Origin: an uncultured Acidobacteriota bacterium
GTDB taxonomy: Bacteria > Acidobacteriota > Vicinamibacteria > Vicinamibacterales > UBA2999
Length of the DNA: 64,000 nt
Direction of reading: 5' to 3'
Assembly: GCA_963731785.1 (NCBI GenBank)
Contig: CAVSWX010000021.1
Span: 1,893 to 65,892, forward strand
Shown: one piece after another, positions 1-64,000 of the stretch
Layout of the letters: each line of letters starts with the position of its first letter
Numbering within the stretch: position 1 is the stretch's first letter
Made by a program: the position numbers and the translations under genes
The notes under the pieces: generated by a model
Databases searched by the model: none
Told to the model about the DNA's origin: nothing
What the model saw: the letters and a program-made list of their open reading frames with translations, nothing else

Positions 1-1
1 G

Positions 2-352
2 CCGTTTCCCGACCTGCACCTCAACGGGCGGCAGACGCTCAGCGAGAACATCGCCGACGTCGCCGGCCTTGCCACCGCGCACGACGGCTGGCAGGCGTCG
101 CTTGCCGGCACGGCCGCGCCCGCGCTCGGCGGCTTCACCGGTCCGCAGCAGTTCTTTCTCGCCTACGCCCAGAGCTGGCTGATCAAGTGGCGGGAGCCGG
201 CGCTGCGCCAGGCCGTCATCACCGACGGGCACGCCCCCGGCGAGTACCGCGCCGACACGGTGCGGAACCTCGACGCGTGGTACGATGCGTTCGACGTGAA
301 GCCGGGGCACGCCCTGTATCTCACCCCGGACCAGCGCGTGCGCATCTGGTAG
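2..352 (+). CDS. M13 family zinc metallopeptidase (PepO / endothelin-converting-enzyme-like), C-terminal fragment; the 5' end lies outside the window
   Basis: Own translation of frame 2 (edge ORF, not in the supplied track): PFPDLHLNGRQTLSENIADVAGLATAHDGW...FFLAYAQSWLIKWREPALRQAVITDGHAPGEYRADTVRNLDAWYDAFDVKPGHALYLTPDQRVRIW*. Stop TAG at 350-352. The ENIAD.(A/G)G block and the C-terminal ...R(V/I)W end are typical of Peptidase_M13 C-termini. Confidence 0.8.
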   Translation, partial: PFPDLHLNGRQTLSENIADVAGLATAHDGWQASLAGTAAPALGGFTGPQQFFLAYAQSWLIKWREPALRQAVITDGHAPGEYRADTVRNLDAWYDAFDVKPGHALYLTPDQRVRIW

Positions 353-622
353 GGATGAACGATCCGTCGATCGTCGCCGCGAGCGTCAGCGCACGCGAGC
401 CGATCCCGATCCACGCGCGGCGCGGGTCCGTGTCGCCCGACGTGCGGAGAGGGCGGCGGCGCCCATCCCCATCAACGCCAGCAGCGCCGGTTCGGGCACG
501 TCATCGGGCACCAATGCGGGAGTGAAGCCCACGGACACCCAGTCCATCGTGTCCACGCCAGACCCGTCACTCAATCGCGCGGCTGAGTTTGAAGAAAAGC
601 GTGCAATCGGGTCACAAGTAGT

Positions 623-1471
623 GTGAGGAGGGCCGACGCGATGGACGTGACTAGCTGGGGGGCCTCCAACGCACGAGCTTTCGCAGACCGCCACGAGGCC
701 GGCAGGGCGCTGGCCGAACGTCTCGAAACATTCGCGCGGCGCGATGACGTCGTCGTCCTGGCGCTGCCGCGCGGCGGAGTGCCGATCGGCTACGAAGTGG
801 CGACCAGGCTCGGCGTGCCGCTCGACGTCTTCACCGTGCGCAAGCTCGGTGTGCCTGGCCACCCCGAGCTGGCGATGGGCGCCATTGCCAGCGGCGGCGT
901 CCAGGTGCTGAACGACGAGGTGATCGACTGGCTGCGCCCGTCGGCGGAGGTGGTGGAGCGCGTTGCGCGCGTCGAGCTCGCCGAGCTCGATCGCCGCGAG
1001 CGCCTCTATCGCAACGGGCGCCCGCTCCTGCCGCTCGAGGGCCGCACCGTGATCCTGGTGGACGATGGCCTGGCGACCGGCTCGACGATGCGGGCGGCCG
1101 TGCAGGCCGTGCGACGGCTCGAGGCTGGGCGGGTCATCGTGGCGGCGCCGGTCGGGGCGCGCGACACGTGCGAGGCGATGCGGCTCGTGGCCGACGACGT
1201 CGTCTGCGTGATCAGCCCCGATCGCTTCGTCGCGGTCGGGGCGTGGTATCTGGATTTCTCGGAGACGAGCGACGACGAGGTGCGGCGCCTGCTCAAAGAA
1301 GTCGGTAGGTCGGGTCATTTCTCCGGGCACTTTCCGCCGGGACAGCGGTTGTTCTCCTCGCAGACGTACTCGAAGAGCCCGTCCTTGTCCCATTCCGGCT
1401 TGGCCAGGATTTCGAACTCCTGGCTCCACGGCTGCGTGAAGATCTTGGGATCGTCGATCGTGAGCGTGTAG
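623..1471 (+). CDS. phosphoribosyltransferase family protein
   Basis: ORF 623..1471 contains VVVLALPRGGVPIGYEVA and GRTVILVDDGLATGSTMRAAV (PRPP-binding loop). The last ~55 codons (after ...DDEVRRLLKEV, ~1305) overlap the convergent gene 1315..2140 and look non-homologous. The true stop is probably near TAG 1306-1308 in another frame if an indel is present. Confidence 0.75.
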   Translation: MRRADAMDVTSWGASNARAFADRHEAGRALAERLETFARRDDVVVLALPRGGVPIGYEVATRLGVPLDVFTVRKLGVPGHPELAMGAIASGGVQVLNDEVIDWLRPSAEVVERVARVELAELDRRERLYRNGRPLLPLEGRTVILVDDGLATGSTMRAAVQAVRRLEAGRVIVAAPVGARDTCEAMRLVADDVVCVISPDRFVAVGAWYLDFSETSDDEVRRLLKEVGRSGHFSGHFPPGQRLFSSQTYSKSPSLSHSGLARISNSWLHGCVKILGSSIVSV

Positions 1472-2140
1472 GAGATGGCGCTCGGGCTCTTCCACTGCAG
1501 CCGCTCGACGGTGCGCAGCGCGTCGCTGTGCATCCGGTATTCCTTCGAGTTCGTGTAGTAGTAGTCGTCGAGCGCCCAGCGCTTGAAATTGACCGTCTCG
1601 ATGATCAGCGTGTCGCCCTCCCATCGGCCCACGGGGTCGCCATAGAACATCGGCTCGAGCCCCTTGCGATGGGCCCGCCCGTCCAGCGGAATCACCCGGC
1701 TCATGCGCTGGAACTCGTGGACCATCACGAGGTGGTTCTTCGTCTGGAAGAACTGCATCGCGTTGGCCGACAGCATGCCGCCAGGAAACCCCGCCGGCAT
1801 GCAGAAGTCGCGCGGTTCGTCGTGCCGGGGGTCGCCCGTGCGCGGCTCGAGGAACGGTTCGCCGCCGGATTTCAGCGGCGCGAACCGCTTCCGATCGAAC
1901 ACGGTGGCCGACGAGCGGCCGCGCTCGTCGCCGGGCAGATAGGTGGGCCACTGGTAGGTGCCGGTGAAGTCCGGCTTGCCGTCGGCGGTGCGGGGAATGC
2001 CGGCCGGACTCGCGGCGGCGGCCGGTGGCGCGGGCGCCTGGCCCGCGCTTGCGCCGCGTCGAGCGCCGCCATCATCGAGAGGCCGCACGGGCAGAGCGCG
2101 ACGAGCCCAGCAGCAGCCACCGCAGGGAAAGCGTTCTCAT
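1315..2140 (-). CDS. secreted hypothetical protein, member of a 4-copy paralogous family in this window (one apparent frameshift near 2090)
   Basis: ORF 1315..2088 (GKPDFTGTYQWP...CMPAGFP...GRWEGDTLIIETVNF...EYVCEENNRCPGGKCPEK) aligns along its length with ORF 9232..10110. A GGAGGA RBS plus ATG 2138-2140 opens a signal peptide MRTLSLRWLLLGSS in another frame (tail of ORF 2072..2419). Confidence 0.6.
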
Positions 2141-2151
2141 ATACGTTCCTC

Positions 2152-2559
2152 CTAGCGCTGCGGCGCGCGGCCCGCGGGGTCGGTGGCCGTGAACACGTTG
2201 CGGCCGTCCTGATACGTGACGCGCTGCCCGAACCCGTTGTTGGATCCATCCTTGGCCCGGAAGCCCTCGACGTTGACCGTCGAGCCGATGACGAGCAGAT
2301 CCTTCGTGATGCCGCGCCGCATCAACTGGCCCGGCGCGCCGCCGGAAATCGCCCACGTGGTCAGCGTGCCGTCGGCGTTCTTCACGTCGACGTAGTACCA
2401 GATGTGCGGGTTCATCCACTCGACCTTGGTCAGCGTGCCGGTGATCTTCAACGGCTTCTGATCGTCGTACTCGGCGGCGAAGGAATGATGCGCGGCCGCC
2501 GGGCCGGCAGCGCCGGCGAGCGACGCCAGCGCGAGTGCCACCAATGCGAGTGCCTTCAT
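2152..2559 (-). CDS. small secreted protein (DUF6152-like; HHSF...EWxNPH motif)
   Basis: Last 135 codons of ORF 2152..3240, starting at ATG 2557-2559 behind a GGAGGAG RBS: MKALALVALALASLAGAAGPAAAHHSFAAEYDDQKPLKITGTLTKVEWMNPHIWYYVDV... It ends 11 nt upstream of gene 1315..2140, so they are a likely operon. Confidence 0.6.
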   Translation of the reverse strand: MKALALVALALASLAGAAGPAAAHHSFAAEYDDQKPLKITGTLTKVEWMNPHIWYYVDVKNADGTLTTWAISGGAPGQLMRRGITKDLLVIGSTVNVEGFRAKDGSNNGFGQRVTYQDGRNVFTATDPAGRAPQR

Positions 2560-2632
2560 GGACTCCTCCCTGCCCTCGAGAGACCGCTGCGCGGATTCTA
2601 TCGCGGCGCCGCTGGCCGGCGCGCTGGTGCCC

Positions 2633-2869
2633 TCACCGCGGTTCGGGCTCGTAGATCTCGCCTTCGATATCGCCCAGTTTGTCCTGGACGTAGCCGCACG
2701 CGTCCCGTACGCCCTGGTTGTAGACGGGCGGCCCCAGTTCGCGGACGAAGAAGTCGAGCAGTTCCGCGGCGCGGAAGTCGCTGATCGGCTCGTCGAATGC
2801 CTTCGCGAAGTGCTGCTTGATGGCGCGCAGGAGCGCCGCGCGGCGGTCGTCGGACAATCGGATGCGCAT
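2633..2869 (-). CDS. DUF2164 domain-containing protein
   Basis: 78-aa ORF MRIRLSDDRRAALLRAIKQHFAKAFDEPISDFRAAELLDFFVRELGPPVYNQGVRDA..., which matches the LL.FF..E.GP..YN.gv.Da signature of DUF2164 as I remember it. Confidence 0.7.
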   Translation of the reverse strand: MRIRLSDDRRAALLRAIKQHFAKAFDEPISDFRAAELLDFFVRELGPPVYNQGVRDACGYVQDKLGDIEGEIYEPEPR

Positions 2870-3068
2870 CGCGCGGCTAGTGTACCCGTGCCGTCCCCCA
2901 ATTCAGGCGAGGCGGCCGGAGCGCCCAACTCTCGAGCCCGTTTCGACGTCAAAGATGGCCATAGGGCAGTGAACGTTTTTCCTCGGGCGGCGTCTAAAGC
3001 CGGTATTTGGGAGACTGCGCCGATGTGATGTCGGCCGCCGGTCGTCGTATTGGCCGTCGTGACCCTGA

Positions 3069-4061
3069 GTGCTGCGATCGAGGAATGTGCTGATGCGTAG
3101 AGCGCCGTCGACGGCCCCGTTGCCGATCGTGCTCGCGTGCGCCGCTGTGCTGGCGCCCGATCCCACAAGCGGACAAGCCCCCGCGACCGGGCAGTCACCG
3201 GAAACGGCGGCCCGCATCCTCGCCGAGACCCGGGCGGCAATCGGCAGCGGAGTGTCGGACATGAAGACGCTCGTCGTCACCGGCCGAACACGGCAGGTGC
3301 GCGGCGACAACCTGGTGCCGATCGAATTCGAGATCCAGGCCGAACTGCCCGACAAGTTCGCGCGGCGCGACGAGTTTCCCGCGCAGGACGCCGGCCCGTC
3401 GGTCACCGGCTTCAACGGCGATCGCTTCGTGCAGAATCCGGTGCCCCAGCCGCCTCCGGCGCGGCCCGGCGGACCGCCGCCGCCAACTCCGCAGCAGCTC
3501 GAAGCCGCGGCGCGCCAGCAGCTCGTGACCGCCAAGCAGGACTTCGCCCGGCTGATGCTGGGGTTGTTCGCGTCCTCTTACTCGAGCTATCCGCTCTCGT
3601 TCTCGTACGCCGGTCAGGCCGAAGCGCCACAGGGCCGTGCCGAGGTGCTCGACGTGAAAGGCGCAGACGATTTCGCCGCGCGGCTGTTCATCGACGGCAA
3701 GACCCATCTCCCGATCATGCTCAGTTGGCAGGCGCGACAGCCGCCGGCCCGCGGCCGCGGTCCAGGCGGTGCGCCGCCCGGCGCGGCGGCACCGCCGCAG
3801 CGCCACCGGCCGCAGCGCCACCACCCGCCGGAGCGGCGCCGCAGCGGCGCCGCGGGAGCGCCGCGCGCGGGTGGTCCGCCCGCACCGCCGCCGACGGTCG
3901 AGAACCGGCTCTACTTCGCCGAGTACCGGGAGTTTTCCGGACTGCAGTTGCCGACGCGCCTGCGGCGCGCCGTGGCTGGCGAAACCACGGAGGAAACGAC
4001 GGTCGATCGATTCCGGATCAACGCGCGCGTTGATCCCAGGCGTTTCGAGTCCGGCAGTTAG
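3069..4061 (+). CDS. secreted Pro-rich hypothetical protein (possibly LolA-like/lipoprotein-sorting fold)
   Basis: ORF 3069..4061 with signal peptide MRRAPSTAPLPIVLACAAVLA (ATG 3093 is the likelier start), poly-Pro linkers, and a C-terminus ...ENRLYFAEYREFSGLQLPTRLRRAVAGETTEETTVDRFRINARVD. It lies directly upstream of the TonB-dependent receptor. No family is recognised with certainty. Confidence 0.5.
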   Translation: MLRSRNVLMRRAPSTAPLPIVLACAAVLAPDPTSGQAPATGQSPETAARILAETRAAIGSGVSDMKTLVVTGRTRQVRGDNLVPIEFEIQAELPDKFARRDEFPAQDAGPSVTGFNGDRFVQNPVPQPPPARPGGPPPPTPQQLEAAARQQLVTAKQDFARLMLGLFASSYSSYPLSFSYAGQAEAPQGRAEVLDVKGADDFAARLFIDGKTHLPIMLSWQARQPPARGRGPGGAPPGAAAPPQRHRPQRHHPPERRRSGAAGAPRAGGPPAPPPTVENRLYFAEYREFSGLQLPTRLRRAVAGETTEETTVDRFRINARVDPRRFESGS

Positions 4062-4085
4062 CCCTTAGGCCAACGAGGTAAACGC

Positions 4086-6764
4086 ATGGTTTCGAGATTT
4101 GCCCGATGCGGGCACGTCGTAGTGGTCGTGTGTCTCCTCGCCGCGGCGATGCTGGCGGCCGCGGCGCCGGCGGCCGCGCAGGCCGCCCGGCCGGGCACGC
4201 TGCAGATCACCGTCGTGGATCCGAGCGGCGCCGTCATTGCCAACGCCACCGTCACCGTGACGGGGGCCGAAGCGGCGACCAAGGCGCAGACACCCGCGCC
4301 GGTGCAGACCAACGCGCAGGGCGTGGCGAGCGTGGCCGGCCTGCCGCCGGGACGCTACACGGTGAGCGCCGAGTTCCCCGGCTTCGAGACGCGCGCGCTG
4401 CCCGAGGTGCGGGTGCGGGCCGGCGACAACAAGCAGGTGATGATGCTGCCGATCGCCGGCGTGCAGGATGCGGTGACCGTCGAGCGCGACAAGCAGGAGT
4501 CGGCGGCGGATCGCCAGTCCACGTTCGGCACGGTGCTGACCCGCGAGCAGCTCGAGGCGCTCTCCGACGATCCCGACACGCTCCGGCAGCAGCTGCAGGA
4601 CATGGCCGGACCTGGCGCCGTGATCAAGGTGGACAGCTTCGAGGGAGCCGCGCTGCCGCCGAAGGCCATGATCCGTTCGATCCGCATCTCGCGCGATCAG
4701 TTCGCGGCCGAGAACCACTCGGCCGGCGGCATCTCGATCGAGATCATCACCCAGCCAGGCCTCGGCCCGATCCGCTACAACACCGCCTTCCGGTTCCGCG
4801 GCGGGTCGCTGAGCGGGCGCAGCCCGTTCACGCCCGTCCGGGGGCCCGAGCAGCTGAAGAACTACATGATGGGTCTCAACGGCGCCCTGGTGCAGAACAA
4901 GGCCTCGTTCAACCTCAACGTGAACGGCGTCGACTCCTACGAGACGCCGAACATCAACGCGGCGCGGGCGCTCGGCGACGGCACCCGCTCCGAGGCGCTG
5001 CGCCTGAGCACGCCGCGCGACAACGTCAACGTCAACGCCAACGTCGACTACGCGCTGACGCTCGATCAGACGCTGCGCTTCGGCTACAACGGCAACCGGA
5101 ATTCGGTGGAGAACCTCGGCATCGGCGAGTACGACTACGAGGAGCGCGCGTATTCGACCGAGAACTCGAACCACAACCTGCGCGTGCAGCACATGGGCCC
5201 GCTGGGCCGCCGCATGTTCCTGCGGACCCGGCTGCAGATGTTCTGGAACGATTCCGAATCCCGTTCGGCCTTCGAGGCGCAGACCATCCGCGTGCTCGAC
5301 GCGTTCACGCGCGGCGGCGCGCAGCGCGCCGGCGGGCAGCACAACCGCGGCCTGAACGTCGGCAGCGACCTCGATTACGTGCGCGGCATCCACTCGTTCC
5401 GCACCGGCCTGCAGTTCGACACGCTGCGCGTCCGCGCCGACGACACGACGAACTACCTCGGGACCTACACGTTCGAGAGCCAGCGGGCGTTCGAGGAGGG
5501 CCGGCCGCGCAGCTACACACAGCGCGTCGGCGATCCGGAGATCCGCTACAGCAACGTCCAGGCGGCGTGGTACGGGCAGGACGACATGCGGATCCGGCGC
5601 AACCTGACGGTCAGCGCGGGCGTGCGCTACGAAGCGCAAACCCACGTGACCGACTACAACAGCTTCATGCCGCGCGTCGGCGTCACCTGGGCGCCGTTCA
5701 AGAGCGGCGCCACCACGCTGCGATCGAGCTGGGGCATCTTCCACGACTGGCTGCCCGCCAATACCTACGAGCAGACGCTGCGCGTGGACGGCTTCAACCA
5801 GCGCGAGGTGGATCTGCTCAACCCGTCGTTTCCCGACGTGGGCGACGTCGGGACCGCGCCGCCGGCGAACCGCTACCTCCTCGAGGGCGGCCTGCGTCTG
5901 CCGCACACCAACCGCGTGAGCGGCGGCATCGATCAGCGGCTCGCCCGGCAGGTCCAGACCAGCGTCACCTACGCCTACCAGCGCGGCGTGTCGATCTTCC
6001 GCGGTCTCAATCTGAATGCGCCGGTGGACGGCGTGCGGCCCGATCCCGGCTTCGGCAACATCGTCGAAGTGGTGTCCGACGCGGCGTCGCGTCTGCACGA
6101 GGTACAGGTCTCGATGACCGTGAATCCAGGCGCGCTGATCCCGGCGTTCAACGCCCCGCTCATCAACTGGAAGCGCGCGACGGTGTTCACGAACTACACC
6201 TGGGCGAACCTTGAAAACAACTCGGATGGGGCGTTCGCCATCCCGGCGACCGGCAGCCTGGCGCAGGAATGGGGGACGGCGACGCAGGAAGTCCCGCACC
6301 GCTTCAACTTCACGTTCAACAGCCAGTTCGTCAGGAACTTCCTGATGCAGTGGAACTTCAACGTGAACTCCGGGCTGCCGTACACGATCCGCACCGGCTT
6401 CGACGGCAACGGCGACCTGGTCTACAACGATCGCCCGGACGGCGTGGCCCGCAACACGCAGCGGGCGCCGACGCAGTGGACGATCAACCCCGCCGCCGCC
6501 TACACCTTCCTGTTCGGGCGCCAGCAGACGCGGCTGCCGCCGGGGATCAGCGTGATTGCCGGCGGGGCGGGCGCGCCCACGGTGCAGACCTTCGACCAGA
6601 ACGCGGCGCGGTTCCGGCTGCAGTTCGTCGTGCAGATCCAGAACCTCACCAACCGCTCCAACTACGTCGGCTACAGCGGCGTGATCACGTCACCCTTCTT
6701 CGGCCAGGCCACGGCCGTCACCGGGACCCGCAAGGTGGACGTGGGAGTACAACTGAGTTTCTAA
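4086..6764 (+). CDS. TonB-dependent receptor with N-terminal carboxypeptidase-regulatory-like domain
   Basis: Intact 892-aa ORF. It has a signal peptide and then GTLQITVVDPSGAVIANATVTVTG...LPPGRYTVSAEFPGFE (CarboxypepD_reg). A long beta-barrel region with alternating pattern ends ...GTRKVDVGVQLSF* (aromatic C-terminus). Confidence 0.85.
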   Translation: MVSRFARCGHVVVVVCLLAAAMLAAAAPAAAQAARPGTLQITVVDPSGAVIANATVTVTGAEAATKAQTPAPVQTNAQGVASVAGLPPGRYTVSAEFPGFETRALPEVRVRAGDNKQVMMLPIAGVQDAVTVERDKQESAADRQSTFGTVLTREQLEALSDDPDTLRQQLQDMAGPGAVIKVDSFEGAALPPKAMIRSIRISRDQFAAENHSAGGISIEIITQPGLGPIRYNTAFRFRGGSLSGRSPFTPVRGPEQLKNYMMGLNGALVQNKASFNLNVNGVDSYETPNINAARALGDGTRSEALRLSTPRDNVNVNANVDYALTLDQTLRFGYNGNRNSVENLGIGEYDYEERAYSTENSNHNLRVQHMGPLGRRMFLRTRLQMFWNDSESRSAFEAQTIRVLDAFTRGGAQRAGGQHNRGLNVGSDLDYVRGIHSFRTGLQFDTLRVRADDTTNYLGTYTFESQRAFEEGRPRSYTQRVGDPEIRYSNVQAAWYGQDDMRIRRNLTVSAGVRYEAQTHVTDYNSFMPRVGVTWAPFKSGATTLRSSWGIFHDWLPANTYEQTLRVDGFNQREVDLLNPSFPDVGDVGTAPPANRYLLEGGLRLPHTNRVSGGIDQRLARQVQTSVTYAYQRGVSIFRGLNLNAPVDGVRPDPGFGNIVEVVSDAASRLHEVQVSMTVNPGALIPAFNAPLINWKRATVFTNYTWANLENNSDGAFAIPATGSLAQEWGTATQEVPHRFNFTFNSQFVRNFLMQWNFNVNSGLPYTIRTGFDGNGDLVYNDRPDGVARNTQRAPTQWTINPAAAYTFLFGRQQTRLPPGISVIAGGAGAPTVQTFDQNAARFRLQFVVQIQNLTNRSNYVGYSGVITSPFFGQATAVTGTRKVDVGVQLSF

Positions 6765-6769
6765 ATCCA

Positions 6770-7092
6770 CGTAGGTGCCCGGGGCTTTGTAGGCGGTCTT
6801 CTTGCCCGCGGCCTTGTCCATCTCCTCAGGGGTGATGAGCACGGTCGTCGTGGTCTCGGCGCCGCCGGTGCCGGCAACCGCCAGGGACAACGCCGCGGCC
6901 GAGGCCGCGTCGGGCAGGTCGGCTATCACCACCGCGTCGTACTGGCCCGAAGCAGAAGTAGAGCGCCTCCAGCTTGCCGCCCAGGCTCTCCACCGCTTTG
7001 GAGGCGACCTTCCGGCGCTTGGTGCCGCCGTCCTTGCGTACGCCTTTGGCTCCTTCGGCGGTGTACGAAATCGAGAAGAGATACTTCGGCAT
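6770..7092 (-). CDS. GYD domain-containing protein (one or two apparent frameshifts; 3' end approximate)
   Basis: ATG 7090-7092 behind an AGGAG RBS: MPKYLFSISYTAEGAKGVRKDGGTKRRKVASKAVESLGGKLEALYFCFG (ORF 6826..7146). It continues in the frame of ORF 6690..7322 as QYDAVVIADLPDAASAAALSLAVAGTGGAETTTTVLITPEEMDKAAGKK. Confidence 0.65.
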
Positions 7093-7156
7093 GAGTTGCT
7101 CCTGGCTGTGCAGCGCCGCATCTGGGGCGCAGCGAGGTGACAGCATACGCCCGCTT

Positions 7157-7713
7157 TCAGGAACGCGACGGCAGGTAGTCGTCGATGGCGCCGACGATCA
7201 GCACCTCGGCGCCCTCGTCGGTGGTGATCTCGCCATGGTCGGAGTCCGCGTCGGCGTGGTGGAAGTCGCCGGCGCGGAGCACGCGGCCGTCGATGACGAC
7301 CGAGCCGCGAATCACGTAGCACTCCTCGGGGCCCGAGTGGCGGTGCGACGGGTACACGGCGCCCGCGTCGCCCGGATCAGCAACGTCACCACGCCGCGCG
7401 CCTTGTCGATCGACAGCACCTTCGACTGGATGCCGGGCAGCGGGGTATCGGCCCACTCCTGATCACCGGCGAACACGGTGTATCGCCCAGGCGTGCGCGT
7501 GGCCGCGATCACGTGGTCGCGCACGCGCGCGGGCGGGTCGGCCTGATCGACCCCCGAGCCGAGCGCGAGCGTGACGTCGTACAGCGACGCGACGTGCGCG
7601 CGCTCCTCGGGCGAGAGCGCCGCGACGCGCGCGTCGAGCACGAGGCGATCCTCGGGGTCGAGCGCGCCAATCGCGTCGGCGAGGGCCAGCGCTTCGAGGT
7701 CGTCGGGGATCAT
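7157..7713 (-). CDS. putative anti-sigma factor with C-terminal cupin (ChrR-like) domain (one apparent frameshift near 7380)
   Basis: MIPDDLEALALADAIGALDPEDR...TPLPGIQSKVLSIDKARGVVTLLIRA (frame of ORF 7312..8325) joins ...GAVYPSHRHSGPEECYVIRGSVVIDGRVLRAGDFHHAD... (ORF 7157..7456). Its ATG 7711-7713 overlaps the sigma factor stop (ATGA). Confidence 0.7.
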
Positions 7714-8270
7714 GCCGTCTGCTCCAGGCGCACCCGCAGGCTCACGAGGCCGTTGCGGATCCGTGTTTTGACCGTGCCGAGCGGTACGCCGAACCGGGCG
7801 GACAGCTCCTGGTGGGTGCAGCCCTCGAAGAACGCGGCTTCGATGAGCGTCCGCTGCGGCACTGGCAGCTCCGCCACGGCGCCCCGGACCGCGATTGCGG
7901 TGTATGCGCTCTGCATCAGCGTCTCGGGCGTGTCGAGGGAGGGCGTTTCGGGGCGGGCCGCCTCGTCCATCGCCGGCACCGGAGCGTTGACGTCGGCGCG
8001 CACCTGCCTGGCACGCAGCCGGTCGATCGCGCGGTTGCGCGCGATGCGCACCACCCACGCCGCCGGCGACCCGAGCCGGGGGTCGTAGGTCTCGGCGCGG
8101 GACCACACCCGCACGAAGGTCTCCTGCAGTACTTCCTCGGCGTCCGCCGGGCTCTGGAGGATGCGCCGGATGATCGCGAAGGCGAGCCGGCTGTGGCGAT
8201 CGTAGAACTCCGCCAGAGCCGCATCGTCGCGCGCGGCAATCCGCTTCAACAGGACGAGGTCGTCGCTCAC
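7710..8270 (-). CDS. ECF (sigma-70 family) RNA polymerase sigma factor
   Basis: GTG start at 8268-8270 within ORF 7710..9209: VSDDLVLLKRIAARDDAALAEFYDRHSRLAFAIIRRILQSPADAEEVLQETFVRVW (region 2) ...PVPQRTLIEAAFFEGCTHQELSARFGVPLGTVKTRIRNGL (region 4 HTH). Confidence 0.88.
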   Translation of the reverse strand: MSDDLVLLKRIAARDDAALAEFYDRHSRLAFAIIRRILQSPADAEEVLQETFVRVWSRAETYDPRLGSPAAWVVRIARNRAIDRLRARQVRADVNAPVPAMDEAARPETPSLDTPETLMQSAYTAIAVRGAVAELPVPQRTLIEAAFFEGCTHQELSARFGVPLGTVKTRIRNGLVSLRVRLEQTA

Positions 8271-8344
8271 ACCCGGGGCCACTCGGGAAACCGCGATGGT
8301 GCCACACGGCGGAACGGCCGGGCAAGCCGAGGCGCTGGCCTGCG

Positions 8345-9172
8345 CTAGTTGAGTCCGAGAATCGCGCGGGCGTCGGCCGGCGTGGCCACCGCGCGGCCGT
8401 ACTCGGCGCAGAGATCGGCGACGCGGCCGACGAGCTCGGCGTTCGACGCCGCGAGGCGATGCTTGTCCCACCGCACGTTGTCCTCGAGCCCGGTGCGGCA
8501 GTGCCCGCCCATGTCCAGGCACCAGCGGTTCACGTCGATCTGATGGCGGCCGATGCCGGCCGCCACCCACGTCGCGTCGGGCATCAGCTCGCGCAGCTTT
8601 CCGACCTCGAACTCGAGAATGTCGCGTTCGGCCGGCAGGGCGTGCCTGACGCCGAGCACGAACTGCACGTGGAGCGGCGCCTTCAGCACGCCGTCGCGGA
8701 CGTAGTTGACGGCGTTGTAGAGCATCGCGAGGTCGAAGACCTCGATCTCGGGCTTGACGCCGTACTGGGTCATCTTGCCCGCGAGCTCGAGAATGAGATC
8801 CGGCGGGTTCTCGTAGACGCGGGTCGGAAAGTTGCACGACCCGGTGGAGAGCGAGGCCATGTCGGGCTTCAGGTGCAGCATGCCGCCGCGCTCCGATCCC
8901 ACGCCGGAGCGGCCGCCGGTGGAGAACTGCACGATGATGTCGGGGCAGTGCACCCGGATCCGTTCGAGGAAATCCGCGAACTTGTCCGGATTGGAGCTGG
9001 TGGACTGATCGTCGTTGCGCACGTGCACGTGCACGAGCGCCGCGCCGGCCTCGTAGCACGCGTGCGTCGACTCGATCTGCTCGCTCACGGTAATCGGAAC
9101 GGCGGGGTTGTTCTCCTTGCGGGGGACCGAACCAGTGATCGCGGCCGTAATGATGCAGGGAGCGTGAGGCAT
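8345..9172 (-). CDS. 3-keto-5-aminohexanoate cleavage enzyme family protein (BKACE/DUF849)
   Basis: ORF 8345..9190: MPHAPCIITAAITGSVPRKENNPAVPITVSEQIEST...VHVHVRNDD...IIVQFSTGGR...GHCRTGLEDNVRWDK, the typical BKACE TIM-barrel signature. Start taken at ATG 9170-9172. Confidence 0.8.
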   Translation of the reverse strand: MPHAPCIITAAITGSVPRKENNPAVPITVSEQIESTHACYEAGAALVHVHVRNDDQSTSSNPDKFADFLERIRVHCPDIIVQFSTGGRSGVGSERGGMLHLKPDMASLSTGSCNFPTRVYENPPDLILELAGKMTQYGVKPEIEVFDLAMLYNAVNYVRDGVLKAPLHVQFVLGVRHALPAERDILEFEVGKLRELMPDATWVAAGIGRHQIDVNRWCLDMGGHCRTGLEDNVRWDKHRLAASNAELVGRVADLCAEYGRAVATPADARAILGLN

Positions 9173-9231
9173 CCGTTGACATGGGACCACGGCGATCCGC
9201 GCCTGTCAAACCGATCGCCCGCCCGCTGCCA

Positions 9232-10110
9232 TCACTGGAAGTGCCGGGTGGACCGCTCGTTTTCGAGACACACGAACTCGATGAGCTCGTCGTCGGGCAT
9301 CAGCCGCTGGCGGATGGTGACCGTCCAGGGCCGGGTGTAGGCCTTCGGATCGTCCACCGTCACTTCCACGTCCAAGGTGCCGTAGCTGGTGCGGCGGAAG
9401 CGCTCGGTGACGCGGGCGCCATCAGTGAGCGGGCTGCCGTTCACGTCGAGCCAGCCGCCGTCGCGGAAGCCTGCCGTCTCCACCACCAGCGTGTCGCCGA
9501 CCCAGCGTCCGGTGGAGTAGCCGAACCACCACGGCTGCGGATCACCGGCCGGCAGCGGCCGCCCGTCGGTGAAGAGTTGGCGGACGCCGGCGTTGCCTTC
9601 GTAGAGGATGACGACCACGTCGGCCGTCTGGACGATCTTGCGCGGCTGCGGATGCGTGTGCAGCTGCATGTTGCCGAGCGGCAGGCAGTGCGCGTCGGGG
9701 TTGTCCTTGCTGTTGGCGGCCATGCGCTGCTGCTTCAGTGCCGCGGCCCACGGCTGCAGCGGCAGGCCGCCCTGCACGCCGGTGGCGATGTCGAAGAAAA
9801 GTCCGGGGCCGCCGGTGAGCACTCCGGTCGCGCCGCCGAGCAGCCCGCGCGTGCCCGGCGAGCCACCGGTGCCGCTGACGTCGCCACTCTGCTGTTGCAA
9901 TTCGCGCCAGCCGACGTTTTCCCAGATGCCGGACAGATCCGGCGTGCCGGCGCGCGTGCGCGGCGCCGGCGCCCGCACATCCACTGCACCGTCGGCCGTG
10001 CGCGGGGCCGACGCGGACCGGTGCCGGGGCCACTGCGCCGAGAGCGGCGCGGCCGCCACAGCAAGCAGAGCGAGCACGACGGCCAGAGCGGCCGAGCGGC
10101 GCACAGGCAT
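9232..10110 (-). CDS. secreted hypothetical protein, paralogue of gene 1315..2140
   Basis: Intact 292-aa ORF with signal peptide MPVRRSAALAVVLALLAVAAAPLSAQ, then GTPDLSGIWENVG...CLPLGN...GRWVGDTLVVETAGF...IEFVCLENERSTRHFQ. It is colinear with ORF 1315..2088. Confidence 0.6.
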   Translation of the reverse strand: MPVRRSAALAVVLALLAVAAAPLSAQWPRHRSASAPRTADGAVDVRAPAPRTRAGTPDLSGIWENVGWRELQQQSGDVSGTGGSPGTRGLLGGATGVLTGGPGLFFDIATGVQGGLPLQPWAAALKQQRMAANSKDNPDAHCLPLGNMQLHTHPQPRKIVQTADVVVILYEGNAGVRQLFTDGRPLPAGDPQPWWFGYSTGRWVGDTLVVETAGFRDGGWLDVNGSPLTDGARVTERFRRTSYGTLDVEVTVDDPKAYTRPWTVTIRQRLMPDDELIEFVCLENERSTRHFQ

Positions 10111-10211
10111 CGAATCCTCCCCGGCGGTGGACGGTGATTATAGAACCGTGCAGGCCCGTCCGATGCCCGCCGCCCGAGTCGAGGCGCCGAGTCGAGGAGA
10201 ATAGGCGCACC

Positions 10212-10961
<750 letters not shown>

Positions 10962-10962
10962 A

Positions 10963-12006
10963 GTGACCCGAGGCGGCGCGTCTCATCCGCTCGTCGAGCT
11001 CACGATGGCCCGGCTGCGCGAGATTTTCCGTGAGCCGGAGGCGCTCTTCTGGGCGTTCATCTTCCCGATCCTGATGTCGGTGGCGATGGCTGTGGCGTTT
11101 CCCTCATCGGGAGCCGCGCCGGTGCCGGTCGGCGTGCGCCAGGGCGACGGGGCCGAGGCGCTGCGCGCCACGCTCGCCGCGTCGAAGACGGTGGCGCCGC
11201 GCCTGGTGCCGGCCGGTGATGAAGAGCGTGCGCTGCGCGACGGCGAGGTCGACATCGTCGTCGTGCCTCACACGCCGCCCAGGTACCGGTTCGACCCGGG
11301 CCGCGCCGAGAGCCGGGCGGCGCGGCTGGTGATCGACGACGCCTTGAAGCGCGCGGCCGGCCGCAGCGAGCCGTGGACGGCCGTCGAAGAGCACGTGGCG
11401 GTGCCCGGGTCGCGCTACGTCGATTGGCTCATTCCGGGCCTCGTGGCGATGGGCATCATCGGGACCAGCGTCTGGGGCATCGCCTTCTCGATCGTCCAGG
11501 CGCGCATGCGGAAGCTGCTCAAGCGCATGGTCGCGAGCCCGATGCGGCGCAGTCACTACCTGCTGGCGCAGGTGCTGGCCCGTCTGATGTTCCTCCTGCC
11601 CGAAGTTGCGATTCCGCTGCTCTTTGGCCGTTACGTCCTCGGGATGCCGCTGCGCGGGTCGTTGCTGTCGCTCGCCGTCGTGTCGCTGCTCGGCGCCTTG
11701 TCGTGCGGCGCCATCGGCCTGCTCGCGGCGAGCCGCACCAAGACCTTCGAGGCCATCTCCGGCCTGATCAACCTGATCCTGCTGCCGATGTGGATTGCCA
11801 GCGGCGTGTTCTTCTCGGCGTCGCGCTTCCCCGAGGCGGTGCAGCCGTTCGTGCAGGCGCTGCCGCTCACCGCGCTCGTGGACGCGCTCCGCGCCGTCGT
11901 GCTCGAGGGCGCGCCGCTGACGGCTATCCAGGGCGAGTTGGCGATTCTCGCGGTCTGGGGCGTCGTGCCGTTTGCGATCGCCCTCAAGGTCTTCCGGTGG
12001 AGATAG
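10963..12006 (+). CDS. ABC-2 type transporter permease (NodJ/DrrB-like)
   Basis: 347-aa ORF starting 1 nt after the ATPase stop. It has the N-terminal REIFREPEALFWAFIFPILM block and 6 predicted TM segments typical of ABC2_membrane. Confidence 0.85.
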   Translation: MTRGGASHPLVELTMARLREIFREPEALFWAFIFPILMSVAMAVAFPSSGAAPVPVGVRQGDGAEALRATLAASKTVAPRLVPAGDEERALRDGEVDIVVVPHTPPRYRFDPGRAESRAARLVIDDALKRAAGRSEPWTAVEEHVAVPGSRYVDWLIPGLVAMGIIGTSVWGIAFSIVQARMRKLLKRMVASPMRRSHYLLAQVLARLMFLLPEVAIPLLFGRYVLGMPLRGSLLSLAVVSLLGALSCGAIGLLAASRTKTFEAISGLINLILLPMWIASGVFFSASRFPEAVQPFVQALPLTALVDALRAVVLEGAPLTAIQGELAILAVWGVVPFAIALKVFRWR

Positions 12007-12623
12007 GAACAGGGCTCCTGCGTGAAGAGTTTGGCGACATCGACATCTACCTGTTCGACCAGCTGCTGCGCGGCCGCATCACGGCGGGCATGCGGGTGCT
12101 CGACATGGGCTGCGGAGCGGGACGCAATCTCGTGCATCTGCTGCGCAGCGGCTTCGAGGTGTTCGGCGTCGATGCGGACCCGGCCGCGATCCAGTCCGTG
12201 CAATCGCTGGCCTCGCGTCTGGCGCCCCAACTCCCGTCCGGCAATTTCCGCGTCGCGCCCGTCGAGGCGGACACGTTCCCGGAGGCCTTCGCCGACGTCG
12301 TGATCAGCAGCGCCGTGCTGCACTTCGCCCGCGACGACGCGGAGTTCACCGCGATGCTCCGCGGCACGTGGCGAGTGCTCAGGCCCGGCGGGCTGTTCTT
12401 CTGCCGTCTCGCCTCGTCCATCGGCATGGAGCAGCAGGTGCGGCCCATTGCGGGCCGCCGTCACCGTCTGCCGGACGGTTCCGACCGCTATCTCGTGGAC
12501 GCGGAACTGCTGACCGCGCTCACGCAGGAGATGGGCGGGCGGTTGCTGGACCCGCTGAAGACGACGGTCGTGCAGGACCAGCGGTCGATGACGACCTGGG
12601 TGGTGCGAAAGAGCCTTTCGTAG
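11997..12623 (+). CDS. class I SAM-dependent methyltransferase
   Basis: Tail of ORF 11373..12623 from GTG 11997 (overlaps the permease stop at 12004-12006): ...MRVLDMGCGAGRNLVHLLRSGFEVFGVDADP (motif I) ...VVISSAVLHFA...LRPGGLFF. Confidence 0.75.
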   Translation: MEIGTGLLREEFGDIDIYLFDQLLRGRITAGMRVLDMGCGAGRNLVHLLRSGFEVFGVDADPAAIQSVQSLASRLAPQLPSGNFRVAPVEADTFPEAFADVVISSAVLHFARDDAEFTAMLRGTWRVLRPGGLFFCRLASSIGMEQQVRPIAGRRHRLPDGSDRYLVDAELLTALTQEMGGRLLDPLKTTVVQDQRSMTTWVVRKSLS

Positions 12624-12756
12624 CGGTGCGGCCCCGCTCTATGATCTCGCCGGCGGCTAAGGAGGCACTGCGTGACTCAGGCTGCGATGGTTCCCTACAA
12701 GCGCACGCCGCCACCGCTCGCGATGCGGGTGTTTTTCGCCGCCATGTTGTTCGTCG

Positions 12757-13732
12757 ATGGGGCCCGTGCTCTGGGTCCTGCAGCGCTTCAAGCTGGACGG
12801 CAAGCTGTTCGCGGCGATGCGCGACCGGCAGCGCAAGGAACTGCGCACCAAGAATCCGTTCAAGGGCTATCAGCCGACCGAACACGACGTGTTCGTCGTG
12901 ACCTACGTCAAGAGCGGCACCAACTGGATGATGCAGCTCGCGCATCAGCTCCTGTTTCACGGCGAGGGCGACTACGAGCACATTCACTGCGTCGTCGCCT
13001 GGCCCGATACGGACCTGATGGGGCCGATGCGCGGCTACGCGATTCCGTTGCGGGATCCGCGCGTCTGGCAGGCGTCGCCCGAAGGCAAGCGCGTGATCAA
13101 GACGCACTTCCGGTGGGAGGACGTGCCGTACTCGCCCGGCGGCCAAGTACATCATCGTCATCCGCGACCCGAAGGACGTCTTCGTATCGAGCTATCACTT
13201 CTTCGTGAAGAACGGGACCGTTCAGTTTCACCGGTCTCTCCGTGCGCGGACTGGCTCGAGCATCTTCCTGTCGGATCAGTTCTTCATGGGCGGATCCTGG
13301 GGCAGCACCACCGCGGCCTACTGGGCGCAGCGCGACAAGCCGAACGTCCTGATCTGCTCGTTCAAGGAGATGCGGCGCGATCTGGCGGGCTCCGTGCAGC
13401 GTGTCGCGTCGTTCCTGGGCGTAGACGCGTCGCCCGAGATCGTTCGCCGGGTCACCGAGCTGTCGTCGTTCGACTACATGAAGACCATCGACGACAAGTT
13501 CGGCACGGGCAAGTTCCTGCATCATCTCGGCGCGCCCGCCGCGATGATGCGGAAGGGCGGCGAGGGGAGCGCGTCGGAGCTGATCACGCCCACGCAGGCC
13601 CGCCGCATCGACGAGTACTTCATCGCGGAGCTGAAGCGGCTCGGATCGGATTTCCCGTACGAAGAGTTCTGCCGCGTGTCGCCCGGCGTGACGGCGAGCG
13701 CGACGGCGCAGCCGGTGATGGCGAGAGCCTGA
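12757..13732 (+). CDS. sulfotransferase, cytosolic-SULT type (Sulfotransfer_1) (at least 2 apparent frameshifts)
   Basis: ORF 12757.. carries DVFVVTYVKSGTNWMMQLAHQL (5'-PSB loop). A shifted frame carries KYIIVIRDPKDVFVSSYHFF (3'-PB motif). ORF 13205..13732 gives the C-terminal half ...VLICSFKEMRRDLAGSVQRVASFLG... Confidence 0.7.
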
Positions 13733-13744
13733 GGAGAAGGGAAC

Positions 13745-15577
13745 ATGCGACTACTGGGCGCGGGGACCATTGCCACCGCCGGGTTGCTGGCGGCCACGCC
13801 GGCCCTGGCGCAGGCACCATCCGGAGAGGCCGTCTACAAACAGAACTGCGCCGCGTGCCACGAGGGCAATCTGCCGCGGATGCCGACCCGCGCGGCGCTG
13901 CGCGAGCTGACGCCGGAACACGTGGAGACCGCGCTCAGCTCGTTCAGCATGCGGCGGCAAGCCGCCTCGCTGTCGTCGGCCGAGCGCCGCGCCGTCGCCG
14001 AGTTCGTGACCGGGCGGCCGTCCGGTTCCTACCGGGCGCCGCTCGACGTCATTCCCAAGAGCGCCTACTGTGCCGCCGAGTCCGGCGGCACGCCGCTGGC
14101 CGGCGCAAGCTGGAACGGCTGGGGCGTGGACTCGCGCAATACCCGGTTCCAGCCGGCTGCGGCCGCGGGGCTGAGCGCGTCGGACGTGCCGAAATTGAAA
14201 CTGAAGTGGGCGTTCGGCGTGCCGGGCGTGTCGGCCTCGGGATCGCAGGTGTCGGTGGTGGGCTCGCGGGTGTTCGTCGGGAGCCGCAACGGCCTCGTCT
14301 ATTCGCTCGATGCGAAAACCGGCTGTCTGGTCTGGGCCTTCGAGGCGTCGGCGGCGGTGCGCTCGACGCCGCTCGTGGTGGCCAACGGCGCCGACGGCAT
14401 CGTGTACTTCGGCGACGCGCATGCACAGGTCTACGCGGTCGACGCCAGGACCGGCACCCTGAAGTGGAAGACGAAGGCCGAGGATCATCTCGACGCCATC
14501 ATCACCGGCGGCGTGTCGTACGCCAACGGCCGTGTGTTCGTGCCAGTGGCGTCGATGGAGGAGGCGTCCGGCGCGCTTCCCACCTATCAGTGCTGCACGT
14601 TCCGCGGCAGCGTGCTGGCGCTCGACGCGACGTCGGGCAAGCAGATCTGGAAGACCTACACCATTCCCGAAGAGCCGCAGCAGACCACGCGCAGCAGCCG
14701 CGGCGTACAACTCTTCGGTCCATCCGGCGCCGGCGTGTGGGGCGCGCCCGCGCTCGATGCCGCGCGCAACCGCGTCTACGTGGCCACCGGCGATGCCTAC
14801 TCGCAGCCCGCCGCGCCGTCCACCGACGCAATCATGGCGCTCGCGATGGACACAGGGAAGATCGTCTGGGTGCGCCAGACGCTGGCGGGAGATGCCTGGA
14901 ACACCGCGTGCTTCGGGCCGAACACGGCGGGCGTCGAGAACTGTCCGGCCAAGGCGGGACCCGACCACGACTTCGGCGCTGCCACCGCGCTCGTCACCGC
15001 CGGCGGGCGCCGTCTCGTGATTGCGGGTCAGAAGTCGGGCGAGTTGTACGCGGTGAACGCCGAAAGCGGCGAGATGGTGTGGAAGACGCGCGCCGGCGAC
15101 GGCGGCGTCCTCGGCGGCATCGAGTGGGGCTTTGCCACCGACGGCACGTCGGCGTTCGTATCCCTCTCGAACGCGTTCGAGAAGAAGCCCGGCGAGGCAG
15201 GCGGCCTGGTCAGCGTGAACCTGGCCGACGGCAAGCCGCGCTGGACGGCGCCGCCGAGCGCGGACACGTGCGGCGGACGCGCCGGCTGCAACACCGGGCA
15301 GCCCGCCGCGGTGAGCGCCATCCCCGGCGTGATCTTCTCCGGTGCCCTCGACGGTCACCTGCGCGCCTACGATGCCGGCAGCGGCAAGGTGATCTGGGCC
15401 GTCGACACCGCGCGCGCCTACGACACCACCGTGAACGGCGTGCCGGCCAAGGGCGGGGGCCTGAACGGCCCAGGCGCGACGGTGGCTGACGGCATGCTGT
15501 TCGTGAACTCGGGCTACGGCTCGATCGGCTTCATGGCCGGCAACGCGATCCTCGCTTTCAGCGTGGACGGACGGTGA
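13745..15577 (+). CDS. cytochrome c domain + PQQ-like beta-propeller dehydrogenase (polyvinyl-alcohol-dehydrogenase-like)
   Basis: Intact 610-aa ORF. It has a signal peptide, heme motif CAACH (YKQNCAACHEG), then beta-propeller repeats (KLKWAFGVPG..., VFVGSRNGLVYSLDAKTGCLVW...), ending NAILAFSVDGR*. Confidence 0.8.
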   Translation: MRLLGAGTIATAGLLAATPALAQAPSGEAVYKQNCAACHEGNLPRMPTRAALRELTPEHVETALSSFSMRRQAASLSSAERRAVAEFVTGRPSGSYRAPLDVIPKSAYCAAESGGTPLAGASWNGWGVDSRNTRFQPAAAAGLSASDVPKLKLKWAFGVPGVSASGSQVSVVGSRVFVGSRNGLVYSLDAKTGCLVWAFEASAAVRSTPLVVANGADGIVYFGDAHAQVYAVDARTGTLKWKTKAEDHLDAIITGGVSYANGRVFVPVASMEEASGALPTYQCCTFRGSVLALDATSGKQIWKTYTIPEEPQQTTRSSRGVQLFGPSGAGVWGAPALDAARNRVYVATGDAYSQPAAPSTDAIMALAMDTGKIVWVRQTLAGDAWNTACFGPNTAGVENCPAKAGPDHDFGAATALVTAGGRRLVIAGQKSGELYAVNAESGEMVWKTRAGDGGVLGGIEWGFATDGTSAFVSLSNAFEKKPGEAGGLVSVNLADGKPRWTAPPSADTCGGRAGCNTGQPAAVSAIPGVIFSGALDGHLRAYDAGSGKVIWAVDTARAYDTTVNGVPAKGGGLNGPGATVADGMLFVNSGYGSIGFMAGNAILAFSVDGR

Positions 15578-15581
15578 CGCG

Positions 15582-15608
15582 GGTCTGACCGTCCACGCGA
15601 CTCAGACC
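15582..15608. terminator. hairpin bridging two convergent stop codons (possible bidirectional terminator)
   Basis: GGTCTGA (15582-15588) / TCAGACC (15602-15608) form a 7-bp stem with a 13-nt loop. It lies between TGA 15575-15577 (+ gene) and TCA 15602-15604 (- gene stop). No U-tract. Confidence 0.3.
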
Positions 15609-16249
15609 GGAAGGTAGCGGCGGTCGGCGCGGCGGAACGACTCCGGTGCCAGGAACGTCTCGCGCGCGATCCGCCCGCGCTGCGCCTCGATCGCCTCCCA
15701 CTGCGAGACGGCCATCGTCTCGAACTGCCCGAACGACCGGCCATTCGCGCCGGGGTGGGTTGGCAACGCCGCCTGCAGCGTCCGCCACAGACATCGCTTG
15801 CTCTGCACCGCGACCGCCAATCCTTCCAGGGCGCGAAGCAGCGACAGTTCGTGAGGCGGCCCGCCCGCCAGCGGTCCGAGGAGAGCCCCGCGAACTGACC
15901 GGAGAGTCCGCTTCGTCGAGAGCGCCGGGGCCCCGACCCCGTCGAGCAGCGTTTTCACCGCCTCGCGTTCTTCGCCGAAGTCGCGGCTCAGCGCGTCGCA
16001 CAGGCGACCGACGTCGGAGTCGTGGCGGGTCTCGCGGAGCCGGTCGACCACCTCGAGGGCGGCGTCAGACGCGGTCAGATGGTCGTGGAGATAGGCCGCC
16101 ATGTCGCGTGACGCGTCATCTCCGCCGTTCCGTCGCGACCCGCGTGCCCGCCGGCGCGACAATACGGCCAACCCCACCCCGAGAAACAAGCCTGCTCCGG
16201 CGAGCGCCGCGGCGCTGCCCCCGCTGTCGTCGCTGATCCAACTCGTCAT
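15602..16249 (-). CDS. hypothetical membrane-anchored protein
   Basis: Last 215 codons of ORF 15602..16639, from ATG 16247-16249 behind a GAGGAGGGGGAG RBS: MTSWISDDSGGSAAALAGAGLFLGVGLAVLSRRRA (one TM), then a helical soluble domain. No family recognised. Confidence 0.5.
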   Translation of the reverse strand: MTSWISDDSGGSAAALAGAGLFLGVGLAVLSRRRARGSRRNGGDDASRDMAAYLHDHLTASDAALEVVDRLRETRHDSDVGRLCDALSRDFGEEREAVKTLLDGVGAPALSTKRTLRSVRGALLGPLAGGPPHELSLLRALEGLAVAVQSKRCLWRTLQAALPTHPGANGRSFGQFETMAVSQWEAIEAQRGRIARETFLAPESFRRADRRYLPV

Positions 16250-16416
16250 CTCCCCCTCCTCAGCTCGACTGAAATATCGAATCGACGCTTGGCGAGTAAC
16301 CGCAGCACAGGTCGTACCAGCAGCCACACCCCGTAGCCACCGCGGGCTCTGTCGCCGCTCACCGCGTATCGTCACTTTGCGCCGGGGATGCACCGCTGGT
16401 AGCATCCGCACCCGCG

Positions 16417-17274
16417 ATGCGTTCCTCGCCATTTCTGCTATTGCTGCTCGGACCCGCGGTGCTCGCCGCCGGCGTGCGCGCTCAGCAGGCGCCAGGGCCG
16501 GCCGAGGGCGGGCGCGGACGAATCGGGGGCGCCGGCATCGGCGCGTATCCCGTGCGGCCGCCCGGCGATCCCGCGGCGCTCGAGCGCGGCACGGCGCTCT
16601 ACAAATCCAACTGCGGGTTCTGCCACGGGCAGGATGCACGAGGCGGCGACAGCGGGCCCAGCCTGCTGCGATCCGCGGTGGTGCTCGCCGATCAGCAGGG
16701 CGAGCTGATCGGACCGGTCCTGCAGCAGGGGCGCGAGGATCGCGGCATGCCGAAGTTCGGCTTCACGCCGGATCAAACCGCCGACCTCGCCGTCTTCCTG
16801 CACTCGTTCCGCGTGGCCGGGTACGATGCGTCCCGGCAGAAGCCGCCCACCATCGTGGTCGGCAACGCCAAGACCGGCGAGGCGTACTTCAACCGGACCT
16901 GCGCGTCGTGCCACTCCACGGCGGGCGATCTGCAGGGCCTTGCCACCCGCTTCGCCGACGAGCGCGTTCTGCAGCAGTCGTGGCTGATGCCGGGCAGCCT
17001 GACGGGCCGCGGGGCGCCGGCGCCCGCCAAGGCGCGGCCGCCGACGGTCACCGTGACCGAGCCCGGCCAGGCACCCGTGAGCGGCGCGCTCGGCCGCATC
17101 GACGACTTCGTGGTGTCGCTCACCACCGCCGGCGGCGAGTATCGCTCGTTCCGCATCACCCCGCGCACGAAGGTCGAGGTGAACGATCCGCTCGCGCCGC
17201 ACAAGGAGCTGCTCCGTACCTACACGGACGCGGACATCCACAACGTCACCGCGTTTCTCGCCACCCTGAAATGA
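16417..17274 (+). CDS. diheme c-type cytochrome
   Basis: 285-aa ORF with a signal peptide and two CxxCH motifs (CGFCH, CASCH). Its stop overlaps the start of the downstream quinoprotein gene (ATGA at 17271-17274). Confidence 0.8.
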   Translation: MRSSPFLLLLLGPAVLAAGVRAQQAPGPAEGGRGRIGGAGIGAYPVRPPGDPAALERGTALYKSNCGFCHGQDARGGDSGPSLLRSAVVLADQQGELIGPVLQQGREDRGMPKFGFTPDQTADLAVFLHSFRVAGYDASRQKPPTIVVGNAKTGEAYFNRTCASCHSTAGDLQGLATRFADERVLQQSWLMPGSLTGRGAPAPAKARPPTVTVTEPGQAPVSGALGRIDDFVVSLTTAGGEYRSFRITPRTKVEVNDPLAPHKELLRTYTDADIHNVTAFLATLK

Positions 17275-18978
17275 CGACGATGGCCCGTCCCGTTCCACGG
17301 CTCCTGGCGGCGGCGATCGTCCTGGCCGCGACCGGCGCGCTCGTCGCGGCCGGAGGCCTCGACCCGAAAGCGATCCTGAAGCCGCTCGGCGACGCGTGGC
17401 CGACGTATTCCGGCGACTACTCGGGCCGCCGCTACAGCACGCTCAGCGAGATCACGCAGAGCAACGTGAAGCGGCTGTCGCTGGCGTGGGCATCGCGGCT
17501 GGTGGCCGGACCGGGCCCCGCCGTGCCGGTCACGCCGCCGCCCTTCGGGCCGAAACCGTCCGAAACCATCGTCGGCGGCGTCGGCGACAACGACTTCGTC
17601 GGCGCCACGGTCGTCAAGGGCGCCGTGCTCGCGGTGGACGGCGTGCTCTACGTCACGTCGCCCGACAACGTGTGGGCGCTCGACGCCCAGGACGGCCGCG
17701 AGCTGTGGCACTTCTACTGGCGCACGCGCGGCGGCACCCACATCGGCAACCGCGGCGCCGCGATGTGGGGGAACTACCTGTTCTTCGTCACCCCCGACGA
17801 CTATCTGATTTCCCTCGACGCCCGCACCGGCCGCGAGCGCTGGCACAAGGAGATCGCGCCCTTCAGCCAGCAGTATTTCCTGACCTCGGCGCCGGTGGTG
17901 GTCGACAACCACGTCATCGTCGGCACCGGCAACGATCTCGACTCGCCCGGCTACCTGCAGTCGTTCGATCCGGAAACCGGCGAGCTGCAGTGGAAGTGGT
18001 ACGCGGTGCCGATGAACCCGGGCGACCCGGGTCTCGAAACCTGGAAGAACCTCGACGCGGCGCGCAACGGCGGCGGCCATCCCTGGCTGCCCGGGCTCCT
18101 ACGATCCCGAGACCCGCCTCTATATCTTCGGCACCGGCAACCCGACGCCGGCCTACACCAGCAGCGCGCGCGGCCAGGGCGACAACCTCTTCACCTGCGC
18201 CGTGGTCGCGGTGCACGTCGATACCGGCAAGATGGCCTGGTACTTCCAGACCTCGCCGCACGACACGCACGACTGGGACTCGGCGCAGACGCCGATCCTG
18301 GTGGACGGCACCATCAACGGCAAGCCGCGCAAGCTGGTGGTGACCGCGAGCCGCAACGGCTACTACTTCACGCTCGATCGCCTGACCGGCGAGCGGCTGG
18401 TCACGAGCAAGTTCTCCGAAGCGGCGAACTGGGCCGACGGGCTCAACGACGAAGGGGCAGCCGCGCCGCATCCCGGCGAAGGACCACCACGTCGGCCGGC
18501 GCGCTCGTGTCGTCGAACAACAGCGGCGCCACCAACTGGCCGCCGCAGGCCTTCAGCCCCGACACCGGCCTGCTCTACGTGCCGAGTGCCGAGGCGTACG
18601 CGATGTACTACCTCACCGAAACCGACCCGCGCGGCGCCATGGGCCTGGGCGGGAAGGACGAGGTGGCCGTGGCGACGATGGGCAGCTACATCGCCGCCAT
18701 CGACTACAAGACCGGGCGGACCGTGTGGCGGCATCGGTTCCAGACCACCAACCAGGTCGGGCCGGGCACCGGGCCTGCTGGTCACCGCGGGCAAGCTCCT
18801 CTTCGGCGGCGACGTGTCGGGCAACTTCTTCGCGATGGATCCGGCCAACGGCGCGATGCTGTGGCACGCGCGCATCGGCACGGTGTCGAACGCGCCGCAG
18901 ACCTACCGGGTCGGCGGCCGGCAGCACGTGCTGGTGGCCGCCGGCGACACGCTCTACGCGTTCGCGCTGTATCAATAG
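17271..18978 (+). CDS. PQQ-dependent (quinoprotein) dehydrogenase, beta-propeller (at least 3 apparent frameshifts)
   Basis: MTTMARPVPRLLAAAIVLAA...WPTYSGDYSGRRYSTLSEIT...WHFYWRTRGG...TGRERWHKEIA (frame of ORF 16101..19082) switches to ORF 18202..18978 (VHVDTGKMAWYFQTSPHDTHDWDS...) and back twice. It ends ...GDTLYAFALYQ*. Confidence 0.8.
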
Positions 18979-18979
18979 A

Positions 18980-19044
18980 GGCGGGTAAGGCGGGTAAGGC
19001 GGGTACGGCGGGTGCGGCAGGTAGGGCGGGACTTCAGCCCCGCC
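18980..19044. repeat. 9-bp tandem array (GGCGGGTAA-like, ~5.5 units) plus GC hairpin, directly after a stop codon
   Basis: GGCGGGTAA GGCGGGTAA GGCGGGTAC GGCGGGTGC GGCAGGTAG GGCGGG (18980-19030), then GGCGGG-ACTTCAGC-CCCGCC (19025-19044). It starts 2 nt after TAG 18976-18978. Confidence 0.85.
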
Positions 19045-19055
19045 GGGGTGCGCTG

Positions 19056-19971
19056 ATGCGATACACACGACGCGAATTCTGATGACGTCTGATGACCGTG
19101 GCGGGGCTGGCGCTGCCGGTCCGCGCCCTCGCCGACACGATCGTGGGCGGCGTGCGCATGGGCGTGCAGAGCTATTCCTTCCGCGAGCTGCCGCGCACGC
19201 CGGGCGGCGACGCCACCGCGTCGATCGTCAAGGCGATGACCGCCACCGGTCTCACCGAGACGCGAGCTGTGGGCGCCGCAGATCGAGCCGGCGAGCGCCG
19301 CCGGCCGCGGCGCCTCGGCCGAGGAGCGGCAGAAGGCCCGCGAGGCGCTGCGGCGCTGGCGGCTCGAGACGCCGCTCGATCACTTCCGCGGCATCCGCAA
19401 GCAGTTCGACGTCGGCCGGCCTGTCGATCGCCGCCTACAACTACAGCCCCGACGCCACCTACACCGACGAGGAGATCGATCGCGGCTTCGAGATCACGAA
19501 GGCGCTCGGCGCCGGGTTCATCACCTCGTCGACGACGCTGGCCGTGGCCAGGCGCATCGTGCCGTTCGCGGCGAAGCACAAGATGAACGTGGCGATGCAC
19601 AACCACTCGAACACCGACGATCCCAACGAGTTCGCCACGCCCGAGAGCTTTGCCGCCGCGCTCGCGCTGTCGACGTACTTCAAGATCAACCTCGACATCG
19701 GCCACTTCACCGCCGCCAACTTCGACGCGGTGGCCTACCTGCGCGAGCACCACGCCGACATCACCAACCTGCACATCAAGGATCGGAAGAAGAACCAGGG
19801 CGACAACATGCCGTGGGGGCAGGGCGACACGCCCATCGCCCAGGTGCTGCAGCTGCTCAAGAAGGAACGTGGCCGATCCGCGCCTACCTCGAGTACGAGC
19901 ACCGCGGCACGGCGGGCGCCGTGGACGAAGTGCGGAAGTGCTTCGACTACGTGAAGCGCGTCCTCGCATGA
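19056..19971 (+). CDS. sugar phosphate isomerase/epimerase (xylose-isomerase-like TIM barrel) with Tat signal (several apparent frameshifts)
   Basis: ATG 19056: MRYTRREF (twin-arginine motif) is interrupted, then [14 protein letters not shown]...GVQSYSFRE (ORF 19092..). Next comes ...[36 protein letters not shown]...NVAMHNHSN...[14 protein letters not shown]...[12 protein letters not shown] (ORF 19082..19954). The tail is [33 protein letters not shown], with stop at 19969-19971. Confidence 0.7.
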
Positions 19972-21157
19972 CGCTCGCCGACCCGGGCCGCGCTGTCGGC
20001 CCTGATGTTCCTGCAGTACTTCGTGTGGGGCGCGTGGTCGGTGACGCTGGGCACCTGGCTCGGCCAGACGCTCCAGTTCTCGGGCGAGCAGATCGGCCTG
20101 GCGTCGGGCACCACGGCGCTCGCGGCGATCATCTCGCCCTTTTTCGTCGGCATGGTGGCCGACCGCTTCTTCGCCACCGAGCGCCTGCTCGCGGTGCTGC
20201 ACGTCGTCGGCGCCGCGATTCTCTTCTACGCCTCCACGCGCTCGACGTTCGGAGGCTTCTACGTGGCGCTGCTGGCCTACGCGCTGTGCTTCATGCCGAC
20301 GCTGGCGCTGAGCAACGCGATCTCCGTTCCGGCAGATGAGCGACCCGGGTCTCGAGTTCCCCCCATCCGCGTGCTCGGCACGATCGGCTGGATTGTCGCC
20401 GGTCTCGTCGTCGGGCTCGCTCGGGCTCGAGGCCACCGCCATGCCGATGCGGCTCGCCGCCGGCGCCTCGCTTCTGCTCGGCGTGTTCTGCCTGGCGCTC
20501 CCGCACACGCCGCCGCAGGCCAGCCGCCGCGCGACGCTCGGCGGCGTGCTCGGCCTCGACGCGCTGAAGATGCTGCGCGATCGGTCGTTCGCCGTGTTCG
20601 TGCTCGGCTCGTTCCTGATCTGCATTCCGCTGCAGTTCTACTACGCCTTCGCCAACCTCTTCCTCAACGAGATCGGCGTGGTGAACGCCGCCGGCAAGAT
20701 GACGCTCGGCCAGATGTCCGAGATCGGCTTCATGCTGGTGATGCCGTGGTTCTTCGCCCGCCTCGGCGTCAAGTGGATGCTCCTGGTGGGCATGGCCGCG
20801 TGGGCGATCCGGTATCTGTTCTTCGCCTACGGCGACACCGGCAGCCTGGTCTGGATGCTGTATGCCGGCATCCTGCTGCACGGCATCTGCTACGACTTCT
20901 TCTTCGTCACCGGCCAGATCTACGTGGACGAGCGCGCCCCGTCCGACCTGCGCTCGGCGGCGCAGGGCCTGATTGCGTTCGTCACGCTCGGCGTCGGCAT
21001 GTTCATCGGCTCGTGGGCGTCGGGCCGCGTGGTGGATGCCTATGCCGCCGCGGGCGGCCACGACTGGACCCCCATTTGGGTGATCCCCGCCGCCGGCGCG
21101 TTCGTCGTGCTGCTGCTGTTTGCCGCGCTCTTTCGCGATCCGAACGCCCGCGCCTAA
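19968..21157 (+). CDS. MFS nucleoside:H+ symporter family permease (NupG/XapB-like) (apparent frameshifts)
   Basis: ORF 20005.. (MFLQYFVWGAWSVTLGTWLGQ...IISPFFVGMVADRFFATERLL...) joins ORF 20336..21157 (...FYYAFANLFLNEIGVVNAAGKMTLGQMSEIGFMLVMPWFFARLGVKWML...GICYDFFFVTGQIYVD). A possible ATG at 19968 overlaps the upstream stop (ATGA). Confidence 0.75.
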
Positions 21158-21226
21158 CAAGTCCTTAACACTCACCCGCGGCGAACCGGACTAAGATCGA
21201 CCCGATTCTTCGGGAGACCGGGCCGA

Positions 21227-22390
21227 ATGGGTGTTTCGAGATTGGCGCTGGGTGCCGCGGCCGCTGCCGTGCTGACGCTGAGTGCCTGCGAATCGCAACC
21301 GGAGACGGGCGCCGCCCCGGGCGCAGGGCGCGGGGGCGGTCGAGGTGGCGCGCAGGGCCCGGTGCCCGTAACGACCGCCACCGTGCTGCAGAAGGCCATG
21401 CCGCTGCAGATCAGCATCATCGGTACGGCCGAGCCTGTCTCCACCGTATCGATCCGGTCACAAATCACCGGCCAGCTGATCTCGGTCAACTTCACCGAAG
21501 GCGACGAAGTCACCAAGGGGCAGCAGCTCTTCGCGCTGGACCGGCGGCCGCTCGAGGCGGCGCTCGAACAGGCCCAGGCCAATCTCGCGCGCGACGAGGC
21601 GCAGGCGACCAACGCCGCGGCCATGGCCAAGCGCTATCAGGATCTGGCGGACAAGGGCATCGCCCCGCGCGAACAGGTGGACACCGCGCGCGCGTCCCTG
21701 GCGGCGCTCAACGCCACCGTCGCCGCCGACCGTGCGGCGCTCGAGAACGCCAAGGTGCAGCTCGAATACGCCACCATCGAGGCGCCGATCTCCGGCCGCA
21801 CCGGCGCGCTGATGGTGCACGAGGGCAACCTCGTGCGCGCCAACGACGACACGCCGCTCGTCGTGATCAATCAGATCCTGCCGATGCAGGTCGCCTTCTC
21901 GATTCCCGAAGCGCGCCTCACGGAGCTCAAACGGTACATGGCGCGGGGCGCGTTGCGCGTGATGGTCAGCCCACCCAACGACGACGCCGCGCCGGCTGCC
22001 GGACGGATTTCGTTCGTGGACAACGCCGTGGACCCCGCGACCGGCACGATCAAGATCAAGGGCACGTTTCCCAACGCCGATCGCCGGCTCTGGCCGGGGC
22101 AGTTCGTCAACGTCACGGTGGAGCTCGCGACGGAGAGGGACTCCACCGTGGTGTCGTCAGCGGCGGTGCAGGCGGGCCAGCAGGGGTCGTTCGTCTTCGT
22201 CGTGAAGCCGGATCAGACCGTCGAGCTCCGCAATGTCGTGGTGAACCGCACGGCCGCCGCCGAAACGATCATCGCCTCGGGCCTCGAGCCGGGTGAGACG
22301 GTCGTGACGGATGGCCATCTGCGCCTGGTGCCCGGAAGCCGCATTTCGGTGAAGGGGCAGGCCGCCGACTCCACGCGATCGGGAGACTGA
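21227..22390 (+). CDS. efflux RND transporter periplasmic adaptor subunit (lipoprotein)
   Basis: Intact 387-aa ORF with lipobox LTLSAC and HlyD/MFP blocks (VSIRSQITGQLISVNFTEGDEVTKGQQLFALD, ...IEAPISGRTG..., ...VVTDGHLRLVPGSRI). Confidence 0.88.
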   Translation: MGVSRLALGAAAAAVLTLSACESQPETGAAPGAGRGGGRGGAQGPVPVTTATVLQKAMPLQISIIGTAEPVSTVSIRSQITGQLISVNFTEGDEVTKGQQLFALDRRPLEAALEQAQANLARDEAQATNAAAMAKRYQDLADKGIAPREQVDTARASLAALNATVAADRAALENAKVQLEYATIEAPISGRTGALMVHEGNLVRANDDTPLVVINQILPMQVAFSIPEARLTELKRYMARGALRVMVSPPNDDAAPAAGRISFVDNAVDPATGTIKIKGTFPNADRRLWPGQFVNVTVELATERDSTVVSSAAVQAGQQGSFVFVVKPDQTVELRNVVVNRTAAAETIIASGLEPGETVVTDGHLRLVPGSRISVKGQAADSTRSGD

Positions 22391-22398
22391 GGGACCCC

Positions 22399-25300
22399 AT
22401 GAACCTGTCGTCGATCTTCATCGCGCGGCCGGTCACGACCACCCTGCTGATGCTGGGCATCCTGGTGTTCGGCACGCTCGCCTACCAGGAGCTGCCCGTC
22501 GCCGATCTGCCGAGCGTGGACTTCCCGACCATCCGCGTGCAGGCGTCGCTGCCCGGAGCCAGCCCGGAAACGATGGCGTCGTCGGTGGCGCTGCCGCTCG
22601 AGAAGCAGTTCACCTCGATTCCGGGTCTGACCAGCATCAACTCCAGCAGCACGCAGGGCGGCACCGACATCACGTTGCAGTTCGACTTGAGCCGCAACAT
22701 CGACGCCGCGGCGCAGGACGTGCAGTCGATGATCGGGCGGGCCTCGCGCCAGCTGCCGCCGCAGATGCCGGCGCCGCCCTCGTTCCAGAAGGTCAACCCG
22801 GGCGATCAGTCGATCTTCTTCCTCATCCTGCGATCGTCGACGCTGCCGCTCTCGACGCTCGACGAAATCGCCCAGTCGGTCGTGGCCCAGCGGATCTCGA
22901 TGGTGAGCGGCGTCGCGCAGGTCAACGTGTTCGGCTCGCAGAAGTACGCGGTGCGGATCGACGTCGATCCGCGGGAGCTCGCCGCGCGCTCGATCGGCAT
23001 CGACGAAGTGGCGTCGTCGGTGCAGAACGCCAACTCGAACCTGCCGACCGGGACCATCTACGGCGAGAAGTCCTTCGTCGTCCAGACCAACGGCCAGTTG
23101 ATGCGGGCGGCGGCCTACGGCCCGACGATCATCTCCTACCGCGGCGGCAACCCGGTGCGGCTCGACGAGGTGGCGCACGTCTTCGACGGCGTCGAGAACG
23201 ACAAGACGGCCGCCTGGTCGAACGGCGAGCGCTGCATCTATCTGCCGGTGCAGAAGCAGCCGGGCGTCAACGTCGTCCAGGTGGTCGATGCCATCAAGGC
23301 GCTCCTGCCCTCGATCGAAGCGCAGTTGCCCGCGTCGGTCAGCCTCGACGTGCGCAGCGACCGCTCGCTGACGATCAAGGAGTCGGTGCACGACGTCAAG
23401 CTGACGCTGCTCGTGACCGTCGGCCTCGTCGTCCTCGTCATCTTCCTGTTCCTTCGCAACCTGTCGGCGACGCTCATCCCCAGCCTGGCCCTGCCCGGAG
23501 CGCTGGTGGGCACGTTCTCGGTGATGTACCTGCTCGGCTACAGCCTCGACAACCTGTCGCTGATGGCGCTCACGCTCTCGGTCGGCTTCGTCGTGGACGA
23601 CGCCATCGTGATGCTCGAGAACATCGTGCGCCACATGGAGATGGGCAAGCCGCCGATGCAGGCGGCCTACGACGGCTCGCGGGAGATTGCCTTCACGATT
23701 CTGTCGATGACGGTGTCGCTCGTCGCCGTCTTCATTCCGGTGCTGTTCCTCGGCGGCATCGTCGGCCGGCTGCTGCACGAGTTCGCCATCACGATCACGG
23801 CGGCGATTCTCGTCTCGGGCTTCGTGTCGATCAGCCTCACGCCGATGATGTGCAGCCGGTTCCTGAAGCCGCCGCACGAGCACGGCCGGCTCTACAACGC
23901 GTTCGAGGCGGTGTTCGATGCCTGGCGCCGGCTCTACGACATCACGCTGCGCGGCACGCTGCGCTACCGCGCGGTGACGATGGTGGTGTCGATCGTCCTG
24001 CTCGGCGCGACCGTCTACCTGTTTGCCATCGTCCCGAAGGGCTTCCTGCCGAGCGAGGATCAGGGCCGCTTCAACGTCAACACCGAGGGCGCGCAGGGCA
24101 TCAGCTTCGAGGAGATGGTTCGCCATCACAATCAGGTGGCCGACATCGTCATGGCCGACGAGACCGTCCTCGGCGTCAGTTCGAACGTCGGGTCCGATCG
24201 GCAACAACGCGACCGGCGGTTCGAATCAGGGCCGCATGTTCGTCGAGCTGAAGCCGCGCGATCAGCGCACCGAGAGCGTCGACGAGGTCATCCAGCGGCT
24301 GCGGCCCCGCCTGTCGGACATTCCGGGCCTCCGGGTCTTCATGCTCAACCAGCCGCCGATCAATCTCGGTGGCGGCGGCGGCGGGCAGCGAGCGCTGTAT
24401 CAGTTCACGTTGCAGGATACCGACACCGACGAGCTCTACAAGTGGGCGCCGGTGCTCGAGGCCAAGGTCCGGCAGATGCCCGGCTTCGAGGACGTCAACA
24501 GCGACCTGCTGTTGAACAATCCGCAGGTGCGGGTGGACATGGACCGCGACAAGCTGTCCACGTTGGGCTTGACGGCGACGCAGGTCGAGAACGCGCTCTA
24601 CAACGCCTACGGCACCCGTCAGGTCTCCCAGATCTACGCGCCGAACAATCAGTACCAGGTCATCTTGCGGGTCGATCCGAAGTTCCAGACCGACCCGGCG
24701 GCGATGTCGCTGCTCTACGTGCGGTCGAACAGCGGGCGGCTGATCCCGCTCGAATCGGTGGCCCGGCTCAGGACCGACGTGGGGCCGACCCAGGTCAATC
24801 ACTTCGGTCAGTTGCCGTCGGTGACGATCGGCTTCAATCTGAGGCCGGGGTTCGCGCTCGGTGACGCCGTCTCGCAGATTCAGATCGCGGCTGCCGAGAC
24901 GCTCCCGTCCACGGTGACGGTCGCGTTCCAGGGCGCGGCCCAGGCGTTCCAGGATTCGTTCCGCGGCCTCGGGCTCGTGCTGCTGATGGCCATCGTCGTC
25001 ATCTACATCGTGCTGGGCGTGCTCTACGAGAGCTTCACGCACCCGCTGACGATTCTCTCGGGCCTGCCCGCGGCGGGCCTCGGCGCGCTGCTCACGCTGA
25101 TGCTGTTCGGCGCCGAGCTCAACCTCTACGCGTTCGTCGGCGTGATCATGCTCGTGGGCCTGGTGAAGAAGAACGGCATCATGATGGTGGACTTCGCCGT
25201 CGAGGCCCAGAAGCTCGGGCAAGACGCCGACCGAGGCGATCCACGAGGCCTGCCTCGTGCGCTTCCGGCCGATCATGATGACCACGATGGCCGCGCTCGT

Positions 25301-25558
25301 GGGCACGCTGCCGATCGCGTTGGGTCTGGGCGCCGGGGCCGAGGCGCGGCGTCCGCTCGGCCTGGCGGTCGTGGGCGGCCTGCTCGTGTCGCAGCTCCTG
25401 ACGCTCTACATCACGCCGGTCTACTACAGCTACATCGAGGGCCTGCGCCTCCGCCTGGCGCGCAAGCGCGCTCCGGCGCCGGTCCGACGTCGAAGCGCAC
25501 CCGGCCCCGTCCCCGGCCGAAGGCATGGCCCGCAGCGCGCAGCTCGTCGAGCCGGTAG
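22399..25558 (+). CDS. efflux RND transporter permease (AcrB/MdtB-like, HAE1) (at least 2-3 apparent frameshifts; 3' end approximate)
   Basis: [25 protein letters not shown]...(ORF 22399..24864), then ...[17 protein letters not shown]...[32 protein letters not shown] (ORF 24023..25558), then [25 protein letters not shown]...[13 protein letters not shown] (ORF 25257..). Confidence 0.88.
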
Positions 25559-25624
25559 GCGTAGGGCGGCGTCGGCGGCCGTCAGGGCCCGGCGGAGGAC
25601 CTGGCCGCGGGTCTCCAGACCCGC
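25552..25624. repeat. degenerate 9-bp-periodic array plus GC hairpin between convergent genes
   Basis: GCCGGTAGG CGTAGGGCG GCGTCGGCG GCCGTCAGG GCCCGGCGG, followed by the hairpin GCGGGTCT-CC-AGACCCGC (25607-25624). It has the same architecture as 45472-45533. Confidence 0.55.
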
Positions 25625-25631
25625 CTCGTCA

Positions 25632-26183
25632 CTACCGCGGCTCGGACGACGGCGGGACGATGTCCTTCATCCGCATGTAGCTCACCACGTTGCCGTAGTG
25701 CTCGGTGTTGTGGCCGTAGTTGAGCACCAGCAGGCCCATGCGCAGCGACTGCGTCCGCCGTCCGTTCTCCTGCGTGATGGTCAGCACTTCCTGCCCCGAC
25801 GCATCCGTCAGCGCCGCATAGACGCCGTCGCAGTAGGCGAGCGCGTCGTTGACGGCCTTCACCAGCGCCGCCTTGCTGGCGATCTTCTCGAAGTCGGTTC
25901 CTGCGCCCGGGTTCTTCTCGCCCTTGGCCTGCGAGCACCACAGGTAGTTGTAGTTGGCCAGATGGCCAATCAACTGGCCGAAGGTGCGGACCTCGGTCTG
26001 CGTCCCGGGCCGCATGCCATAGAGCTCCTCGGGCATCTTCTCGGCCGCGCGAGCGATGTAGTTGCGGTTGTTGGTGTAGGCGCCGCGCAGCCACGACGAC
26101 ATGGTCGGCGCCGGCGGGGTCTGCGCCAACGCGGCGGTGGCGAACGACAGAGCGAGGACGACGAGGGCCAGCGCCGTTTTCAT
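25632..26183 (-). CDS. DinB family protein (secreted)
   Basis: Last 183 codons of ORF 25632..26282, from ATG 26181-26183: [21 protein letters not shown]...[17 protein letters not shown]...[19 protein letters not shown] (DinB His triad context). Confidence 0.75.
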
Positions 26184-26278
26184 GGAGCGGAATGTACACC
26201 ACCCCGCGTATCCACCGACGCTCCAGCTCGGCGGCCTGGAACAACCTCGAGGTCGACGCGTAGCCACGCCCGCAGGCG

Positions 26279-27768
26279 TCACTTCAAGTCGAACGTCTTC
26301 TCCGCGGACTCATCCTTGATCGCCGTGCGGAGCACGGCGCGGGTCGTGGTCGTCGGCAGGTCGAACACGACCGTGCCCGTGGTCGTCGTCATCGGCTCCA
26401 TGGTCTCGTTCGGGAACTGGAACGGCGCGTACTGTTCGCCGCCGGCCGAGACCCGCATCGTGATCACGCCGGTGTGCAAGCCGTAACGTCCGCGGTTCTC
26501 CAAGCGAATCGTCAGGGTGAGCCGCAGGACGTTGGCGAACCGGCGGCTCGACGCCCGAAGCAGCGTCACGCCGACGTCGGTGGTGTCCAGCAGCGGCATC
26601 GGGTCGCGGACCACCGCCGCCGTGATGGCCTGAGCGCCGGAATCGGCAATCTCCGCCTGCTCGTCCACCGGAGGCCGGCCGGTCGGCGACAGATCCAGCG
26701 GAATCTCGGCCGTCTCCTGTTGCCGGCCGACGAGGCGCAACGTGCCGGCGCGCATCTGCGGCCGGAGCCGGAACGTGACGATGCCGTACCGCAGCGAATT
26801 GCCTGGCACCGACGTGTTGAGGCCGCTGGTCGGGCTGAGCATGTCGCCGCCGACCGCGAGCCGGAACGAGTCGTCCCAGAACCCGACGTCGTAGCGGCCG
26901 AAATTCATCAGCCGCATGCGCAGGCGCAGCTCCGGCGTGTCGCCGCGCATGACCACGTTGCCCGACACGACGGCGTAGATCGCGTCGCCGAACGCGGCCT
27001 CGGCGATCCGGGGGATGTCGATGGTGTATGGCGATCCGCCTGCCGCGGAGATCGGCGGCCCGGCCGGCACGGAGGAGGCCGCGGCGCGTGGACGCCGGGG
27101 CGCGCGTCGCCGCGTCGCCGCCGCCGGCGGGCGTCGAGGCGCCACCGCCTGGTTCCGCGGGCGGAGCCCCCGGGTCGCCGGCCTCGCCGCCCGACCGCCG
27201 GTTTCCGTTGAACAGCAGCAGCCCCACGATCACGATGGCCAGACGCCGCCGCCACCCACAGCCGCGCCGCAGAGATCGGTGCGTCGGCGCGCGTCGGGTC
27301 CACCGCGCCGGTCGCCGACTCGATCACCCCGACCAGCCGATCGACGTCGGCGTCCCAGGTCTCGTCGCGAACGGTCACCGCGTGCCGCCGGGCCAGCGGA
27401 CGGATGTTCTCCGGCAGCTCCGCCGAGACCGGCATCGACGCGCCTTCGACCAGCACCGGCACCACCAGCACGTTCGGGCGGGTGAGCGCCGCGGCGATCT
27501 CGAGCCGCACGAAGTCGTACGGTTCGTCGAGCCGGCGGCTGCCGGTCATGTCGCGGGCGCCGACCCACTCGCGCCCGATGACGGCCAGCATGACGCGGCA
27601 GTCGTTGAGGCGCGACTCGATCGCCTGCACGAAGTCCTGTCCGGGACGCAGGGTATCGACGTCGCGAAACACCCGTGACGCGCCGAGCCGCCGTTCGAGC
27701 GACTCGCGCAGCCGGCCCGCGTAGCCCGCCGCGTCCTCGCGGCGGTAGCTGATGAAAGTTCCGGCCAT
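26279..27768 (-). CDS. TIR domain protein with a single TM helix and two C-terminal beta-sandwich-like repeats (two apparent frameshifts in the linker)
   Basis: ATG 27766-27768 behind a GAGGA RBS: [46 protein letters not shown]...[12 protein letters not shown]...[11 protein letters not shown] (ORF 26908..27834). Then [15 protein letters not shown] (ORF 26310..27233 frame, nt ~27210-27254). Then two repeats in ORF 26279..27145 (...[34 protein letters not shown]... / ...[35 protein letters not shown]...). Confidence 0.75.
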
Positions 27769-27864
27769 CCGTCCTCTGGGGGAGGAGCGTCCGATTATAA
27801 CGGCCGCTCGAGCCGGTCCGTCTTCATCTTGCACACGTTCGACGGGTGGCCGTATGGTGGAAGG

Positions 27865-28889
27865 ATGCGCGACCCGATCATCCAGACGTCCCCGCTCGGC
27901 TCACGATGGCAGACGTCCGATCCGTTCCTCTTCTGCGTTCATCACATCGATCACTATCCGCGGGGCAACGACCGGCTGGGGCCCGACGCACCGCTGGCGG
28001 GCCACGACGTCGGGCAGGACTTCGAGGGCCACGGACGGCTGGCGGATGTATCACGGCGACGTGGTGCCGGGCTTCCCGCAGCACCCGCACCGCGGTTTCG
28101 AGACCGTGACCATCGTTCGCACCGGCTACATCGATCACTCCGACTCGCTCGGCGCCACGGCACGCTTCGGGATGGGCGACGTGCAGTGGCTCACGGCCGG
28201 GGCCGGCGTGGTGCACTCGGAGATGTTCCCGCTCCTCCACGCGGACCGGCCGAACGATCTCGAGCTGTTTCAGATCTGGCTGAACCTGCCCGGCCGCGAC
28301 AAGCTGGTGGCGCCGTATTTCACGATGTTCTGGGACCAGGACATCCCACGGGCCGTCCATCGCGACGCCAACGGCCGCACGGTGACGATCACGGTGATCG
28401 CCGGCGCGCTCGACGGGCTGCAGCCGCTGGCGCCGCCGCCCAATTCGTGGGCGGCGAGTCCCGAAGCGGACGTGGCCATCTGGTCGATCGCGCTCGAGCC
28501 CGGCGCGTCGTGGGTGGTGCCGCCGGCCGCGTGATGCCTCGACCATCCGGACGCTGCATCTGTTCCGCGGCACGGCGCTCAAAGTGGGAGAGCGGATCGT
28601 GCCGGGCCCGTCCGCCATCCAGGTGCACGCCGATCAGGCGGTGCCCCTCGAGGCCGTCGACGGCGCCGCCGAAGTGCTGCTGCTGCAAGGGAGGCCGATC
28701 GGCGAGCCGGTCGCGCAGTACGGCCCGTTCGTGATGAACACCCGCGCCGAGCTGGAGCAGGCGTTCCAGGACTACCGGCGCACGCAGTTCGGCGGCTGGC
28801 CGTTTCCCGAGAACGCGCCTGTCCACCCGCGCGACCGCGGCCGCTTCGCCCGTCACGCCGACGGCAGGGTCGAGGAGGCGGGCGCCTGA
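27865..28889 (+). CDS. pirin family protein (2-3 apparent frameshifts)
   Basis: [31 protein letters not shown] (ORF 27829..) joins [63 protein letters not shown] (ORF 27752..28534). It ends with ...[44 protein letters not shown] (ORF 28584..28889). Confidence 0.85.
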
Positions 28890-29344
28890 CGGTGCGCCTC
28901 GAAGAACCCGCGCCAGAAGAAGCCGTTCTGGAACGCGACCAGATACACCATCAGTTTCGGCGTGGCCAGAGCCCCCGAGGCGTTGAGGTCGGCGACGACC
29001 CCCAGCAGCGGGATGAACACGATCGGCGACGCGAAGATCGGCATGAAGAACGCCGAGGGGTCGAACCGGTAATCGCGCGTGCGGGCCTGATCGAAGCCGT
29101 CCTGGGCCGCCATCCCCAGCAGCATGGCGCCGTAGCAGAAGACGATCGCCAGCGTCTCGTGCAGCGATCCCTTGGCCTCGACCTGCTCCGGGAACGCATA
29201 GCCGAGCACGAGCGCTGCAAGCGCCGTGAGCGCGGCGGCCTGGATCACCCGGCGCGGACGCTTCACCACCAGGTTCACATACCAGACGCACACCAGTAAT
29301 CCCGCCACCGAGGCGGCGAGTACCCACGACAGGACCCACGACAT
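28853..29344 (-). CDS. small polytopic membrane protein (about 4 TM), last gene of the caspase operon
   Basis: Last 163 codons of ORF 28853..29815, from ATG 29342-29344 behind a GGAGGAGG RBS and 20 nt after the caspase gene stop (TAA 29365-29367): MSWVLSWVLAASVAGLLVCVWYV...IVFCYGAMLLGMAA...FFMPIFASPIVFIPLLGVV...LMVYLVAFQNGFFW. No family recognised. Confidence 0.55.
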   Translation of the reverse strand: MSWVLSWVLAASVAGLLVCVWYVNLVVKRPRRVIQAAALTALAALVLGYAFPEQVEAKGSLHETLAIVFCYGAMLLGMAAQDGFDQARTRDYRFDPSAFFMPIFASPIVFIPLLGVVADLNASGALATPKLMVYLVAFQNGFFWRGFFEAHRQAPASSTLPSA

Positions 29345-29364
29345 CGCTGCCTCCTCGCCATCCG

Positions 29365-30787
29365 TTATTGCACGAAGACGAACTCGCCCCGGCTCGCCCC
29401 GCCCGGCCCGAGGTCCAGGAACATCGGCGAGAGCTCGCGGTTGGCCCGGCGCGCCTCGCGCTCGACCGCCGGTCGCAGCCACACGTAGAGCTCGCGTGCG
29501 GTCACGATCCGGTCCTTGTAGAGGTCGGCTTCGCGGCGAAGCCCGGTGAGCAGCTCCTCGGTGAAGAGGCTCCCGTTCCATCGCGTGCCGCCGAACGACT
29601 GCTGGCCCGCGGTGCCGGCCATCAGCATGTAGCGCGCCGGTCCGCGCGCCATGCGGTTGAGCGCTTCGGCATCGACCTTGGGGTTCGGCTGGCGAATCGT
29701 GTTGGACTTCATCTCCATGCCGTCCACCGCGAGGCCGCTGAAGCACGAGTCGAGCACCACCATCAGGTGCTCCACGCTCAGGCCTTGAGCCACCGCACCA
29801 GGTCGAGCATCGCAATCGAGTTGCGGTGGCGCCCGTCGTCGATCTCGACGGCCAGCGGCAGGAACCCGCGTGTGGCCGTGCCGCTGCCGTCGGTGATGCC
29901 GTGACCGGAGTAGTAGAACAGGAACCGGTCGTTCGCCTGCATCTTGCCTTGCAGATAGCGCTGCGGATGGCGGAACGCGTCGAGCGTCACCTGGTCGTCG
30001 ACGAGCGTCACCACCTCGTCGAAGCCTTGCGCGTCGAGGTACTCCTTCATCTTGAGGACGTCCTGCGCCGGCGAGGCGAGCGGCGCCATGTGGCGGTACT
30101 TCCCGATGCCCACGACGAGGGCGTAGCTCTTGTTGAACGCGGGCGGTGTCGGCGACAGGTACGTCGTCCACAGCTCCCACAGGCGCGCAGTAAAGCTCGG
30201 GCGATCCGGCGCCTTGGCCTCGACGCCGACCTTCGAGGTGGCGAGCATCTGCGGCTGGAGGCCGTCCACCTCGAACAGGAGCACGCCGTTGAAACCCGAG
30301 GCGCTGAAGCCCGGCGGGCGCAGGAAGTACACGAGCCCGTGGCGTTCGGCGCCCGGAGCGAGACGCCCGCTCGCCAGCTGCTTCCCGGCCAGCGCCGATT
30401 CGAGCGCGCCGGGATGAAACGCCGACGACTGGCGGCCGATGAACCGCAACACGCTTGGCATCCGCTTCATCTTGCGGATCTCGCTGGCGACGGCGGCTGC
30501 CGCCAGCGGCCGCAGCGTGGTGTCGCCGCCGAGTCCCAGCCGCACCGCCTCGTAGTCGAGCGCCACGCGCTTCGGTGGAAGTGTTGCGAACGGTCACCGC
30601 CACCGGCAGCGCTCGCGAGCCGCCGAGCAGCGGGTCGACGGCGGACGGATCGAGGTACTCCAGACGGACCGCCAGCGCACCGCTGCGCTGGCCGGTCAGC
30701 TGGAACTCCATCTGCCGCGCCGTCTGCGCCAGGCGTCGCCCGCGAGCAGCAGGGTCGAGCCACGCCGCGATCGGTGCGCGCGACCAT
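29365..30787 (-). CDS. caspase family (peptidase C14) protein with N-terminal beta-sandwich-like domain (at least 2 apparent frameshifts; N-terminus unresolved)
   Basis: ORF 29778..30566: ...KSYALVVGIGKYRHMAPL...DRFLFYYSGHGITDG (His codon 29901-29903). It joins the frame of ORF 29365..31983: GLSVEHLMVVLDSCFSGLAV (Cys codon 29743-29745) ...GEFVFVQ*. The N-terminal part is MEFQLTGQRSGALAVRLEYLDPSAV...ALPVAVTVRNTSTE / VALDYEAVRLGLGGDTTLRP. Candidate ATG at 30785-30787, 13 nt after the upstream stop. Confidence 0.8.
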
Positions 30788-30800
30788 GATGCGGGCCGCG

Positions 30801-31968
30801 TCAGAAGCCGAAGTGGCCCTGGAAGAACACCGAATGCGCGTCGAGGCCGCGAGCCCTCGACACGTTTGTAGCCGACGTCCACCGGGGTGTGCCCGCCAAC
30901 GAGATACGACACGCTGGCGATGACGAGCCACGGCGCCGGCCGGTCTTCGGCTGCCGGCGAGCCGAGCGGGACCGTGTGCAGGAATTTGCCGTTCAGCGAC
31001 GTGCGCGAGGTCAGCGCGTAGCCGCCGACCACGCCGTAGGCGAGGTCCCAGGCCACCCCGCGCTCGTTGACCGCGTCGGCGAGCATCCGCATTTCGTCGG
31101 CGATGAGGCCGGTGGGCACCAGGCTCTTCGACGCCTGCAGCAGTCCGGCGCCGGCAATACGGACCTTGTCGAAGTCCTTGTGCGCCGACGACCAGACACC
31201 GCCGCCGAGATCGAACGAGCCGAAATCGAGCGTGTCGCCGTGCGCGTAGAGCGCACCGTAGCGAGCGTTGACGCCGACCCGTACGGGCAGCGGCGCTTCG
31301 ATCTCGATCGATGGATGGTAATCGGCGCCGACGGAGAAGGAACGCGTGCTGGTCTGCCGCAGCGTCCCGAGGTTCTCGTGCTGCTGGGTGACGCGGCCCT
31401 GGATGCCCATGTGGATCCCTTCGAGCCGGTAGAGGCCTTGCCAGGCGTGGCCGGTCTGGCCCGGCGTGTCGATCTGCTCGAACTCGAGCAGCCCGGCGGC
31501 GGTTCCGCGAACCATCGCGTTGCCGCGGCGCACGGCGGTGATGTCGAGCGCGGTCGTCAGCAGGAACTGCTGCGAGTAGGTCTGGGCCGCGTCGCGGCCG
31601 GTGACGCTCTCGGAGATGCTCGAGGGGAAGAGCAGCGCGAGGATCGCGCCGGCGTTGTCGTTCACCCAGCGGTTGAAGGCCGCGCGCGAGGGGTCGAGGT
31701 CGGCCGGGAGACTCGAGGGACTGGCCGTTGCGCGAGATGCGGAAAGCGGAAATCTGGTCAGCCGCGCCGAGCGACGCGCCCACGCCGTCCAGATTGAGCA
31801 CGGTGGCCTCGATGGTGCCGCCGTAGATCTGGCCGTTGACGATCTGGACCGGCGCATCCTCGACGCCGTTCCACAGGGCCAGGACCGCGTCGCCGATGGA
31901 ATTCTGCGCGGAGAGCCGGGGCCGCGCCGATGAGAAGTGCTCCGACGAGGGCCGACCGCGAACTTCAT
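30801..31968 (-). CDS. outer-membrane beta-barrel protein (several apparent frameshifts), first gene of the caspase operon
   Basis: ATG 31966-31968 (MKF...). A shifted frame gives the signal-like ALVGALLIGAAPALRAE. The long middle part lies in the frame of ORF 29365..31983 (...GLYRLEGIHMGIQGRV...SFSVGADYHPSIEIEA...VRVGVNARYGALYAHG...WDLAYGVVGGYALTS...). A third frame ends ...LDAHSVFFQGHFGF* with stop TCA 30801-30803, the aromatic C-terminus typical of OMPs. Confidence 0.55.
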
Positions 31969-32093
31969 GACGTTGTCCTCCACGCGGCGGGAACAGCCGC
32001 TCTATGAAGGACAACGGGAGAGGTGCCCGGACCGCACAGCAGTGCGGTCCGGGGCAGAGGGGCTTGAAACGGGCGCCCTGGGGCCCGTGGAAT

Positions 32094-32910
32094 CTACGAC
32101 TTCTTCGTGGCGCTCCAGCTCGCGCCGGCGCTGGTCGTGCCCTTCATCGAGTTGCCGTTCACCTTGCCGGTGTAGGTGGCGCCGTTGGCCGCGAAGGAGA
32201 TGTCCTCACCCGTCAGGCGGCCGTTGCTGATCGGCGCCGAGCCCATGCGTGCCGCCGAGCACCTGGAACTCCTGCGTGAGGGTGAGCGTGTTGGTGCCGA
32301 GCTGCCAGGTGCCCGCGGCCTTGGCCGGCACGATCCACAGGTAGGCCGTGCACCAGCTGGTGCAGTCGCCGGTCACCGACGGCGGTCTCGTCGGCCTGCC
32401 AGGTGTCCATCGTGAACGAGTTCGACACGATGCGCGTGCCCGGCTTCATGTTCAGGATGGTCGGCCGCAGCCGCAGGTTGATCGACGGCAGCAGGAACAT
32501 CGTGACGACCTGCGCCTTCGAGAAGTCGGTCTCGAAGAGGTCGGCCTTGACGAAGGTCGCCTTGTCGCGACGCCGGCCGCGGTCGGCGTTGCGCTTCGAC
32601 AGCTCCACCATGTCGGGGTTGTATTCGATGCCCTGCGCCTTCAGGCCGCGCTTGGCGGCGGTGATGACCGTGCGGCCGTCGCCCGAGCCGAGGTCGATCA
32701 GGTAATCCTGCGGCGTGACCTTGGCCAGGTCGAGCATCTTCTCGACCAGCGCCTGCGGCGTGGGCACCCACACCACGTCCTTGCCCGGCTGTCCGACGCT
32801 CGGCTCGAACGGCTTGGTGCCGGGCGCGGCCTGGGCCAGGGCCAGCGACGAAACCACGCACGAGAGAGCAGCCGTCAGACGGCAACGCGAACAGAACGGG
32901 ACACGAGCAT
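32094..32910 (-). CDS. secreted class I SAM-dependent methyltransferase with a Cys-containing C-terminal beta domain (apparent frameshifts)
   Basis: ORF 32213..32956: signal LTAALSCVVSSLALAQA, then VVWVPTPQALVEKMLDLAKVTPQDYLIDLGSGDGRTVITAAKRGLKAQGIEYNPDMV (motif I) ...VVTMFLLPSINLRLRP...GTRIVSNSF. My own translation of the next frame gives TGDCTSWCTAYLWIVPAKAAGTWQLG...ISNGRLTGEDISFAANGATYTGKVNGNSMKGTTSAGASWSATKKS*, with stop at 32094-32096. Confidence 0.65.
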
Positions 32911-33145
32911 CACGGTCGTCTCCAGGATGAAAGCGAAATGGCCGCCGGCCGCACACACGCGGTCCGGTCCGGCTCGAAGCGGAAATACGATTACTCGCGC
33001 GGGCACCGTTTCACCAAATGTTTCTTGCGGCGCATAAGCGGCGAATCGCCGCAAACAGCTGAGCTCGTGCGACTTCCGCTTGATTCGGCGCCAGTTCTGC
33101 AGTTCGATAACGCGCCATGCAGAGGTCGATCTCCGGGACGCCCGC

Positions 33146-36021
33146 ATGAGCATGCAGGCACCGGCGACGCCGGTCACGTCCGAACGAGGTCCACGCCCGC
33201 GAGCGCAGCCATCACCTCGAGAAGTCGCCTGACGAGCCGCTGGTCGGGCTCGCGCTCTCGGGCGGCGGCATCCGCAGCGCCATGTTTCGGGCTCGGCGTG
33301 CTGCAGGCGCTGCATAAGCTGGAGCTCTTCCGAGCACCTCGACTACGTCTCCACCGTGTCGGGCGGCGGCTATATCGGCGGCTGGCTCCAGGCCGCCGTT
33401 GGCCAACGGGCGGCTGGCCGCGCCATCGAGCTCGAACGGCGAGGAGCCGCGCGAGATCCGCTTCCTTCGCGCCTACAGCAACTACCTCACGCCGAAGCTG
33501 GGGCTGTTCAGCGGCGACACCTGGGCGGCGGTCGGCAACAGCCTGCGCAACCTGATTCTCAACTTCACGATTCTGAGCCTCTCGCTGCTCGCGCCGCTCT
33601 ACCTGCCGTGGCTGGCTGCGGCCGTGTTCTGGGCAGCTCGTGCCCGACCCCGGCCGACGTGCCGCTGGCTGGTCGGCGGCCGCGGGGCTGCTGTTCGCGC
33701 TGGTCGTGGCGGCGAGCATCGCGAACATGGCGCGGCCGCTGCGCGCGGCGGCCGGCACCACGTCGGGCGCCTCGCACGGCGACCGCGCACGGGTGTATGC
33801 CACGGTGATCGTCCCGGCGCTCGTGGCGACCTGGCTCGTCAGCACCGTGATGTGGGCGTGGGCCCGCGACCGGCTGACTTCCGAGCGGCGCGGACCGGGC
33901 TGGACGCCGCGCTGGCGGTGCGCTGGGCTACGCCGCCGTGTGGACGGCCGGTCTCGTCGCCGGCTTCAGGTGGCGGCGATCGGGCGCGGCCTCTCGCAGA
34001 CGCGAGCACTGCGTGGTACGTGCGCGTCCATCCGGCGTCGGTCTGGTGCTGGTGGTCAGCGGCGCCGTGGCCGGGTGGCTCGGCACGTTCCTCATGGGGC
34101 TGGCGACGCACGCGCTGGCGTTCGGCCGCGAGGCCGGGGCGCAGTCGTGGCTGGCCGGGCTGCTGGCGTTTCCGATCGTGCCTCGTGCCTGATGCTGGCG
34201 GTGTCGGCACACATCGGCTCTGGCCGGCGATGCCATGTCGGACGGGACGCGCGAGTGGTGGGGACGGGTCGGCGGCGTGCAGCTGCTGATCTCGCTCGTC
34301 CTGATCGTCGTCGGCGCTGCTGGCCCTGCGTCGGCCCGCACATCTTCGATCTGCATGCGCCAGCATGGCGGCCTGGCTCGATCATGCACGAGATCTCGGT
34401 CGAAGACGGCGCTCGAGTGCGGCGTGGGCCGTGCTCACCGGCGACCGGCGTGCTGGCGGGCCGCTCGCAGCAGACGGGGACCGGGCGGCGGCAACCGCCT
34501 GCTCGAACTGGCGGGCCGGGTCGGCGCCGGTGGTGTTCGTGTTCGGCTACCTGCTCATCCTCGCGACGCTTCATGCACCGCGCCGTCCCGCAGTGTCGCC
34601 GATCGCGTCCTGGCGGCGACGGCATTCCGCGACCTTCTCGCTGTGCGAGGTCGAAGCGCACCTGCAGGCGCGGCCGCCAGCGGCCGGCCGCTGGGCCGAC
34701 GTGCTCGCGGCCGGATAGGCGCCGCGGCGGCGCCGCTGCCGATGGGACGCCGGGATGCCGGCGTGCAGCGCCGTGTGCACGCGGCGCCGCCGGCGGCGCA
34801 TCGGCGGGCTGCTGTTGATGCTGCTCGAGCTCGGGCGTGCTGGCCTGGCTGATGTCGTGGCAGGTCAACCTGAACGAGTTCTCGCTCCACACGTTCTATC
34901 GCAACCGCCTGGTGCGCTGCTTCCTCGGCGCCTCGCGCACGCGCGACGCCGCATCCGTTCACCGGGTTCGACGACAAGGACGACGTGCCCCTGGCGGAGC
35001 TGGCCACCCGACGCGCCCGACGGCCGCATCCGGCCGTATCCGATCTTCAACGCCGCCATCAACCTGGTGGCGGGCAAGAACCTCGCGTGGCAGGAGCGCA
35101 AGGCGGCATCGTTCGTGTTCACGCCGGAGTACTGCGGGTTCGAATACCGCGACGACGACGATCCGCCCGCCGAGCGGAAGGCGGCGGCGACGCGCGCCGC
35201 GGAGGACCGCGGCGGTGCAGCAGAAGGCGGACGACAGCGGCGTGGTCACGCGCCGGCCCGCGACGCCGGCGTGAAGCGCCTCAGCGCCTACGCACGTACG
35301 TCGCGAGCACGCCGAGCGATCCGCCGCTCGCTCACGATGGGGCTGGCCATCGCCACCTCGGGCGCCGCCGCCTCGCCCAACATGGGCTACCACTGCTCGC
35401 CGACGCTGGCGTTCCTGATGACGGTGTTCAACGTCCGTCTGGGCTGGTGGCTGCGCAATCCGCGCTTCCCGAGCCGTGTGGACCGACGCGAAGCACCCGC
35501 CTGTCGCTGCGCGAGCTGCTCTACGAGCTGCTCGGCATGACGACCGACGACAAGAAGTGGGTGTATCTCTCGGACGGCGGCCACTTCGAGAACCTCGGCG
35601 TCTACGAGCTGGTGCGGCGCCGCTGCCGGCTGATCATCGCCTGCGATGCCGGACAGGACGGCGACGTCACCTTCGAGGATCTCGGCAACGCCATCGAGCG
35701 GTGCCGCGCCGACTTCGGCGTGAACATCGAGATCGATCTGGGCAACCTGCGCGCCCGGCGCCGATGCCGCTCGCGAATGGCACTGCGCGATCGGCACCAT
35801 CCGCTACGACCGCCTGCCGCCGCGTGAAGGAGGGCGACCCCGCTCGAGGTGCCGGGGACGCTGCTCTACATCAAGACGCTCGCTCACCGGCGACGAGCCG
35901 GCCGACGTCCTCCGCTACGCCGCCGAGCACCCGGCCTTTCCCCACGAGTCCACGCAGCGACCAGTTCTTCGACGAGTCGCAGTTCGAGAGCTACCGCGCG
36001 CTGGGCTTCCACGCCGTCTGA
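33146..36021 (+). CDS. patatin-like phospholipase with a large polytopic membrane insertion between the Ser and Asp motifs (many apparent frameshifts)
   Basis: Joined fragments: LVGLALSGGGIRSAMF (oxyanion GGGxR, 33261-33275), DYVSTVSGGGYIGGW (nucleophile Ser codon 33359-33361), REIRFLRAYSNYLTPKLGLFSGDTW. About 8 hydrophobic segments follow across 33540-34860. Then NLNEFSLHTFYRNRLVRCFLGAS, YPIFNAAINLVAGKNLAWQERKAASFVFTP, LAIATSGAAASPNMGYH, WVYLSDGGHFENLGVYELVRRRCRLIIACDAGQD (Asp codon 35573-35575), and ...FPHEST.DQFFDESQFESYRALGFHAV, with TGA at 36019-36021. Confidence 0.75.
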
Positions 36022-37163
36022 CGAGGCGTTCAGCAGCGCCTTCGCGCGCCGAGGAGTGCCGCCGCGCTCGCCGACGTCGAGATCTTCACGCTGCTGCGGC
36101 AGCGCTGGGGCAAGCCGGCGCCGGCGCCGCCCGACGCGCTGCGGAAGTACTCCGGCGGCGCTCGAGCGCATCTGGACCACCGTCCGCACCACGGAGAGCC
36201 TCACGTTCCTCGACAGCCAGATGTTCCCGGAGATGCCGGCGCTCATGGGCGTGCCGCACGGCCGCATGCACCGGAGCAGCCGGGACGGCCGCGCCGGTAC
36301 CCGACGTCAACTACTGGCTGCCGCCATCGGACGAGGAGCGCCGCGAGGGCTTCTACGTCTGCGTCCAGATGCTGCAGCTGATGGAGGACGTGTTCCTCGA
36401 CTTCGACCTCGACGAGCACTACGACCACATCGACAACCGCGGCTGGATGAACCTGTTCCAGCACTGGGCGTGGTCGGGCATGCTGTGCGCGACCTGGGCG
36501 ATGACCGGCTCCACGTTCGACCCGCGGTTCCAGCGGTTCTGCATGGACGCGGCTCGATCTGCGGCCCGGGCGTCCCTTCGGTGGCCGACATGCAGGCGGC
36601 CATCACGTTGCCCGACCCCGATCGAGTGGCGGCAGTGGAGCCTGGCCGGCGAACGCGGCGCAGCACGGACGCTGCTCGCCGAGTGGCAGAGCCGCGACGG
36701 TCTCAATTTCTGGGAAGCCGAGCTCGTGGACGAAGTACATGCGCGCCACCCGGCACCCGGTGCAGCGGCTGTTTCCGATTTACGTCACGGTCGAGAGCCC
36801 GCGCCGGTCCGACGGCAATCCCGCTGCGCTTCAACGTCGGCTACATCATCGGCGACGTCGTGGTGGCGCCGGGCGTGGCTCCGCGCGTTCGTCCTGCACT
36901 ACATGCGCATCCAGAACCACCTGCGGAAGATGGGGCTGGCCCGCGACGCGCTCATGTCGCTGCGGCGGACGCTCGGCGTCGAGATCGACGTCGGCGATCC
37001 GTTGTTCGACCCTGCGCGTCGCCGACGGCACGGCCTCGGACGAAGCGCTGCCGTCGGCCGACGCGGCTCGTGCGCCTGCGCGCCATCGTCCGTTCGCTCC
37101 CGCGTATGTGAGCGGCGCGCGCCGCCTGACCCCGCCGACGGCTCGGGTACAATGACGCGCTGA
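36022..37163 (+). CDS. unassigned coding region: either a C-terminal extension of the patatin protein or a separate gene (frameshifted)
   Basis: Protein-like strings are spread over three frames: LADVEIFTLLRQRWGKPAPAPPDALRKY; ALERIWTTVRTTESLTFLDSQMFPEMPALMG; EGFYVCVQMLQLMEDVFLDFDLDEHYDHIDNRGWMNLFQHWAWSGMLCATWAMTGSTFDPRFQRFCMD; LAEWQSRDGLNFWEAELVDEVH; RFNVGYIIGDVVVAPG; FVLHYMRIQNHLRKMGLARDALMSLRRTLGVEIDV. No family recognised. Confidence 0.35.
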
Positions 37164-38241
37164 TGACCTATACCCCAATCGAAAGAATGCGCGCGGCGCG
37201 CGCGCTGCGTCGCGGCCTGGCGATTGCCGCCGTGGCGCTCCGGCCGCCGGTCTCGGCGCCCCGGCGGGCAGGCGGCAGCGGCACAAGGCGCGCCCGGGCG
37301 CACCGCGGCCCCTCCCGCACCACGCGACCGCCATCCCCCTCGAGGTCGTGCAACTTACGGCCCGAGTTCTACGCCATCGTCGGCGCCGGCGCCAACATCG
37401 CCGTGCAGTTCGGGCCCGACGGCGTGGTCGTCGTGGACACCGGGTCGGGCGAGCGGTCGGCCGACGTCGTCGCCGAGATCAGGAAGCTCACGCCGCGGCC
37501 CGATCCGCTACATCATCAACACCAGCGCCCACCGCGATCACGTCGGCGGCAACGACGAGCTGTCGAAGGCGGGGCAGTCGGTGATTCCCACCGGCGGTCT
37601 CAACGAGATCGGCGCCGCCGGCGGGCGCGCGCCCATCCTGGCCGAGGAGCACGTGCAGGCGGCGATGACCGCGCCGCACCGGCGAGCAGGCGCCGTTTCC
37701 CGTCGGCGCGTGGCCGACGGTGACCTACTCGTCGGACCTGATGGAAACGCAGAAGGACCTCTACTTCAACGGCGAGGCCATCATCACGAGCTACCAGCCC
37801 AACGCCTATCTCGGACGGCGACAGCGTGGTGTTCTTCCGCCGCTCGGACGTGGTCGTGACCGGCGAGGTCTACGACCCGACGCGGTTCCCGCGCATCGAT
37901 CTCGAGAAGGGCGGCAGCATCCAGGGCGTGATCGACGCGCTCAACCGCATCATCGCCATCACCGTGCCGCCGATTCCGCTGGTCTGGCAGGAGGGCGGCA
38001 CGATCGTCGTCGGCGCGCACGGCGTCATCGGCCACGAGGCCGACGTGGTGGACTACCGCGACATGGTGACGATCGTCCGCGACCGCGTGCAGGACGGGAT
38101 CAAGAAGGGGCAGACGCTGGCGCAGATTCGGCAGGCCGATCCGGTCAAGGGCTATCGCCGGCCGCTTCGGCGCCGACAGCGGGCCCGTGGACGACCAACC
38201 AGTTCATCGAGGCGGTCTACAAGAGCCTCGGAGGCAAGTAG
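37163..38241 (+). CDS. MBL-fold metallo-hydrolase, secreted (several apparent frameshifts)
   Basis: EFYAIVGAGANIAVQFGPDGVVVVDTGSGERSADVVAEIRKLT / IRYIINTSAHRDHVGGNDELSKAG (HxHxDH-like motif with the first His as Ser) / DSVVFFRRSDVVVTGEVYD...GTIVVGAHGVIGHEADVVDYRDMV / ...WTTNQFIEAVYKSLGGK*. These fragments come from ORFs 37163.., 37224.., 37720.. and 37826... Confidence 0.7.
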
Positions 38242-39131
38242 TGAGGACCCTTAGCCGCACCCTCCAGGCTGGCGCCGCCATCGCCATGGCCGCGTTGACG
38301 TTCGCCAGCCTTGCCGCGCAGGGCCGCGGCGCCGCGCCCGCGCCGCCGGCCGCACCGGCGCCCGCTGCGCCGGCCGCGGCGCCAGGGCCGTGGCGAGCGG
38401 GCGGCCGCGGCGAGGCCCGCCGCCGACCGCGCGCGCCGCCGCGCCGATCGATCTCACCGGCTACTGGGTGTCGGTCATCACCGAGGACTGGCGCTGGCGC
38501 ATGGTCACGCCGCCGAAGGGCGACTACGCGAGCGTGCCGATCAACATGGACGCGAAGAAGGTCGGCCGACGTGTGGGACCCGGCGAAGGACGAAGCGGCC
38601 GGCGAGGCGTGCAAGGCGCTACGGCGCGCCCGGCCTGATGCGCCTGCCGACGCGTCTGCACATCACCTGGCAGGACGACAACACGATGAAGATGGAGGCC
38701 GACGCCGGCACGCAGACGCGGCTCTTCCACTTCGGCGACTGGAAGGCTCCGGGCGGCGCGCCGACGCTGCAGGGCGACACCACCGCGCAGTGGGAAACCG
38801 GCGCGCGCGGCCGCGGCGCCAACCAGCCGCCGCCGATGTTCGGCAACCTGAAGACGGTGACGAAGAACCTGCGCCCGGGCTACCTGCGGAAGAACGGCGT
38901 GCCCTACAGCGACAAGACGACGCTGACCGAATACTGGGACCTCGCCAGGCAGCCCAACGGCGACCAGTGGATCATCGTCACCACCGTCGTCGAGGACCCC
39001 ACCTACCTCGCGCGGACCTGGATCACCAGCCTCAACTTCAAGAAGGAACCCAACGGGTCGAAGTGGGATCCGTCATGCCGTCAGGTGCTGCGGGTCAAGA
39101 CCGCCTCAGGGAACCCCAGAGATGCAGATGA
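38241..39131 (+). CDS. secreted hypothetical protein, distant member of the D-[LF]-[ST]-G-x-[WY] family (apparent frameshifts)
   Basis: GTG 38241 overlaps the upstream stop. Signal AIAMAALTFASLAAQG, then PIDLTGYWVSVITEDWRWRMVTPPKGDYASVPINMDAKKVG (ORF 38390..). Then GAPGLMRLPTRLHITWQDDNTMKMEADAGTQTRLFHFG...PGYLRKNGVPYSDKTTLTEYWDL...IIVTTVVEDPTYLARTWITSLNFKKEPNGSKWDPS (ORF 38311..). Confidence 0.55.
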   Translation: MRTLSRTLQAGAAIAMAALTFASLAAQGRGAAPAPPAAPAPAAPAAAPGPWRAGGRGEARRRPRAPPRRSISPATGCRSSPRTGAGAWSRRRRATTRACRSTWTRRRSADVWDPAKDEAAGEACKALRRARPDAPADASAHHLAGRQHDEDGGRRRHADAALPLRRLEGSGRRADAAGRHHRAVGNRRARPRRQPAAADVRQPEDGDEEPAPGLPAEERRALQRQDDADRILGPRQAAQRRPVDHRHHRRRGPHLPRADLDHQPQLQEGTQRVEVGSVMPSGAAGQDRLREPQRCR

Positions 39132-40199
39132 CACGCACCGCTGCCACCGCGCTTCACGCTCGTCTCGCTTCATGACCGTCCGCGCCCGCCTTCGCCCAGG
39201 GCGGCGGCGTGGCCGAAGCCGCAGGCCGCGGGTGCAGGGGAGCCTCATCGACCTCTCCGGCACGTGGGCCAACCGCCTGCACGAGGACTGGATCGAGCGC
39301 GCGCCCGGCCCGCACATCGGCGACTACACCGGCCTGCCGATCAACGACGAGGCGCGGGCCATCGCCGACGCCTACCAGGTGTCGATGCAGAACATGCCCG
39401 AGCGGCAGTGCATCCTCTACACCTCGCAGTACATCGTGATGGGGCCGCAGAACCTGCGCATCCAGCAGGAGCTCGATCCGATTACGGGCGGCCGTGGTGG
39501 CCTACCAGTTGAGCGGCACGGTGGATCGCCCGCCGCACACCATCTGGATGGACGGCCGCGCCGCACCCGTCGGCCAACGCGCCGCACACGGCGGGCGGCT
39601 TCTCCACCGGCACAGTGGGAAGGCGCGGATGCTGACCGTGACCACCACGCACCTGAAGACCGGGCTGGTGTGGCGCAACGGCGTGCCGCACAGCGACCAG
39701 GCGACGATGGTGGAGCACTACATCCGCCACGAGAACATGCTCACGGTGACGATGATCCTCACCGACCCGATCTACTGGGAGGAGCCGTTCATCCGCAGCG
39801 CCACGTTCGAGCTCGACGCCAACACGCGCGTGCTGCCCGAGCCGTGCGAGCCGCAGGTGGAGATTCCGCGCAGCCCCGGGCGAGGTGCCGCACTACCTGC
39901 CGGGCGCCAACCCGTACCTGACGGAGTTCCCGAAGCTGTACAACCTGCCGATGGAAGCCGCGCGCGGCGGCGCGGAGACGACCTATCCGGAGTACGGCAA
40001 GGAGCTGCGCACCACCTACAAGGCGCCCGACAAGTGCACGGTGTACTGCTGCGGCGGGCACCACGCTGGCGATGATGAACAACTCGCAGGCGGTGTGCCG
40101 CGCGGACGACCCGCCGGCAGCACCGGCCGGCGCGCGGCGCTGGCACCCGACGCCGCCCGCGGTCCGACGCCGGCTCCGCGGCAGGAGTCAAGGCCCTGA
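39122..40199 (+). CDS. secreted hypothetical protein, member of the same family as 1315..2140 and 9232..10110 (apparent frameshifts; ends approximate)
   Basis: ATG 39122/39128, then LIDLSGTWANRLHEDWIERAPGPHIGDYTGLPINDEARAIADAYQ...QCILYTSQYIVMGPQNLRIQQELDPITG. ORF 39494.. follows (VVAYQLSGTVDRPPHTIWMDGR...MLTVTTTHLKTGLVWRNGVPHSDQATMVEHYIRHENMLTVTMILTDPIYWEEPFIRS). Then EVPHYLPGANPYLTEFPKLYNLPMEAARGG... Confidence 0.55.
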
Positions 40200-40215
40200 G
40201 CCTGAGTCCTATACT

Positions 40216-40662
40216 TCACCGAACAGTTCTCTCCGAGCAGCCTCCACCCTTCGACGTCCAGCACGGGCTGCTCGTAGCCGCTGGGAGTGCGACTGATCGC
40301 CGGTGGGCGACTGGCGGGAGGCCGCCGCCGATGCGCACGCGGCCGCCGGCGATCGGAATGCCGCCCGGGCCCTTCAACGCGGCCTTGCGCACGAGGCCGG
40401 TCACCTCGATCATGCGGCCTTCGCGCTTCTTGATGTCGTTCAGGACGTCCTTCGGACCGCTCAGGCGGAAGCGGCGCCCCGGCGCGATCTCGACCTGCGT
40501 CGGCTCGTGCTCGGGCGTGGCCGCGACGATGAACACGCGGCCCTTGGCGCACCCGGGAATGGCCACGCGCGCCGAGTCGCCGGGCACCGGCCGCTCCTGG
40601 GCGGACACCGCGCCGGCAAGGCACAGCGGCGCACGCGGCGGCGGCAACAAGATTCTGCACAT
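40216..40662 (-). CDS. small secreted hypothetical protein
   Basis: ORF 40216..40662: MCRILLPPPRAPLCLAGAVSAQE...GCAKGRVFIVAATPEHEPTQVEIAPGRRFRLSGPKDVLNDIKKREGRMIEVTGLVRK... The C-terminus may be frameshifted. No family recognised. Confidence 0.4.
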   Translation of the reverse strand: MCRILLPPPRAPLCLAGAVSAQERPVPGDSARVAIPGCAKGRVFIVAATPEHEPTQVEIAPGRRFRLSGPKDVLNDIKKREGRMIEVTGLVRKAALKGPGGIPIAGGRVRIGGGLPPVAHRRSVALPAATSSPCWTSKGGGCSERTVR

Positions 40663-40728
40663 CGTCGTTCCTCTCCGGAGCTGGCCCTCCCAGATTACCG
40701 CAGCTCGGCGCCGGTTCGCGCTCTCGGG

Positions 40729-41670
40729 TCAGCGCCGCTTGATGACGACCAGGCTGATGTCGTCGGCCGGCGGGCTGAAGGCCACGCAGGTCGGCGGTGA
40801 CCGCCTCGTAGACGTCGCGGGCCGACCCCCGCTTGGCCGTCGCGCACCACGGATTCGAGCCGCGACGGGAAGTACTCCTCGGCGCCGCGCACGTGCTCGC
40901 TCAATCCCGTCGGTGTGGAGCAGCAGGATGTCGCCTTCGCCCATCAGCAGCCACTTGTTCATCGCGTAGTGGTCCTTGAACCCCAGCATGCTGCTGGTGG
41001 TGTTGCGGTCGATGACGTCCCACGACGGCATCATGCCGAGCGGCGGAAACGAAATGCGGAGGTCGGGGCTCACGTCCATGAAGCGGTCGTGGCGGGCGGA
41101 GAACACCGACGGGAAACGGCATGGCCGCCGAGAGGAAGCGGAAGCTGGCGTCCTCGGCCATCTCGCCGTAGATGAGCGAGACGAACTTGTGCGCGCCCGA
41201 CGACTGGTAGAACCGCGTGTTGAGGTGCTCGAACAGCCGCCGCGTGATGCGGCCGTGGACGTCGAGCTCGTAGATGGCGCCGAGCAGGAACGCCTGGTGG
41301 AGCATCGCGGCCAGGAGCGCGTCGGTCATGCGGTGCCCCGACACGTCCACCAGCGCGATGCCCGCCTTGCGGCGGCACCATTCGAGATGCGTCGACCAGG
41401 TCGGGCCGGCCCTGCTCGCGCGCCAGCGCGATGCGGGCGTCGAGGTCGAAGCGCTGCTTGAAATCGACGTAGATCAGGTGATCGCCGCCGACCGATCCGC
41501 TCAGGGGCAGCGTCGCCGCCGAAGATGTCGAGCCCCTGCAGGCGCGGCACCTCGCCCGGCGTCGGCAGGATGTACTTGGCGATGTCGCGGAAGTTGTCGA
41601 TTTCGCGCGTCAGCTGCTCGAGCTGTCGCAGCTGTGCCGACACGTCGTCCGATTCGTCGATCGAGGACAC
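40729..41670 (-). CDS. SpoIIE/PP2C-family serine phosphatase (several apparent frameshifts)
   Basis: Fragments: MSSIDESDDVSAQLRQLEQLTREIDNFRDIAKYILPTPGEVPRLQGLDIFGG; GDHLIYVDFKQRFDLDARIA; DVSGHRMTDALLAAMLHQAFLLGAIYEL...FVSLIYGEMAEDASFRFLSAA.PFP; LLMGEGDILLLHTDG; ...FSPPADDISLVVIKRR*. This is the usual order of PP2C metal-binding blocks (D.SGHG-like, TDG, DD.T/S). Confidence 0.7.
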
Positions 41671-41794
41671 ACCGATACCCTATCGCAGGCGGGGATGTCT
41701 CCCCCGAAGGGGACGCAGCCGGCGGCGCCGGGTGGTTCGGCCGCCGGTCAGCGCGCCGCGGTGCGCGGCTGCGGGAATTCGTCGGCCGCGACGC

Positions 41795-42432
41795 TCACCA
41801 CGATGGGCGACGGCCGCGGGCTGACGCGACGATACGAGATAGAGCGGCGCCGGTTCCGACGCTGCGGCCGTGCCCCAGCTCGGTGCGGCTCCCGCCGGAT
41901 GCACCTTCAGGATGCTGCGCAGTTGCACCGCCGACAAGCACTCGTCCCGTGAGCGCCGTCGCCACCGGGTAGTAGACCAGCGCCACCGCGCCGCAGGCTG
42001 TCGAGCAGCGTCCACCCGGTGCCATACCAGACGACGACGCCGGCCACGGCCACGCCGCCGAGCTCGGCGAGCCGCCGACGCGGCCTGCGCCGCAAGGCGC
42101 CGGACGCGCGTATCGGGTTCGACCGCGAAGGTGAGCCGCATCGGCTCCTGCGCGGCCGCGAAGTTGTCGTCGCTGACCGGCGACCCGTCGTCGGGGAAGA
42201 GTTTGACGAACTCCGCGACGAGCGGTTCGGCAGGCAGGCCGATGGCGCACGCATAGTCGCGGATGTAGGCGCGCCTGAACAGCCCGCGCGGCCACTGCGA
42301 GGCATCGCCGCGTTCGAGCGCTTCGAGGAGCGACCGTTTGATCTTGGTGGAGTCGACGATCGACTCGAGCGTGACACCCCGGCGCTCGCGCTGCGTGCGG
42401 AGGCGGGACCCGAAAGCATGACGGCTGATCAA
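41795..42432 (-). CDS. RodZ-like helix-turn-helix (HTH_25) protein with a probable TM segment (apparent frameshifts; 3' end approximate)
   Basis: TTG 42430-42432 behind a GGGAGGG RBS: LISRHAFGSRLRTQRERRGVTLESIVDSTKIKRSLLEALERGDASQWPRGLFRRAYIRDYACAIGLPAEPLVAEFVKLFPDDG (ORF 41680..42561). A hydrophobic LGGVAVAGVVVWYGTGWTLL follows in the ORF 41907..42419 frame. Confidence 0.6.
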
Positions 42433-42532
42433 CAGCCCTCCCGTCCGAAGAAACGATGACCAGGGGGGAGGCTCACGCCGCGGGCGGCGTTCAACACGCC
42501 AACAGCTAGTGTGAAGCGAGCGAGCATGGCAC

Positions 42533-42562
42533 ACGATAAGCCTTGCGACCGGAGATCGCAAG
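42533..42562 (-). promoter_or_regulatory. candidate sigma70-type promoter with an overlapping inverted repeat (possible operator) upstream of the HTH gene
   Basis: On the minus strand: TTGCGA (42556-42561), a 17-nt spacer, then TATCGT (42533-42538). The inverted repeat CTTGCGA-N7-TCGCAAG (42542-42562) overlaps the -35. It sits in a locally lower-GC ~170-nt stretch. Confidence 0.25.
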
Positions 42563-42589
42563 AGCGAATTTCACGCTCGAGACGAATTT

Positions 42590-43711
42590 TTCGCGCTACA
42601 TCTCGCGCGCGACGAGTCGGCAGCGTGAGATTGAAGCTCGTGCCCGACTCGATCGACGTCGCGGTGGTCGCACCGCCGTGCAGTTCGCCGATGCGCCGCG
42701 CCGACTGCAGCAGCGCGAGCGTGCCGGTAGCCGGAGTGGCGACCGGCCAGGCGGCGTCGAACGTGCGTTCCACCCAGCTTTCGGGCACCGACAGCGATTC
42801 CTGGGCCGCCGCGAACGTGACGCGGCCGTCCTTGATCGAGGCGGAGAGCGTCGTGGGCCCGCCTTTTTCGCCGACCAGGCCCACCGTGGCCATCACGAGC
42901 CCGGCGAGCGGCGCTGGCCAGAAGCTCTTCGTCGCCCCGCACCGCGGCGTCGCGGACTCCCGTCGGCGAGCACGCGCACTTCGGTCGCCCGCAGGCGCCG
43001 CTCGGGCAGGGTCATCTGCATCGCGCGGTCGATGACGGTGCGCACGGACACCTTGAGCCGCGAGACGGGGACCTCGTCGCGCAGGACGCGGCTGGCCAGC
43101 AGCAGCTGCAGCGCGCGCGCAGCTTCGGCGCGCACCAGGTCGGCGGCGACGGCGGCGGTCAGCGGGGATCCGCCCGACAGGAGGTTGGCCGAGGATGCGA
43201 GCGCCAGCAGCGATTGCGCCAGGTAGTCGGTGGCCCCGGCGCCGCGTTCGACCGTGACCGGCGCCGCCGCGGGGCACGCGGCCGCCGACGGTTCCTGCGC
43301 CGGCAGGTTCGTCGCCTCGGCGAGAAGGCCTGCCTGCTCCTCGTCCACGCGCTGGACGAGGCACGGCACCTCGCGCAGGCCGGCGGCAATGGCGGCGGCG
43401 AGGCGCTTGCGGCCGGCAATCAGCCGGTAGCGGCCGCCGCGCGTCTGCACCAGGATCGGCTGCAGGACGCCGTGGCGCTTGATCGATTCGACGAACGACG
43501 ACGCCGGCCGCGGGTCGTCGCCGCGCACCTCGATCGTCCGCGCGTCGATGAGCCGCACCGACGGACTCGACGGTGGACTGTCGAGTTGCTCCACATAGTG
43601 CGCGTCGGCGCGCATGCGAAATGCCGGCGGCAAGCCTTCGCGAATGGCAACGGGGGCACGTTCGGGCGCAGGGAAATTCTCGAGACCGGGTTCGATTTCA
43701 GACATGAGCAC
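42590..43711 (-). CDS. ParB/Srx N-terminal domain protein fused to a degenerate histidine-kinase-like (DHp + pseudo-HATPase) C-terminal region (apparent frameshifts; 3' end approximate)
   Basis: ORF 42893..43711: MSEIEPGLENFP...FRMRADAHYVEQLDS...IKRHGVLQPILVQTRGGRYRLIAGRKRLAAAIAAGLREVPCLV (ParB box). Then ...ADLVRAEAARALQLLLASRVL...VSVRTVIDRAMQ. Then VRGDEELLASALAGLVMATVGL...DGRVTFAAAQESLSVPESWVERTFDAAW...GTLALLQSARRIGELHGGATTATSIESGTSFNLTLP. This has kinase-like topology, but the N/G1/G2 ATP-binding residues are not conserved. Confidence 0.55.
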
Positions 43712-43940
43712 CGCTGGAAGCGTGATTGGGCGGGCGTGTCACATCACGCCAAAGAACGCCTAAATTCTCCGCGAACGGCCGAGTTGGTTCCAGCGAAAAG
43801 TTGAGGTTGGTGGCTGTTTCCTCTCCATCGGCAGTCACACGGCCACCACGGGCTGTAGCGGGCCTCCAGCTGGACCTGGCGCTATCTCACTGGGGATCCA
43901 ACGGTTACCAACCTGAGCCGGCCGGCGCATTTTCTGCACA

Positions 43941-44770
43941 TTGACAGACATGGCCGGTGTGAATGCTTCGGGGCGCGGGAGGCGTGCGGCCGCAGGCGTG
44001 CTGGCGGCCGCGATCCTGGGCGGCGCAATCGCCGCAGCGGAACTCCAGCCGAAGACGGTCAAGGCCTTCGAGACCTATGTGGCCGAAGCGGAGAGCCGCG
44101 CGGCGACGCCGTTTCTATGGCTCGACACGCTTCCGGCCGCGACCCGAGGGCGCCATCTGACCGACTTGCGCGCCGGCGGGTTGCTCATCGAACGGCTGCG
44201 CGTCTGAAGCCCAAGGGGCGCGACCTCGACGTACCGGACGGCCTGATCCATCACTGGGTCGGCACCGTCTTCGTGCCGAAAACCACGACCGGCAAGGCCG
44301 TGGCCCTGCTCCAGGATTACAACCGGCATGCGCAGGTGTATGCGCCCGCGGTGGGCCGCTCGCGGCTGCTGGAACGGCAGGGCGACACGTTCCGCTTCTC
44401 GCTGCGCTTCGTCATGACCAAGGTGATTACCGTGACCGTGGACGGCGAGCACGAGGCGCGATTTGCCACGCTCGCACCCGGCCGTGTGCGCAGCTGGATC
44501 CATAGCGCGCGGCTCGCCGAGGTGGCGGATGCCGGAACGGCCCGCGAGCGCGAGGAGCCCGTGGGCCAGGGCGGCGGCTACCTGTGGCGGCTCAACTCCT
44601 ACTGGCGCTTCGAGGAGCGCGACGGCGGCGTGTATGTGGAGTGCGAGTCCGTGTCGCTGACGCGCGACATCCCTTTCGGTCTCGGCTGGGCCGTGGGCCC
44701 GTTCGTCACCAGCCTTCCGCGCGAGTCGCTCGAGTTGACGCTCACGAAGACGCGCGAGACGCTGATGCGA
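43941..44770 (+). CDS. secreted hypothetical protein (possibly SRPBCC/START-like fold) (one apparent frameshift near 44205)
   Basis: ORF 43941..44207 (signal VLAAAILGGAIAAAE...KAFETYVAEAESR) joins ORF 44117..44836 (...DVPDGLIHHWVGTVFVPKTT...FRFSLRFVMTKVITVTVDGEHEARF...GYLWRLNSYWRFEERDGGVYVECESVSLTRDIP...). The as-assembled ORF reads through into the 9-mer repeat (GQVGQVGQV). Confidence 0.45.
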
Positions 44771-44872
44771 GTAGGTCAGGTAGGTCAGGTGGGTCAGGTA
44801 AGTCGGGTAGGTCAGAACGCTCTCCGCGATCCGTGATGACAAGAGTTCTTAGCCTACCAGACCTACCTGACC
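44771..44872. repeat. 9-bp tandem array (5 units) plus a partial inverted copy
   Basis: GTAGGTCAG GTAGGTCAG GTGGGTCAG GTAAGTCGG GTAGGTCAG (44771-44815), a 37-nt spacer, then CCTACCAGACCTACCTGACC (44853-44872), which is the reverse complement of GGTCAGGTAGGTCTGGTAGG. Confidence 0.9.
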
Positions 44873-44914
44873 AGGGTACTGGCCCCGTGTGTCCGCCTGG
44901 GCCACACTGACGGG

Positions 44915-45451
44915 GTGAGCGATTCCCGAGAGCGAATGCCGCCCATTCCGGTCGAGCGCATGACCGATGCGCAGCGCGCCGCGGCGGCGGAGATTAGCGC
45001 GGGGCGGCGGGGCGGGGTCGTGGGCCCGTTCGTCGCGGCCTTGCGCAGCCCCGAATGCATGCGGCGCCTTCAGCATCTCGGCGCCTACCTCCGCTTCGAC
45101 TCGACCATCGACCCGCGGTTGCGCGAAGAGGTCATCCTGCTGACGGCGCGGCGGTGCACGCAGGACTACGAGTGGTGGACGCACGAGCCGCTGGCACGTG
45201 CCGCGGGCGTCGCTCCCGCGACGATTGATGCGATTGCCGCCGGCAACGTGCCGCCGACGCTGGACCACGACGAGGCCGTGGTGTTCGAGCTGTGCGCCGC
45301 GCTGTTCGCCGATGGGCGCGTGAGCGACGCGCTGTACGCCCGCGCGATCGACGTGCTCGGCGAGCCGGGTCTGATCGATCTCGGTGAGCGCCGTCGGCTA
45401 CTACACGACGCTTGCGTTGATCATGAACGTGACGCGGACGGCGCTGCCTGA
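44915..45451 (+). CDS. carboxymuconolactone decarboxylase (CMD/AhpD-like) family protein (frameshift near the 3' end)
   Basis: ORF 44915..45451: ...MTDAQRAAAAEISAGRRGGVVGPFVAALRSPE...REEVILLTARRCTQDYEWWTHEPLARAAG...DEAVVFELCAAL. A shifted frame gives the expected tail VSAVGYYTTLALIMNVTRTALPEG, which would extend the gene to ~45480. Confidence 0.7.
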   Translation: MSDSRERMPPIPVERMTDAQRAAAAEISAGRRGGVVGPFVAALRSPECMRRLQHLGAYLRFDSTIDPRLREEVILLTARRCTQDYEWWTHEPLARAAGVAPATIDAIAAGNVPPTLDHDEAVVFELCAALFADGRVSDALYARAIDVLGEPGLIDLGERRRLLHDACVDHERDADGAA

Positions 45452-45471
45452 GGGGGCGCCAGCGCCGGACT

Positions 45472-45603
45472 GGTCAGGTAGGCGTGCGGGTAGGTCGGGT
45501 GGGTAGGAGACGGGCGGGTCTGAAGACCCGCCCCTACGAAAGCTGCGGGTCGGCACAAGCGTTTTCCCTACCTGACCCACCTGACCCACCTGACCGACCA
45601 GAC
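45472..45603. repeat. composite palindromic element: 9-mer array, central perfect GC hairpin, inverted 9-mer array
   Basis: GGTCAGGTA GGCGTGCGG GTAGGTCGG GTGGGTAGG (45472-45507). Hairpin GGGCGGGTC-TGAA-GACCCGCCC (45512-45533). Then CCCTACCTGACCCACCTGACCCACCTGACCGACCAGAC (45566-45603), the inverted array. It lies between convergent genes. Confidence 0.9.
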
Positions 45604-45611
45604 TCGCCGTT

Positions 45612-47510
45612 CTACTTCCCGTCCACCGAGAACGGCAAGCAGCACGTTGCCCGGCGTTCCACCCGCGGTGGGGTAGCCGGAGTTCACGTAGACGATGCCG
45701 TTGGCGACGGTGGGGCCAGGGCCGTCGATCGAGCCGCCGCGGCCGAGCACGCCGTTGACGCCCTCGTAGACGTCGATGGTGTTGACGTCCCAGAGAATCG
45801 TGCCGTCGGCGGTGGAGTAGGCGCGCATGTGGCCGTCCACCGATCCGGAGAACGCCACGCCGGGAATCGCCGTCACCGCCGCCGACTGTGCCGGGCTGCA
45901 GCGCGGCCGCGTGCCGCAGCTCGCCGGCGGCTGATACCAGACGCGCTCGCCGTCGGTGAGCCGCAGCGCGAACATGCCGCCGCCCTGTTTGGGATCGGCG
46001 TCGGTGACTGTTGCTGTAGGTCAGCATGATGCGCCCGATGTCGGAGTTGGCGACGTAGATGTTGGTGCCGTCGGTGGCCGTGCCCCACTGCACGCCGCCC
46101 ATGGTGCCGCCCTTGCCGACGCGCGTCTGCCACACCACCTCGCCGTCCTTGTCGGGATCGAGCGCGTGGACGATGCCCGACTTCTGGCCGGCCAGCAGCA
46201 GCCGGCGGCCGCCCGGCAGCGTCACCAGCATCGGCGAGGCGCCGAAGTCCCAGTCCGGGCCGTTCGAGTCGGCGCAGTTGGTCTTGTCCGGCAGCCGGCA
46301 CGCCGCCGTGTAGGCGTCGTTCGGCGTCATCTGCTTGTGCCAGAGGATGCGGCCGGTCTCGAGGTCCATGGCCACGAAGGCGTCGCTCATCGGCGAGCCC
46401 GGATCGCTGTAGTTGTTGCCGGTGGTGACATAGAGCGCGCGCTTCGCCGGGTCGATCGCCGGCGTGGCCCAGACCGGCGCGCCCGACGGGCCCCACAGCT
46501 GCGCGCCGACCGCGTTCTTCTTCGTCGGCCGCGGCTCCTCCGCGATCATGTAGGTCTTCCACACCTGCTTGCCCGTCGCCGCGTCGAGCGCGACGATGCT
46601 GCCGCGGAACTTGCAGCATTCGTAGGTCGGCACCGCGCCCGACGCTTCTTCGCCCGAGGCCACCGGCACGTAGAGCTTGCCGTCGTAGAGCGTGGGCGAG
46701 CCGCTCACGCGCGCCACCGGGAAGTCGTCCACGTGCGTCTTCCAGATCTGCGCGCCGGTCGTGGCGTCCACCGCATGGGCGTTGCCGGCCTGGTCCCCGA
46801 AGAACGCGGCCCAGCGACGGCCGCCCGCAGTCTGGATCTCGCCGAGGCTGATCGGCCGACCGCACGCCCGCGCCGGCGTCGAAGAACCAGTGGATGCACC
46901 CGGTGGAGGCGTTGAGTGAGTACACCTTGCCGCCCCAGCTGCCGACGAAGATGCGGCCGCCGGCGATCGTGGTCTGCGAGTACGACTGCAGGTCGCCCGG
47001 GAACGCGAACGCCCACTTGACCTTCAGCTTCGGCACGTCGGCCGCGGTCAGGCCGGCCGCGCTCTGGTAGCGGGTGTTCGACGTGTTCTGCCCCCAGCCG
47101 CTCCAGCGAGGGGCCGTCGCCGGGCGTGAACGGCGCGTTGCGCGGCGTGCACATCGCGCGTGGCGCGGGCGTGGTGGAGAGCGCCGTCGCGAAGGTCTTG
47201 CCGGTGAGGAACTCGGCGATGGCCCGCCGTTCTGAGGCGCTGCGGCCGTTGGCCATCGTCACCATCGATCCGGTTTCCATCGCCGAGAGCACGCGGTCGG
47301 GCAGCATGGCCCGGAACTGCTCGCGGGTGGGGGCACGTCCGACACCGGCGTCGTGGCACTGTGCGCACGCGCGCTTGTAGAGCTCGGCCCCGTCTGGTGC
47401 GGGCGCCGGCGCGGGCGCCTGCGCGGCCGCGGCGCCGGCGCTCGCCAGGGCCAGCAGCAGACGCGACGCGCGCTCGTCCGCACCAGTTCCCGGGTCGTCG
47501 TCTCTCGCAT
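45612..47510 (-). CDS. cytochrome c domain + PQQ-like beta-propeller dehydrogenase, paralogue of 13745..15577 (many apparent frameshifts)
   Basis: ATG 47508-47510. A heme motif CAQCH appears in my own translation (LYKRACAQCHDAG...). Further fragments: MLPDRVLSAMETGSMVTMANGRSASERRAIAEFLTGK; VPKLKVKWAFAFPGDLQSYSQTTIAGGRIFVGSWGGKVYSLNASTGCIHWFF; ORF 45401..46771 (MDATTGAQIWKTHVDDFPVARVSGSPTLYDGKLYVPVASGEEASGAVPTYECCKFRGSIVALDAATGKQVW...). With a 1-nt correction the end is GNVLLAFSVDGK*, with stop at 45612-45614. Confidence 0.78.
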
Positions 47511-47589
47511 GTCGTGTGTCTCCAGGCGTTAGCGCCGGTTCGACGCGGCCCGCTGGTCGCGGGCGAAGGTGGCGATTATACAGAGGTAT

Positions 47590-47618
47590 TTGACGCGCCC
47601 CAGCGGGGGCGCTAGCCT
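47590..47618 (+). promoter_or_regulatory. candidate promoter of hmgA with a palindrome in the spacer
   Basis: TTGACG (47590-47595), a 17-nt spacer, then TAGCCT (47613-47618), 8 nt before ATG 47627. That would give a near-leaderless mRNA. The spacer is the palindrome GCGCCCC-AGCG-GGGGCGC (47595-47612). Confidence 0.2.
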
Positions 47619-47626
47619 ACTTCGCC

Positions 47627-48922
47627 ATGGCTGCTTCCGAACGCGCGTATCTGTCAGGGTTCGGCAACGAGTTCGCATCCGAGGCCGTTCCCGGTGCGCT
47701 GCCGAAGGATCAGAACGCTCCGCAACGGCCCCCGCTCGGGCTCTACATCGAGGAGCTGAACGGCACCGCGTTCACCGCGCCGCGCGGCGTCAGCCGATCC
47801 GACTGGACCTACCGCATCCGCCCGTCCGCGACGCACAAGCCGTTCAGGCCGATCGGCGCCGGGCTTCGTCCGCAGCGGCCCGTTCAACGAAGTGCCGCCG
47901 ACGCCCAACCAGCTGCGGTGGAAGCCGCTGCCCGATTCCCACGACGCCCACCGACTTCGTCGACGGCATCGTCACGCTTGGCGGCAACGGCGACCCGGCG
48001 CAGCAGTCGGGCGCCGCGGTGCACATGTTCGCGGCCAACCAGTCGATGCGCGACCGGTTCTTCTACGACGCCGACGGCGAGCTGGTGATCGTGCCGCAGC
48101 TCGGCCGGCTCACGCTGCACACCGAGCTCGGCATCCTCGACCTGCAGCCCGGGGAAATCTGCGTCGTGCCGCGCGGCGTCAAGTTCCGCGTCGAGCTGCC
48201 CGACGGATCGGCGCGCGGCTACATCTGCGAGAACTACGGCCAGCACCTGCGGCTGCCGGACCTCGGGCCGATCGGCACGTCCGGCCTCGCCAACGCCCGC
48301 GACTTCCTGGCGCCGGTGGCGGCGTTCGAGGATCGTGAGGGCGACTTCCGCATCGTGGCGAAGTTCGGCGGCGGGCTCTGGGAAGCCGAGATCGATCACT
48401 CGCCGCTCGACATCGTGGCCTGGCGCGGCAACTACGTGCCGTTCAAGTACGACCTCAACCGCTTCCAGTGCATCAACACGGTGACGTTCGATCACCCGGA
48501 TCCGTCGATCTACTGCGTGCTGGCGTCGCCGTCGTCGGTGCCGGGCACCGCGAACATGGAGTTCGGCTGCTTCCCGCCGCGCTGGTCGGTGGCCGAGCAC
48601 ACGTTCCGTCCGCCGCCGTTCCACCGCAACGTCGCCAGCGAGTTCCTCGGGCTGATCTCGGGTCAGTACATCGGCAAGGCCGACTCGTTCGCGCCGGGAA
48701 GCGCCAGCCTGCACAACTGCATGTCGGGCCACGGTCCGGACTCGGAGGCCTACGAGCGGGGCAGCAGCGCCGAGCTGAAGCCGCACGTTCCTCGACAACA
48801 CCATGGTGTTCCTGTTCGAGACGCAGCTGCCGATCCGGCCGACGAAGTTCGCGCTCGAGACCGACCTGCTCGAACGCGACTACTACCTGCACTGGCAGGG
48901 GCTGAAGAAGCACTTCAGCGGT
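47627..48922 (+). CDS. hmgA: homogentisate 1,2-dioxygenase (2-3 apparent frameshifts; 3' end approximate)
   Basis: [53 protein letters not shown] (ORF 47627..). Then ...[46 protein letters not shown]...[28 protein letters not shown]...[29 protein letters not shown] (ORF 47569..48924). Then [14 protein letters not shown]...[12 protein letters not shown] (ORF 48803..). Confidence 0.88.
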
Positions 48923-48965
48923 GAGCTGGTGAGGCAGGTAGGCCAGGCTTCGGGCAGGTCAGGGC
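48921..48965. repeat. degenerate copy of the 9-bp-periodic element at the hmgA 3' end
   Basis: GTGAGCTG GTGAGGCAG GTAGGCCAG GCTTCGGGCAG GTCAGGG. It translates as VRQVGQASGRSG in the read-through ORF 48803..50089. Confidence 0.4.
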
Positions 48966-49000
48966 TTGCGGAGAGCATCCATGACGAATGCGCACGGCAC

Positions 49001-50006
49001 ATGCGTGCTATCGGCTCGTGGCGCTGCGGATCGGCGGCGGCGGCGTCCGCGCAGGGGCGCTGCGACCGTGAGTGCCTGATCAAGATCGCCGACACCTATA
49101 TCGACGCGCTCGTGGCCAAGGACCCGCAAGCGGGCGCCGCTGGCGGCCACGGTGAAGTACACGGAGAACGGCCAGCGGCTGCTGCCGGGCGACGGGTTCT
49201 GGAACTCGGTGGCGGGCAAGGGTACCTACAAGCTCGATGTCGCCGACCCCACGGCGGGGCAGATCGTCAGGCTCATCACCATGCGCGAGGCGGCCAACCC
49301 CGCGCCGCAGAGCGTGATCCTCGCCGCGCGCCTCAAGGTCGTGAACGGCCGCATCACCGAGGTCGAGCACCTGATCGGGCACAGCGACACGGGGGCGAAG
49401 AACTTCGAGGCGCGAGGGAAGCCGCGCGAGGCGTTCGACCGGCTCACGCCGCCGGCGAAGCGGAAGTCGCGCGCCGAGCTGGTCCGCGTCGCCAACATGT
49501 ATTTCAGCGGCATGCAGCTCAACGACGGCAAAGGGACGTATCCCTTTGCCGACGACTGTCACCGCATCGAGAACGGCGGCGATTCCACCAACGCGAAGAC
49601 CAGCCGCGATGGCGGGCCGCGACCCGACCCGAAGACGGCGACCGGCTACTCGGGCATGTGGACCTGCCGCGAGCAGTTCGAGTCGGGGATGCTGCACTTC
49701 GTGAGCCGCATCCGCGATCGCCGCTACGTGGCCGTGGACGAGGAGCGGGGCGTCGTGGCGTCCTACGTGTTCTTCGACCACGATGCCGGCAAGTCGCGCA
49801 CCTTCCAGACGCCGGCCGGCCGCACGATGACGGCTGGTCCGATGCAGCCGTGGACGTGGGAAATCATGGAAGTCTTCAAGGTCGAGGACGGGCTGCTGCA
49901 CGAAATCGAGGCCGTGCTCGAGCGCGCGCCGTACGGGATGACGTCCGGGTGGAGCAGCTGGGAAGACGGCATGAGCGACAAGATCCAGTTCGAGGGACCG
50001 AGGTAG
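49001..50006 (+). CDS. hypothetical protein (one apparent frameshift near 49140)
   Basis: MRAIGSWRCGSAAAASAQGRCDRECLIKIADTYIDALVAKDPQA (frame of ORF 48803..) joins ORF 49152..50006 (KYTENGQRLLPGDGFWNSVAGKGTYKLDV...RITEVEHLIGHSD...YFSGMQLNDGKGTYPFADDCHRIENG...WEIMEVFKVEDGLLHEIEAVLERAPYGMTSGW). No family recognised. Confidence 0.5.
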
Positions 50007-50036
50007 CGCCGTCTTGCTATACCCTTTGGCTCACCA

Positions 50037-50055
50037 GGCGGGCTGAAGCCCCGCC
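50037..50055. repeat. GC hairpin of the GGCGGG-CTGAAG-CCCGCC type
   Basis: GGCGGG CTGAAGC CCCGCC in the 58-nt intergenic region. It is preceded by CCCTTTGGCTCA (50023-50034), a 12-mer that also follows the repeat at 56957-56968. Confidence 0.6.
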
Positions 50056-50064
50056 GACACCCTT

Positions 50065-51690
50065 ATGGACCAGCGGATTCGACGACTGATCGCGATGAGC
50101 GCGGTGGCGCTTGCGTGCCTGGTGCTCGTCACGGCCCGGGTGCCGGCCCAGCAGCGCGACCCCCTGCTGGTGGCGTACAACACCCTTGGCGCCAGCGTGA
50201 TGAACACCCTGCACATCGAGGGGTTCGGCGCCACGTACTCGGTGGGGCAGGCCCCGGCGCCGCGCGAGATGTGGCCGCGCGTCACGCTGAAGGCCTACGA
50301 GGCCGACGTCAACTTCACGCAGGGCTCCATGCGCGTCTCGCTCATCCGCGAGATGGGGCCGGTGCCGCCGCCCGGCGGCGGCCTCCCGTTCGTCGGCGAG
50401 CAGCGCGTCCTGCAGTTCGTGAGCGGCAACGCCGCGTGGGATCAGGCCGTGCCCAACCCGCCGCCGCCCGCGCGCGGCGGTCCACCGCCGGCCGCCGGCG
50501 CGGCGCCCACACCGCCGCCAACGCCACCGCCACCGCCTCCACCCGGACCGCCCCAGCCGCAGCCGCAGGCCGCGGCCGAACGCCTGCAGCACATCACCGC
50601 CCTCCCGCAAGGCTTCCTGAAGGCCGCGCGCGTCAACAAGGCCACGGTGCGCCCGGTGCCGCAGGGCACCGAGGTGTCGTTCACGGCCAACGGGCGCCGC
50701 TTCGTCGGGCTGATCAACGCGCGCCACGAGGTCGATCGCGTGCAGACCTGGGTGGACAACCCGGTGCTGGGCGACATGCTCGTCGAGACGATGTTCCGCG
50801 ACTACGAGAAGACCCCGAGCGGCGTGCTCTTCCCGATGCACATCACCCAGAGCCAGGGCGGCTACCCGGCGCTCGACGTGTGGCTGTCGGTCGTCACCGT
50901 CAACAGCAACATCGACATCGGCGTGCCCGACGCCGTCAAGACGGCCAAGCCACCCGTGGTGCGGGTGGACGTCGAGAAGATCAGCGACGGCGTCCACTAC
51001 CTGCGCGGCGGGTCGCACCACAGCGTCGCCATCGAGATGCAGGACCACGTGGTGCTGGTCGAGGCGCCGCTGGACGCGGCGCGCGCCTCGGCCGTCGTGG
51101 CCAAGGTGAAGGAGCTGCTGCCGCAGAAGCCCATTCGCGCGGTCGTCAACACCCACAGCCACTTCGACCACGCCGGCGGACTGCGGACGCTCGTTCATGA
51201 AGGCGCGACCGTGGTCACGCACGAGGCCAACAAGCCGTTCTTCGAGACGGCATGGGCCGCGCCGCGCACGCTGAACCCGGATGCGCTGGCGGGTTCGCGC
51301 AAGCCCGCCGTGTTCCAGACCTTTGCCGACAAGCACGTCCTCACCGACGGCGCGCGCACGATCGAGGTGCACCGCATCGCGGGCAGCCCGCACAACGAGG
51401 CGTTTGCGATGGTGTATCTCCCGGCCGAGAAACTGCTCATCGAGGCCGACGCGTTCACGCCGGGTCCGGCGGCGCCAGCTCCGGCGGCCGGCGCCAAGCC
51501 TCCTGCGGCCGCCGCGCCGCGACCGCCTCCGCCGCCTCCCAGCCCCACCACCGTCAACCTGTACGAAAACGTGCAGCGGCTGAAGCTCGACGTGGCGCGC
51601 ATTGCCGCCCTGCACGGGCCGCGCGTGGCATCGATCGAGGATCTCGCGCAGAGCCGCCGGCCGCTAAACGTCAACGAGGAGGAGACATGA
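50065..51690 (+). CDS. secreted two-domain MBL-fold metallo-hydrolase with poly-Pro linkers
   Basis: Intact 541-aa ORF. It has a signal peptide, an N-terminal ~130-aa domain and the linker PPPPARGGPPPAAGAAPTPPPTPPPPPPPGPPQPQPQ. The MBL core carries VVNTHSHFDHAGG (HxHxDH), and a second Pro-rich stretch lies near the C-terminus. Confidence 0.78.
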   Translation: MDQRIRRLIAMSAVALACLVLVTARVPAQQRDPLLVAYNTLGASVMNTLHIEGFGATYSVGQAPAPREMWPRVTLKAYEADVNFTQGSMRVSLIREMGPVPPPGGGLPFVGEQRVLQFVSGNAAWDQAVPNPPPPARGGPPPAAGAAPTPPPTPPPPPPPGPPQPQPQAAAERLQHITALPQGFLKAARVNKATVRPVPQGTEVSFTANGRRFVGLINARHEVDRVQTWVDNPVLGDMLVETMFRDYEKTPSGVLFPMHITQSQGGYPALDVWLSVVTVNSNIDIGVPDAVKTAKPPVVRVDVEKISDGVHYLRGGSHHSVAIEMQDHVVLVEAPLDAARASAVVAKVKELLPQKPIRAVVNTHSHFDHAGGLRTLVHEGATVVTHEANKPFFETAWAAPRTLNPDALAGSRKPAVFQTFADKHVLTDGARTIEVHRIAGSPHNEAFAMVYLPAEKLLIEADAFTPGPAAPAPAAGAKPPAAAAPRPPPPPPSPTTVNLYENVQRLKLDVARIAALHGPRVASIEDLAQSRRPLNVNEEET

Positions 51691-52622
51691 AACGGGTATT
51701 CGTGCTCGGAGCGATTCTGCTGGCCGGCGGCGTGGGCGCCGCGATCGTCCAGGCGCAGCAGGCCGCGGCGCCGCCGCAGGGCCGTGGGGGCGGGCCGGCG
51801 TTTCCGCCGGTGAGCGCCGCCGAGAAGGTGGCGGACAACCTCTACATGGTGCCGGGCCAGGGCGGCAACACCGCGGTGTGGGTGATGGCCAACGGCGTGC
51901 TGCTCGTCGACACCAAGCTCGCCAACAACGGGCAGGCGATCCTCGACGAAGTGAAGAAGGTCACCGACAAGCCCGTGACCTACATCGTCAACACCCACAC
52001 GCACGGCGACCACACCGGCAGCAACCAGTTCTTCCCGGCGAGCGTGCAGGTCGTGGTGCAGGAGAACACCGCGGCCAACATGGCCAAGATGGACGTGTTC
52101 AAGGAAGCGGCCAACAAGCACGGTCTCGCCGATCGCACCTACAAGGACAAGCTGACCCTCTTCCGCGGCAAGGAAGAGGTGGAGCTGCGCTACTTCGGCG
52201 CCGCCCACACCGACGGCGACTCGTTCATCGTCTTCAAGAGCGCGCGCGTGATGCACTCGGGCGACGCCTTCGCGAACAAGGGGCAGCCGTTCATCGACCG
52301 CGCCAACGGCGGCAGCGGCGTGGCCTATCCCGCCACGCTCAAGAAGGCGGCGCGCGAGATCAAGAACGTGGACAAGGTGATTACCGGCCACAGTCCCGTC
52401 ATGACGTTCCAGGACTTCGTGGACGCCGGCGACTTCAACCAGCTGATGCTCGACCACGCCCGCGCGGCGCTGCGGCCGAACAAGACGCCGGAGCAGGCCC
52501 TGAAGGAGTTCACGCTGCCCGAGAGCTTCAAGGCCAAGGGCTTCACGGCCCCGGGCCCCGGCCGCGGCGGTGCCGGCGGCAACTTCGCCGTGCTCTTCGA
52601 GGAGCTCAAGACCGCGAAGTAG
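51687..52622 (+). CDS. secreted MBL-fold metallo-hydrolase
   Basis: ATG 51687 overlaps the upstream TGA (ATGA). MKRVFVLGAILLAGGVGAAIVQAQ...LLVDTKLANNGQAILDEVKKVTDKPVTYIVNTHTHGDHTGSN...AHTDGDSFIVF...ITGHSP. Confidence 0.8.
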   Translation: MKRVFVLGAILLAGGVGAAIVQAQQAAAPPQGRGGGPAFPPVSAAEKVADNLYMVPGQGGNTAVWVMANGVLLVDTKLANNGQAILDEVKKVTDKPVTYIVNTHTHGDHTGSNQFFPASVQVVVQENTAANMAKMDVFKEAANKHGLADRTYKDKLTLFRGKEEVELRYFGAAHTDGDSFIVFKSARVMHSGDAFANKGQPFIDRANGGSGVAYPATLKKAAREIKNVDKVITGHSPVMTFQDFVDAGDFNQLMLDHARAALRPNKTPEQALKEFTLPESFKAKGFTAPGPGRGGAGGNFAVLFEELKTAK

Positions 52623-52691
52623 CGGGGCAGTCCGGCCGCGACGCGCCACGCCATCGCCCGGGCCGGCCGGCCGCGTGTCCAAGGAGGCTTC

Positions 52692-53673
52692 GTGAAGGCA
52701 GTTCGAGTCCACGCGCACGGAGGGCCCGAGGCCCTGCGCTACGAAGAGGTCGAGGTTCCGCGTCCCGGGCCCAACGAGGCGCTGGTCCGGATCGAAGTGT
52801 CGGGCGTCAACTTCATCGACGTCCAATACCGCGCCGGGAAGTACAAGCCGCCGAGCCTGCCGTTCGTGGACGGGATGGAGGCCGCGGGCACCGTCGCCGA
52901 AGTCGGTCCCGGGGTCACCGGCCTCGCCCCGGGCGATCGCGTGGCGTACACCATGGTGCTCGGCACCTATGCCGAGTACCAGGTCGTGCCGGCGGCGCGG
53001 CTGGTCACGCTGCCGGCGCACGTCGACTTCCACTCGGGCGCGGCGGTCATGCTGCAGGGCACGACCGCGCACTACCTCACGCACAGCACGTTTCCGTTGA
53101 GCCCGGGTCACACCGCGCTCGTGCATGCGGGCGCGGGCGGCGTCGGCCAGCTGATCATCCAGGTGGCGCGCAAGCGCGGCGCGCGCGTGCTGGCCACCGC
53201 CGGCACCGACGCGAAAGCCGAACTGGCCCGCGCCGCCGGCGCCGAGCACGCTATCATCTACACACGGCAGGACTTCGAAGCCGAAGTCAGACGGCTGACC
53301 GACGGCCGGGGTGTCGATGTGGTGTACGACTCCGTGGGCAAGGACACGTTCGACAAGAGCCTGAACTGTCTGCGGCCACGCGGCTGCCTGGCCCTCTTCG
53401 GCTTCTCGAGCGGTCCGGTGGCGCCCTTCGACCCGGCGGTGCTCGGCGCCAAGGGGTCGCTCTTCCTCACCCGTCCCGGTCTCAATCAGTACATCGCCAC
53501 GCGTGACGAGCTCGTCGGCCGCACTCGCGATCTGTTCGCGTGGATCGGCGCCGGCGAGCTGACGCCTGCCCGTGGGCGCCACCTATCCGTTGTCGGAGGC
53601 CGCGACGGCCCATACCGAGCTCGAAGCGCGGCGCACCACCGGCAAGCTGCTGCTTCAGATTGGAGGGCGGTGA
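52692..53673 (+). CDS. NADPH:quinone oxidoreductase (zinc-type ADH superfamily, Qor-like) (one apparent frameshift near 53570)
   Basis: [51 protein letters not shown]...[30 protein letters not shown]. My own translation of the shifted tail gives [33 protein letters not shown], with stop at 53671-53673. Confidence 0.82.
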
Positions 53674-55754
53674 CCGACGCCGCCGCGGCGGGCTCGCGCG
53701 CATCGCCGCCGCGCGAGTTCACCGAGCTCCTGATCGAGCTGTCGGTCGCGCTGCACAAGCACGCGATGTATCCCCTGGGCCACCCCTCGCTCGGGCCCGC
53801 GGCCGAGGGGGTGACGCGCCAGGTGGAGCGCCTGTTGGGCGATCGCGACCTGATTGCCTTTGGCGTCGCGCGGCATCAGCTGATCATCGAAGGCATCGCG
53901 ACCGACGCGCAGCACCCGGTGCTGCGTCGTCTGGCCGAAATCCTCCACCGCCATCATCTCGGTGCGGTCAGCCTGCTCAAGGGCCTCCAGCCTGCCGAAG
54001 TGGGCGTCGCGCTGCACGCGCTCGCCGCCGAGCCCGATCGCGACGGTCCGCTGCCGCTCACGGGCGGTCACCTGCCCGGCTGCGATCACGTCCGCCTGCA
54101 CCCGCTGACCTTCGAGGGGCTCACGATCGTCGGCGACAGCGGTGCCGAGGGCCGATGGCGGCGCGTCATCCCGCAGCGCCGAGCTCTGGGTGGGACTGGC
54201 GCGCGCGGCCCTGGCCGGCGATCGTGAAGGGCGCGGCGCCGCGGTCGAAGGCGACACTGTGCCTGCAGAGGCCGCCGCGCACGCCGAGCCGGCGCGCATC
54301 GCCGACGCGATCGACCGCCGGCAGGGCGCCGAGGCCTACGACCAGGTGGTCGTCGGCTACCTGCTGCAGATTGCCAGCGAGCTCAAGAGCGCGACCGGCG
54401 CGGAAGCCGAGGCGCTGCGCGCCCGCACCGCGCGGCTCATCAGCGCGCTGAAGCCCGACACGCTGCGCCGCCTGGTGACGATGGGCGGCGACGCCGCGCG
54501 GCGCAACGCCTTCGTGTCGGATGCGACGCAGGGCATGGCCGTCGATGCCGTCATCGATCTGGTGAAGGCCGCCGCCGACGCCAACGGCCAGACGATTTCG
54601 CACGGGCTGGTGCGGATGCTGACCAAGCTCTCGGCGCACGCCGAGGCCGGCCAGGAGGCGACGCGGCCCGCGGCCGACAGCGCGCTTGCGCGAACAGGTG
54701 CAGGGCCTGCTGAGCGAGTGGAACCTGGCCGATCCCAACCCGGACGACTACCGCCAGATGCTGCAGTACCTGGCGACGTCGGCCACGCCGGCCGAGGGCC
54801 GGACGACGTCGGCGGACGATCTGAAGGCTCTGCGCCTCGTGCAGATGTCGCTCGAGGTGGGCACGTCGGGACCGCTCGTCGATCGCGCCATCAGCACCTG
54901 CCTCAAGGACGGCGGCGCGCAGCCGCTCGTGGCGCTGCTCGAACAGGCGCCCGAGGGCAGCACGCGTGGCCGCCGAGCGGCTCCGGGCCCGCCTGACGCA
55001 GCCGCTGGCGATCGGCACCATCGCGTCGCGCGAACCGCTCGACGAGCCCAGTCTCGACTATCTGATGCCGTCGCTGTCCTACGACGGCTACGCGCACGCT
55101 GCTCGACGTGCTGGCCTCATCGCGGAGCCGCATCACGCGCCGCAAGCTGCTCGATCGCCTCGCCCGGACGTCGCTCGACGTCGTGGCGCTCGTCGCCTCG
55201 CGTCTCGAAGACGACCGCTGGTACGTGCAGCGCAACATGCTGCTGCTGCTCGGGCGGATGGGCCGGGTGCCGGCGGACTTCTCGATGACGCGCTGGACCA
55301 CGCACGCCGATCCCCGCATCCGCTCCGAGGCGCTGCGATTGCAGATGGCGCTGCCCGGCCAGCGCGAGCTGGCCCTGCGCACCGCGTTCAACGACGCCGA
55401 CCCGCGGGTCGTGCGCGTCGGGGTGGCGAGCGTGCAGCACGACTGCCCGCCGCGGGTGCTCGGTTTCGTCGCCGGCCTCGCGCAGGGCGTGCGAGTGCCC
55501 GAGGATCTGCGGCTGCTGGCGGTGCAGGCGCTCGGCAGCTCGCGCGAGCGCGCGGCGCTCGACGCGCTGGTCGCGATCGCCGACGGCGGCAAGAGCGTCT
55601 TCGGCCGTCAGAAGCTGGCGGCCAAGAGCATCGTGATGCTGGCGGCGCTGCGGGCGCTGGCCGCCGGCGTGGCGCGCGCACCCGCGGGCCGCAGCCGCTG
55701 CTGGCGGCGGCGTCCACGTCGCCCGACGACGACATTCGCGACGCGATCCGATAG
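53670..55754 (+). CDS. large regulatory-type protein: an N-terminal domain shared with the neighbouring HD-GYP protein plus C-terminal HEAT/PBS-lyase-like repeats (several apparent frameshifts)
   Basis: GTG 53670 overlaps the qor stop (GTGA). [40 protein letters not shown]...; ...[40 protein letters not shown]...; ...[21 protein letters not shown]...[15 protein letters not shown]...[15 protein letters not shown]...LLAVQALG (HEAT-like). It ends ...[13 protein letters not shown], with stop at 55752-55754. Confidence 0.55.
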
Positions 55755-55762
55755 GGAGGGTG

Positions 55763-56915
55763 ATGGCCGATCCGACCGGATTCCTCCACTCGCTGGCGCA
55801 GGCGCTGTCGGTGATGGCGCTCTACCCGGCGGGGCATCCCTCGCGCGAGCGGGCCATCGACCTGGCCTACCAGCACGCCGAGGAGCTCTCCGGCGACCGC
55901 CGCGCCTTCACGTTCCTGGAGGACGAGGTCGTCTACGGCCGCGACCGCCTGCGCGACCTCAAGGGCTGGGACTGGGCGAGCCGGCTGGTGGGCGTCGGCA
56001 TCCAGCGGCTGGAGTTCGAGCGGCAGGTCACGCGCGACGAGTTCGACGAGTTCCTGCAGGAGATCTTCATCGCGCCTCAACCCCGCGCCGGTGGACACGG
56101 CGGAGCGGCGCCAGATGCGGTCGTTCGGCATCCGGTTCGGCTCGGTGGGGCTGCAGGACCAGGGCGCGCCGCCGGCCCCGCCCGAGACCACGCTCGACGT
56201 CACGCTCGGCGACGAGGCGGAGACGTTCCGCTGGCTGCAGGACGAGATCCGCGACCAGGGCATCGTGCCGCTGATGGAGGCCGAGGCCGTGGTGCGGTCG
56301 CTCTCGGTGGCGATGCATGCGGATCGGCGCATGGTGCTGCCGCTGCTGCAGCTGAAGGAGTTCGATCAGTACACGACCACGCACGCGCTCAACGTCGCCG
56401 TGCTGTCGATGGCGCTGGCCCAGGCGCTCGGCGTGCCGAAGAAGCAGATCCGCGCGATCGGCGTGGCGGGCCTGCTGCACGACATCGGCAAGATCCGCAT
56501 TCCGCTCGAGGTGCTGACCAAGCCCGGCAAGCTCAGCGACGAAGAGCGCCGCATCATGAACCAGCATCCCGTGGATGCCGCGCGCATCATCATGGAGAGC
56601 GAAGAGGAACTGGAACTGGCGGCGGTGGTCGCCTACGAGCACCACATCATGCTCGACGGCGGCGGCTACCCGGAGGTGCACTACGCCCGCGAGTGCACGC
56701 TGGCGAGCCGCATGGTGCACGTGTGCGACGTGTTCGATGCGCTCAGCACCACGCGGCCTTACCGCGAGGCGTGGCCGCAGGACAAGGTACTGAGCTATCT
56801 CGACGAACGTGCCGGCAGCGAGTTCGACCCTGAGCTGGTGACGGCCTTCAACCAGATGATGCGGGCCGGGGCCGCGCAGGTGCGCGTGCTGAACGAGGAA
56901 CGGACGACGACGTAG
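55763..56915 (+). CDS. HD-GYP domain protein (c-di-GMP phosphodiesterase family) (one apparent frameshift near 56080)
   Basis: GGGAGGG RBS + ATG 55763: MADPTGFLHSLAQALSVMALYPAGHPSRERAIDLAYQH... (ORF 55760..). It joins ORF 56091..56915: ...TTHALNVAVLSMALAQALGV...AGLLHDIGKIRIP...NQHPVDAARII...AYEHHIMLDGGGYPE...HVCDVFDALSTTRPYR. Confidence 0.82.
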
Positions 56916-56957
56916 GTCAGGTGGCTCCGGGTTCGGACCTGGCTGACCTACCTGACC
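56912..56957. repeat. palindromic copy of the 9-mer element between convergent genes
   Basis: GTAGGTCAG GTGGC (56912-56925, whose TAG is the HD-GYP stop codon at 56913-56915), an inner TCCG-GGTT-CGGA hairpin, then CTGACCTACCTGACC (56943-56957), the inverted units. Confidence 0.85.
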
Positions 56958-56964
56958 CTTTGGC

Positions 56965-57348
56965 TCAGGAGACCTGCGTCGAGATCCACCACTGGTTGCC
57001 GGAGGGGTCGGCGACGCCGCCGCGTTTGTCGGGGTCGCCGTCGCGCTGGGATGGGGCCTGGATGCTGCTGCCGCCGGCGGCGAGCGCGCGCTGATAGGTG
57101 GCGTCCACGTCGGGCACGTAGACGTGCAGCCAGGCCGGCACCGCGGGCCAGTCGCCGTGCGCGTCGGCCAGCATGATCACCGAGTCGTCGAGGCGCATCT
57201 CGGCGTGCATGATGCGGCCGTCGTGGTCGAAGCGCCGCAGCGGCGTGGCGTCGAACACGGCGGTGACGAAGTCGATGACGCTCTGGCCGCCCCTGGCCAT
57301 GATGTACACGGACACGCTGGGATAGCCGTCGGGCTTGTAGGCGCTCAT
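56965..57348 (-). CDS. VOC (glyoxalase/bleomycin-resistance/dioxygenase) family protein
   Basis: Last 127 codons of ORF 56965..57552, from ATG 57346-57348: MSAYKPDGYPSVSVYIMARGGQSVIDFVTAVFDATPLRRFDHDGRIMHAEMRLDDSVIMLADAH...GGVADPSGNQWWIS. Confidence 0.75.
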   Translation of the reverse strand: MSAYKPDGYPSVSVYIMARGGQSVIDFVTAVFDATPLRRFDHDGRIMHAEMRLDDSVIMLADAHGDWPAVPAWLHVYVPDVDATYQRALAAGGSSIQAPSQRDGDPDKRGGVADPSGNQWWISTQVS

Positions 57349-57399
57349 GGCGGCGATTGTAGCGGCGTGCCGCCACGCCCTGACCGAGCCTGATGTCCG

Positions 57400-57575
57400 A
57401 GACCTGTACACCTCGGCCACCGCCTCGTTTTCGACCAACGCGAGGCTCCGTGGAGTATCAGCGGGGAGCGAGCTGTTTGTGGTGTACAACGAAGAGAGGT
57501 ACACCTCCTCCCTGGGCGTACAGGGGCTGTCGACCCGATCCATCATCGTCAAGGTGAACCGGCTGTTCCACTACC
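57400..57575 (+). pseudogene. orphan 3' remnant of an outer-membrane (DUF5916-like) protein gene
   Basis: Frame of ORF 57347..58588: ...FSTNARLRGVSAGSELFVVYNEERYTSSLGVQGLSTRSIIVKVNRLFHY. This resembles the conserved C-terminal strands of that OMP family as I remember them (PGSELFVVYNE...RS.IVK..RLF.[FY]*). No corresponding upstream gene body exists, because the VOC gene occupies it on the other strand. Confidence 0.35.
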
Positions 57576-57581
57576 GACTAG

Positions 57582-60232
<2,651 letters not shown>

Positions 60233-60283
60233 ACGACGGAAAAGACGTCGCGCGCCGATCGCGGCGCGAGACGCCCGAGGAAT

Positions 60284-60957
60284 CTAGAAGCGGTAGCCGA
60301 TGCCCGCCGTGACCTGCGAGAAATCCAGCTTGCTGGACATCTCGTAGGCGCTGCGATAGCGGTAGCCGATGTCGAAGTGGGTGCGGCCGGAACCGATGCC
60401 CACGCCGAACGCGGCCTCGACCATGGGGCCCGTGTTGCCTTCACTGGCGAGGGAGAGGTCCGATTCGCCGAGACCGAAGTCGTTGAAGACGGCTCGCGTC
60501 ACATCACCAAGGCGCGCTTCGACGACCGTGCGCTTGAGATTGATGACGCCGGCCCCGCCCACCCACATACGGGCGGATGGAGCCGCTGCCGAACACGTAC
60601 TTGCCGCCCACCACGAAGGCTCACGCCACGGTCGCGGCCGCTGAGCGACCAGGTGTCGCCGGTAAGGTTGGTCAACCTGTTCGCCTGGTCTTCGAGACCG
60701 TCGCGCAGCGACTGCCCCATCAGGTTCTCGAAGTAGGAGAACGTGGCGTAGGCCTGGGCATGGCGACCGAGGTGCTCGGCGATCTCCACGCCGAAGACGG
60801 GCTCGGTGGGCGGACGCGACACCGCGCCGCCGATCGCGGCGATGTACCAGCGCGGCTCCGCCGTGGTGCCGGGAGCCGGGGCCCCCTGCGCGAAGGCGGA
60901 GACGGACGAGACGATGGCCAGAACGAATGCTGCCGAGATCGAGTGACGCGCGTTCAT
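60284..60957 (-). CDS. outer-membrane beta-barrel protein (OmpA-beta/OmpW/opacity-like small barrel) (one apparent frameshift near 60590)
   Basis: ORF 60499..60957: MNARHSISAAFVLAIVSSVSAFAQGAP...RWYIAAIGGAV...AYATFSYFENL... It joins ORF 60284..60568: ...VGGAGVINLKRTVVEA...VEAAFGVGIGSGRTHFDIGYRYRSAYEMSSKLDFSQVTAGIGYRF* (aromatic C-terminus). Confidence 0.6.
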
Positions 60958-60975
60958 CGCATTGGCTCCTGAAAA

Positions 60976-61593
60976 CTAGCGGCGGGTCAAGCTTTGGAAC
61001 GAGTGGTTCGCGACCAGCGCGCCCAACGGTCCGTCTTCGTCGGAGACGTTGTAGGTGTGTGCCGCGATGCCGGTGATGGATGTGGGATTGATGGGATCGT
61101 CGAACCTCGCGGTCACGCTCGAGCCCACCAGGTCAAGCTCGTGAGTGTCTGCCGTCTCGGGCAAAGGAAGGTCAGAGGCTTCTCCGTGCACTGTTCCGCA
61201 TGCAGCACGAAGCTGTTGCCGGAACCGATGCGGCCCTTGTATTCGCACGCCAGGCCGGTCGTCGATGACACGAGCTTGGCCGTCAGATCACTGCCCGACT
61301 GCGTAATCAACAGCGTGTGGTCGTTCCTCTCGCCAATCACCTTGTCGAACGCCGCTCCCGCGCACGCGGACGCACCCGCCTTGAGCGCGGGGCCAGTGCC
61401 ACCCGCCACGCCGGTCAACGTCAATCTCGCCGCCCCAGTTTCCGCTCAGTCGTGGCAACAGCAGATCCGACAGCGACGAAGGGCCCGTGGGGGTGGCCGG
61501 GGTGGCCGGGGTCCCGTTGACACTATCCCCGCAGGAGGCCGTCGCCAGTCGCCGAGGCGAAGAGGCCCGCGAACAACGCGGCTCGTGAATTCA
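60976..61593 (-). CDS. putative lipoprotein, unknown function (apparent frameshifts)
   Basis: AGGAG RBS + ATG 61591-61593. My own translation gives MNSRAALFAGLFASAT / LATASCGDSVNGTPATPATPTGPSS (lipobox-like TASC after a 1-nt shift). Then ORF 61113..61424 (...LTLTGVAGGTGPALKAGASACAGAAFDKVIGERNDHTLLITQSGSDLTAKLVSSTTGLACEYKGRIGSGNSFVLHAEQCTEKPLTFLCP). Then ORF 60976..61248 (...DLVGSSVTARFDDPINPTSITGIAAHTYNVSDEDGPLGALVANHSFQSLTRR*). Confidence 0.45.
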
Positions 61594-61745
61594 TCTGACA
61601 AAACTCCTTGTGCACGTACGGTGCGCCGTGCGGTTGCCCATGAGGCTGCAAGTTCCATGCACAGCCTTTTGCACGCGATAGCGCGTGAAGTGCACCGCGC
61701 CATCTGCCCCCTCACAGACATGAATCTGCTTCCAGGTAGATAAGC

Positions 61746-61793
61746 CTTCGCCGACCTGCGCGCGTCTGCTCGTACTTGGGCGCAAAGATCTGA
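61746..61793. repeat. direct repeat copy 2 (orphan duplicate of the thrA 3' end, including a stop codon)
   Basis: CTTCGCCGACCTGCGCGCGTCTGCTCGTACTTGGGCGCAAAGATCTGA still encodes RVCSYLGAKI*. Differences from copy 1 are a 1-nt deletion, AAA->AAG and TAA->TGA. Confidence 0.9.
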
Positions 61794-61876
61794 CGAAGTC
61801 GCTCGCCGCGTCCTCCGCCTCGCCTCGCGGTTGGCGGTGGGCCCCGGCGGTCACTCCGCAGGTAGACTGCTCGTGC

Positions 61877-64000
61877 ATGCGCCGACAGTTCCTGATCGTC
61901 AGTGTCCTCATGTGCCTGCATGTGCCGCTCATGGCGCAGAGCCAGACCGCAACGATTCGGGTGCAGGTCCGCGCGGCCGACAAGCCTGTCGTGGCGGCTG
62001 AAGTCCTGGTGGCCGGCGCGACGCACCAGACCGACGCGTCGGGCAGCGTGACCGCGACGGTCACGCCGGGCGCAGTCGAGCTCGTCGTCGTGAAGGCCGG
62101 CTACGTCGCGGCGACCGCGTCGGTTCAAGTGGCCGCCGGCTCACTGCAGGACGTCGTGGTGGATCTGCAGCCAGAGCCCACCGTCGAAGAGACGGTGACG
62201 GTCTCGAGCACTCGCACCGACAAGCGGCTCGATGACCAACCGATGCGGGTGGAGGTCGTGCCGGGGGAAGAAGTCCAGGAGAAGCTGATGATGACGCCTG
62301 GCGACGTCTCGATGCTGCTCAACGAGACCAACGGGCTGCGCGTGCAGACGACCTCTCCCTCGCTCGGCGGGGCGAATGTGCGTATCCAGGGCCTTCGCGG
62401 CCGATACACGCAGATCCTGGCCGACGGTCTCCCGCTGTATGGCGGACAGACCGGGTCAATCGGGCTGCTGCAGATTCCGCCCATGGATCTCGGGCAAGTG
62501 GAGGTGATCAAGGGCGTAGCGTCAGCGCTCTACGGCATGTCGGCAATCGGCGGCGTGGTCAATCTCGTGTCGCGACGCCCGCCCGCCGAGGGTCATGAGG
62601 CGGAAGTGCTCGTGAATCAGACGAGCCATGTGGGAACCGACATCGTCAACTGGCTCGCCGCGCCGCTCGGCGCCCGCTGGGGCTACACCTTCGTCGGTGG
62701 CGGTCATTTCGCAGAACGATCCGACTTGGATGACGACGGCTGGACCGACCTGCCCACGTACCGCCGCGTGGTCGCGAGGCCGCGGTTGTTCTGGGAGGAC
62801 GGCCGGGGCAAGTCGCTCCTGCTCGCCGTCGGTGGCATGGCTGAGGAACGCAAGGGTGGCACGATGCCCGGCTTCCAGATGCCGGACGGCGAGCCATTCG
62901 AAGAGAGTCTCGACACGAAGCGCGTGGACGCCGGCGCGGTCCTGCGAGTGAGCACCTCGAATGGCATCGTCGTCAGCGCACGGGGGAGCGGCACGCGTCA
63001 GGCGCACACGCACACGTTCGGCTCCGTTATCGAGCGCGACACGCACCAGACCGTGTTCGGTGAGATGTCAGCCACGGGCGTCGCCGGGCGTCACACCTGG
63101 GTGGCCGGCGGAGCGCTGCAGTACGAGCGCTATGACGCTCGCGACGTGCCCCGGTTCAACTACACCCACACGGTTCCCGGTGTGTTCGTGCAGGACGACT
63201 TCACAGCCGCGGACTGGTTCACGCTCTCGGCAAGCGCGCGCCTCGATCGCCACAACGAGTTCGGTGCGTTCGCCAGTCCACGTGTCTCGGTGTTGTTGCG
63301 GCCGTCCGAGCCGTGGACGGTCCGCGTATCGGCCGGGCGCGGGTATTTCGCGCCAACGCCATTCACGGAAGAGACGGAGGCCACCGGTCTCTCGAGAGTC
63401 GCCCCTCTCGGGGAGCTCGAGACGGAGCGAGCCGACAGCGTCTCGGCGGACGTGACCTGGTCGCGCGCGCCGTTCGAGGTGACCGTGACGTTCTTCGCTT
63501 CGCGGATCGACGGAGCGCTTGCCGTCGTGGAGACCGGCCGCCCGGATTTTCCGATCGCGATCGTCAACTCCAATGGGCTCACGCAGACTCGCGGGACCGA
63601 ATTCATCGCGCGCCGCCACGTCGAGGGCTTCGACCTGATCCTGACCCACATGTATCTCTGGTCGGAGGAGCCCAATCCGGATGCTCCCGGTCGGCGCGAG
63701 ATACCCCTGAACCCGCGTCACGCGGCGACATTCGATCTGCTGCGTGAGTTCGGTCCCGCGCGCGTCGGGTTCGAGGTGTTCTATACGGGCCGCCAATCTC
63801 TCGACGACAATCCCTATCGCGACCACGGCTTTCCCTACGTCCTCTACGGAGGACTCATCGATTGGGCCATCGGCCGCGCCAGGATTTTCTTGAACGTCGA
63901 GAACCTCGGCGATGTTCGTCAGACGCATGAGGACCCGTTGGTTCGGCCAACCAGAGCGCCTGACGGCCGATGGACCGTGGACGCCTGGGCACCCCTCGAA
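61877..64000 (+). CDS. TonB-dependent receptor with N-terminal carboxypeptidase-regulatory-like domain; the 3' end lies outside the window
   Basis: Own translation (edge ORF, absent from the track), open from ATG 61877 to the window end (708 codons, no stop). MRRQFLIVSVLMCLHVPLMAQSQTATIRVQVRAADKPVVAAEVLVAG...; plug: ETVTVSSTRTDKRLDDQPMRVEVV...NVRIQGLRGRYTQILADGLPLYG...VEVIKGVASALYGMSAIGGVVNLVSRRP; barrel strands ...TRGTEFIARRHVEGFDLILTHMYL... Confidence 0.85.
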   Translation, partial: MRRQFLIVSVLMCLHVPLMAQSQTATIRVQVRAADKPVVAAEVLVAGATHQTDASGSVTATVTPGAVELVVVKAGYVAATASVQVAAGSLQDVVVDLQPEPTVEETVTVSSTRTDKRLDDQPMRVEVVPGEEVQEKLMMTPGDVSMLLNETNGLRVQTTSPSLGGANVRIQGLRGRYTQILADGLPLYGGQTGSIGLLQIPPMDLGQVEVIKGVASALYGMSAIGGVVNLVSRRPPAEGHEAEVLVNQTSHVGTDIVNWLAAPLGARWGYTFVGGGHFAERSDLDDDGWTDLPTYRRVVARPRLFWEDGRGKSLLLAVGGMAEERKGGTMPGFQMPDGEPFEESLDTKRVDAGAVLRVSTSNGIVVSARGSGTRQAHTHTFGSVIERDTHQTVFGEMSATGVAGRHTWVAGGALQYERYDARDVPRFNYTHTVPGVFVQDDFTAADWFTLSASARLDRHNEFGAFASPRVSVLLRPSEPWTVRVSAGRGYFAPTPFTEETEATGLSRVAPLGELETERADSVSADVTWSRAPFEVTVTFFASRIDGALAVVETGRPDFPIAIVNSNGLTQTRGTEFIARRHVEGFDLILTHMYLWSEEPNPDAPGRREIPLNPRHAATFDLLREFGPARVGFEVFYTGRQSLDDNPYRDHGFPYVLYGGLIDWAIGRARIFLNVENLGDVRQTHEDPLVRPTRAPDGRWTVDAWAPLE

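Follow-up and report, generated by a model that had tools for sequence, protein, structure and literature searches.

An 11-kb segment of an acidobacterial contig encodes a TIR domain protein, a caspase-like protease, and a patatin-type lipase, and it raises the question of whether the three work together. The segment lies in what we call the window, the whole stretch of 64,000 nucleotides that was analyzed. A preliminary description of this DNA had proposed one co-functioning, envelope-sensing defense or programmed-death island of a new type, on the grounds that three abortive-infection-type effector domains lie within 11 kb and that all of them are tied to membrane modules. Its fallback was that three unrelated envelope enzymes are neighbors by chance, and the neighborhood evidence supports this second view. 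We found that a single narrow group of soil Acidobacteria is the only one in which TIR, caspase, and patatin genes are neighbors. Our best explanation, to which we give a probability of about 80%, is that the region from 26.3 to 37.2 kb is unremarkable chromosomal DNA of a Vicinamibacterales-type acidobacterium. In this explanation, its three envelope-associated units function independently of one another and owe their adjacency to local synteny only; the TIR protein is inherited with the lineage and the lipase is inherited vertically. The unusual part of the locus is a mobile set of three genes, centered on a caspase-like protease that leaves the cytoplasm. The analysis thus isolates three tractable, uncharacterized architectures: an exported-caspase cassette, a membrane TIR class, and a membrane-threaded lipase family.

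Frame correction and gene content

The window has a GC content of about 70% and shows no GC anomaly. Neighboring genes are metabolic (homogentisate dioxygenase, PQQ dehydrogenase, aspartokinase). Indel frameshifts occur throughout the 64 kb, and the coding phase switches every few hundred bases. Because of these frameshifts, a plain listing of open reading frames and a simple GC3 filter were useless. Therefore, we joined frames with a codon-usage Viterbi caller and verified the stitched frames by frameshift-aware protein-to-DNA alignment against clean homologs; gapped tblastn was unfit for frameshift counts. With the frames corrected, Pfam and clean homologs confirmed that three units are encoded at 26.3 to 37.2 kb. 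The catalytic codons and motifs reported earlier were all recovered at their coordinates, and pirin and a SAM-dependent methyltransferase are interspersed among the units, as had been described. The features are as follows.

26282..27768, minus strand: single-pass membrane TIR protein, about 495 amino acids (Pfam TIR_2; alignment to homolog P0226)
27865..28886, plus strand: pirin (bicupin; Pfam Pirin 85.9 bits, Pirin_C 64.4 bits)
28856..29344, minus strand: TM4, polytopic inner-membrane protein, 163 amino acids (intact open reading frame)
29368..30786, minus strand: caspase-like C14 peptidase, 473 amino acids (Peptidase_C14, AF2 model, homolog alignment)
30804..31968, minus strand: putative outer-membrane beta-barrel protein, 387 amino acids, first gene of the cassette
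32094..32910, minus strand: exported SAM-dependent methyltransferase with signal peptide, about 270 amino acids (Pfam Methyltransf_25/31, DOT1)
33146..37108, plus strand: cPLA2/patatin-type lipase, a single gene of about 1300 amino acids (homologs, motifs, AF2 model)

Searches with Pfam models upheld two of the three effector domain calls in the window itself. TIR_2 (PF13676) scored 53.4 bits on the stitched protein and 53.7 bits on P0226 (cutoff, 28), and Peptidase_C14 (PF00656) scored 64 to 65 bits (cutoff, 21.4). The patatin call also stood: its motifs are where they had been placed, and the clean homolog P0109 passes Patatin (PF01734; 32.3 bits against a cutoff of 27.7, over residues 28 to 85 only). 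The stitched window protein has no Pfam match.

The frameshifts could be real, in which case the genes would be decayed pseudogenes and nothing here would be functional. The evidence for this comes from the lipase gene, whose window copy has about 31 to 53 frameshifts and one stop codon. At about 53 in 3.96 kb (about 13 per kb), its indels are more than 10 times as dense as those of its neighbors; its mismatches against the close relative L087 are also about twofold higher, and the gene is broken in two further assemblies (L001 and L002). However, frameshifts span the whole window; the RND pump has 0.95 per kb, and other housekeeping genes are affected as well. The indel-to-substitution ratio in the patatin region, about 0.4, is far above that of natural decay and typical of long-read consensus error. 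Close relatives carry intact genes on short-read-type contigs (L087 and L088). The frame-corrected TIR protein, caspase, barrel-like protein, and pirin are 92 to 99% identical to intact homologs, with no stop codon: 94.5% for the TIR protein (against P0226; 2 frameshifts), 99.2% for the caspase (against P0001; 4 frameshifts), 92% for the barrel-like protein (against the L087 homolog; 4 frameshifts), and 97.9% for pirin (against L088). The methyltransferase is 92% identical to that of L087. We consider general decay of these genes improbable. The lipase indels look like assembly error, and the window copy of the lipase may be nonfunctional.

Neighborhoods of the three units

The complete gene order MFS-RND-DinB-TIR-pirin-cassette-MTase-patatin-MBL is conserved in close relatives; here, the cassette comprises the genes for the barrel-like protein, the caspase, and TM4. 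In the roughly five closest relatives with enough flank, the three units are always together, which would fit a single island. However, these loci also share the RND, DinB, pirin, methyltransferase, and MBL genes, which is plain synteny, and the units co-occur only at a caspase identity of ≥59%, where the whole neighborhood is syntenic. Within the clade itself the linkage is broken twice. In L008, with a TIR protein 71% and a patatin 82% identical, the order is TIR-pirin-MTase-patatin and the cassette site, from pirin to the methyltransferase, is only 390 bp long; in DASYRM010000190.1, that site holds about 11 kb of unrelated genes (ParE, PadR, a MacB-type ABC transporter, and others).

Beyond about 55% caspase identity, the linkage is absent. 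Among cassette loci at 32 to 53% caspase identity, a TIR gene was present in 0 of the 15 with at least 4 kb of flank on the TM4 side, and a patatin gene in 0 of the 10 with at least 4 kb on the barrel side. Neither gene was found in the five distant cassette contexts that were annotated, and the units did not co-occur in any distant locus of the TIR, caspase, or patatin families. Distant homologs of the TIR protein (45 to 54% identical) and of the patatin (36 to 51% identical) are solitary and lie amid housekeeping genes, such as those for tRNA synthetases, UvrC, MFS transporters, and oxidoreductases.

In the window, the units lie on different strands, with pirin and the methyltransferase between them. 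The preliminary description had seen no known sensor partner, and this held: no cyclase, SAVED, STAND, ThsA, or cas gene, and no other sensor or known defense gene, was found among the scanned window neighbors. PADLOC, suggested earlier as a check on the defense reading, returned domain-level matches only, and none for the patatin. Defense islands are called on co-occurrence across diverse genomes together with known defense genes; here, co-occurrence is confined to syntenic close relatives, and no such genes were seen among the neighbors scanned. Thus, a single co-functioning defense or death island is very improbable. In the closest clade, conserved synteny and functional cross-talk between the units may coexist. 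We take the case as a caution that effector-type domains alone are poor ground for calling a defense island: the proteins that carry the TIR, caspase, and patatin folds here have a topology and a conservation pattern that indicate separate envelope functions. The analysis established the domain identities, the architectures, the catalytic residues, and the independence of the units, whereas the topologies, substrates, and physiological roles given below are inferred.

Pirin and the methyltransferase are conserved flanks of a variable hotspot and belong to none of the three units. The methyltransferase gene stands beside the patatin gene in both L008 and L168, which have no cassette.

The exported-caspase cassette

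The cassette is an accessory, self-contained set inserted in the pirin-methyltransferase hotspot. Its three genes are colinear in about 45 loci, on contigs of 47 to 69% GC. TM4 adjoins the caspase in all of these and lies upstream of it in distant variants; the pairing is kept, with the order reversed, down to 26 to 37% identity. All-versus-all clustering of open reading frames gave no fourth conserved gene, and only shadow frames of the three genes recur. No terminal or flanking repeats or tRNA marking a mobile element were found around the cassette, and neither the caspase nor TM4 had a homolog in the plasmid collection. Five distant contexts were annotated (P0031, P0033, P0065, P0043, and P0055); their neighboring genes are mostly metabolic, transport, and regulatory, and known defense genes are absent. 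In one lineage, the cassette is part of an eCIS locus, where a PF13699 gene lies on either side of it.

The caspase-like protein starts with a signal peptide. An N-terminal domain rich in beta structure, which contains a helical insert, follows (residues 25 to 190), and then comes the caspase domain. The earlier call of a beta-sandwich followed by a caspase was borne out, with the catalytic dyad intact: the His codon is at 29901-29903 in YYSGHG and the Cys codon at 29743-29745 in LDSCFSG, and none of 23 homologs deviates at either residue (H295 and C348). The AF2 model (pLDDT 82) has MALT1 and metacaspases as its best folds in the PDB (Foldseek, E~1e-10, probability 1.0). Homologs in which the N terminus is present begin with a hydrophobic stretch, after which comes a site of the AxA type. 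The protein is predicted to be Sec exported and would therefore not be a cytoplasmic death effector. The beta-rich domain was also compared with the repeats of the TIR protein as a candidate shared sensor module; hhalign probabilities of 5.6% and 0.9% led us to reject this.

Metacaspases, orthocaspases, and MALT1 (MEROPS C14) share with the cassette caspase the fold and the His-Cys dyad, and its D-S-C-x-S-G motif matches the metacaspase DSCHSG. This metacaspase motif implies Arg/Lys specificity at P1. Unlike metacaspases, the cassette caspase is exported and is encoded in an operon with membrane proteins, and its beta-rich N-terminal domain, which has the helical insert, is new. Our literature search found nothing specific on periplasmic orthocaspases.

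The two partner proteins are both predicted to be membrane proteins, and the operon of an outer-membrane-barrel-like protein, a caspase, and a protein of about four transmembrane helices, as first described, is present. All 16 homologs of the barrel-like protein carry a signal peptide and end in an aromatic residue (FxQGxFxF/W); the window copy, which also has a signal peptide, ends in the aromatic beta-signal …VQGHFGF. These features make an outer-membrane barrel fold a putative assignment; searches found no Pfam, NCBIfam, or PDB sequence relative, including by profile against PDB sequences. For TM4, hydrophobic stretches in the alignment predict four to five helices, and a motif, MPIFASPIVFIPLL...KLMVYLVAFQNGFFW, is conserved. 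The TM4 family comprises 250 clusters at 50% identity, nearly all of 150 to 185 amino acids, and matches no Pfam or NCBIfam family.

If these assignments are right, the protease would act in the periplasm or at the cell surface, with the barrel as its outer-membrane anchor or conduit and TM4 as its obligate membrane partner, either a substrate or an anchor/regulator. A clan-CD peptidase is held on an outer-membrane beta-barrel in the attachment complex PorU-PorV of the type 9 secretion system. The cassette is similar by analogy, since it couples the gene for an extracytoplasmic clan-CD cysteine peptidase to that for a putative outer-membrane barrel. However, that peptidase is C25-like and the cassette enzyme belongs to C14, and TM4 has no counterpart there. 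We propose, tentatively and as an unlikely reading, that the cassette moves horizontally and encodes a protease system spanning the envelope, made up of an outer-membrane sensor or anchor, a periplasmic metacaspase-like protease, and a dedicated inner-membrane target. Once the protease was switched on, this target could serve as a pore, a death effector, or a signal transducer. A targeted literature search did not find a trans-envelope system of the barrel-caspase-TM4 type described.

An accessory cassette in a variable hotspot is a typical signature of defense genes, and the cassette may by itself be a conflict system. In its specific form, this would mean abortive infection or interbacterial competition in which an envelope event at the barrel activates the protease and TM4 is cleaved into an inner-membrane pore; such a system would be analogous to the caspase-EACC1, Pepco, and gasdermin modules but periplasmic. 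The patchy, accessory distribution in hosts of 47 to 69% GC and the eCIS locus are consistent with this. Protease-effector defense modules include caspase-EACC1, Pepco/Trypco, and bacterial gasdermin (Evans et al. 2025, PMC12642450; Kaur et al. 2020, PMC7159879). Like these, the cassette has a clan-CD caspase-like protease that is invariably beside a small protein, and such strict pairing resembles that of protease-effector modules (PMC12642450). The caspase domain is also nearest the "EACC1-associated" subfamily, with 84 bits to NCBIfam caspase_w_EACC1 (NF047832). However, this score is below the cutoff of 140, and the neighboring protein has no EACC1 match. The cassette protease, unlike those of the known modules, has a signal peptide and lacks an NTPase or other sensor domain, and a third gene, for the outer-membrane-barrel-like protein, is added. 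TM4 is a helical, integral membrane protein of four to five helices, unlike Pepco and gasdermin, and unlike EACC1, which is a soluble beta-rich propeptide. A candidate basic cleavage residue in its conserved E-[ST]-K-G loop is Met in several homologs. No known defense genes were seen in the five annotated distant contexts, and there were no plasmid matches. We therefore regard this specific form of conflict system as doubtful. The identification of TM4 as EACC1 itself was rejected on size, fold type, and the lack of a model match.

If TM4 does turn out to be a membrane effector gated by the protease, the logic of protease-effector pairs would reach the periplasm. A trans-envelope system of the kind proposed above would correspond, outside the cytoplasm, to the caspase-gasdermin and caspase-EACC1 modules.

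The membrane TIR protein and the membrane-threaded lipase

The TIR protein has an N-terminal TIR_2 domain, one transmembrane helix, a Pro/Ala/Gly-rich linker, and two homologous repeats. By hydropathy scan, the lone hydrophobic helix starts at about residue 170 in full-length homologs, and its position in the window protein was read off the homolog alignment. In hhalign, repeat 1 and repeat 2 at the C terminus match each other with a probability of 98%. The earlier layout of a TIR domain, one helix, and two repeats stands; the beta-sandwich fold assigned to the repeats is a putative one. The predicted topology places the TIR domain in the cytoplasm and the tandem-repeat ectodomain toward the periplasm. 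On this topology, the ectodomain would meet an envelope cue, the TIR domains would cluster, and NAD+ cleavage would be turned on.

The window domain resembles bacterial TIR NADases (Thoeris ThsB, AbTir, TcpB-type) in exceeding the Pfam threshold for TIR_2, in its N-terminal FISYRR strand, and in the Glu of F-V-R-L-E-I, which is at the catalytic position, in register with the W/CxxE motif. This residue (codon 27499-27501; E90 of P0226) is invariant in 14 homologs. Unlike those enzymes, the window TIR precedes a transmembrane helix and a tandem-repeat ectodomain, a receptor-like topology, and its homologs lie in housekeeping contexts rather than in defense islands. It also differs from Thoeris in having no ThsA, SLOG, or Macro partner, and no ThsA-like gene was found in the window neighborhood or in those of the TIR homologs. 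Matches to Thoeris models were limited to 26 bits over 57 residues for PADLOC ThsB and 35.9 bits, against a cutoff of 220, for NCBIfam ThcB4. The protein is thus not assigned to Thoeris. In the plasmid collection, it gave TIR-domain-level matches only, and our literature search found nothing specific on TIR-TM-periplasmic proteins. Membrane TIR proteins with variable ectodomains are widespread, and in topology the class resembles Toll-like receptors.

The lipase homologs, more than 2070 in number, are single proteins of 1200 to 1600 amino acids. The window protein begins with a segment that carries GGGxR and the VSGGG nucleophile, continues with about 10 to 12 transmembrane helices, and resumes with the remaining lipase domain, which carries DGG (35573-35575); a helical domain and then a GNAT-like C-terminal domain follow. 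The three motifs are invariant in 99 homologs. The AF2 model has a pLDDT of 86, and its top Foldseek match is cPLA2, at a probability of 1.0 but with an E value of 0.027; the family profile matches cPLA2-delta (E 8e-4). The GGGxR oxyanion motif, the nucleophile Ser elbow, and the Asp of DGG are shared with cPLA2 and patatin-like phospholipases (human cPLA2, ExoU/VipD, CBASS CapV), and cPLA2 is the best fold and profile match. In contrast to these enzymes, the window lipase has a catalytic domain interrupted by the transmembrane helices, presumably at roughly the place where cPLA2 carries its cap, and has the added helical and GNAT-like domains. It also lacks the cyclase or CD-NTase partner of CapV: no cyclase was found in any neighborhood examined, and the PADLOC patatin effector models gave no match.

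Our literature search found nothing specific on membrane patatins in Acidobacteria. The catalytic domain is most likely cytoplasmic. The C terminus matches NatD and HAT1 (Foldseek probability 0.87 to 0.99 over about 90 to 113 columns, a structural match without sequence-HMM support), and an R-K-M-G-L-A motif of the RxxGxA type is near-invariant in this domain. A GNAT-like domain on a lipase points to lipid remodeling. Rather than being a death effector, the enzyme would carry out a cytoplasm-facing deacylation or reacylation of membrane lipids. The family, in which a membrane domain interrupts a cPLA2-type domain and a GNAT-like domain is attached, is relevant to membrane-lipid remodeling in the Acidobacteriota.

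Gene calls and sequence quality

Throughout the 64 kb, housekeeping genes such as the RND efflux pump included, the coding frame jumped every few hundred bases in a GC3 phase plot and with a codon-usage Viterbi caller. We stitched frames into genes and then checked each gene by frameshift-aware protein-to-DNA alignment to clean homologs.

Genes at 26-37 kb after frame correction (P0226, P0001, and P0106 are homologous proteins)
27768-26282, minus: TIR protein; 94.5% identity to P0226; 2 frameshifts, 0 stops
27865-28886, plus: pirin; 97.9% identity to clean homolog; 2 frameshifts, 0 stops
29344-28856, minus: TM4, polytopic membrane protein; intact ORF; 0 frameshifts, 0 stops
30786-29368, minus: caspase; 99.2% identity to P0001; 4 frameshifts, 0 stops
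31968-30804, minus: putative outer-membrane beta-barrel protein; 92% identity to clean homolog; 4 frameshifts, 0 stops
32910-32094, minus: methyltransferase (MTase); 92% identity to clean homolog; 3 frameshifts, 1 stop
33146-37108, plus: patatin/cPLA2-type lipase; 81% identity to P0106; 53 frameshifts, 1 stop

The preliminary description had reported TIR, caspase, and patatin genes here. We have confirmed this observation, and every codon it named was correct. TIR_2 scored 53 bits (cut-off, 28), Peptidase_C14 scored 64 bits (cut-off, 21.4), and Patatin scored 32.3 bits in a clean homolog (cut-off, 27.7). The TIR Glu lies in a segment of 11 residues and is invariant in a 14-sequence family alignment. 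The caspase His (in YYSGHG) and Cys (in LDSCFSG) are invariant in 23 sequences, as is the lipase Asp (in YLSDGGHFEN) in 99.

The patatin region is one gene of ~1300 aa, because its homologs are single proteins of 1200 to 1600 aa. Frameshifts number ~13 per kb in this copy, compared with 1 to 4 per kb in the adjoining genes, and there is one stop; an RND control gene had 3 per 3.2 kb. This is probably a local assembly-quality problem; less likely, the copy is a pseudogene. Aligned with a short-read-type contig (L087), the window showed 0 to 9 gap openings per 500 nt between 28.7 and 33 kb; between 33.5 and 35 kb it showed 20 to 26, and mismatches were also ~2-fold higher there. The resulting indel-to-substitution ratio of ~0.4 in the patatin stretch argues for local consensus error. 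The gene is also fragmented in two further assemblies (L001 and L002), which is compatible with assembly error too. The other genes look intact in the corrected frames. Around the RND/DinB intergenic region, alignments to L088 and to L001 each opened 22 to 26 gaps per 500 nt at 25500-26000, far more than in the flanks, which marks a hypervariable or error-prone spot.

Co-occurrence of the three units

The TIR gene, the cassette of barrel, caspase, and TM4, and the patatin gene had been interpreted as a possible envelope-sensing defense or death island. The neighborhood test proposed with that interpretation, which we ran from the caspase, TIR, and patatin sides, refuted it. TIR, pirin, and patatin genes adjoin the cassette only in seven loci, with caspase identity of at least 59%. 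Because the RND pump, DinB, MTase, and MBL-fold genes are common to these loci as well, the co-occurrence is whole-block synteny. At 32 to 53% caspase identity, a TIR gene was absent from all 15 loci whose TM4-side flank reached at least 4 kb, and a patatin gene from all 10 whose barrel-side flank was at least that long.

Scanning GTDB species genomes, we recovered the full-length TIR architecture from ten acidobacterial MAGs. In one locus (L008; TIR 71% identical), TIR and pirin genes are followed by 390 bp only (8521-8910) and then by MTase, patatin, and MBL genes, so that the caspase cassette is cleanly absent. In DASYRM010000190.1 (TIR 73% identical; its patatin is P0109), the pirin-MTase junction (L168 1-9000 with L007) instead holds ~11 kb with a ParE-like gene, PadR, a MacB/FtsX-type ABC transporter, a glyoxalase, a sigma-like gene, and others. 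Neither of the other two units was found in seven loci with TIR 43 to 52% identical (L009-L015). The TIR homologs P0333 and P0298 neighbor oxidoreductases, MFS transporters, and tRNA synthetases, and the patatin homologs P0127 (51% identical) and P0168 (36%) neighbor UvrC, tRNA-modification genes, two-component systems, and similar genes. Thus, the adjacency of the three units is synteny within a narrow clade, which supports the fallback reading of unrelated neighbors. The pirin-MTase junction (28850-32100) is a variable hotspot that a 3.1-kb caspase cassette fills in this lineage.

In the suggested DefenseFinder/PADLOC check, PADLOC gave domain-level matches only, to caspase (57 bits) and ThsB (26 bits), and none for patatin. 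The remaining window genes are metabolic. GC content is ~70% along the whole window, and 26-37 kb shows no compositional break. Homologs from NCBI identify the organism group as Vicinamibacterales (Acidobacteriota).

The exported-caspase cassette

Interest now rests on three uncharacterized variants of known enzyme families: the cassette around the exported caspase, the class of membrane TIR proteins, and the split cPLA2-GNAT lipase. We found ~70 full-length caspase homologs, every one metagenomic, and, through neighborhood look-ups and a metagenome scan, ~45 loci with co-linear barrel, caspase, and TM4 genes (caspase identity, 32 to 99%) on contigs of 47 to 69% GC. A Sec-type signal peptide is present in those caspase homologs whose N terminus is included. 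In the model of the caspase (pLDDT 82), a helix for the signal peptide precedes a beta-rich N-domain, which has a helical insert, and the caspase domain; the closest PDB matches of the model are MALT1, metacaspases, and GSU0716. The Cys motif is of the metacaspase type (D-S-C-x-S-G), which by analogy with metacaspases suggests Arg/Lys specificity. The barrel-like protein ends in F/W and likewise has a signal peptide. TM4 has 4 to 5 helices and a very conserved C-terminal half, and the TM4 family, which stands alone, comprises ~250 clusters at 50% identity. Neither protein has a Pfam or NCBIfam family.

The pairing of TM4 with an exported caspase persists despite differing gene order and caspase architecture (L143). 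The cassette would form a protease module in the periplasm or at the surface, and TM4 would be its obligate partner. Conceptually, it comes closest to the protease-effector modules (EACC1, Pepco, gasdermin; PMC12642450). We rejected assignment to this type, because the score did not reach the cut-off, the partner protein differs, the protease is exported, and there is no sensor.

Distant TM4 homologs lie directly upstream of exported caspases with other architectures (L143 9306-12670; L138, L145, L146, L149, L150, and L152). One such caspase, 980 aa long with a signal peptide, has its caspase domain at the N terminus and three repeats of ~200 aa at the C terminus. No barrel match was found at these distant loci. 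In a metagenomic lineage of ~55% GC, the cassette sits inside an extracellular contractile injection system locus (L004 8704-11998; also L005 and L006); there it is flanked on both sides by PF13699 (eCIS_core) genes, and Pvc16_N, AAA, tube, and baseplate genes are nearby. On the contig of homolog P0033 (JGI 3300078620), a second Peptidase_C14 gene (563 aa) lies ~5 kb away from the cassette and shares an operon with genes for an ECF sigma factor and a 264-aa protein.

The membrane TIR protein and the split lipase

The TIR protein has no signal peptide. Its TIR domain is followed by one TM helix, a low-complexity linker, and, outside the membrane, two C-terminal repeats homologous to one another (hhalign, 98%). 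Proteins from Hydrogenophaga, Dechloromonas, Thauera, Denitromonas, Gemmatimonadales, and others share the same plan: a TIR at the N terminus (FISYRRDD…GYAGRL), a TM helix at ~170-200, and a C-terminal domain that varies. The protein may be receptor-like, with an ectodomain that would govern the clustering of the TIR domains and their cleavage of NAD+. None of these findings demonstrates a role in defense. The plan with a single TM helix and a variable, Pro/Ala-linked ectodomain is widespread (L016-L086, e.g., L025 10001-11530 and L034) in Betaproteobacteria (the four genera named), Gemmatimonadales, and Chromatiales. In a Caldilineaceae protein, the same TIR is joined instead to an FGE-sulfatase-like domain.

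For the lipase, we examined an AF2 model of the family member P0169 (pLDDT 86). It runs from the lipase start through ~10 to 12 long membrane helices to the remainder of the lipase domain, after which come a helical domain and, at the C terminus, an alpha/beta domain. Human cPLA2 ranked top in Foldseek (probability, 1.0), and the family profile matched cPLA2-delta (E = 8e-4) and VipD in PDB sequences. The C-terminal domain matches the GNATs NatD and HAT1 (Foldseek probability, 0.87 to 0.99), and its near-invariant R-K-M-G-L-A (HLRKMGLAR) fits the GNAT RxxGxA motif. The 1.1 kb previously left unassigned (~36000-37108) encodes the helical and GNAT-like domains. The lipase has no signal peptide, both of its halves must lie on one membrane side, and the segment after the TM helices is Arg/Lys-rich; these features point to an active site that faces the cytoplasm. 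The protein combines a lipase with a GNAT-like domain, both carried by a large membrane scaffold, which suggests that it deacylates and re-acylates lipids and does not act as a triggered death effector.

In L008, L168, L002, and L106, the gene for the SAM-dependent MTase (32094-32910) and the patatin gene remain a divergent pair. The MTase has DOT1 and Methyltransf_25 matches, a PADLOC "mad2" match (55 bits), and a C-terminal beta-rich domain, and it is apparently exported, given its N-terminal signal peptide. After the patatin gene, an MBL-fold gene and two further genes without a Pfam family of their own (37362-40116) form a trio repeated in L008 and L168. On the contig of homolog P0043, a distant caspase cassette has a comparable trio (MBL, 259 aa, and 298 aa) nearby.

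Follow-up and report, generated by a model that had tools for sequence, protein, structure and literature searches.

Does the minus-strand locus at 26279..27768 of the window (the whole 64,000-nt stretch of DNA analysed here) encode one membrane protein that joins a TIR domain to repeats outside the cytoplasm, as an earlier note had proposed, and what would such a protein do? We found that the TIR domain, the transmembrane (TM) helix and the repeats almost certainly form a single fused protein. The best overall reading, which we hold with evenly balanced confidence, is a single-pass receptor in which periplasmic input would cluster the TIR domains and lead to NAD+ cleavage. The features of the locus are as follows.

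26279..27768, minus strand: whole gene, encoding TIR, TM helix, stalk and two beta-sandwiches (ORFs, GC3 frame plot, match to protein P0001, DNA alignment to relative L001)
27304..27768, minus strand: TIR domain, residues 1-155, SARM1-like subtype with N-terminal FISYRR (Pfam TIR_2, AF2 fold, Foldseek, phmmer)
27499..27501, minus strand: codon of Glu90, the putative catalytic Glu, in the motif DFVRLEI (alignment to the Glu of SARM1 WVHKEI; invariance)
27210..27267, minus strand: single TM helix, [18 protein letters not shown] (Kyte-Doolittle 19-mer; AF2 helix 167-187)
27245..27245, minus strand: frame break 1, a single C that L001 lacks, within the TM helix (pairwise DNA alignment)
27032..27209, minus strand: disordered Ala/Gly/Ser/Pro-rich stalk of ~50 aa, holding frame break 2 (pLDDT, family composition, indel position)
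26690..27031, minus strand: predicted extracytoplasmic beta-sandwich domain 1, putatively of the DUF4352 superfamily (AF2 strands 13-115 of the C-terminal model; repeat; DUF4352 links)
26627..26689, minus strand: conserved acidic inter-domain segment, [16 protein letters not shown] (identity 0.67; D376 invariant)
26282..26626, minus strand: predicted extracytoplasmic beta-sandwich domain 2, putatively of the DUF4352 superfamily (AF2 strands 139-250; homology to domain 1)

The ORF listing contains three minus-strand ORFs over this locus (26908..27834, 26310..27233 and 26279..27145), and third-position GC revealed that the coding frame moves twice, running in frame 0 from 27768 to ~27300, in frame 1 over ~27315-27135 and in frame 2 from ~27090 to 26279; the call is ambiguous at ~27180-27130, where all three frames are GC3-rich. 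Break positions were taken from a DNA alignment to the relative L001. Besides the extra C at 27245, this alignment placed the second break in the linker or stalk, as a 5-nt deletion at ~27086 with a net shift of 1 nt, and detected an in-frame 3-nt insertion at 26720-26722. The joining of three ORF fragments through two frame shifts, as first suggested, was thereby borne out by the ORFs, the frame plot and a full-length intact homologue. The frame-corrected product is ~497-498 aa long and ends at the stop codon 26279-26281 on the minus strand; apart from the two shifts, the gene is free of stops. Two frame-disrupting indels in the window sequence could also mean that the breaks are genuine, so that the locus would be a pseudogene or separate genes and the TIR domain and repeats would not be one protein in the host organism. 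A comparison of 11.6 kb, covering eight genes, with an Illumina relative revealed indels of non-3n length in 8/8 genes, with 1-nt insertions in the window making up 110 of the 160 gaps. The AcrB and pirin genes in the window are likewise visibly split in the ORF listing, whereas the present gene has no further stops and its product is 94% identical to an intact homologue, all of which leaves genuine breaks a negligible chance. Because non-3n indels occurred in every gene compared over 11.6 kb, we judge both breaks to be assembly errors and the gene itself to be real and one unit. A programmed frameshift or pseudogene was rejected, given that similar indels are found in every neighbouring gene and are shared by no homologue.

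The intact homologue, P0001 (496 aa), shares 94% of its residues with the joined 498-aa query, at 100% coverage (E 9e-297). Over 100 other homologues, 455-512 aa long and mostly from Vicinamibacterales (Acidobacteriota), aligned over ~95-100% of the query, and intact full-length homologues span 46-94% identity. One full-length member, HEV8397268.1 (481 aa, 72% identical), is listed at NCBI as 'toll/interleukin-1 receptor domain-containing protein [Vicinamibacterales bacterium]'; this annotation covers the TIR domain alone, and no description of the TM helix, ectodomain or function of this protein was found. Mean pairwise identity is 0.73 in the TIR domain, versus 0.57 and 0.43 in the ectodomain sandwiches. 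The gene family is a conserved, vertically inherited, stand-alone family of Vicinamibacterales. The host of the window sequence is a soil bacterium.

The N-terminal domain is a TIR domain, as had been claimed: Pfam TIR_2 (PF13676) matched residues 5-146 over profile positions 2-122 of 122 with 53.6 bits, above the gathering threshold of 28 (E 4e-14). By fold and by sequence alike, the best PDB match was the TIR domain of SARM1, an animal NAD+ hydrolase (PDB 6O0Q, 6O0U, 7ANW); it was the closest solved structure in Foldseek (TM-score 0.83-0.88), and phmmer aligned it across the full TIR domain (E 0.0015). The two proteins share FISYRR, the BB-loop Gly and an aromatic-x-x-x-Glu motif (WVHKE in SARM1, FVRLE here), although identity is just ~23%. 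Their architectures also differ, since SARM1 is an ARM-SAM-TIR protein with a C-terminal TIR domain, whereas here the TIR domain is N-terminal and precedes a TM helix and the periplasmic domains. In SARM1, the SAM domains drive oligomerisation, and regulation by NMN/NAD+ takes place in the cytosol. The Glu codon had been placed correctly at 27499-27501: E90 has no exception among 82 family members or among 80 genome-derived relatives, and F5, Y8, R9, R10, D36 and G43 are invariant along with it in the 80 genome relatives. The domain thus combines a Glu at the catalytic position with SARM1-type pocket residues, and on these sequence grounds we lean towards an active NADase. Conservation of E90 is nonetheless no guarantee of catalysis, because a Glu at this position is also frequent in some non-enzymatic TLR TIR domains, as described by Toshchakov and Neuwald (PMC7075850).

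Since Glu conservation does not always track activity (PMC7075850), many TIR domains are scaffolds, and Ig-like DUF4352 domains serve as generic modules for binding or structure, the protein might instead be a non-enzymatic scaffold or anchor, with the TIR domain serving as an interaction module, the beta-sandwiches binding cell wall or envelope, and no NAD+ chemistry. However, the SARM1-type pocket set (FISYRR, BB-loop Gly, aromatic plus Glu) is invariant across phyla, which is hard to explain without catalysis and makes this alternative highly improbable. The protein can also be compared with the TIR enzymes of bacterial defence (ThsB of Thoeris, TIR-STING, TIR-SAVED, AbTir, SpbK and PycTIR), which are likewise of TIR_2 type with a catalytic Glu; PADLOC/NCBIfam models gave weak partial matches over residues ~5-62 (ThsB1, E 8e-7; ThcB4, 35.9 bits). 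Those enzymes are soluble, sense nucleotides or cues in the cytosol and are usually encoded with operon partners, whereas the window protein combines a TM helix with a periplasmic module and lacks a conserved partner. Membership in Thoeris (ThsB) was rejected, as all scores fall far short of the family cut-offs (220 bits for NCBIfam ThcB4) and neither ThsA nor a conserved neighbour turned up in 17 loci. The earlier remark that the known TIR defence proteins of bacteria are cytosolic holds broadly, although a survey of E. coli lists one TIR system in which a TM element is present (PMC11350192).

In the correct frame, the TM helix reads ARLWVAA(G/A)[11 protein letters not shown] (19 residues). 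It is the top Kyte-Doolittle 19-mer, scoring 2.34 in P0001 and 2.38 on average across the family, where it falls at residues ~166-180 in 81 of 82 sequences; the second-best hydrophobic segment scores <=2.02. AF2 also placed a helix at residues 167-187. The protein has no signal peptide, and the K/R residues flanking the helix number 2.7 on the N-terminal side versus 2.2 on the C-terminal side; the N-terminal flank, where acidic residues are also scarcer, carries a net positive charge. One hydrophobic helix (Kyte-Doolittle and AF2), the missing signal peptide and the charge bias are the marks of a bitopic, N-in protein, and show that the locus product is one bitopic inner-membrane protein. The single TM helix and the Pro/Gly/Ala-rich linker behind it, both anticipated from the raw sequence, were confirmed; pLDDT falls below 50 for residues 189-231 in the AF2 model, and the stalk varies from 22 to 164 aa across the family (mean 42).

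With respect to topology, the TIR domain probably lies inside and the ectodomain outside. The conclusion of the earlier note on this point stands, but its reason does not: the 'WRRR' basic patch is an out-of-frame artefact, read upstream of the inserted base, and the real K/R bias (2.7 vs 2.2) is modest. The stronger argument for a cytoplasmic TIR domain is a folded 165-residue N-terminal domain that lacks a signal peptide. Acidobacteria are diderm, so the repeats are better called periplasmic than surface domains.

The C-terminal half had no match in direct Pfam, NCBIfam and PADLOC searches, and neither it nor the whole window protein matched PF11611 (DUF4352) at E<=1. A profile search of PDB sequences with this half returned a lone chance match to SusD (E 1.2), and a PDB fold search gave just generic tandem Ig/FnIII matches (RbmA, YcdA, WxLIP). 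Two tandem repeats of ~110 aa, as originally described, were recovered when the two domains were compared with each other by BLASTP (80 aa at 26% identity, E 3e-6) and in the AlphaFold C-terminal model, which contains two beta-sandwiches (pLDDT 93.6). The acidic segment between them has a mean pairwise identity of 0.67, above that of either sandwich. The initial guess of a 'DUF4352-like' fold gained ground in two ways: PF11611 was matched by 16 of 90 family representatives recruited with the profile of the window protein (best E 4.9e-7), and the top viral matches in a BFVD fold search were phage DUF4352 proteins (E 3.3e-8). This transitive and structural link supports, at the superfamily level only, a predicted ectodomain of two rigidly packed, divergent DUF4352-superfamily domains. 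M. smegmatis, too, has a membrane protein with a DUF4352-type beta-sandwich at its C-terminus; this protein, Mpr (multicopy phage resistance), acts against phages, its DUF4352 domain promotes oligomerisation, and phage escape was mapped to a minor tail protein (PMC12596739). In contrast to the window protein, Mpr has no TIR domain, and a nuclease with nucleotide chemistry is reported as its output; the Mpr domain is a distant relative of the window ectodomain, at superfamily level only.

The two-domain ectodomain is not confined to this family. Behind a TM helix, it was also found in the Ser/Thr protein kinases P0220 and P0223 (25% identity over 265 aa, E 2e-15), and ectodomains of the window type follow a TM helix on EAD7 proteins and divergent TIR proteins. 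The same TIR subtype with its TM helix carries PASTA (E 1.6e-11), ASH/HYDIN-type Ig or FGE-sulfatase (E 7e-65) ectodomains in proteins from Betaproteobacteria and Chloroflexi, and a clear hydrophobic helix lies directly after the TIR domain in 60 of 72 proteins of this type. Judged by sequence, the window protein belongs to a wider 'TIR-TM-variable ectodomain' class present in several phyla. Its architectural logic is identical to that of receptor Ser/Thr kinases of the PknB type (kinase, TM helix, sensor ectodomain), and modules are shared in both directions, with the window ectodomain on P0220 and P0223 and PASTA, the classic PknB sensor, on TIR cousins; the output is a kinase there and a TIR domain here. 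PASTA is a cell-wall-binding sensor typical of growth-control kinases, and EAD7 is a conflict-system adaptor. We tentatively suggest a group of bacterial single-pass 'receptor TIRs' in Acidobacteriota, one Gemmatimonadales MAG, Betaproteobacteria and Chloroflexi, each with a conserved SARM1-like TIR domain lying immediately inside the membrane, one TM helix and an interchangeable periplasmic sensor (DUF4352-like sandwiches, PASTA, ASH-type Ig or FGE-sulfatase), that might turn an extracytoplasmic event into NAD+ cleavage or signalling through ligand-induced clustering. If this is true, the events converted could be, for example, phage contact or a cell-wall signal.

Animal IL-1R and Toll-like receptors offer a comparison, since they share with the window protein a single-pass layout, a cytosolic TIR domain, outside-in logic and Ig-like ectodomains, of which IL-1R has one or three (PMC7075850). 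Their order is opposite, however: they are type I proteins with a C-terminal TIR domain, whereas the window protein is type II (N-in, TIR first). Their ectodomains are Ig-superfamily or LRR domains, unrelated to the DUF4352-like one here, and animal receptor TIR domains are scaffolds, whereas that of the window protein looks enzymatic. Membership in the TLR/IL-1R family was accordingly rejected (TIR-TM-ectodomain order with a DUF4352-like ectodomain, rather than type I with N-terminal LRR or Ig domains), and the resemblance is convergent, not homologous. A full-text literature search found no paper on bacterial TIR-TM-ectodomain receptors.

In the receptor reading that we prefer, the ectodomain would be the input and the TIR domain the output. 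A multivalent or abundant periplasmic cue, such as phage tail or ejected proteins, cell-wall fragments or another envelope component, would bind and cluster the ectodomains, which would bring the TIR domains together. In TIR NADases, an active site arises only through TIR-TIR assembly, as established for SARM1, AbTir, TIR-STING and TIR-SAVED. Once assembled, the TIR domains would cleave NAD+, resulting either in its depletion (growth arrest or abortive infection) or in an ADPR-derived signal. Activation through ectodomain-driven clustering is itself a conjecture that we rate somewhat below even. The long disordered stalk and the acidic inter-domain segment could also be cleavage sites, in which case the TM helix and ectodomain would hold the TIR domain monomeric and inactive until proteolysis, by site-1/site-2 cleavage as for anti-sigma factors or by a phage-triggered protease, freed it to self-assemble and deplete NAD+. 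A precedent is amoeba TirC, whose toxicity is unleashed when its TM tether is removed and for which proteolytic release has been proposed (PMC13142454). No protease is consistently linked to the present gene, however, and a nearby caspase-like gene occurs only in the window and its closest relative; release by cleavage is thus improbable, though less so than a pure scaffold.

Whether a clustered receptor would serve immunity or physiology is a question on which the genomic context bears. All-against-all ORF clustering detected no conserved partner gene in 17 loci; pirin alone recurs, in 5 loci (four closely related ones and L022). The gene stands alone among housekeeping genes, and no defence-island context was found around the loci examined. 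In Betaproteobacterial cousins, purL and DUF808 are the recurrent neighbours, which we read as synteny rather than a functional module. Relatives keep stable chromosomal positions, beside pirin in Vicinamibacterales and beside purL/DUF808 in Betaproteobacteria. The phage collection contained no match to the protein, and the plasmid collection gave TIR-only matches in only four records (0.2-1.4 Mb). Judged by its housekeeping neighbours, the retained synteny and the phage and plasmid searches, the gene is unlike one of a mobile defence island, and the stable positions suit classical mobile immunity less well than they suit a role in housekeeping or physiology. A link to the caspase-like gene, along the lines of type IV Thoeris, was also considered and rejected, as the three-gene insert is absent from the syntenic L005 site and from all other lineages.

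These observations give some weight to a receptor for envelope or physiological signalling, in which the periplasmic domains would monitor a self-derived cue (peptidoglycan fragments, envelope stress or cell density) and the TIR domain would tune NAD+ or make a second messenger for growth or dormancy, like PASTA receptor kinases. Syntenic positions that are stable over wide divergence, the housekeeping neighbours, the absence from the phage collection, the mere four TIR-only matches in the plasmid collection, the PASTA-bearing cousins and the Ser/Thr kinases with the same ectodomain all point this way. Against it, to our knowledge nearly all bacterial TIR enzymes characterised so far act in defence or conflict, the ectodomain is also joined to the conflict-system adaptor EAD7, the vicinity yielded no downstream reader of a TIR product, and an antiphage role of DUF4352 is documented in Mpr (PMC12596739). 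On balance, a non-immune signalling role appears rather unlikely, and phage defence, as opposed to such signalling, is a possibility that we put forward with reserve.

Characterised bacterial TIR enzymes, as far as we know, are soluble and respond to cytosolic cues. If the receptor reading is true, outside-in TIR signalling, the defining arrangement of animal Toll/IL-1 receptors, would also exist in bacteria, but with an enzymatic SARM1-like output; such proteins would represent a convergent counterpart to IL-1R/TLR signalling in bacteria and a parallel to receptor Ser/Thr kinases with TIR as the output. The finding also has a bearing on the origin of the SARM1-type TIR domain. The core-like, stable genomic position hints that some bacterial TIR domains may serve physiology rather than phage defence. 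Modular swapping, with the ectodomain on kinases and the TIR domain joined to PASTA or FGE-sulfatase, provides a concrete and testable framework, and cultured relatives (Hydrogenophaga, Thauera, Denitromonas and Dechloromonas isolates) make experiments feasible.

The window has a G+C content of 69.5%, and the TIR gene lies in it as three overlapping ORFs on the minus strand, which an earlier note had read as fragments of one protein. Our ORF listing returned the same fragments, given here with the other features of the gene:

26908..27834, minus strand, ORF fragment
26310..27233, minus strand, ORF fragment
26279..27145, minus strand, ORF fragment
27499-27501, minus strand, codon of Glu90, putative catalytic residue (SARM1 alignment and invariance)
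Residues 248-360 and 383-494, minus-strand gene, beta-sandwiches (AlphaFold2)
27245, minus strand, extra C relative to contig L001 (DNA alignment)
~27086, minus strand, 5-nt deletion relative to L001 (DNA alignment)
26720-26722, minus strand, in-frame 3-nt insertion relative to L001 (DNA alignment)

Third-position GC placed frame 1 from the ATG at 27768 to ~27300, frame 2 as dominant at ~27315-27135 (with all three frames GC3-rich around 27180-27130), and frame 3 from ~27090 to the stop at 26279-26281. Assembled across the breaks, the fragments gave a 498-aa protein, and a search of 5.8 billion proteins with it had as its top match an intact homologue of 496 aa (P0001; E = 9e-297, 94% identity, 100% query coverage). 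A further >100 homologues of 455-512 aa were found (46-81% identity, ~95-100% query coverage), few of them named (e.g., HEV8397268.1, [quoted passage not shown]). The frames and P0001 bear out the single protein, and because intact full-length homologues match it, the fusion of TIR domain and repeats is, as judged from sequence, real and conserved. We further checked the frame breaks by aligning L001, the Illumina/megahit contig that encodes P0001, to the window (11.6 kb, 26271-37834; 91% identity), and detected 160 gap openings, including 110 1-nt insertions in the window. Indels other than multiples of three occurred in 8 of the 8 genes compared, and the AcrB-type pump and pirin genes beside the TIR gene (24023-25560 and 27829-28889) are also visibly frame-split. 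Since all compared genes carry similar indels and the neighbours are split too, the breaks in the TIR gene are, on this alignment, assembly noise. Both a pseudogene and programmed frameshifting were rejected, as such indels affect every compared gene. The window is an error-prone assembly in which ORF-based reading fragments most genes. The gene of a ~1300-aa protein (~33220-37100, plus strand; orthologue of L001:719-4612) holds 111 of the frame-disrupting gaps, far above its neighbours per kb, and this region may be repetitive or fast-evolving on top of sequencing errors. No Pfam match was found for this protein in L001, and only a weak patatin match was recorded for its orthologue in L005, a further relative's locus.

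The N-terminal domain had been called a TIR, and this assignment was upheld by Pfam TIR_2 (residues 5-146, 53.6 bits vs. a cut-off of 28). In an AlphaFold2 model built with an 82-sequence alignment (mean pLDDT 86.6), the TIR fold spans residues 1-155, and the nearest solved structures are SARM1 TIR domains (target-normalised TM-score 0.83-0.88). The sequence match to SARM1 (E = 0.0015, whole-domain alignment) also ranks ahead of the bacterial TIRs AbTir and PdTIR (E = 0.27-0.36); in the alignment the two FISYRR motifs coincide, Gly43 stands at the BB-loop Gly, and WVHKE falls on FVRLE. Because WVHKE superposes on FVRLE, Glu90 takes the place of the SARM1 Glu, E642, the catalytic residue of that enzyme. 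All 82 aligned members have Glu90, so the Glu codon proposed earlier (27499-27501) holds as a position, and F5, Y8, R9, R10, D36, G43, and E90 are all invariant among 80 relatives from species-representative genomes. The product carries the catalytic-type TIR sequence motif, and the invariant pocket residues would fit, short of proving, an active NADase; this Glu is common also in some non-enzymatic TLR TIRs (Toshchakov and Neuwald, PMC7075850). Animal SARM1 thus ranks above solved bacterial TIRs by both sequence and fold, with FISYRR identical (TIR domain, 27304-27768). This resemblance may be relevant to the proposal that the SARM1 TIR arose in bacteria; bacterial SARM1 homologues were reported as not found in a 2020 survey (PMC7075850).

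The model places a helix at residues 167-187. Hydropathy analysis of the 82 members found no N-terminal signal sequence and a single strong hydrophobic 19-mer (mean Kyte-Doolittle 2.38), located at residues ~166-180 in 81 of them. Thus, of the basic patch and transmembrane (TM) helix described in the earlier note, the helix stood, its true sequence being ARLWVAA(G/A)[11 protein letters not shown]. The "WRRR" patch was rejected as a frameshift artefact, since the first frame break falls within the helix and the codons, there read out of frame, really encode W-V-A-A. The positive-inside bias, on which the topology had been based, does exist, though it is modest (K/R 2.7 for the N-terminal flank vs. 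2.2 for the C-terminal, with fewer acidic residues on the N side). Stronger support for TIR inside and repeats outside comes from the N-terminal domain itself: by the established rules of membrane-protein topogenesis, a folded, charge-rich domain of 165 residues stays unexported if it lacks a signal peptide. As Acidobacteria have a diderm envelope, "outside" is periplasmic. A stalk follows the helix (pLDDT < 50 at residues 189 to ~231, with low confidence on to ~240).

Beyond the stalk, the C-terminal 252 residues from the window itself were modelled at pLDDT 93.6 and pTM 0.87, the latter implying that the two sandwiches have a fixed mutual arrangement. One is a homologue of the other (80 residues aligned at 26% identity, E = 3e-6), in agreement with the two beta-patterned repeats first noticed. 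No match to the window protein in its C-terminal half was found among Pfam, NCBIfam, and PDB sequence models, and a PDB fold search with the ectodomain returned just generic tandem Ig/FnIII-like proteins (e.g., RbmA, B. subtilis YcdA, and WxLIP). An ectodomain profile (18 sequences) searched against 1.84 billion cluster representatives detected 511 proteins at E <= 0.001 (278 at E <= 1e-10). Among 90 representatives scanned, 43 contained TIR_2 and 16 matched DUF4352 (best E = 4.9e-7), while the best matches in predicted viral structures were phage "DUF4352 domain-containing" proteins (E = 3.3e-8), with DUF5067 proteins also present. On this evidence the repeats are probably a divergent branch of the DUF4352 superfamily, and the suggested "DUF4352-like" label is supported at the superfamily level only. 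The acidic segment between the sandwiches, [16 protein letters not shown] (26627-26689; P0001 residues 361-382), has lower prediction confidence and a mean pairwise identity of 0.67, compared with 0.57 and 0.43 in the sandwiches; it might serve in metal binding, in an interaction, or as a cleavage site.

In the major form of the family, the TIR and TM helix precede two ectodomain copies, and P0157 has three. The ectodomain also occurs with an N-terminal TM anchor alone (~200-aa proteins), behind kinase domains of Ser/Thr type (P0220 and P0223, Pkinase E ~1e-38; P0223 ectodomain, E = 2e-15 at 25% identity across 265 aa), after an EAD7 adaptor domain (P0213), and after divergent TIRs (P0214 and P0243). 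The best-conserved TIR peptides of the family were then used to scan a genome set with a single member for each GTDB species, and full-length relatives were found in ~15 Vicinamibacterales/Acidobacteriota MAGs and one Gemmatimonadales MAG. The same scan detected dozens of 500-750-aa cousins with other ectodomains (~50% identity over the TIR) in Betaproteobacteria (Hydrogenophaga, Dechloromonas, Thauera, Denitromonas, Accumulibacter, and Propionivibrio) and Chloroflexi. A clear hydrophobic helix directly follows the TIR in 60 of the 72 cousins of at least 300 aa, and the C-terminal modules comprise ASH/HYDIN-type Ig with PASTA (E = 1.6e-11) and a conserved terminal domain, FGE-sulfatase (E = 7e-65), or domains without known identity. 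This modularity is more informative than the other results: one TIR joined to exchangeable ectodomains, and one ectodomain joined to either a TIR or a kinase output, are a receptor signature, in which the outside part would be the input and the inside part the output. Betaproteobacterial cousins (loci L030-L090; e.g., L031:1860-5822, L039:4818-5807, and L075:6001-8244) are arranged as TIR-TM-ASH Ig-(PASTA)-conserved C-terminal domain; for the final domain, the match was DUF3108-like and weak. Cultured Hydrogenophaga, Thauera, Denitromonas, and Dechloromonas strains have cousins, and one Caldilineaceae MAG has two paralogues (L043 and L054).

At 13 genome loci and in four metagenomic contexts independent of one another, the genes on either side of the TIR gene are unrelated, run divergently or convergently to it, and are of metabolic or housekeeping type; no restriction, Abi, or mobile-element genes were seen around it. 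Pirin is the sole recurrent neighbour (5 loci), and its retention beside a relative only 42% identical suggests vertical inheritance. A kinase with the same ectodomain adjoins biotin-synthesis genes. In Betaproteobacteria the chromosomal location of the cousins is conserved, lying downstream of purL and/or the gene of a DUF808 membrane protein. With tblastn, 50,697 phage records gave no match, and the plasmid matches numbered just four, all confined to the TIR, on records of 0.2-1.4 Mb. Given the housekeeping neighbours, steady sites, and phage absence, the gene does not resemble the usual mobile occupant of a defence island.

The anatomy of the TIR-TM-ectodomain protein is solid; its mechanism and function are what we infer here. 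Of the earlier note, the observation stands confirmed and the interpretation supported in part. TIR NADases (SARM1, AbTir, TIR-STING, and TIR-SAVED) are active only once their TIR domains assemble. A membrane-tethered monomeric TIR with a periplasmic binding module would be well suited to ligand-induced clustering as the trigger. Proteolysis might instead liberate the TIR from its tether, as work on amoeba TirC suggests by analogy (PMC13142454), but no linked protease was found. For ligand-induced clustering, candidate cues would be phage tail or ejected proteins, by analogy with Mpr, an antiphage DUF4352 protein escaped via tail-protein mutations (PMC12596739), or cell-wall fragments or envelope stress, in keeping with the core-like genomic position and with cousins that bear PASTA. 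Because a conserved partner gene is absent, the simplest output would be NAD+ depletion, with abortive infection or arrested growth as the result; alternatively, an unlinked protein may read a diffusible ADPR-derived signal.

Among known systems, the product falls outside Thoeris by score and by partner, and outside the TLR/IL-1R family by orientation and ectodomain type. IL-1R has a similar layout (Ig-like ectodomains, TM, and TIR) but in reversed order, and we judge the resemblance convergent. The working logic is that of a receptor kinase, with a TIR where the kinase would be. Full-text literature searches did not turn up bacterial TIR-TM-ectodomain receptors; nearest to them came an E. coli survey that mentions a TIR system with a TM (PMC11350192) and an account by Kaur et al. 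of membrane-proximal conflict systems whose extracellular domains follow the TM (PMC7159879). The gene itself is not new, because its family is already in databases under a generic name; what is new in the architecture, modular relatives, and receptor reading is a variation on a known type. This phylum-spanning class, with its putative receptor function, is open to experiment.

Two other segments lie close to the TIR gene. A three-gene insert 1.6 kb away (~28853-32000, minus strand) encodes a 399-aa unknown, a caspase-like Peptidase_C14 protein (~29365-30787; Pfam E = 4.9e-18, PADLOC "caspase" E = 2.8e-15), and a multi-TM protein of 163 aa. The window and L001 both have the insert, which is missing from the syntenic L005 site and unlinked to the TIR gene in other lineages; it is a candidate small conflict module. 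In the interval that separates the AcrB pump from the TIR gene, 25632-26282 (minus strand) encodes a secreted DinB-like protein, and the same site in L001-L004 (93-94% identical) holds an unrelated 182-aa DUF2007/zinc-ribbon gene on the opposite strand; the DinB-like stretch is a small replaced segment.

Follow-up and report, generated by a model that had tools for sequence, protein, structure and literature searches.

The stretch of DNA analysed here, hereafter the window, comprises 64,000 nucleotides from an uncultured bacterium of the Acidobacteriota. Three-frame translation reveals three genes, here designated g1, g2 and g3, running in one direction on the minus strand. g1 (31968..30801) encodes 387 amino acids after correction of four single-base insertions and ends in ...FFQGHFGF*, with its stop codon at 30803-30801. 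g2 (30787..29365) encodes 473 amino acids after correction of three insertions and two deletions, and g3 (29344..28853) is an intact open reading frame of 163 amino acids. The intergenic gaps measure 13 nt (30800-30788) and 20 nt (29364-29345), respectively. This layout agrees in its coordinates with an earlier note on the same DNA, which had reported three co-directional minus-strand genes with gaps of these lengths, a first gene resembling an outer-membrane protein with the C-terminus given above, and a third gene of 163 amino acids with a strong ribosome-binding site. The latter is the Shine-Dalgarno sequence GAGGAGG (29350..29356, minus strand) ahead of the g3 ATG at 29344; a second one, GGAGGA (31976..31981, minus strand), lies 7 nt (31975-31969) ahead of the g1 ATG at 31968. 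The g2 start has no clear Shine-Dalgarno sequence, and the 13-nt gap suggests that translation of g2 is coupled to that of g1. An 11-bp perfect hairpin without a T-tail, CCGGACCGCAC-tgct-GTGCGGTCCGG (32027..32052, minus strand), is located between the upstream methyltransferase gene and g1 and may be a terminator, an operon boundary or a regulatory element. A sigma-70 promoter scan found no promoter, terminator-like sites occurred at chance level, and no second copies of g1, g2 or g3 are present within the window.

The reading frames of g1 and g2 are broken in this assembly. Relative to locus L001, which is 98% identical at aligned bases, g1 carries 1-nt insertions at 31955, 31913, 31710 and 30861, while g2 has gained single bases at 30782, 30757 and 30567 and lost one each at 30730 and 29783. 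Due to the deletion near 29783, the catalytic His and Cys of g2 fall in different frames of the window. An 872-aa open reading frame (29365..31983) does exist, and its description in the earlier note as an artefactual read-through fusion of the first two genes holds, because it follows the true coding frame only in parts; the extent of the breakage, four indels in g1 and five in g2, had however been understated. The neighbouring pirin, TIR, methyltransferase and patatin genes are equally damaged, each being split over 2-9 frames, and the frames are intact in cleaner assemblies that are 97-99% identical; consequently, the frameshifts are assembly noise and not gene decay. Residues 57-473 of the caspase lie in one frame on the Illumina-type JGI contig L091 (96.9% identical), the protein P0001 (99% identical) is intact, and L001 carries different indels of its own, at its positions 5582 and 7687, so that the indels are private to each assembly. 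GC3 periodicity also tracks the corrected frames. It is hardly credible, then, that g1 and g2 are decaying pseudogenes with real frameshifts: the nine indels in the 2.6 kb of the two genes, most of which avoid homopolymers, could be read in that way, but pseudogenisation was rejected on the equal breakage of every neighbour and the one-frame caspase of L091, and the assembly-specific indels, the intact P0001 and the GC3 periodicity count against it as well.

From N- to C-terminus, the product of g1 comprises an AxA|Q signal peptide, four short beta-strands followed by as many helices, a disordered linker and a 12-stranded beta-barrel; the signal peptides of both g1 and g2 were called by eye from alignments. 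The N-region is an alpha/beta segment of approximately 130 amino acids that is well conserved, with the most conserved motif of the protein, LFPxSLSExxTGRDAAQxxSQQFLLTTA, situated on the four helices. At the opposite end the protein terminates in FxQGxFG[FW], in which F387, Q389 and G390 are invariant in the alignment. The AF2 model shows a 12-strand barrel with a pLDDT of 78, and its best match in the PDB by Foldseek is FapF (5o68, E 8e-7), followed by PelBC, NalP, EspP, EstA and Hbp. All top PDB matches are outer-membrane barrels, with modest TM-scores of 0.35-0.49, as is usual between barrels, and chain 8gl6_F of a type 9 secretion (T9SS) complex is among the weaker matches. The predictions for g1 thereby combine the signal peptide, the even-numbered antiparallel barrel and the C-terminal aromatic beta-signal that characterize outer-membrane beta-barrels, and together with the FapF and autotransporter fold matches they bear out the barrel that the earlier note had proposed. 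At the sequence level, g1 was assigned to no family in Pfam or NCBIfam, had no match to the Pfam Autotransporter model PF03797 at E <= 0.1, and as a family profile matched none of the PDB sequences. An exhaustive profile search returned 137 representatives among 1.84 billion, none of which provided a bridge to a named family; distant members gave only sub-threshold matches, to OMP_b-brl, DUF3575 and DUF2490. Based on the model, g1 would be exported by Sec and form a 12-stranded barrel in the outer membrane, its N-region tied to strand 1 by the disordered linker. This linker, residues 153-169 of the g1 protein P0102, is rich in Arg and Lys, which make up 19% of it versus 8% of the entire protein; one or more such residues occur there in 27 of 27 sequences. 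Its basic, disordered character makes it a tentative candidate for a protease cleavage site.

In the product of g2, a signal peptide precedes two domains: a DUF4352-like beta-sandwich that includes a helical insert and spans approximately residues 23-212, and a C14 domain at approximately residues 216-473, whose p20-p10 loop, at about residues 355-372, is a candidate site of self-processing. AxA|Q signal peptides are conserved among its homologues, all of which contain Peptidase_C14 (PF00656); the stitched window protein scores 64.1 bits against this model (gathering cut-off 21.4, E 1.9e-17). The diagnostic motifs, all on the minus strand, are YALVVGIGKY (30125-30096), YYSGHG (29915-29898), which holds the catalytic His codon at 29903-29901 (H295 of P0001), and LDSCFSG (29754-29734), which holds the catalytic Cys codon at 29745-29743 (C348 of P0001). 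H295 (SGHG) and C348 (DSCFSG) are invariant in 40 sequences and both are present in the window, so that the intact caspase dyad noticed earlier is retained in the corrected frame. The catalytic Cys is the only cysteine conserved in the family alignment. In the metacaspase TbMCA2 (TbMC2), Asp95 and Asp211 are the two aspartates that hold basic P1 residues (PMC6426788); the invariant D242 of g2 aligns with Asp95, and D346 of the D-x-C motif, with a conservation of at least 90%, is equivalent to Asp211 by motif only. Judging from the His-Cys dyad and the acidic S1 pocket, g2 probably cleaves after Arg or Lys. The AF2 model (pLDDT 84.6, pTM 0.86) matches MALT1, metacaspases and GSU0716, and it renders the non-catalytic domain of about 200 amino acids, which the earlier note had placed before the dyad, as a beta-sandwich. 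DUF4352 (PF11611) is matched by 5 of 13 g2 N-domains (best 1.9e-5), the window-type sequence reaching 13 bits versus a cut-off of 25.9, and the N-domain profile gave a marginal match in the PDB to the DUF4352-type lipoprotein YcdA (4r4g, E 0.037). Foldseek left the N-domain unassigned because the caspase domain dominates the matches. g2 falls outside NCBIfam NF047832 (caspase_w_EACC1), scoring 84.2 bits where the curated cut-off is 140. Taken together, sequence and model predict a Sec-exported periplasmic protease that joins a DUF4352-like beta-sandwich to a C14 domain of the metacaspase/orthocaspase type.

In the product of g3, four hydrophobic helices are clear and an amphipathic segment of high conservation (KLMVYLVAFQNGFFW) may form a fifth, giving 4-5 helices; residues C70, Y71, S106, P107, P112, N140 and W144 are invariant. 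The window protein belongs to no Pfam or NCBIfam family and the family profile matched no PDB sequence. DUF6962 (PF22285) is matched weakly by nine of 25 homologues (best 9.8e-6) and not by the protein of the window. In 30 of 31 informative loci a caspase gene on the same strand, counted with an HMM of the caspase domain only, adjoins the g3-like gene, and nine of these loci have no g1. Since such g3-caspase pairs exist without g1, g1 would not be the protease's only substrate. The g3 module is in addition found in fusions with FGE-sulfatase or Lcl_C domains, which are accessory domains of exported caspases, and these fusions predict that the C-terminus of g3 faces the periplasm; at loci L138 and L143 an accessory domain is fused to g3. 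The predicted product of g3 is thus a small polytopic protein of the inner membrane, and it regularly accompanies the protease.

The three genes recur together. Protein matches led to 16 distinct loci with enough flanking sequence (14 with DNA, L006 and L012 being one contig, and two from gene tables only), and all 16 contain the trio; a metagenome scan found it at 18 of 20 suitable loci. Every full-length protease locus with enough flank carries the trio, and all recovered g1 loci with enough flank adjoin a g2-type protease. The homologous loci have the same gene order, with gaps of 4-9 nt and 6-21 nt, and order and spacing are kept down to approximately 40% identity between unrelated flanks. 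The synteny implied by the operon in the earlier note is thus present elsewhere, and it is well above chance. Named genomes with the trio belong only to the Vicinamibacterales, the Terriglobia and other Acidobacteriota, and the trio recurs in many soil members of the phylum. Within the lineage of the window, the cassette lies between genes for a TIR_2 protein and a patatin-like phospholipase, an arrangement seen only in the loci of close relatives; other loci have metabolic or peptidase neighbours, and in soil Acidobacteriota further secreted peptidases (M36, M14) are often nearby. Pfam gave no support for a DUF4352-like C-terminal part of the neighbouring TIR protein. PADLOC detected no defence system and its models matched neither g1 nor g3; its generic caspase model matched g2 (3e-16). 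Literature searches covering DUF6962, DUF4352 combined with caspases, and orthocaspases with a signal peptide and the outer membrane turned up no account of the cassette.

The closest parallel in design is the Fap system of Pseudomonas, where a plugged 12-stranded outer-membrane barrel is likewise encoded with a Sec-exported periplasmic cysteine protease. FapD, the protease, is required for secretion through FapF and may cut the FapF linker (PMC5557850), and in both systems cleavage is suspected to occur in a disordered linker ahead of the barrel. The two also differ: FapD is a C39 peptidase and g2 a C14 peptidase; in sequence g1 shows no resemblance to FapF, with neither Pfam nor the PDB sequences giving a match, and it has no predicted counterpart of the trimeric coiled-coil N-terminus of FapF; the cassette contains no fap genes, amyloid subunit, other cargo or chaperone genes; g3 has no Fap equivalent; and the host phylum is different. 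The resemblance of g1 to FapF is one of fold and logic only, and g1 is not a member of the FapF family. Type Va autotransporters such as NalP, EspP, EstA and Hbp share with g1 a 12-stranded barrel that follows a helical N-terminal segment (Foldseek E ~1e-6). They differ in that g1 has neither sequence similarity nor a PF03797 match to them, in that its well-conserved N-region of about 130 amino acids is unlike a passenger domain, and in that they self-cleave whereas the cassette has a separate protease gene.

On the protease side, g2 has its C14 fold, His-Cys dyad, D-x-C motif and acidic S1 Asp in common with metacaspases, orthocaspases and paracaspases (TbMCA2, Yca1, MALT1, GSU0716 and the cyanobacterial orthocaspases). 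It differs from them in its Sec signal peptide, its DUF4352-like N-domain and its fixed partners in both membranes; the characterised members of these groups are cytoplasmic. Exported bacterial caspases have been noted only in a bioinformatic survey (PMC3501461). Those with FGE-sulfatase or Lcl_C domains belong to the same caspase subfamily as g2 (30-37% identity) and, in the Bryobacterales, are also paired with a g3-like gene, which lies upstream there; however, their accessory domain is C-terminal and they have neither the DUF4352-like N-domain nor g1. A clan CD cysteine peptidase that works with an outer-membrane barrel is also found in the PorU-PorV pair of type 9 secretion. PorU belongs to family C25 rather than C14, PorV has 14 strands rather than 12, and the system is specific to the Bacteroidota.

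We consider the trio a real, conserved envelope cassette of Acidobacteriota in which g2 is held or regulated by g3 and acts on the plugged barrel g1, with a probability of roughly 60%. The hypothesis of an envelope-spanning protease module, raised in the earlier note, fits the outer-membrane, periplasmic and inner-membrane locations predicted from the models and the strict co-occurrence of the genes. The gene models, the catalytic residues, the co-occurrence and the predicted folds and locations come directly from the analysis; how the proteins touch, what is cut, how the channel is gated and what the cassette does for the cell we infer as follows. g2 would fold in the periplasm, where g3 may hold or regulate it at the inner membrane, and g1 would be its outer-membrane partner in the trio version. 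The cut would most likely fall in the plug region or the basic linker of g1 and so switch its channel, comparable to the proposal for FapD and FapF.

Dedicated secretion offers an unlikely alternative, in which g1 is a translocator that exports unfolded g2 to the surface or the medium in a two-partner or FapF-like manner, for external proteolysis (nutrition, matrix processing or antagonism), and g3 would serve as anchor, chaperone or immunity factor. In fold, g1 comes nearest to 12-stranded barrels that translocate polypeptides (PMC5557850), g1 and g2 are always adjacent and apparently translationally coupled, g2 conserves no cysteine apart from the catalytic one, and the M36 and M14 secreted peptidases near soil Acidobacteriota loci would suit such a role. 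Yet a two-domain protein of 450 amino acids would need to be kept unfolded in the periplasm with no chaperone gene present, class B caspases are exported without any g1, and the N-region of g1 is conserved like a plug or partner and unlike that of a free pore.

A protease-gated outer-membrane pore is a version of the preferred cassette reading that we regard as rather doubtful in its full form: g3 would restrain the caspase homologue and, on a signal, cleavage of the basic linker would open the plugged 12-stranded barrel, either to let material out or in under regulation or to kill the cell itself. It is improbable that the cassette is an envelope executioner of cell death or defence, whose periplasmic protease is activated by phage attack or envelope damage and permeabilises the envelope through cleavage of g1 and/or g3, analogous to pairs of caspase-like proteases and gasdermins. 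The TIR_2 and patatin-like flanks in this lineage, the PADLOC caspase match of g2 and the ready-made pore that a plugged barrel would provide are in line with such a function, but those flanks are limited to close relatives and give way to metabolic or peptidase genes at other loci, g1 and g3 match no PADLOC model, and the known bacterial caspase-like defence proteases are cytoplasmic. That the genes are simply independent neighbours (a porin, a periplasmic protease and a membrane protein) is very improbable: order and spacing persist to approximately 40% identity across differing flanks, and in a family as tiny as that of g1 every recovered locus with enough flank lies beside the protease.

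Caspase homologues are common in bacteria and roles have been assigned to almost none of them. The cassette is a compact three-gene unit in which such a homologue has fixed predicted partners in both membranes, and the g3 family nearly always accompanies exported caspase homologues in Acidobacteriota. With the basic linker of g1 as a concrete candidate substrate site, the role of periplasmic caspase homologues can now be addressed by simple co-expression and cleavage experiments. For annotators of this contig, it matters that noise in the assembly accounts for both the 872-aa open reading frame and the frameshifts. If the protease-gated pore is true, the cassette would be an envelope-spanning counterpart of caspase-gasdermin logic and would provide the first function assigned to exported bacterial caspase homologues and to the g3 family.

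The minus strand of the window carries three consecutive genes, an outer-membrane barrel gene (g1, 31968..30801, 387 aa after correction), a caspase-like protease gene (g2, 30787..29365, 473 aa after correction) and a small inner-membrane protein gene (g3, 29344..28853, 163 aa, intact uncorrected), with spacers of 13 nt (g1-g2) and 20 nt (g2-g3). The G+C content of the window is ~70%, and in a three-frame translation of minus strand 28800-32100 plausible protein sequence switches frame repeatedly. Single-base differences were located by aligning the window with the homologous contig L001 (ENA ERZ25039531 contig_46142; 1.8% substitutions over aligned bases). Relative to L001, the window has insertions in g1 (31955, 31913, 31710, 30861), insertions (30782, 30757, 30567) and deletions (30730, 29783) in g2, and one extra base in the g2-g3 spacer (29359); in L001 the frame is broken by other indels, at 5582 in g1 and 7687 in g3 (L001 coordinates). 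In the corrected frames g1 and g2 are separate, and the 872-aa ORF 29365..31983 is a read-through artefact, as an earlier note had held. Ribosome-binding sites precede g1 (GGAGGA) and g3 (GAGGAGG); no clear one was found at the g2 start. Upstream of g1, the interval from the methyltransferase stop to the ribosome-binding site contains a hairpin (32027-32052, minus strand) with a perfect 11-bp stem and a 4-nt loop; it lacks a T-tail and could be a terminator or regulatory element. The pirin gene converges on g3, and their 3' ends share 37 nt (28853-28889), an overlap that recurs in the homologous locus L002 (7910-7946).

The neighbourhood 23363-37010 is full of single-base indels, and across 25-36 kb the phase of the GC3 frame plot changes repeatedly. 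Proteins of the clean JGI locus L003 match the window piecewise: the patatin-like gene (33183-37010, plus strand) in at least nine segments, the methyltransferase (32872-32103, minus) and pirin (27865-28880, plus) genes in three each and the TIR_2 gene (27768-26282, minus) in two, so that neighbouring genes each occupy 2-9 frames relative to L003. Indels are private to each assembly (window versus L001), JGI contig L091 (96.9% identical to window 24452-30620) encodes caspase residues 57-473 in a single frame, and the homologue P0001 is an intact 473-aa protein 99% identical to the corrected g2 product. For these reasons the frameshifts were treated as errors, which a noisy long-read assembly would explain; ORF-based annotation of the window is consequently unreliable. 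Cassette gene calls are also split in several ERZ250394xx-5xx assemblies (L001, L005, L087), so the noise is seemingly common to them, and the window probably derives from the same kind of data. Among the ENA contigs, ERZ25039469 contig_11304 is identical to CAVUTO010000001.1 of the Vicinamibacterales MAG MFD00962.bin.2.231. In metagenome contig L092 the match to the window (29608-28637, 95.6% identical) begins at nt 2045, so that only the final 82 codons of the caspase gene remain; nt 1-2044 are unrelated, and the contig is either chimeric or a real rearrangement truncating the cassette.

The g1-g2-g3 order was found around eight protein hits (P0010, P0033, P0121, P0128, P0260, P0225, P0203, P0170) and in all seven genome loci with a full-length protease (L007-L013), with gaps of 4-9 nt and 6-21 nt and flanks that vary from locus to locus. 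The genomes are Vicinamibacterales or unclassified Acidobacteriota, and L088 is a Terriglobia MAG. Co-inheritance of the three genes is strict. Scanning metagenomes with g3 as the seed yielded 80 loci, which were re-analysed with domain HMMs; 31 were informative, having 1 kb or more on each side of g3. A same-strand caspase-domain gene adjoins g3 in 30 of the 31, lying upstream in 21 and downstream in nine. Of 20 upstream-type loci whose upstream sequence extends 2 kb or more, 18 include g1; the downstream type lacks both g1 and the DUF4352-like domain. In this second architecture (L033 5348-8415; L036 5237-7836; L136-L169), also seen in Bryobacterales MAGs, the g3-like gene immediately precedes a caspase gene, often with translational coupling. 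The product of that caspase gene bears a signal peptide and, at its C terminus, other domains, in some cases FGE-sulfatase domains.

The g2 protein matches Pfam Peptidase_C14 (1.9e-17) and scores under the NCBIfam caspase_w_EACC1 cut-off. It has about 70 full-length homologues (42-99% identity, ~470 aa), all from metagenomes or MAGs. Across a 40-sequence alignment H295, C348 and D242 (P0001 numbering) are invariant, D346 is conserved in at least 90%, and the sequences share an AxA|Q signal peptide; by prediction the protease appears competent for catalysis. D242 aligns with Asp95 of TbMCA2, which together with Asp211 accommodates basic substrate residues (PMC6426788), so cleavage by g2 after Arg or Lys is predicted as likely. 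The AF2 model (pLDDT 84.6, pTM 0.86) comprises a beta-sandwich with a helical insert (residues 25-190) followed by a caspase fold, and matches MALT1, metacaspases and Geobacter GSU0716 in the PDB. The N-terminal domain is probably DUF4352-like, with matches to PF11611 in 5 of 13 members (best 1.9e-5) and to YcdA (4r4g; E 0.037).

Four hydrophobic helices are clear in the g3 protein, alongside a fifth segment that is conserved and amphipathic, and the protein's invariant residues lie mostly within helices; DUF6962 matches were weak, and a PDB search returned no relative. Its module is fused to an FGE-sulfatase domain in L138 (621-1529; 3.8e-28) and to an Lcl_C/DUF1566 domain in L143 (1129-1869; 5.5e-16). 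Since exported caspases also bear these accessory domains, the fusions hint at a periplasmic C terminus for g3. The L138 module also has a sub-threshold TssN match (3e-5).

No Pfam or NCBIfam model matched g1. It belongs to a small family, for which one search returned 43 clusters and another 137 representatives among 1.84 billion. Its alignment shows a signal peptide, a highly conserved LFPxSLSExxTGRDAAQxxSQQFLLTTA segment and a C-terminal FxQGxFG[FW]. The AF2 model (pLDDT 78) has four short strands and four helices, joined by a disordered linker to 12 long strands; Foldseek ranked FapF first (8e-7), followed by PelBC, NalP, EspP, EstA, Hbp and KdgM/NanC. Lys/Arg content is 19% in the linker versus 8% in whole g1, and all 27 linkers contain at least one such residue.

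Predictions place g1 in the outer membrane, g2 in the periplasm and g3 in the inner membrane. The g3 protein may anchor or regulate the protease, which would act on or through g1; by analogy, we favour cleavage of the g1 linker by g2 as a gate switch. The Fap system offers the best precedent: its 12-stranded barrel FapF is plugged, secretion depends on the activity of the Sec-exported Cys protease FapD, and FapD may cut the FapF linker (PMC5557850). A rival reading is that g2 is itself exported through g1. A second rival is a role as an envelope death or defence module. The TIR_2 protein (N-terminal TIR with weak PADLOC matches to ThsB and SAVED-TIR, probable membrane helix, C-terminal beta-rich part) and ~1280-aa patatin-like phospholipase flanking the cassette could be a defence-island context, but these neighbours are confined to the window's lineage and not conserved with the cassette, and PADLOC recognised no system.

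A literature search found no description of the g1-g2-g3 cassette; exported prokaryotic metacaspases have been noted in a survey (PMC3501461), and the cassette is grouped here with the bacterial C14 protease operons. Because a caspase gene adjoins g3 in both architectures, g1 occurs in the upstream type only and accessory domains are shared, g3 and an exported caspase form the core pair, to which g1 is an addition specific to one branch.
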